A DNA stretch of 20,000 nucleotides from IMG/VR virus record IMGVR_UViG_3300030085_002155, one strand, 5' to 3'. Made by a program: the position numbers and the translations under genes. Within the stretch, counting starts at the first letter, position 1. Every line of letters begins with the position of its first letter. The notes beneath the pieces are model-generated. The model saw only the letters and a list, made by a program, of their open reading frames with translations. It was not told where the DNA came from and searched no databases. This DNA comes from an uncultured virus (IMG/VR IMGVR_UViG_3300030085_002155) (taxonomy: Duplodnaviria > Heunggongvirae > Uroviricota > Caudoviricetes). Positions 1 to 20,000 of the stretch are shown here, piece by piece.

Positions 1-253
1 GATCAATATAAAAAATCTACACAATGTCATTTTCGCTTCTCCAAGTAAATCCAGAGTGAGAAATCTCCAAAGCATAGGTAGGGTACTAAGAAAAGGAGAC
101 AACAAAAAGGAAGCAACTCTGTTTGATATTGGTGACGACACAACTTACAAGTCAAGAAAGAACTACACTCTAAATCATTTGATAGAAAGAATCAAGATTT
201 ATAATGAAGAGAAGTTTAATTATGACATAATCACCGTCAAATTAAAAACATGA
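1..253 (+). CDS. uvsW: UvsW RNA-DNA/DNA helicase, C-terminal part (5'-truncated by window)
   Basis: Frame is open from base 2: INIKNLHNVIFASPSKSRVRNLQSIGRVLRK...LFDIGDD...NYTLNH..ERIKIY. This includes SF2 helicase motif VI (QSIGRVLR) as in T4-like UvsW. The ORF-track start at 56 is internal. Confidence 0.93.
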   Translation, partial: INIKNLHNVIFASPSKSRVRNLQSIGRVLRKGDNKKEATLFDIGDDTTYKSRKNYTLNHLIERIKIYNEEKFNYDIITVKLKT

Positions 254-687
254 TAGAAGACGACTTTTATGCACACATCAAATTAATAACCGGGGAAGAA
301 CTGTTTGCAAGGGTTTCTGCTTCCGAAGAAGAGGATAGAACCATGCTGTTACTTTCCAATCCAGTGACACTAAACGAGATTAGAGCACCTGGTACAGAAG
401 TCCCTATGGGATATAGATTAGAACCTTGGATTAAATTTGGTGAAGAAGATCTTTATATGATAACCATGGATAGAGTCATAACGATGTCTGAGTCAAAAGA
501 CGCTGAGTGCATCGGTATGTACGAACAATTTGTTCATAAAAATCATGAGAAGATTAAAAGAAAAAATATGGGCAACAATCCAAAAATGTCCAGAGAAATG
601 GGTTATGTTGGTTCAGTAAAAGCAGCTAGAAAACATCTAGAAAAGATGTTCAAGTTAAAGTATTCTAAGAATACTGAAGAAAGCTAA
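250..687 (+). CDS. Conserved T4-like cyanophage hypothetical protein, putative Sm-like fold (paralog 1)
   Basis: ATGA overlap with the uvsW stop. Pattern IKLITGEELFA...NPV...EPW...DRVITMSE...MY is shared with ORFs at 12793, 16546 and 16847. The fold call is inference. Confidence 0.8.
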   Translation: MIEDDFYAHIKLITGEELFARVSASEEEDRTMLLLSNPVTLNEIRAPGTEVPMGYRLEPWIKFGEEDLYMITMDRVITMSESKDAECIGMYEQFVHKNHEKIKRKNMGNNPKMSREMGYVGSVKAARKHLEKMFKLKYSKNTEES

Positions 688-714
688 TAGCTTCTCTTGA
701 ACCTCCACAAAGGT

Positions 715-743
715 ATTTTACTCATGAAACAACAACTTGTCAA
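715..743 (-). promoter_or_regulatory. sigma70-type promoter pointing antisense into the 250-687 gene and uvsW
   Basis: Minus strand reads TTGACA (743-738), 17 bp, TAAAAT (720-715). Confidence 0.6.
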
Positions 744-765
744 CTATTTGTCTTTTTGTTATAAT
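737..765 (+). promoter_or_regulatory. sigma70-type early/middle promoter for gp55-gp47-gp46
   Basis: TTGTCA (737-742), 17 bp, TATAAT (760-765), with extended -10 TG at 757-758. Lies about 25 nt upstream of the gp55 ATG. Confidence 0.85.
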
Positions 766-789
766 GTGATCAAATAAACAGTATTAGTT

Positions 790-1269
790 ATGGTGTATCG
801 CAAGAAAAAATCCGAACACTATGTAAATAACAAGGAGTTTCTCGCTGCCATCATCGAGTACAAACGTCTTGTAGCATTAGCTGATGAGGCTGAGAAACCT
901 AGACCTAGGATTCCAAATTACCTAGGGGATTGCTTTTTGAAGATTGCAACGCACTTATCATATAAACCAAACTTTGTGAACTACATGTTCAAAGATGATA
1001 TGATTTGTGATGGCATTGAAAACTGTGTTCAATATATCAACAACTTTAATCCAGAGAAGTCTTCCAATCCATTTGCATATTTTACTCAAATCGTTCACTA
1101 TGCTTTTCTGAGGCGTATTCAGAAAGAGAAGAAGCAACTGGAGATCAAAGAGAAAATTATTGAGAAGACTGGTTTTGAAAACGTCTTTGTCTCTGATGGG
1201 GAGTTGACAATTGACCAGATGTCTGAGTACAATACCATCAAGGATAATGTTCGGTCTAGACTGAGATGA
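790..1269 (+). CDS. gp55: gp55 sigma factor for late transcription
   Basis: HYVNNKEFL, IPNYLGDCFLKIATHLSYKPNFVNYMFKDDMICDGIENC, NPFAYFTQI..YAFLRRIQKEKKQ are characteristic gp55 motifs. Position before gp47 fits. Confidence 0.96.
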   Translation: MVYRKKKSEHYVNNKEFLAAIIEYKRLVALADEAEKPRPRIPNYLGDCFLKIATHLSYKPNFVNYMFKDDMICDGIENCVQYINNFNPEKSSNPFAYFTQIVHYAFLRRIQKEKKQLEIKEKIIEKTGFENVFVSDGELTIDQMSEYNTIKDNVRSRLR

Positions 1270-2321
1270 AGATTGCGATTATTACAGACCAACATTTTGG
1301 TGCTCGCAAAAACTCAAAACTATTTCACGATTACTTTCTAGAATTTTACGATAAGATCTTCTTTCCCAAGTTGGAGGAGTTAGGTATCACTTGTGTTATC
1401 GACATGGGTGATACCTTTGATAATAGAACCGGTATTAATTTCTCTGCCTTGTCTTGGGCAAAGAGTAATTACTATGACAGGTTGCAAAAGATGGGTGTAA
1501 CTGTGTGGACATTGGTTGGAAACCACACTGCATACTATAAAAATACTAACTCAATCAACGCTGTAGATCTTTTGCTTCGGGAATATGATAATGTTCGGGT
1601 AGTTTCCGAGTACAAGGAAGTTTGTATTGATGGGTTGAATATCTCTTTCATTCCTTGGATCAACTCTGAGAATGAGGACGTAACTTATTCTAGTATCAAA
1701 AAATCAAAGTCTACTGTGGCTATGGGTCACTTAGAACTCAAAGGGTTTGCAGCTAATAAACAATGCATCATGGATCATGGTGCTGATAAATCCATCTATA
1801 AAAATTTTACCAAAGTATTCTCTGGTCATTATCACACCAGGAGTGTGCAGGATAATGTATTTTATTTGGGCAACCCATATGAAATTTATTGGAATGATGT
1901 TGATGATGTCAGGGGATTTCATATCTTTGATACAAATACTTTAAAAACAACTCCAATCAATAATCCGTACAAAATCTTTCACAAAGTTTACTATGAGGAT
2001 ACTCCTTATCAGTTGTTCGATACTTCTCCATACGAGGACAAAATCGTAAAGGTTATTGTAAAGAAGAAGAGCGATCCAAAAAACTTTGAAAGATTCGTAG
2101 ACAAGTTCTACACTTCTAATGTTTCTGATTTGAAAATTGTTGAGAATTTTGATTTCAATGGATGGTACAGTGGCAACTCTGATCAAGAACTAGTTGAGTC
2201 TGAAAATACTCTTTCTATCTTGCATAGATATATTGACGACTCTGATACTACAATTGATAAGTCTCAGATCAAAGATCTCATTGGAGAGGTTTACAAAGAA
2301 GCTTGTGAGGTGGTAGACTAG
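1266..2321 (+). CDS. gp47: gp47 recombination endonuclease subunit (Mre11/SbcD-like)
   Basis: Metallophosphoesterase motifs ITDQHFG, MGDTFD, VGNH, GHLE, SGHYH. Upstream of gp46. Confidence 0.96.
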   Translation: MKIAIITDQHFGARKNSKLFHDYFLEFYDKIFFPKLEELGITCVIDMGDTFDNRTGINFSALSWAKSNYYDRLQKMGVTVWTLVGNHTAYYKNTNSINAVDLLLREYDNVRVVSEYKEVCIDGLNISFIPWINSENEDVTYSSIKKSKSTVAMGHLELKGFAANKQCIMDHGADKSIYKNFTKVFSGHYHTRSVQDNVFYLGNPYEIYWNDVDDVRGFHIFDTNTLKTTPINNPYKIFHKVYYEDTPYQLFDTSPYEDKIVKVIVKKKSDPKNFERFVDKFYTSNVSDLKIVENFDFNGWYSGNSDQELVESENTLSILHRYIDDSDTTIDKSQIKDLIGEVYKEACEVVD

Positions 2322-2322
2322 A

Positions 2323-2616
2323 ATGGCACAACAGATGTACATCTTAAGTTTGGCCGTAGACGGCGAAGAGGATGAAAACACTGGTGCCTATTCTGTTGTA
2401 GATGATCTTGGTAACGAAACCATCTTTCTTTTTGAAGAAGATGAAGACGCTGAACGATATTCTTCTCAACTTGAAGAACTGGATCACCCAAAACTAAAAG
2501 TAATTGAAGTTGATGGTGACCTAGTAAAAAAGGTATGTGAATTTCATGACTACAATTATGTGGTCATTTCCTCTGACGACATCATAACCCCACCTAAATT
2601 TTATGATCACGTTTAA
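2323..2616 (+). CDS. Small acidic protein, DUF3110-like
   Basis: GAYSV...IFLFEEDEDAERYSSQLEELDHP...VIEVD...VCE...Y matches my recollection of the cyanobacterial DUF3110 pattern. Fills the gp47-gp46 gap. Confidence 0.65.
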   Translation: MAQQMYILSLAVDGEEDENTGAYSVVDDLGNETIFLFEEDEDAERYSSQLEELDHPKLKVIEVDGDLVKKVCEFHDYNYVVISSDDIITPPKFYDHV

Positions 2617-4315
2617 AACGATTAGTTGGAAAAATTTTCTTTCAACAGGAGATCATCCAACAGAAATTAAACTAGACGCTAATCAAACTACTTTGATTGT
2701 GGGCACTAATGGTGCCGGTAAGAGTACGGTTCTTGACGCCCTTACTTTTGCTTTGTTTGGCAAACCGTTTCGTAAAATTAATAAACCCCAACTTGTTAAT
2801 ACTACTAATGAGAAGGATTGTGTTGTTGAAGTATATTTCTCCGTCAATAATGTTGAGTGGAAAATTAAAAGAGGAATCAAACCAAATATTTTCATCATCG
2901 AAAAAAATGGTGTAGTTCAGGATCAAGAGGCCTCTGCTGTTGAACAACAAAAGTGGTTGGAACAAAATGTTCTGAAGATGAACTATAAGTCCTTCACTCA
3001 GATTGTGATTCTGGGCAGTAGCACCTTTGTTCCTTTCATGCAACTGTCCTCTAATAATAGGAGAGAAGTTATTGAGGATCTTTTGGATATTAAGATCTTC
3101 TCCTCGATGAATGATGTAATCAAAGTCAAACTGCGAAAGTGTAAGGAAGATATACACTTGCTTGAATTGAAGAAGGATTCTCTGAAAGAGAAAGTCAAGA
3201 TGCAAACACACTTCATTGATGAAGTAGAGTCTCAGAGTCATGAGACAATCAATAGTAAGAATGAGGAGATAACGAAATTATCTGAAACTGCCAATGAACT
3301 TTGTATTGATAATGTAAAGAAGGCTGAGTCTCTAGATGACCTACAAAAAGTTTTGACTTCCTATGAAGGCACGTCAAAAAAATTAAAGGAACTTGGAACT
3401 CTAAAGGGAAAAATCTCGCAGAAGGTATCCACAATTACTAAAGAACATAAGTTCTTTACGGAGAATACGGTTTGTCCCACCTGTACACAGGAAATAGAGG
3501 AAGAGTTTCGTGTAAATAGAATTAGTGACGTTCAATCTAGAGCTAAGGAGTTGCAATCCGGATACAATGAACTTGTATCGGCAATTAAAAAGGAAGAAGA
3601 ACGAGAACGTCAATTCACCGATCTATCGAAGGAGGTTATTGACCTAACACATGGCATTTCTCAAAACAATACTAGGATTTCTGGATACCAACGACAAATC
3701 CAAAATCTGGAGTCGGAAATACAAAGAATTACCGATCAGCTTGCAAACAGAAATTCTGAACATGAGAAATTAAATTCATTTAAAGACAACCTATGTAAAA
3801 CTTTTAATCAGTTATCTGAACACAAAGAGGGCCAATCAAAGTATGAGTTCGTTTATAGTCTTCTGAAAGACGGGGGAGTAAAGACAAGCATCATTAAGAA
3901 ATACTTACCACTCATCAACCAATCGGTTAATAAGTATCTTCAGATGATGGATTTCTACATTAACTTCACTCTTGACGAAGAGTTTAACGAAACAGTTCAA
4001 TCTCCTATCCACGAAGATTTTTCATACTCCTCCTTTTCGGAAGGAGAAAAAATGAGAATTGATTTGGCTCTCTTGTTTACTTGGAGAGAAGTTGCTAGAT
4101 TCAAGAACTCCGTAAACACGAATCTTTTGATTATGGATGAAGTCTTTGACAGTTCATTGGATGGACTTGGAACAGAAGAGTTTTTGAAGATCATCAGATT
4201 CGTTATTAAAGACGCAAACATTTTTGTCATATCTCACAAAGAAAGTTTGCTAGATAAATTTGAACAGACAATCAAATTTGATAAGGTGAAAGGTTTTAGT
4301 AGTATGGTGCCATGA
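2603..4315 (+). CDS. gp46: gp46 recombination endonuclease subunit (Rad50/SbcC-like ATPase)
   Basis: Walker A GTNGAGKS, Q-loop FTQIV, long coiled coil with CPTC zinc hook, signature FSEGE, Walker B LLIMDEVFD, H-loop ISH. Confidence 0.97.
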   Translation: MITFKTISWKNFLSTGDHPTEIKLDANQTTLIVGTNGAGKSTVLDALTFALFGKPFRKINKPQLVNTTNEKDCVVEVYFSVNNVEWKIKRGIKPNIFIIEKNGVVQDQEASAVEQQKWLEQNVLKMNYKSFTQIVILGSSTFVPFMQLSSNNRREVIEDLLDIKIFSSMNDVIKVKLRKCKEDIHLLELKKDSLKEKVKMQTHFIDEVESQSHETINSKNEEITKLSETANELCIDNVKKAESLDDLQKVLTSYEGTSKKLKELGTLKGKISQKVSTITKEHKFFTENTVCPTCTQEIEEEFRVNRISDVQSRAKELQSGYNELVSAIKKEEERERQFTDLSKEVIDLTHGISQNNTRISGYQRQIQNLESEIQRITDQLANRNSEHEKLNSFKDNLCKTFNQLSEHKEGQSKYEFVYSLLKDGGVKTSIIKKYLPLINQSVNKYLQMMDFYINFTLDEEFNETVQSPIHEDFSYSSFSEGEKMRIDLALLFTWREVARFKNSVNTNLLIMDEVFDSSLDGLGTEEFLKIIRFVIKDANIFVISHKESLLDKFEQTIKFDKVKGFSSMVP

Positions 4316-5034
4316 GAGTTTTAGTTACGGGTCACAAAGGTTTTATCGGTCGCAATGTTTTTCTTGATTGGCAAGAAACTCTTGGGTACGTCAATGTAGA
4401 TGGTATTGATAGGCCGGATGATATTGCAGATTTCAAAGGTGGAGATTATGATCTTGTCATTCACCTAGCGGCATATGCCGACATTAGGGAAAGTTTGAAA
4501 AATCCACAACTCTACTATGAAAACAATGTAGTGAAGACGAAGAAGTTGTTTGATTGGTGTAGAGAAACTAACACTAGACTTCTGTATGCGTCTTCTAGTG
4601 CAGTAGAAGAGGATTATTGGGAGAATCCATATGCGATGACAAAGTGGATCAATGAAATCATGGCACCACCTAATTCGGTTGGTATGAGATTCACCACAGT
4701 CTATGGTCCCGACAGTCGTCCCAACATGATGTATCGAATGCTTGAGGACAAGACCGCAACATATGTGACCAATCACAAACGCGATTGGATTCATGTCAAA
4801 GATGTGTGTCGCGCTATTCATTATTTGGCATCTTCACATATTACTGGACCTGTTACAATTGGAACTGGTAAATCCACCTCCGTAAAAGAACTTGCCAAGT
4901 CCATGGGTATGGAACACCTTCCCACTAGAGAGGATACTCCAGGAGAAAGAATGGATAATCAAGCGGATGTGACTCTTTTAAAAAGTATTGGGTGGTTCCC
5001 CACCATTGATGTTCTAGATCAAACCAATTCATAA
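4312..5034 (+). CDS. NAD-dependent epimerase/dehydratase (extended SDR, nucleotide-sugar epimerase)
   Basis: VLVTGHKGFIG Rossmann motif, VIHLAA, YASSS, catalytic YAMTK (YxxxK), RFTTVYGP, RDWIHVKDV. Confidence 0.9.
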   Translation: MRVLVTGHKGFIGRNVFLDWQETLGYVNVDGIDRPDDIADFKGGDYDLVIHLAAYADIRESLKNPQLYYENNVVKTKKLFDWCRETNTRLLYASSSAVEEDYWENPYAMTKWINEIMAPPNSVGMRFTTVYGPDSRPNMMYRMLEDKTATYVTNHKRDWIHVKDVCRAIHYLASSHITGPVTIGTGKSTSVKELAKSMGMEHLPTREDTPGERMDNQADVTLLKSIGWFPTIDVLDQTNS

Positions 5035-5078
5035 ACCGTCCACTAGAGACCTCCGGCAGCCGTCGGGGGTCTTATTAT
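5022..5078 (+). promoter_or_regulatory. Putative phage early promoter, copy 1 (upstream motif + N29 + -10 box)
   Basis: AACCAATTCATAAACCGTCCAC (5022-5043), 29 nt, TATTAT (5073-5078). Same motif and spacing as 7479-7535. Confidence 0.65.
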
Positions 5079-5082
5079 GTTT
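5047..5082 (+). terminator. GC-rich hairpin after the epimerase gene; possible intrinsic terminator nested in the promoter spacer
   Basis: Stem AGACCTCCGGC (5047-5057), loop AGCC, GTCGGGGGTCT (5062-5072): 11 bp with two G-U pairs. Followed by TATTATGTTT, a weak U-tract. Confidence 0.5.
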
Positions 5083-5102
5083 GTATACCGACGAGTTGAT
5101 CT

Positions 5103-7274
5103 ATGTCTAACCACGAAGTCAAAGGGACTCTCGCCCGACTGATGGCCACGGAAAATCTAATTGTGGAAACCAAGAACGTCAGCACCGCTTCCTTTGATGT
5201 GGTCAGTCGTATCTTGACCCTGCCTAACTGGGAGAAGGCGAATAACGTTGTATATGATCTGTTGGTTGGTCATGAGGTCGGACACGCCCTCTACACGCCT
5301 GAGGCGGATCTCCGCAACTGTCGTGATATTAATCCATCATTCATCAATGTTGTTGAAGATGTTCGCATTGAAAAACTGATGAAACGCAAGTTCCCTGGCT
5401 TGCGAAAGACGTTTTACAATGGATACCAACAGTTTCATGAAAATGACTTTTTTGAACTCGATGGCAAGTCTGTTGATAATATGAGTCTAGTTGATCGTAT
5501 CAACATTCATTTTAAAATTGGCAATTTTATTGATGTAAAATTTTCTGAGGATGAAAAATCAATCGTCAAAGGTGTTGAATCTGTCGAAACGTTTGAAGAC
5601 GTTGTTCACTGGTCCAAAATTCTCTGGGATTACTGTCAAAATGCAAGACATCAAGAAAAAATTAAAGAAGGAGGTGAACAGCCTACGAACCAAGACGAAG
5701 AATCTTCATCCGATTCTGAGAATCCTAGTCCTTCTATTCCTGATTCCACTGGTGGTTCTAGTGATCCCTCCACTCCTAGTAGCGACGACAGCACTCCTGG
5801 TGATCCTGGTGAAGGCGATCTGGGTGATGATGACCTTCCTAGTATGGATGGTGGTGGGGTGGATTCTGGTCACCCTGATATCGATTCTGTTCTGACTCAG
5901 GACAATCTTGATAAGGCTCTAGAGTCTTTAAACTCCAGGCACGGTTTGGAGTCTAGTTATGTCGAAGTTCCAAAAATGAACCTTGACAAAATTATTGTGT
6001 CTAATAATGAGTGTTCTAATCAAATCAAACTTCATTTTGATACGCAGGAAAAACTTGCTCCTGGGTGTTATGAAGCCGTGGACATGGAATACTCCAAGTT
6101 CAAAAAATCAACCCAGAAAGAAGTTTCGTATCTTGTCAAAGAGTTTGAATGCAAAAAATCTGCTGATAGTTATCGCAGAACTCTCACTGCCAGAACTGGA
6201 TCTCTAGACACCACGAAACTTCACACATATAAATTCAATGAAGATATTTTCAAGAAAATTTCTGTGGTTCCTGACGGCAAAAACCATGGACTGATCTTTG
6301 TTCTTGATTGGTCTGGTTCTATGGGCCGAGTTCTTCATGACACTGTATGTCAACTAATCACTCTGGTTTGGTTCTGTAAGAGAGTTGGCATTCCCTTTGA
6401 CGTATATCTTTTCACTAATGACTGGACTCAATGTAGAGTTCAACATGATAATTATGAACCAGAACATTATGATCAGGTAGAGAATGCTTTTCATATTCCC
6501 AAGTATTTCTCTATGGTGAATATTTTGACCAGTAAAGTTCGGTCCTCTGAACTTGATAGTCAAATCAAGAATCTGTACAGGATTTCTTATTATTACGGTT
6601 CATCGTATGGAGTCTCATATCAAATTCCTGATCAAGCAGGACTTTCTGGAACGCCTCTGAACGAGGCTGTCATTAGTCTGAATCAAATTATTCCAGAGTT
6701 TCAGAAGAAGAATGGTGTTCAAAAAGTAAACTGTGTTATCTTGACTGACGGTGAGGCCTGTTCTTCTAAGAAATGTAAGACAGTCACACGCCGCAGTCGA
6801 TTTGATCTCAATGATGCATATACCACGATGATACATGCTAGTATTCCCGGTGGTTCTTATATTCGTGATCGTCAGACAGGACATACACACTCTACTGAAG
6901 GTCTTTCCTACTTTGGAGATATCACTGCAGCGTGTTTGCGGCAACTTAAGACTAGATTTGGAAATAGTAATTTTATCGGTATCCGTCTCATCTCTGGTTC
7001 ATCTGAACTTTCTTCTTTCTTGAATCGACATGTTGAATATCCTAAGAGTATTGAATGCCGTAAGATCTGGAAAAAAGAAAAATCTTTCTCTATAAAGACT
7101 GATACTTATGATCGATGCATCGCAATCTCAACCACTACTCTTCGGAATGATTCGACTTTTTATGTGAATCCAGATGCATCTAAGGCACAGATCAAAAGTG
7201 CTTTCAAGAAATCTCTCAACAGTAAGAAACTAAATAAAAAAGTATTGACCGATTTTATTGAAGTAATTTCATGA
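5103..7274 (+). CDS. CobT-like protein: N-terminal HExxH metallopeptidase-like domain, acidic linker, C-terminal vWA (MIDAS) domain
   Basis: HEVGH followed by NVVEDVRIE. D/S/G/P-rich linker at about aa 190-262. MIDAS elements VLDWSGSM, SGTPLNE and ILTDGE. Confidence 0.85.
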   Translation: MSNHEVKGTLARLMATENLIVETKNVSTASFDVVSRILTLPNWEKANNVVYDLLVGHEVGHALYTPEADLRNCRDINPSFINVVEDVRIEKLMKRKFPGLRKTFYNGYQQFHENDFFELDGKSVDNMSLVDRINIHFKIGNFIDVKFSEDEKSIVKGVESVETFEDVVHWSKILWDYCQNARHQEKIKEGGEQPTNQDEESSSDSENPSPSIPDSTGGSSDPSTPSSDDSTPGDPGEGDLGDDDLPSMDGGGVDSGHPDIDSVLTQDNLDKALESLNSRHGLESSYVEVPKMNLDKIIVSNNECSNQIKLHFDTQEKLAPGCYEAVDMEYSKFKKSTQKEVSYLVKEFECKKSADSYRRTLTARTGSLDTTKLHTYKFNEDIFKKISVVPDGKNHGLIFVLDWSGSMGRVLHDTVCQLITLVWFCKRVGIPFDVYLFTNDWTQCRVQHDNYEPEHYDQVENAFHIPKYFSMVNILTSKVRSSELDSQIKNLYRISYYYGSSYGVSYQIPDQAGLSGTPLNEAVISLNQIIPEFQKKNGVQKVNCVILTDGEACSSKKCKTVTRRSRFDLNDAYTTMIHASIPGGSYIRDRQTGHTHSTEGLSYFGDITAACLRQLKTRFGNSNFIGIRLISGSSELSSFLNRHVEYPKSIECRKIWKKEKSFSIKTDTYDRCIAISTTTLRNDSTFYVNPDASKAQIKSAFKKSLNSKKLNKKVLTDFIEVIS

Positions 7275-7522
7275 AACCATCTGAACTTATTGCTGATTTT
7301 GAAAGACAGATAGAAGATTGTCAGAAGAATATTGGCGCTCTGAATTCGGCTCTTGTTCGAGAGAACCAAAAACTTTTAAAACTTCAGGGCGCTGTAGAAG
7401 GACTTAATATGTTAGAAGATCCTGTGATTACTAAGGGATCTTCTGTAGAACCTTTTAGTGTTGAGAGTCCATATCATCAACCAGTTGAACAACCGACCAC
7501 CACAACGCCCGAAGAAGACTAA
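7271..7522 (+). CDS. Small hypothetical coiled-coil protein
   Basis: ATGA overlap with the vWA gene stop. Heptad-like N-half (LIADFERQIEDCQKNIGALNSALVRENQKLLKLQGAVEGL) and disordered tail. Confidence 0.7.
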   Translation: MKPSELIADFERQIEDCQKNIGALNSALVRENQKLLKLQGAVEGLNMLEDPVITKGSSVEPFSVESPYHQPVEQPTTTTPEED

Positions 7523-7535
7523 GGGGGTCTATAAT
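7479..7535 (+). promoter_or_regulatory. Putative phage early promoter, copy 2 (upstream motif + N29 + -10 box)
   Basis: AACCAGTTGAACAACCGACCAC (7479-7500), 29 nt, TATAAT (7530-7535), about 25 nt before the CobS ATG. Confidence 0.7.
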
Positions 7536-7559
7536 TAATTCAGTTAAACAAAACAACTA

Positions 7560-8624
7560 ATGGGTCTCTCCAAAGACAGCATCGTCAATTCTCTTCAAGA
7601 TCTTTACGGAGAGTCTGTCACCACTGCTGACATCAAAGCCTGGTGTGCGATGAATGATGTCAACTATCAGACTGTTACCAACAAATTGACTGCCTACAAA
7701 GTTAGTCGTGGTAAGTGGAATCTGACGGTGACTGAACAATTGGAACAAACTTATCAGGCGCCTGCTGCATTGCCTGCTGTTGAACAGAACCTTATCCCTC
7801 AAAAAGATGATACCTTCGTCAAGTTTGGCAATTTCAGTGATGTTAAAAAAATTATTCAGTCCGGTGTATTCTACCCTACGTTTATCACGGGTCTCTCGGG
7901 CAATGGTAAAACATTTTCTGTCGAACAAGCGTGTGCCCAACTCGGACGAGAACTCATCCGTGTAAACATTACAATCGAAACCGATGAAGATGACCTTATT
8001 GGTGGTTTCCGCCTTATTGATGGCAACACCGTCTGGCACAATGGCCCAGTCATTGAAGCACTCGAACGAGGAGCTATCTTGCTCCTTGACGAGATCGACC
8101 TTGCCTCTAATAAAATTCTCTGTCTCCAAAGCATCCTTGAAGGAAAGGGAGTTTTCCTTAAAAAAATCGGACGACGAGTTGACCCTGCAAGTGGATTCAA
8201 CGTCATCGCCACTGCCAACACTAAAGGTAAAGGTAGCGACGACGGACGATTCATTGGAACTAACGTGCTCAACGAAGCATTCCTCGAACGATTCCCAGTA
8301 ACTTTTGAACAGGAGTATCCTACTTCTGCTACTGAACAGAAGATCCTTAACAAACTTTGCTCTGATGATGACTTCTGTAAGCGTCTTTCTGACTGGGCTG
8401 ATATCATCCGCAAAACCTTCTACGATGGTGGCGTTGATGAAGTTATCAGTACCCGCCGATTGGTTCATATTGTTCGTGCTTATAATATTTTCAACGACAA
8501 AGCTAAAGCAATTCAAGTTTGTGTGAATCGTTTTGATGACGAAACCAAACAGGCTTTCATCGATCTTTATGATAAGGTTGATGCCGATTTTGTGATGCCC
8601 GTTGACGAAGAGATTGCCGCCTGA
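7560..8624 (+). CDS. cobS: CobS-like / MoxR-family AAA+ ATPase
   Basis: Walker A GLSGNGKT, RVNITIETDEDDLIGG, Walker B LLLDEID, sensor ATANTKG, arginine finger LNEAFLERF, ISTRRL. Typical cyanophage 'CobS'. Confidence 0.92.
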   Translation: MGLSKDSIVNSLQDLYGESVTTADIKAWCAMNDVNYQTVTNKLTAYKVSRGKWNLTVTEQLEQTYQAPAALPAVEQNLIPQKDDTFVKFGNFSDVKKIIQSGVFYPTFITGLSGNGKTFSVEQACAQLGRELIRVNITIETDEDDLIGGFRLIDGNTVWHNGPVIEALERGAILLLDEIDLASNKILCLQSILEGKGVFLKKIGRRVDPASGFNVIATANTKGKGSDDGRFIGTNVLNEAFLERFPVTFEQEYPTSATEQKILNKLCSDDDFCKRLSDWADIIRKTFYDGGVDEVISTRRLVHIVRAYNIFNDKAKAIQVCVNRFDDETKQAFIDLYDKVDADFVMPVDEEIAA

Positions 8625-8630
8625 TATAAT
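8602..8630 (+). promoter_or_regulatory. sigma70-type promoter in the cobS 3' end, serving the gp45 cluster
   Basis: TTGACG (8602-8607), 17 bp, TATAAT (8625-8630), with extended TG at 8622-8623. Confidence 0.8.
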
Positions 8631-9143
8631 ATGACTAACTCTTGGTCTTTACTATTTGATGAAATGAACCCGTCTGATATTGATTTTATTAGTGCCAACG
8701 GTGGATTTGAATACACTCCCGAATCTTGGGTTTACGAATCTCCCGATAAAGGCAAAACTGTAACTCGCCGCCGACCCGGTGCCGATTATACTGAGAGGGA
8801 GGTAATTCAAACTCCCGATCTTCCTGATGTTCCTAAGAATGACAACGGATTCTGGAAGTATCATGAGGATGTGATCCTCAAAGAGATTCGTGATTATCTT
8901 GGTGGCACTTACAATGCACACTATGCTTCTCCTGAATCTAAAACTCAGACACTTGATCTGATCGAAGGCATTGGTGATGCAGAACCATTCTGTAGATCTA
9001 ATGCAATCAAATATCTCTCTCGATTCGGTAAGAAAGGTGGTAAGTCTAAACAGGACATCCTGAAGGCAATTCACTACTGCATCCTTCTCTACCATTTCGC
9101 TGGCCTCTGTAATGAAAATTCGACCCCCTATGAAACTTTCTGA
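8631..9143 (+). CDS. DUF3310-like (SaV/T7 gp1.7-related) protein
   Basis: C-terminal TYNAHY...QTLDLIE...FCRSNAIKYLSRFGKKGG...DILKAIHY fits the DUF3310 pattern. Alternative start at ATG 8664. Confidence 0.7.
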   Translation: MTNSWSLLFDEMNPSDIDFISANGGFEYTPESWVYESPDKGKTVTRRRPGADYTEREVIQTPDLPDVPKNDNGFWKYHEDVILKEIRDYLGGTYNAHYASPESKTQTLDLIEGIGDAEPFCRSNAIKYLSRFGKKGGKSKQDILKAIHYCILLYHFAGLCNENSTPYETF

Positions 9144-9798
9144 TAAAACTCTGACTCTGCTCAAGAACTTCTCCAACATCAATCAGTCTATTCTGTTTAA
9201 GGAAGGAGATTCTCTTCGCACTATCAGTGTGATGAAAAATATCCTTGCGGAGGCTCGTGTTGAAGAATCCTTCCCCAAGGATTTTGGTATCTATGATCTC
9301 AATCAGTTCCTGAACGGACTGTCTTTGCACCAGAAACCCGAACTTCATTTTGAGAATGAAGGTTACGTTGTGATCAAAGAGGGTCGTTCTCGATCTAAGT
9401 ATTTCTTTGCAGATCCTAACGTCATCGTTACGCCTCCGGATAAATCTCTGCAACTACCCTCTGAGGATGTTTGTTTTGTTCTGGAGACCGAACAATTGGA
9501 TAAACTTCTCAAGGCATCTTCAGTCTATCAACTGCCTGACCTGTCTGTCGTTGGTGAGAATGGTGTCGTCAAACTTGTCGTTCGTGATAAGAAGACAGAT
9601 ACTTCTAATGATTTTGCTATTGTCGTTGGTGAGTCTGACAATACTTTCTGTTTCAACTTCAAGGTTGAAAACATCAAAGTCATTCCTGGAACTTATAACG
9701 TTGTTATTTCCAAGAAACTTCTTGCAAAGTTCTCCAGTACCAATTATGATCTGACTTACTATATCGCTTTGGAGCCTGACCTTTCATGGGAAGAATGA
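9112..9798 (+). CDS. gp45: gp45 sliding clamp
   Basis: MKLSDKTLTLLKNFSNINQSILFK, DFGIYDLNQFL, YFFADP, C-terminal YYIALE. The start may be ATG 9130 (MKLS). Confidence 0.96.
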   Translation: MKIRPPMKLSDKTLTLLKNFSNINQSILFKEGDSLRTISVMKNILAEARVEESFPKDFGIYDLNQFLNGLSLHQKPELHFENEGYVVIKEGRSRSKYFFADPNVIVTPPDKSLQLPSEDVCFVLETEQLDKLLKASSVYQLPDLSVVGENGVVKLVVRDKKTDTSNDFAIVVGESDNTFCFNFKVENIKVIPGTYNVVISKKLLAKFSSTNYDLTYYIALEPDLSWEE

Positions 9799-9965
9799 AA
9801 CAATATCCTTACGAGATCACCTACAAACTAAACACAACTGGTAACAAACGATTTACCAAACGTGTGGAAGCATCTCATCAGGGTGAAGCAAAAAAACTTT
9901 TTGAGGCTGAGATGCCCTCTGCAACTATCATCTGCGCTACTCCTCTTCCACAAAACAAACGATGA
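9795..9965 (+). CDS. Small hypothetical protein, 56 aa (not in ORF track)
   Basis: Hand translation: MKQYPYEITYKLNTTGNKRFTKRVEASHQGEAKKLFEAEMPSATIICATPLPQNKR*. ATGA overlaps at both ends (gp45 stop and speD start). Confidence 0.8.
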   Translation: MKQYPYEITYKLNTTGNKRFTKRVEASHQGEAKKLFEAEMPSATIICATPLPQNKR

Positions 9966-10297
9966 AACACATTCTCTTCACTTTGAAGGGTTGTCCTTAT
10001 GGACTCTGTGATGATGAATCGCATATCAGAGAAATGTTGGTTAACGCTACAACCCTCTCAGAGAGTACGTTGTTGAATGTGTCCTCCCATAAATTTACCC
10101 CTTGTGGGGTGACTGCCATCGCACTTCTTGCCGAATCGCATATCTCGATTCATACTTGGCCAGAGAAAGGCATGGCAGTTTGTGACGTTTTTACCTGTGG
10201 TGATCATACGATGCCGGAATCTGCGGTAAGATACATGTATGACACTATGCAGTCAACTGACATGGTTTCGGAAAAATTTATCAGACCTTTGGAATGA
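9962..10297 (+). CDS. speD: S-adenosylmethionine decarboxylase proenzyme (pyruvoyl-dependent, class 1b)
   Basis: HKFTPCGVTAIALLAESHISIHTWPEKG...DVFTCG contains the ESH self-cleavage site and the TCG motif. Confidence 0.93.
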   Translation: MKHILFTLKGCPYGLCDDESHIREMLVNATTLSESTLLNVSSHKFTPCGVTAIALLAESHISIHTWPEKGMAVCDVFTCGDHTMPESAVRYMYDTMQSTDMVSEKFIRPLE

Positions 10298-10821
10298 ATA
10301 TTTTTGTGACGGACTATAGTCCATCAAAATCTGCAAAAGTTTTACCCGACAAACACGTCGTCAAAATGCCTCTTGAGTGTTGTCAAATGCTCTCGATTAT
10401 TTTTTCTAAGTGGTATTATGATTGGGGTCCACTACCTAAAAAAGATGGTGGGTATTATGCGACTACTAAAGGTGCATTTCGCAATCATCCTTGTACCAAA
10501 TGGGCTGCAGAAAACCATTTCAATACTGCGTGGTTGATTGCACATGGTATCGCATTATGCACCGAATATCGTCACAGATATGGTAAAATACATTCATGCA
10601 ATGATACCCTGTTTGAAGCGAAGAAATTGTTTCATCGCAAATCAAACAAAGCGGTAACGTGTCATACCTTAGCAAAAGACTTCGCACGAGCAATGCCCAA
10701 TGAGTTTAAATATGACACAAGCATTGACACTCTTACTGCTTACAAAATGTACATTGTCAGCAAACCTTGGGTTGCATCTAATTATCTTCGTGACCCATCC
10801 CGAAAACCAGATTGGATTTGA
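10294..10821 (+). CDS. Pyrimidine-dimer DNA glycosylase / endonuclease V-like protein
   Basis: MNIF...DKHVVKMPLECCQMLS, NHPCTKWA, LCTEYRHRYGKIH, FARAMP, AYKMY..SK match the phage Pyr_excise-like family pattern. Confidence 0.75.
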   Translation: MNIFVTDYSPSKSAKVLPDKHVVKMPLECCQMLSIIFSKWYYDWGPLPKKDGGYYATTKGAFRNHPCTKWAAENHFNTAWLIAHGIALCTEYRHRYGKIHSCNDTLFEAKKLFHRKSNKAVTCHTLAKDFARAMPNEFKYDTSIDTLTAYKMYIVSKPWVASNYLRDPSRKPDWI

Positions 10822-10824
10822 TTT

Positions 10825-11046
10825 ATGAAACTATTGACACTTGAAGACTATGAGAAGGCAGGAGAAACCTTTTGGCCAAAGTATTGGTACGTCTCCAAAG
10901 AACTTGGTGAAGGTGCCAAAGCAGAGGACATTCTGAAAGTCCTTGAGTCCATCGGTACAGTTGCACTGAGATTGAAGATGGAAGAAAAAGAAGGTCCTTT
11001 TGGATTTAATAAAGATAAAGATAAAGATACTGAAGAGTCCGAATGA
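10825..11046 (+). CDS. Hypothetical protein
   Basis: 73-aa ORF packed between neighbours: 3 nt after the upstream stop, ATGA overlap downstream. Confidence 0.75.
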   Translation: MKLLTLEDYEKAGETFWPKYWYVSKELGEGAKAEDILKVLESIGTVALRLKMEEKEGPFGFNKDKDKDTEESE

Positions 11047-11201
11047 ATCTATCGTTGCAAGAAGTTGACCACATCCTCAAAGCACTGGATACAATGTCAT
11101 CCCATGATGTTGCGAGGGCAAGAGAACAAATTACACCAGGAGTTGTAGATCATCTACGACTAGTACAAAAACTGAGGGATTATCGTCTTCGTCTCACTTG
11201 A
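11043..11201 (+). CDS. Small hypothetical protein, 52 aa (not in ORF track)
   Basis: Hand translation: MNLSLQEVDHILKALDTMSSHDVARAREQITPGVVDHLRLVQKLRDYRLRLT*. ATGA overlap upstream; only 1 nt separates its stop from the next ATG. Confidence 0.75.
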   Translation: MNLSLQEVDHILKALDTMSSHDVARAREQITPGVVDHLRLVQKLRDYRLRLT

Positions 11202-11202
11202 T

Positions 11203-11661
11203 ATGAAAGAATTTGATTATGATCTGGATTACAAGAAACTTGACTTCACAGATGAGGAGACTCGCAAACTTTATCGTATTGGAAGGGGGGAACAAGGAGT
11301 GCTACTGGTACGCCCTTACACTAACGATATATGCGCTCATTGGAGATTTGTAGATGAACCTACTGCTCGCAAATCTGCTGATACGATATACCAAATGTTC
11401 CTTGGATTTAAAGCCAAACGGGACTTCATTGGTATGGACATGGCGAGGAAATTCTTGGAGATGGGTTTTACAAGAGCACGTCGCTATGCTAATCATTCCA
11501 GTGGAAGGAAGTACGATAAAATGTCTGGTAAAGTCAGNNNNNNNNNNTGGAGAACAAATACAAAAGCAAAGAGTGCTGCTATTTTTAAGGAAGTGCGAGA
11601 TAAAGCTGCATATGATGCAGAGTATGTTAAAATGAGAAAGGAGTGGAGAACCTCTGAATGA
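11203..11661 (+). CDS. DUF4385-like protein (spans a 10-N assembly gap)
   Basis: YRIGRGEQGVLLVRPY...WRF...DFIGMDMARKFLEMGFTRARRYANH..GRKY recognised as the DUF4385 pattern. Confidence 0.75.
   Translation: MKEFDYDLDYKKLDFTDEETRKLYRIGRGEQGVLLVRPYTNDICAHWRFVDEPTARKSADTIYQMFLGFKAKRDFIGMDMARKFLEMGFTRARRYANHSSGRKYDKMSGKVXXXXWRTNTKAKSAAIFKEVRDKAAYDAEYVKMRKEWRTSE
11538..11547. other. Assembly gap (10 N)
   Basis: Run of ten n characters. Confidence 1.
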
Positions 11662-12602
11662 ATAATGATTTTCTTTGGGTTGAGAAGTATCGACCCAAAA
11701 CTATTGAAGAATGTATCCTTCCGGATAATATTAAAACCACCTTTCAAAGTTTCCTAGATAGAGGTGAAGTACCTAACTTACTTCTGGCTGGGCCTGCAGG
11801 ATGTGGAAAAACCACAATCGCAAAAGCGTTATGCAACGAACTCGGAGTAGACTATTATGTCATCAACGGATCCGATGAAGGACGGTTCCTTGATACGGTC
11901 AGAAATACTGCAAAAAATTTCGCTTCGACCGTCTCACTTCAAGGAGCTGGTAAACACAAAGTCATCATCATCGATGAGGCTGATAACACAACAAACGACG
12001 TACAACTCTTACTTAGGGCGTTTACAGAGGAGTTTCATGGGAATTGTAGGTTTATCTTCACCTGCAACTTCAAAAACAAACTCATTGAACCCCTTCATTC
12101 CCGATGTGCCTGCATCGAGTTTGGGATCAACAACAAACAAAAACCTGCCATCGCAGCAAAGTTCTTCAAACGACTTGGAACTATCTTGGAGGCAGAGGGT
12201 GTTGAATATGATCCGAGAGTACTTGTCGAGTTAATCAATAAACACTTCCCCGACTGGCGACGTGTTCTTAATGAATGTCAAAGATATGCCGTTGGTGGTA
12301 AGATTGACACTGGCATTCTTGCAACCTTTAGTGATGTATCTGTAAATGATCTCGTTAAAAAACTTAAAGAGAAAAATTTCCCGGAAGTACGACGTTGGGT
12401 CGTTGATAATTTGGACAATGATCCTAGTGTACTTTTGCGTCGTGTTTACGATGCTCTTCCTGCATCCGTGGACGGTCCTTCTCTTGCTGCTGCTGTGCTT
12501 ATTATTGCTAAGTATCAGTATCAAATCGCATTCGTCGCGGATCAAGAAATAAATCTTTTGGCAGCGATGACTGAAATTATGTGTGAATGTGAATTCAAAT
12601 GA
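11658..12602 (+). CDS. gp44: gp44 clamp loader, large (ATPase) subunit
   Basis: LWVEKYRPKTIEECILP, Walker A GPAGCGKTT, IIIDEAD, SRC motif (PLHSRC), HFPDWRR. Confidence 0.97.
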   Translation: MNNDFLWVEKYRPKTIEECILPDNIKTTFQSFLDRGEVPNLLLAGPAGCGKTTIAKALCNELGVDYYVINGSDEGRFLDTVRNTAKNFASTVSLQGAGKHKVIIIDEADNTTNDVQLLLRAFTEEFHGNCRFIFTCNFKNKLIEPLHSRCACIEFGINNKQKPAIAAKFFKRLGTILEAEGVEYDPRVLVELINKHFPDWRRVLNECQRYAVGGKIDTGILATFSDVSVNDLVKKLKEKNFPEVRRWVVDNLDNDPSVLLRRVYDALPASVDGPSLAAAVLIIAKYQYQIAFVADQEINLLAAMTEIMCECEFK

Positions 12603-12790
12603 AAATTCCTAGACAAAAGAAATCCAGAACATACTATTATTTCTGGTCTTTCATGGCACTTACAGTATTCTTTGGACAACTATATGTTGGATATGGATAC
12701 CGTCTCATGCATGGAAGTATGCTAGACCTACTTGATAAAGTTGATGGAGTCCTGCTCCATGTAGAAAAACCAAAAAACAATTATTTTTGA
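12599..12790 (+). CDS. Small hypothetical membrane protein
   Basis: ATGA overlap with the gp44 stop. Basic N-terminus followed by hydrophobic segment YYYFWSFMALTVFFGQLYVGYGY. Confidence 0.7.
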   Translation: MKIPRQKKSRTYYYFWSFMALTVFFGQLYVGYGYRLMHGSMLDLLDKVDGVLLHVEKPKNNYF

Positions 12791-12792
12791 TC

Positions 12793-13086
12793 ATGCTTGA
12801 TGTTAAACTGATTCGCGTTGTCACTGGAGAAGAAGTGGTAGCAGAACTTGTTTCCGAGACTCCTGAAACAATTACTGTAAAGAACGGACTTGTAGTCATT
12901 CCTCAGGCTCAGAATGTTGGATTCGCTCCTTGGGCCACAGTCATTTCTAGAGACAGTCCTGAGATCACTGTGTCTCGTAACCATGTTGTTTACATTGCAG
13001 AACTGGACTCTGCAGTGAAAAAGAAGTATAATGACCTGTATGGGAGTAAGTTGATTACTCCGGACGAAAAGAAGTTGGTGCTGTAA
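12793..13086 (+). CDS. Conserved hypothetical protein, putative Sm-like fold (paralog 2)
   Basis: ATG at 12793 preferred over TTG 12787. VKLIRVVTGEEVVAEL...KNGLVV...FAPW...NHVVYIAE...KKY. Confidence 0.8.
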   Translation: MLDVKLIRVVTGEEVVAELVSETPETITVKNGLVVIPQAQNVGFAPWATVISRDSPEITVSRNHVVYIAELDSAVKKKYNDLYGSKLITPDEKKLVL

Positions 13087-13090
13087 CTTT

Positions 13091-14212
13091 ATGATCACAA
13101 TTCCTATTGAAGAACTTAGACATATTATTGAGGAATTTACCACTTACTTTAGTGAGTTCAATCGCATCGATGATTATCTAAGGAAAGTAAAAGAAGAAAA
13201 GATCGCCAACCTTGGTATCAATCCTCTGTTTCCACTGGAGGATGATTTTTTTGATTCTTGGGATATGAATCCAGAGGATATGTCTATCGACTTCAATGTC
13301 GAAGAAAGTGGGGAAGTATTCAATAATTATCTGGCGATCACAACATCTCACGCCATTGAGGAATCTATTCCCGGTAAGACTATTCGTATCATTGTTCGGG
13401 AGAAAAACACGAATAAGATCTTGGGATTTATTCGACTCGGATCTCCTCTTGTAAACTCTCGTCCCAGAAACGTTTGGTTGGGTGACACTCCTAATCTGTC
13501 TCTACTCAATAGACACACGATTATGGGATTCATTATTGTTCCTACTCAACCGTTTGGATACAATTGCCTTGGCGGTAAGTTGCTCTCTTTGATCTGTTGT
13601 TCACATGAGATTCGTGAACTGATCGATAAAAAATATGACAGTAATATTTGTTGTTTTGAGACGACATCATTGTATGGTAGTACCAAATCTTCCTCACAAT
13701 ATGATGGTCTAAAGCCATACCTAAGATTCAAAGGACTTACTGATAGTAATTTTCTACCACTTCTTCCTGGACCATTATTCAAAAGACTGGAGAAATTGTT
13801 CAGGGCATACATGAGTAATGATCCCAGTGCCACACTGGTTAAGAAGAATGCGTCTAGTAGAAAACTGAAGACACAACAGAAGATGATTGCGATCATCAAG
13901 GCAAATCTTCAGGAATATCCAGATGATCTTGCTCAGTTTGAGGCAGGACTGGAGAAGTTCAAGAATCTGACTGAGAGAAAGAGATTCTACATGTCTGACT
14001 ATGGATTTCAAAACTCCCGCGAAGTTTTGAAAGGTGAGACTGATGTTCTTGTGAAGAATCCAATCAACTATGACAAGTTCTATATGGAGAACATTGTTAA
14101 GTGGTGGAAGAACAAGGCATCGACTAGGTATCAAACTCTTACATCAGATGACAGACTTCGACGGGAACTAGAAGTTTGGACTAAGGACATGGATATTGAT
14201 ATCATTCGATGA
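13091..14212 (+). CDS. DUF4338 / Druantia DruA-like protein (possible GNAT-like fold)
   Basis: IPGKTIRIIVRE...ILGFIRLGSP...RNVWLG; VPTQPFGYNCLGGKLLSLICCSHE; ETTSLYG...SSQYD resemble the DUF4338/DruA motifs (GGKL, TTSLYG, SQY). Confidence 0.65.
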   Translation: MITIPIEELRHIIEEFTTYFSEFNRIDDYLRKVKEEKIANLGINPLFPLEDDFFDSWDMNPEDMSIDFNVEESGEVFNNYLAITTSHAIEESIPGKTIRIIVREKNTNKILGFIRLGSPLVNSRPRNVWLGDTPNLSLLNRHTIMGFIIVPTQPFGYNCLGGKLLSLICCSHEIRELIDKKYDSNICCFETTSLYGSTKSSSQYDGLKPYLRFKGLTDSNFLPLLPGPLFKRLEKLFRAYMSNDPSATLVKKNASSRKLKTQQKMIAIIKANLQEYPDDLAQFEAGLEKFKNLTERKRFYMSDYGFQNSREVLKGETDVLVKNPINYDKFYMENIVKWWKNKASTRYQTLTSDDRLRRELEVWTKDMDIDIIR

Positions 14213-14478
14213 CAAAATTTTGGAACATATGGAAGTATTCATTGGGGAGTTTTAGTGACGACAAGACAGCTCCTTACGATAATTATGTTGCTCTCATACG
14301 CACCTGTATATTTGTTAGTTACATGGTCACTAACACTTTTATTATATCTGGAGTAATCCGACACTGGAACAATGACACTAGAACTGAAGGACTGGTTGAA
14401 CTCAATCAACTTTACGAAAAAGGATCTGACAGAAGGGGATCCGGAAGCGATCAAAAAGTATGCCCCTTTCATCGTTAA
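14209..14478 (+). CDS. Small hypothetical membrane protein; 3' end overlaps gp62
   Basis: ATGA overlap upstream. WKYSLGSFSDDKT..YDN then hydrophobic helix VALIRTCIFVSYMVTNTFIISGVIRHW. The last 107 nt overlap gp62 in another frame. Confidence 0.65.
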   Translation: MTKFWNIWKYSLGSFSDDKTAPYDNYVALIRTCIFVSYMVTNTFIISGVIRHWNNDTRTEGLVELNQLYEKGSDRRGSGSDQKVCPFHR

Positions 14479-14758
14479 CAAATGTTTGAGTGGATCTGTT
14501 GACTCGGTTTTGTTTGCTAATGAGATGAATCTTAGTCATTATCTCGACAAAGATATGCAATATTCTTTTTATCTAAATAGTCTGAGGAAAAGAAAGAGAT
14601 TCTCCCCTTGGCTCCGAAAGGATAAAGTCCAGGATCTAGAATGTGTCAAACAATACTATGGTTATAGTAATGAGAAGGCATCTCAAGCTCTGAAAATTCT
14701 TACCAAAGAACAGATTAACTTTATTAAACAACGACTTGATGTTGGAGGAATGAAATGA
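14372..14758 (+). CDS. gp62: gp62 clamp loader, small subunit
   Basis: ELKDWLNSIN..K, YAPFIVNKCLS, FANEMN, RKRKRFSPW, VKQYYGYSNEKA..AL.IL. Directly before regA. Confidence 0.93.
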   Translation: MTLELKDWLNSINFTKKDLTEGDPEAIKKYAPFIVNKCLSGSVDSVLFANEMNLSHYLDKDMQYSFYLNSLRKRKRFSPWLRKDKVQDLECVKQYYGYSNEKASQALKILTKEQINFIKQRLDVGGMK

Positions 14759-15207
14759 GTGGTAGCGCTGATTTTGGTGTAACTTGGGATCCCAACCAAA
14801 TGGTTGAGATTGTTCTGAGTGAACCAGATGATTTTTTGAAGGTTCGTGAGACACTGACACGAATTGGAGTTGCATCCAGAAAGGAGAAGAAACTCTATCA
14901 ATCTTGTCACATCCTGCACAAGCAGGGTAAGTATTATATTGTTCACTTTAAGGAGTTGTTTGCTCTTGACGGCAAACACGCTAACCTCACTGTGAATGAT
15001 GTTCAACGTAGAAACCGTATTGCTCAGTTGTTATCTGACTGGGGACTTATTACGGTAGTAGACCAGAACGATGTATCGGATGTTGCTCCGCTCAACCAAA
15101 TCAAAGTTCTTGCCTACAAAGAAAAAAATGAATGGACTTTAGAAACCAAGTATAATATTGGTAAGAAGAAGTCTGGTGAACAAAGAGAATCTAATGGCGA
15201 AAGTTAA
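14755..15207 (+). CDS. regA: RegA translational repressor
   Basis: EPDDFLKVRETLTRIGVASRKEKKLYQSCHILHKQGKYYIVHFKELFALDG...RRNRIAQLLSDWGL. GGAGG Shine-Dalgarno upstream. Confidence 0.97.
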   Translation: MSGSADFGVTWDPNQMVEIVLSEPDDFLKVRETLTRIGVASRKEKKLYQSCHILHKQGKYYIVHFKELFALDGKHANLTVNDVQRRNRIAQLLSDWGLITVVDQNDVSDVAPLNQIKVLAYKEKNEWTLETKYNIGKKKSGEQRESNGES

Positions 15208-15835
15208 TTGGCATCCATGGAGACCTGGGGATGATAATCATCCTCTTTTCATTGATCAAGTTTACATAGGACCAAAGAAATATTTTGATACGGAAGATTT
15301 TTCTTCCTATGATTTCTATCATTGTCCTGCTTGGAATTCTTGGGCAAAAAATACTTGGGTTTTTTATTCCCAGCTTGATTGGAATGTTGAATTGATTGGT
15401 GGTCAAGTTCATGTTCACACTGATCATAGTCATTTCAATGAATTGATGGGTGACATTCAGGTTGTGAATGACGAGATGATCATTCAACTAGACCCACTCT
15501 GCTTATTGTGGACCAATAATAAAAATATTTGGTTGGAACAATTACCATACCCTGGTTTGGAAATCATTCCTGGTCAGTTTAAATTGGGTAATTGGACTCG
15601 TACATTGTCTTTGGCGTTTAGGACTAAACATCTAAACATCAAACGTGGAGATCCTATTTTTATGGTTAGGTTTAATGGTGCTGGTCAAAATTATGATCTG
15701 TCAAAAACAAAACCCACAGAGAAAATTATAAAAACCGCAGAGAAAAATCTTGGTTTGAAGAAATATCTACCCGGAAAGTCCTGGGAATTGTCAACAAAAG
15801 AAACGAAATGCCCTTTCTCGTTTCTTTGGGTATAA
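15194..15835 (+). CDS. Hypothetical protein (possible dUTPase-like beta fold, DUF6065-like)
   Basis: Probable start ATG 15194 (ORF track uses TTG 15158). Motifs CPAW, IIPGQF, IKRGDPIFMVRF, C-terminal KCPF. Family call is tentative. Confidence 0.7.
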   Translation: MAKVNWHPWRPGDDNHPLFIDQVYIGPKKYFDTEDFSSYDFYHCPAWNSWAKNTWVFYSQLDWNVELIGGQVHVHTDHSHFNELMGDIQVVNDEMIIQLDPLCLLWTNNKNIWLEQLPYPGLEIIPGQFKLGNWTRTLSLAFRTKHLNIKRGDPIFMVRFNGAGQNYDLSKTKPTEKIIKTAEKNLGLKKYLPGKSWELSTKETKCPFSFLWV

Positions 15836-15838
15836 ATA
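15831..15838 (+). promoter_or_regulatory. T4-type late promoter (gp55-dependent) upstream of the candidate sRNA
   Basis: Exact TATAAATA, overlapping the stop codon of the upstream ORF. Confidence 0.7.
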
Positions 15839-15842
15839 ATAA

Positions 15843-15932
15843 CGTCGCTTTCGTGCGCGACACGCTACAAAACGGAATATACGCTACTTACACTTAACCA
15901 AAAGGGAGAGGTTTCCGAACCTCTCTTTTTTT
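15843..15932 (+). ncRNA. Candidate ~90-nt late small RNA
   Basis: Bounded by TATAAATA and a strong terminator, with no ATG inside. 5' hairpin GTCGC/GCGAC (15844-15861); ACGCTAC twice (15862-15868, 15881-15887). 5' end is estimated. Confidence 0.55.
15900..15932 (+). terminator. Intrinsic terminator, possibly bidirectional
   Basis: AAAAGG-GAGAGGTT-(TCCG)-AACCTCTC-TTTTTTT: perfect 8-bp stem, 7-T tail, A-run upstream. Confidence 0.92.
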
Positions 15933-15941
15933 GTCTTTTGT

Positions 15942-15949
15942 TATAAATA
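15942..15949 (+). promoter_or_regulatory. T4-type late promoter for hsp20
   Basis: Exact TATAAATA just after the terminator, about 60 nt before the hsp20 ATG. Confidence 0.85.
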
Positions 15950-15953
15950 GGTA

Positions 15954-16010
15954 TGAACGCCGTAAGGGTTCACAAAATACAAACTCGCTTTTATAGGAGC
16001 TACTATCATG
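15954..16010 (+). promoter_or_regulatory. Structured hsp20 5'UTR, ROSE-like RNA thermometer candidate
   Basis: Hairpin 1: TGAAC-g-CC-(GTAA)-GG-GTTCA (15954-15972). Hairpin 2: CTCGCT (15984-15989) pairs with SD AGGAG (15995-15999) with a bulged G. Confidence 0.6.
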
Positions 16011-16454
16011 GTACACCCAGCACCTGGGATGCAGAGGTACAGTACTGCCAACATTCAAAAGTTTTTGAATGACATTGACAGATACTCTATCGGTATGGAT
16101 GAATGGTTCAATAGATTTGATACCCTGCATCAGACGGAACAGAATTATCCCCCTTTCAACTTAATCAAAGAATCTAATATTGAGTTTAGACTTGAGGTTG
16201 CTTGTGCGGGATTCAGGAAAGGCGAACTCAATGTGTACTCAGAGTCGGGTAAATTGTTTGTTGAAGGACAAACAGAATCCGAATTTGAAGAGACAGAATA
16301 TGTACACAGGGGTCTCGCCAAGAGAGCGTTCACACGAACTTGGACACTCTCTGATGACGTGGAGGTTGGAGACGTAAACTTTGAGGATGGACTTCTGATG
16401 GTCAAGTTAAGGCGGATCATTCCTGACCACCAGAAGAGAAAAGTTTACCTCTAA
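16008..16454 (+). CDS. hsp20: Small heat shock protein Hsp20 (IbpA-like)
   Basis: SIGMDEWF, NYPPFNLIK, LEVACAGF, YVHRGLAKRAFTRTWTLSDDVEV...FEDGLL.V.L.RIIPDHQK: alpha-crystallin domain. AGGAG Shine-Dalgarno. Confidence 0.96.
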   Translation: MVHPAPGMQRYSTANIQKFLNDIDRYSIGMDEWFNRFDTLHQTEQNYPPFNLIKESNIEFRLEVACAGFRKGELNVYSESGKLFVEGQTESEFEETEYVHRGLAKRAFTRTWTLSDDVEVGDVNFEDGLLMVKLRRIIPDHQKRKVYL

Positions 16455-16482
16455 ATAGTTCTACCCTGCATGTCATGCGGAT

Positions 16483-16515
16483 GGGGGAAGTCGTTTGACT
16501 TTCCCCTCTTTTTTT
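16483..16515 (+). terminator. Intrinsic terminator after hsp20
   Basis: GGGGGAAGTC-(GTTT)-GACTTTCCCC 10-bp stem (one G-U) followed by TCTTTTTTT. Confidence 0.9.
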
Positions 16516-16523
16516 GTTATAGT
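16495..16523 (+). promoter_or_regulatory. sigma70-type promoter for the gp43 operon, embedded in the hsp20 terminator
   Basis: TTGACT (16495-16500), 17 bp, TATAGT (16518-16523), extended TG at 16515-16516. Followed by SD AAGGAG (16529-16534) and ATG 16546. Confidence 0.78.
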
Positions 16524-16545
16524 ACCGGAAGGAGTCCCTACAGTT

Positions 16546-16920
16546 ATGAGTGTAAAAATTTGCCTGTTGAAGTCTGGTGAAGAGGTTGTTGCTGATGTAA
16601 AAGAACTGGTAAACGCAGATGATCAGTTTGTTGGATATGTGTTCCACAAACCTGTGCTTATCACATATAACAATCCAGAAATGTTGTTGGAGGAGGACGC
16701 GGCATCCTTGTCACTTTCCTTTCAACCATGGTTTCCACTATCAAAAACCCGTGACATTCCAGTCAGTCCTGATTGGGTGATTACTGCTGTGGATCCAATC
16801 AATCAGATCGAACAAATGTACACCGACTCTCTACTTAAGAAGAAAGATGACGCAGACACCTCAGACGAAACCGCCGACTCCGGATCCGGAGATAATCCAG
16901 CTGTTATTCTTCAAGAATAA
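16546..16920 (+). CDS. Conserved hypothetical protein, putative Sm-like fold (paralog 3)
   Basis: Start corrected to ATG 16546, because the track's TTG 16495 lies inside the terminator/promoter. VKICLLKSGEEVVADVKE...KPVLI...FQPWFPL...DWVITAVDP...MY. Confidence 0.82.
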   Translation: MSVKICLLKSGEEVVADVKELVNADDQFVGYVFHKPVLITYNNPEMLLEEDAASLSLSFQPWFPLSKTRDIPVSPDWVITAVDPINQIEQMYTDSLLKKKDDADTSDETADSGSGDNPAVILQE

Positions 16921-17140
16921 TCCAAATCCCATCATCTCACGAATTGATGATGTTGGATCTGAAATTGGAGAACCTGATTGTAGACTCACCAAACCATATG
17001 AAATTGTTGAAGGAGAATTAGTTCCTTGGTTGGCCAGACTTACGGACCAACGACAATTTATGATTCATTCGGATTCCATACTGACAATGGCCAATCCTAA
17101 TGATACACTATTGAAAAAGTACAAAGAAAAACTTCTGTAA
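16847..17140 (+). CDS. Conserved hypothetical protein, putative Sm-like fold (paralog 4)
   Basis: IQLLFFKNN..IISRI...GEPDCRLTKPY...LVPWL...FMIHSDSILTMANP...KKY. The stop overlaps the gp43 start (TAATG). Confidence 0.78.
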   Translation: MTQTPQTKPPTPDPEIIQLLFFKNNPNPIISRIDDVGSEIGEPDCRLTKPYEIVEGELVPWLARLTDQRQFMIHSDSILTMANPNDTLLKKYKEKLL

Positions 17141-19638
17141 TGCGATTTTATACTAACGTTCAAATGGTCGGTGATCAAATCCTTGTTCGGGGATATGAGA
17201 ACGGACAACGTTATAGCAACCGTGAGATCTTTCACCCAACACTCTTTGTACCATCTAAGAAGGATAGTAAATACAAGACATTGAATGGTGAATCTGTAGA
17301 ACCAGTGAAACCAGGAACCATCCGCGAAACCAGAGACTTCATCAAGAAGTATGATGGCGTGGATGGTTTTAAAATGTATGGGTTTGAAAGATTCATCTAT
17401 CAATATATCTCTGAACAATATCCAGAGGAGGAAGTATCATTTGATATTTCAAAGATCAATCTAGTCACGATTGATATTGAGGTGAAGGCCGAGTATGGAT
17501 TCCCTGATGTTGAAAATGTTGCTGAGGAAATTCTTCTCATCACCATTCAAGATTACAATACCAAAAAGATTATTACTTGGGGTCAGGGTCCATTTAACAA
17601 TACTCAGTCAAACGTAGAGTATCGCCAGTATCCAGACGAGAAGACTCTCTTGGGTGCCTTCATGGACTGGTGGATGAATAATACTCCCGATGTGGTGACA
17701 GGTTGGAACTGTGAATTGTATGACATTCCATATATCACTGGCAGAATTCGTAGGGTTCTCGGTGAAAAACTCATGAAGAGACTGTCCCCATGGGGACTTG
17801 TTACTCAGGATGAGATCTTCATTCGAGGCAGGAAACAGATTGTCTCTGACATCGGTGGTATTTCTGTTCTCGACTACATGAAGTTGTATCAATGGTCTCC
17901 TGGTACTCCCAACCAAGAGTCCTTCCGACTGGATTATATTGCTCAACAGGAGTTGGGTCAGAAGAAACTGGACCACAGTGAGTTTGATACTTTCAAAGAT
18001 TTCTACACCCATGGGTGGCAGAAGTTTGTTGAATACAACATTGTTGACGTGGAACTTGTAGACCGAATGGAAGACAAGTTGAAACTTATTGAACTTGCTC
18101 TGACTATGGCATATAATGCCAAGGTAAACTATCAGGACATTTTCTATCAGGTTCGTTTGTGGGATTGCATTATCTACAACGAATTGAAGAGGAAGAATAT
18201 TGTCATCCCTTCAAAGTCTAGAACGTCCAAAGATGAAAAGTATGCGGGGGCATATGTCAAGGAACCGATTCCAGGAAAGTATGATTGGGTGGTTAGTTTT
18301 GACCTTAATAGCCTTTATCCTCATCTCATCATGCAGTACAATATTTCGCCAGAAACACTCCTTGATGAACGGCACCCAACGGCTACGATTGACCGAATCC
18401 TTAATGAGGAAGTAGATTTCGGTATGTATTCTGACAACGCAATATGCGCCAATGGTGCGATGTTCCGCAAGGACATCCGTGGTTTTCTGCCTGATCTGAT
18501 GCAGAAGATGTATGGCGAACGAGTGATCTTTAAGAAGAAAATGCTCAAAGCCAAACAGGAGTATGAAAAAACACCAACAGAATCACTTAAAAAAGAAATC
18601 GCCCGATGTGACAACATCCAGATGGCTAAGAAGATTAGTCTTAACTCTGCTTATGGCGCTATCGGTAATCAGTATTTTAGGTACTACAAACTGGAAAACG
18701 CTGAGGCCATCACCCTCTCCGGACAAGTGTCAATCCGATGGATTGAACGCAAGATGAATGATTATCTAAATACTCTCTTGTCTACAAAGGAGGAGGATTA
18801 CGTCATTGCATCAGACACCGATTCAATCTATCTTAACCTTGGACCTCTTGTTACTAAATTTCTTAGTAGCAAGTCTGGTGATAAGGTTAAAGTTGTGGAG
18901 TTACTTGACAAAATCTGCAAGGATAAGTTGGAACCGTTCATCGAGAAGTCTTACCAGGACCTTGCGGATTATGTCTCGGCCTACGAACAAAAGATGATCA
19001 TGAAACGTGAGAACATCGCTGACCGTGGTATCTGGACTGCGAAGAAGCGATACATTCTTAACGTGTGGAACAGTGAGGGGGTTCAGTATGCAGAACCCAA
19101 ACTCAAGATCATGGGTATTGAGGCAGTCAAATCATCTACGCCTGCACCATGCAGACAGATGATTAAAGACGCCCTTAAACTCATGATGAGTGGAACTGAA
19201 GATGATGTGATTGACTATATTGAGAACTGCCGTAAGACGTTCACATCACTCCCACCTGAAGAAGTATCGTTTCCAAGAACGGTTAGTGATGTTGATAAGT
19301 ATCGATCTTATGCCTCGATATATGAGAAGGGTACACCCATTCATGCTAGAGGAGCACTTCTCTTTAATCACTACGTTAAACAGAACAAACTAGATACCAA
19401 ATACTCATACATAAAGAATGGGGAAAAGATTAAGTTTTGCTATTTGAAAAAACCTAATCCTATCCATGAGAATGTTATTTCTTTTATTCAGGATTTCCCC
19501 AAAGAACTTGGACTAAACCAATATGTTGATTATGATCTTCAGTTCTCAAAGTCTTTCTTGGAACCACTGAAAATTATTCTTGATTCTATTGGATGGTCTG
19601 TTGAAAAAACTATCAGCTTGGAGGATTTCTTTGCATGA
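17140..19638 (+). CDS. gp43: gp43 family B DNA polymerase
   Basis: Exo I TIDIEV, Exo II TGWNCELYDIPY, Exo III YNIVDV; polymerase motifs SFDLNSLYP, KISLNSAYG, ASDTDS, KKRY. C-terminal clamp-binding-like SLEDFF. Uninterrupted 832 aa. Confidence 0.98.
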   Translation: MRFYTNVQMVGDQILVRGYENGQRYSNREIFHPTLFVPSKKDSKYKTLNGESVEPVKPGTIRETRDFIKKYDGVDGFKMYGFERFIYQYISEQYPEEEVSFDISKINLVTIDIEVKAEYGFPDVENVAEEILLITIQDYNTKKIITWGQGPFNNTQSNVEYRQYPDEKTLLGAFMDWWMNNTPDVVTGWNCELYDIPYITGRIRRVLGEKLMKRLSPWGLVTQDEIFIRGRKQIVSDIGGISVLDYMKLYQWSPGTPNQESFRLDYIAQQELGQKKLDHSEFDTFKDFYTHGWQKFVEYNIVDVELVDRMEDKLKLIELALTMAYNAKVNYQDIFYQVRLWDCIIYNELKRKNIVIPSKSRTSKDEKYAGAYVKEPIPGKYDWVVSFDLNSLYPHLIMQYNISPETLLDERHPTATIDRILNEEVDFGMYSDNAICANGAMFRKDIRGFLPDLMQKMYGERVIFKKKMLKAKQEYEKTPTESLKKEIARCDNIQMAKKISLNSAYGAIGNQYFRYYKLENAEAITLSGQVSIRWIERKMNDYLNTLLSTKEEDYVIASDTDSIYLNLGPLVTKFLSSKSGDKVKVVELLDKICKDKLEPFIEKSYQDLADYVSAYEQKMIMKRENIADRGIWTAKKRYILNVWNSEGVQYAEPKLKIMGIEAVKSSTPAPCRQMIKDALKLMMSGTEDDVIDYIENCRKTFTSLPPEEVSFPRTVSDVDKYRSYASIYEKGTPIHARGALLFNHYVKQNKLDTKYSYIKNGEKIKFCYLKKPNPIHENVISFIQDFPKELGLNQYVDYDLQFSKSFLEPLKIILDSIGWSVEKTISLEDFFA

Positions 19639-19832
19639 AAGACCAGTACACTATCGATGACGGTGAATCGAAACAAGAGAAATGGAATCGTGGACTTGAC
19701 ATCTTTATCGAGTCGGTTCACAAACCAGACTCTGCACTGAGACAGTGTGCTCATAATCAAATGTGTTATCACGAACTTATGGATGTTCGTAAAAATGTGT
19801 TAGAATACTTGAATACTCTTAGGTGGCATTAA
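19635..19832 (+). CDS. Hypothetical protein between gp43 and uvsX
   Basis: ATGA overlap with the gp43 stop and TAATG overlap with the uvsX start. 65 aa, containing CAHNQMCYHEL. Confidence 0.75.
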   Translation: MKDQYTIDDGESKQEKWNRGLDIFIESVHKPDSALRQCAHNQMCYHELMDVRKNVLEYLNTLRWH

Positions 19833-20000
19833 TGGATTTTTTGAAAGAGATTGTAAAAGAGATCGGAGATGACTACACAAAACTCGCAGCCGATATTGAC
19901 GAGACTGAACAATATGTGGATACGGGTTCGTACATTTTTAACGGACTTGTTTCAGGGTCTATATTTGGTGGTGTATCTGGGAATAAGATTACTGCCATTG
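19832..20000 (+). CDS. uvsX: UvsX RecA-like recombinase, N-terminal part (3'-truncated by window; not in ORF track)
   Basis: Hand translation: MDFLKEIVKEIGDDYTKLAADIDETEQYVDTGSYIFNGLVSGSIFGGVSGNKITAI. DTGS...GG...KIT precedes Walker A in RecA/UvsX; position after gp43 fits. Confidence 0.9.
   Translation, partial: MDFLKEIVKEIGDDYTKLAADIDETEQYVDTGSYIFNGLVSGSIFGGVSGNKITAI

Follow-up and report, generated by a model that had tools for sequence, protein, structure and literature searches.

Introduction

To our knowledge, the base-pairing small RNAs described in phages and bacteria have mRNAs or other small RNAs as their targets. Among antisense systems, CopA/CopT and RNA I/RNA II each use a short RNA with its own promoter and terminator that pairs discontinuously with its target, with a YUNR-type hairpin loop as the likely first contact. 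The putative cyanophage RNA analysed here shares these features; it is encoded by a lytic phage, unlike CopA/CopT and RNA I/RNA II, and is predicted to target host rRNA in trans, whereas those RNAs target an mRNA or primer RNA in cis. The snoRNAs (C/D and H/ACA guides, and U3/U8-type chaperones) also place two arms on two flanks of an rRNA site. The cyanophage RNA differs from them in its bacterial host, in having no C/D or H/ACA boxes and no known protein partners, and in being a phage-encoded RNA of about 75-90 nt with an intrinsic terminator.

Natural RNAs that are complementary to rRNA or bind ribosomes have also been reported. Chloroplast AS5, whose overexpression lowers 5S stability, is cis-encoded, fully complementary and organellar according to the cited sections of its report (PMC3017836), whereas the cyanophage RNA is viral and would act in trans by partial complementarity to 23S helices 70-71. 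The Staphylococcus aureus RNA antitoxin SprF1 binds ribosomes and lowers translation; it is part of a toxin-antitoxin pair and binds via a purine-rich 5' stretch, and the cited sections make no mention of rRNA pairing (PMC8158120). T4-like cyanophages carry other non-coding RNAs, namely wcaG, manA, glnA, PhotoRC-II and abiF (PMC10665884, PMC9964418) and CfrI (PMC2984593), which the cited sections describe as cis-regulatory leaders or as antisense to a phage gene. The cassette that we describe sits in a phage intergenic region and so is not of the cis-encoded antisense type of AS5 and CfrI. Our search of the open literature found no report of a phage RNA pairing with rRNA, and lists of unnamed phage motifs may include this RNA without a function. 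The cassette has the marks of an sRNA gene: its own promoter at a fixed distance, an intrinsic terminator, structure kept by compensatory changes and no conserved ORF. Its RNA matches no Rfam family, yet it is predicted to work like a loop-presenting antisense sRNA.

Results

Gene setting and anatomy of the cassette

The window, by which we mean the whole 20,000-nucleotide stretch of uncultured viral DNA analysed here, is from a T4-like cyanophage, judged by gene content and order. The genes run from the clamp loader through regA, an inserted gene, the cassette, hsp20 (coding region 16008-16454) and two DUF6561-type genes to DNA polymerase. Synechococcus phages Bellamy and S-SM2 have a matching gene order, and every one of the region's DNA relatives (125 records) is a Synechococcus or Prochlorococcus phage. 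The DUF6065-like gene at 15194-15835 is an insert between regA and the cassette, and relatives carry other inserts at this place. The features of the region are collected in Table 1.

Table 1. Features at and around the small-RNA cassette (positions in the window; 23S positions in E. coli numbering)
Feature	Positions	Strand	Remark
regA translational repressor	14755..15207	+	Commonest upstream neighbour of the cassette in relatives
Inserted gene, function unassigned (phrog_17480, DUF6065-like lead)	15194..15835	+	Stop overlaps late promoter
T4-type late promoter NATAAATA	15831..15838	+	Overlaps TAA stop of upstream gene
Predicted small RNA, 89 nt	15844..15932	+	Start placed from promoter spacing; family median about 75 nt
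5' hairpin, stem GTCGC/GCGAC, loop 15849-15856	15844..15861	+	Inner G fixed across family
Invariant loop segment	15848..15857	+	Exact 10-nt antisense to Synechococcus 23S rRNA 1963-1972
First ACGCTAC	15862..15868	+	CGCTAC (15863-15868) antisense to 23S 1930-1935
3' arm: GGAAT antisense to 23S 1938-1942, second CGCTAC to 1930-1935	15873..15887	+	
Intrinsic terminator, 14-pair stem (15900-15931) and T run	15900..15932	+	Upstream mRNAs end here as well
Second late promoter, conserved leader and hsp20	15942..16454	+	Separate downstream unit

A first-pass annotation of this DNA had proposed a self-contained late small-RNA cassette here, with a transcript of about 90 nt, a length that agrees with our prediction. 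Its elements are all where it placed them: the late promoter TATAAATA at 15831-15838 and a second copy at 15942, the GTCGC/GCGAC hairpin, the pair of ACGCTAC motifs (the second at 15881-15887), the terminator and a stretch free of ATG (15839-15932). These are the only two copies of TATAAATA in the window, a number not beyond chance in 20 kb (36/200 shuffles reach 2); the late promoter consensus of phage S-PM2 is NATAAATA (PMC2984593). The predicted fold of 15844-15932 consists of exactly the two hairpins and the unpaired middle that had been described between them, with a z-score of -4.15 to which the terminator is the main contributor (0/200 shuffles). The loop segment contains a UUCG motif of the YUNR type. 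Within the 3' arm, 15874-15878 match 23S 1938-1942 and 15882-15887 match 1930-1935, and its CGGAA fits 23S 1955-1959 too.

Membership and conservation of the RNA family

Conservation across relatives gives the self-contained cassette good support, and we consider it very likely that the cassette is a real, widespread and uncatalogued cyanophage small-RNA gene, with its transcription predicted from promoter and terminator. The three sequencing runs that were aligned, of five listed, consisted entirely of contigs and placed no RNA cover on the cassette. A search of viral contigs with a pattern built on the hairpin and first repeat returned at least 120 matches. The same loop was present in 91/120 matches listed, and the 29/120 without it were dropped before counts were made. 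Among the matches listed were 57 distinct relatives, 70-89 nt in length, that ended in a terminator; in 56 of these 57, TAAATA lay 4-5 nt upstream of the stem, although the pattern did not require it. A second pattern omitted the loop; after 87/121 matches without the exact core (most of them unrelated) were dropped, the loop was unchanged in the relatives retrieved. Loci chosen by RegA protein alone revealed a second form of the element, subtype B. The curated set comprises 110 distinct cores from 269 loci, 52 of subtype A (the window's type) and 58 of subtype B. Membership of this set required the promoter, loop, GGA and T run, so the invariance of those letters within it is imposed.

As MAFFT misaligned the stems, a script was used to count the stem pairs, with swapped strands as the control: a 5' stem of at least 5 bp is found in 103/110 cores compared to 364/8608 swapped-strand controls. 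The stems include GTCGC/GCGAC, GAGACC/GGTCTC, GTGCC/GGCAC, GCGATC/GGTCGC, GTCAC/GTGAC and others, and a terminator-like end is found in 105/110 cores. The hairpin of the first-pass annotation is therefore conserved, being kept by compensatory change; the doubled ACGCTAC that it emphasized is a trait of subtype A only (twice in 39/52 subtype A and 0/58 subtype B cores). The first copy is shortened to CTAC, or missing, in subtype B. Common to both subtypes are the loop TCGTGCG, a short (C)TAC and GGAA.

In 72/110 loci the promoter shares bases with the TAA that ends the upstream gene. In a control in which regA relatives were picked by protein only (3/80 loci skipped), TAAATA occurred at the regA stop in 20/20 loci with the element compared to 5/57 loci without it (Fisher p 4e-14). 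As TAAATA tracks the element, the promoter is no by-product of the regA stop codon, a chance origin that the first-pass annotation had allowed for. The gene upstream of the cassette in 103 cases was regA (63), gp32 (4) or another gene (36), with psbA, psbD, tail sheath (gp18) and more identified by their ends among the last. Being found behind unrelated genes, the cassette moves as a unit. Single-base indels are frequent, which rules out a conserved peptide.

With a sequence-only model, we found a single copy in each of five genomes taken from BLAST hits. With strict filters, 4/12 further genomes were positive (P-HM2, also from a BLAST hit, P-SSM4, P-SSM7 and Syn1), and the same model and filters did not detect the RNA in Syn9, S-PM2, P-SSM2, S-SSM7, S-RSM4, S-CRM01, HTVC008M or T4; among ten further cyanophages it went undetected in six under these filters. 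Queries with subtype B retrieve 235 and 232 phage records, including many resequenced isolates and a few chance matches. Rfam 15 gave no matches at the gathering cut-off in the window or in the P-HM2, Bellamy and S-RIM2 loci, and the best sub-threshold scores cover the terminator only. An exact-pattern search of host-type genomes (GTDB) gave two unrelated matches, neither with a promoter or terminator.

Several variations were seen among family members. P-SSM4 carries a degenerate copy (L698:1500-1575) with a longer stem and a shortened loop match. At L123:2504-2629 (Syn19_156), a 41-codon hypothetical gene in GenBank lies over the cassette and is probably a false gene call. Many family terminator loops hold TTGAC, followed 3' by TATAAT, so the loop appears to double as the -35 box of an early-type promoter for the next gene; in the window, the late TATAAATA occupies the site where relatives have this early-type promoter.

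Complementarity to host 23S rRNA

The first-pass annotation missed that, by sequence comparison, the invariant bases are complementary to host 23S rRNA 1930-1975. The targets compared were E. coli rrlB and then cyanobacterial/plastid-type operons, with E. coli numbering throughout; the Synechococcus reference operon is one whose flanking proteins bear Synechococcus names (L457). The complementary bases of Synechococcus 23S rRNA lie around what we take to be helices 70-71, names and limits being as we assign them, and it is quite probable that the cassette RNA pairs with this site. The 50-nt segment 23S 1919-1970 holds 15 family 8-mers in antisense, making it the top rRNA segment; in the 5.1-kb Synechococcus operon the next-best segment holds 5 and the sense orientation 6, and shuffled targets reached at most 9 (0/150 as good as 15). 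Each subtype separately ranks this segment first, with scores of 10 and 11 compared to shuffled maxima of 8 and 9. Scanning both strands of four phage genomes turned up one A/T-rich segment with an equal score of 15, in Syn9, a phage without the RNA; chance can therefore yield such a value at the scale of a whole genome.

The two subtypes, and two variants of subtype B, reach one 23S target with different sequences. The loop matches 1963-1972 in both subtypes, and the 3' arm is directed at 1930-1942 in subtype A compared to 1948/50-1961 in subtype B, where the variants ACCC (which skips two A) and TTAC (contiguous) reach the same target. By this comparison, the letters flanking GGAA switch with the 23S flank targeted: the base after GGAA is T in 39/52 subtype A cores and C in none, and is C in 51/58 subtype B cores and T in none, with TC preceding GGAA in 57-58/58 subtype B cores. 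The longest antisense match falls within 23S 1925-1980 for 104/112 cores, which are related to one another and were chosen by their loop. In the copy of P-HM2, at about 5890-5950 of GU075905, two exact runs of 12 and 11 bases span 23S 1950-1973 with one base left out. The loop fits the cyanobacterial C1963 and A1971 better than the E. coli letters, with an A opposite A1971, a mismatch, in 12/110 cores.

In accessibility-aware cofolding, this region came first among 336 scanned segments for 4/4 RNAs; for S-RIM2 the listed segment has rank 2, beaten by no distant one. The models predict that subtype A clamps both flanks of an intact helix 71, with a second 23S site nearly tying (-19.2 vs -19.4), and that subtype B forms a near-continuous duplex on 23S 1948/50-1973. 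In the S-SM2 and P-HM2 genomes, we found no antisense partner scoring above 10 except the gene's own opposite strand. Across 3.3 Mb of fetched loci, all peaks of at least 12 were family members, pattern-selected look-alikes or 23S, and unrelated peaks reached at most 11.

A conserved exposed segment complementary to the target is found at the level of the family and is weak for the window's sequence taken singly, as 46/400 shuffles in a two-segment test and 15/400 in a three-segment test do as well as the window RNA. Across RNAs, the two-segment test gave 0-11/400 for five of subtype B and 20-46/400 for five of subtype A; the three-segment test gave 6-27/400 for subtype A and was uninformative for 4/5 of subtype B. 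Coverage by five-mers overlapped the null. We rejected unconstrained duplex energy as a discriminator, since 0-9 of 25-34 shuffles were as good per RNA; by this measure the best site lay elsewhere for 4/8 RNAs, and plain duplex energy chose a different 23S site for the window RNA and was beaten by 3/33 shuffles. As the cores are related, the independent evidence amounts to a handful of lineages; subtypes A and B are two lineages, not 110 independent events.

An overly strict scan of the window plus four genomes for promoter-terminator cassettes showed no general enrichment of rRNA matches (14 cassettes, one with a match of at least 11 nt; shuffle mean 0.38). A cyanobacterial plasmid that we examined has no 23S. 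We also considered a loop-to-GGAA pseudoknot, and the sequences speak neither for nor against it: both sides are nearly invariant, and a T/A end change has its counterpart in one lineage but lacks it in others.

Cassettes after hsp20 and the hsp20 leader

In 60-70 distinct relatives, a further promoter-terminator cassette follows hsp20, and its front is antisense to Synechococcus 5S over up to 12 bases. Five loci (L011, L276, L279, L297, L561) have a 5' extension with 12-14 bases antisense to the 16S tail (about 1497-1510). The k-mer test for this 5S-type cassette was modest (6 and 7 vs a shuffled mean of 3.3 and maximum of 7). The cassette is present in S-SM2 (L735:1620), Syn9 (L718:4135) and S-PM2 (L725:4974) and, in the Bellamy locus, has no Rfam match at the cut-off. 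The window carries its own second TAAATA-hairpin-terminator cassette after hsp20, at 16452-16515 (z -5.0), with two look-alikes (L007, L262), and we found no clear rRNA match for it.

The hsp20 leader (15951-16010) is kept across cyanophages, with a hairpin, an A/C-rich spacer, CTCGCTT opposite the Shine-Dalgarno sequence and a bulged G. This arrangement resembles that of ROSE heat-shock thermometers; ROSE_3 scores 15 bits on the leader (E 0.78), far under the cut-off, and the leader folds no better than shuffles. The GCTACT that had been pointed out behind the hsp20 Shine-Dalgarno sequence is present at 15999-16004, and does not hold up as a meaningful echo of the repeat, as CTAC occurs there independently of subtype (12/32 subtype A loci vs 17/32 subtype B loci). 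Since this CTAC and the RNA share one orientation, the two cannot pair.

Discussion

From the computed gene anatomy, conservation and complementarity, we lean slightly towards a late sRNA that would be transcribed from the phage genome and pair in the cell with free or immature 50S subunits, keeping them out of service. The late promoter would yield a stand-alone RNA, and highly expressed mRNAs probably also leave this RNA behind as their 3' end. With strongly expressed genes upstream of it, the cassette would deliver the large RNA amounts that such a role needs. The hairpin loop would contact 23S 1963-1971 first, pairing would extend into the stem and the 3' arm would take the other flank, with subtype A capturing 1930-1942 while helix 71 stays folded and subtype B capturing 1948/50-1961 with helix 71 opened. 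This part of 23S lies buried in 70S ribosomes and is accessible in free or immature 50S, so such particles are the most likely target. Because both subtypes would open helix 70, a bound subunit should not join 30S. The RNA would thus hold particles back from maturation or subunit joining, and they could be parked, or, at times of phage demand for nucleotides, passed to turnover. Use of host RNase E of the P-SSP7 type is said to be a precedent for harvesting host RNA.

Published data on this region, as far as the cited sections report them, bear on these steps. Helix/loop 70 is the cut site of the toxins MazF-mt3 and MazF-mt6 and is required for subunit association, and MazF-mt6 cuts its site in the 50S subunit and not in 70S ribosomes (PMC5408214), which suggests that the reachable substrate is a free or immature 50S. 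An RNase E cut after 1942 initiates 23S decay, and free subunits trigger that decay (PMC4931109). Parking or diversion to turnover is, by a narrow balance, the outcome that we regard as most likely; against parking, blocking ribosomes late in infection looks costly.

The main rival explanation, which we consider unlikely, is that the same pairing protects free 50S from RNase E or a host MazF-like toxin by shielding or splinting the helix 70 loop, so that ribosomes are preserved for late phage translation. Subtype A fits it best: its RNA pairs across 1938-1942, with modal letters reaching 1946 and one mismatch at U1943, and, in the cited sections, 1938-1942 is where RNase E initiates (PMC4931109) and MazF-mt3 and MazF-mt6 cut (PMC5408214). 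As subtype A covers the 1942 cut site, shielding would suit it better than decay. Cofolding of three subtype B RNAs also predicts that 1941-1945 or neighbouring bases form a new hairpin, but subtype B has no pairing to 1934-1947. Helix 70 is needed by active 50S subunits, and both subtypes open it, so a shielding RNA would have to come off again.

It is less probable still that the RNA binds a protein (RegA, a DUF6561 protein or a host factor) or an mRNA and that the 23S match is coincidental. Proteins typically bind single-stranded repeats and GGA, regA lies upstream in most loci, the single-sequence statistics are weak and a chance segment equalled the k-mer score. The first-pass annotation had proposed an sRNA that may sponge RegA or the Sm-like proteins, or target host mRNAs. 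Against a protein-titrating sRNA, of the CsrB/RsmZ type or a sponge for RegA, the repeat is absent in all subtype B cores and unlinked to the hsp20 motif, so it is neither family-wide nor tied to that site, and with the hsp20 echo incidental the RegA sponge is unsupported; presence of the cassette behind gp32, gp18, psbA, psbD and others likewise leaves no tie to RegA. The 3' arms of the two subtypes differ and yet fit one 45-nt stretch of rRNA, and the S-SM2 and P-HM2 genomes offered no antisense partner scoring above 10 other than the gene's own opposite strand.

A snoRNA-like guide or chaperone, holding 23S open for modification or repair or steering late 50S folding, is very improbable. 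About two A are left unpaired in both subtypes, and 23S has modified bases at 1939 and 1962; however, the unpaired positions are not the same (1936-1937 in A, 1952-1953 in many B), C/D and H/ACA boxes are missing from the invariant alignment columns, and the cassette has no fixed partner gene alongside. Equally improbable is that no separate RNA exists and the element is a 3' UTR or DNA element of the upstream mRNA, or an rRNA mimic read from the other strand: the frequent overlap of promoter and stop and a terminator that serves upstream genes too are set against the tracking of TAAATA with the element, its fixed spacing, unrelated upstream genes, and a promoter and T run that both indicate the + strand.

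Returning to pairing with 50S subunits, the post-hsp20 cassettes raise an even chance that T4-like cyanophages carry a set of RNAs that pair with host rRNAs and decide whether idle or unfinished subunits are parked, protected or recycled. Such a set may, with similar odds, target late-folding, subunit-facing sites, namely 23S helices 70-71 and, through the post-hsp20 cassette of relatives, 5S and the 16S tail.

The complementarity suggests that the virus probably uses RNA to take hold of parts of the host ribosome directly. As the target is both the start of 23S decay and a toxin cut site, the fate of host ribosomes in infection becomes testable, and cultured carriers exist (P-HM2 on MED4, S-SM2, S-SM1, S-RIM2, Bellamy and Syn1). 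If true, pairing at this site would offer a lead from nature on how to reach the 50S interface by antisense. Host ribosomes are a large store of nucleotides and phosphorus in the ocean's most abundant photosynthetic cells, and the RNA would, if this reading is true, represent RNA-based viral control of the ribosome itself.
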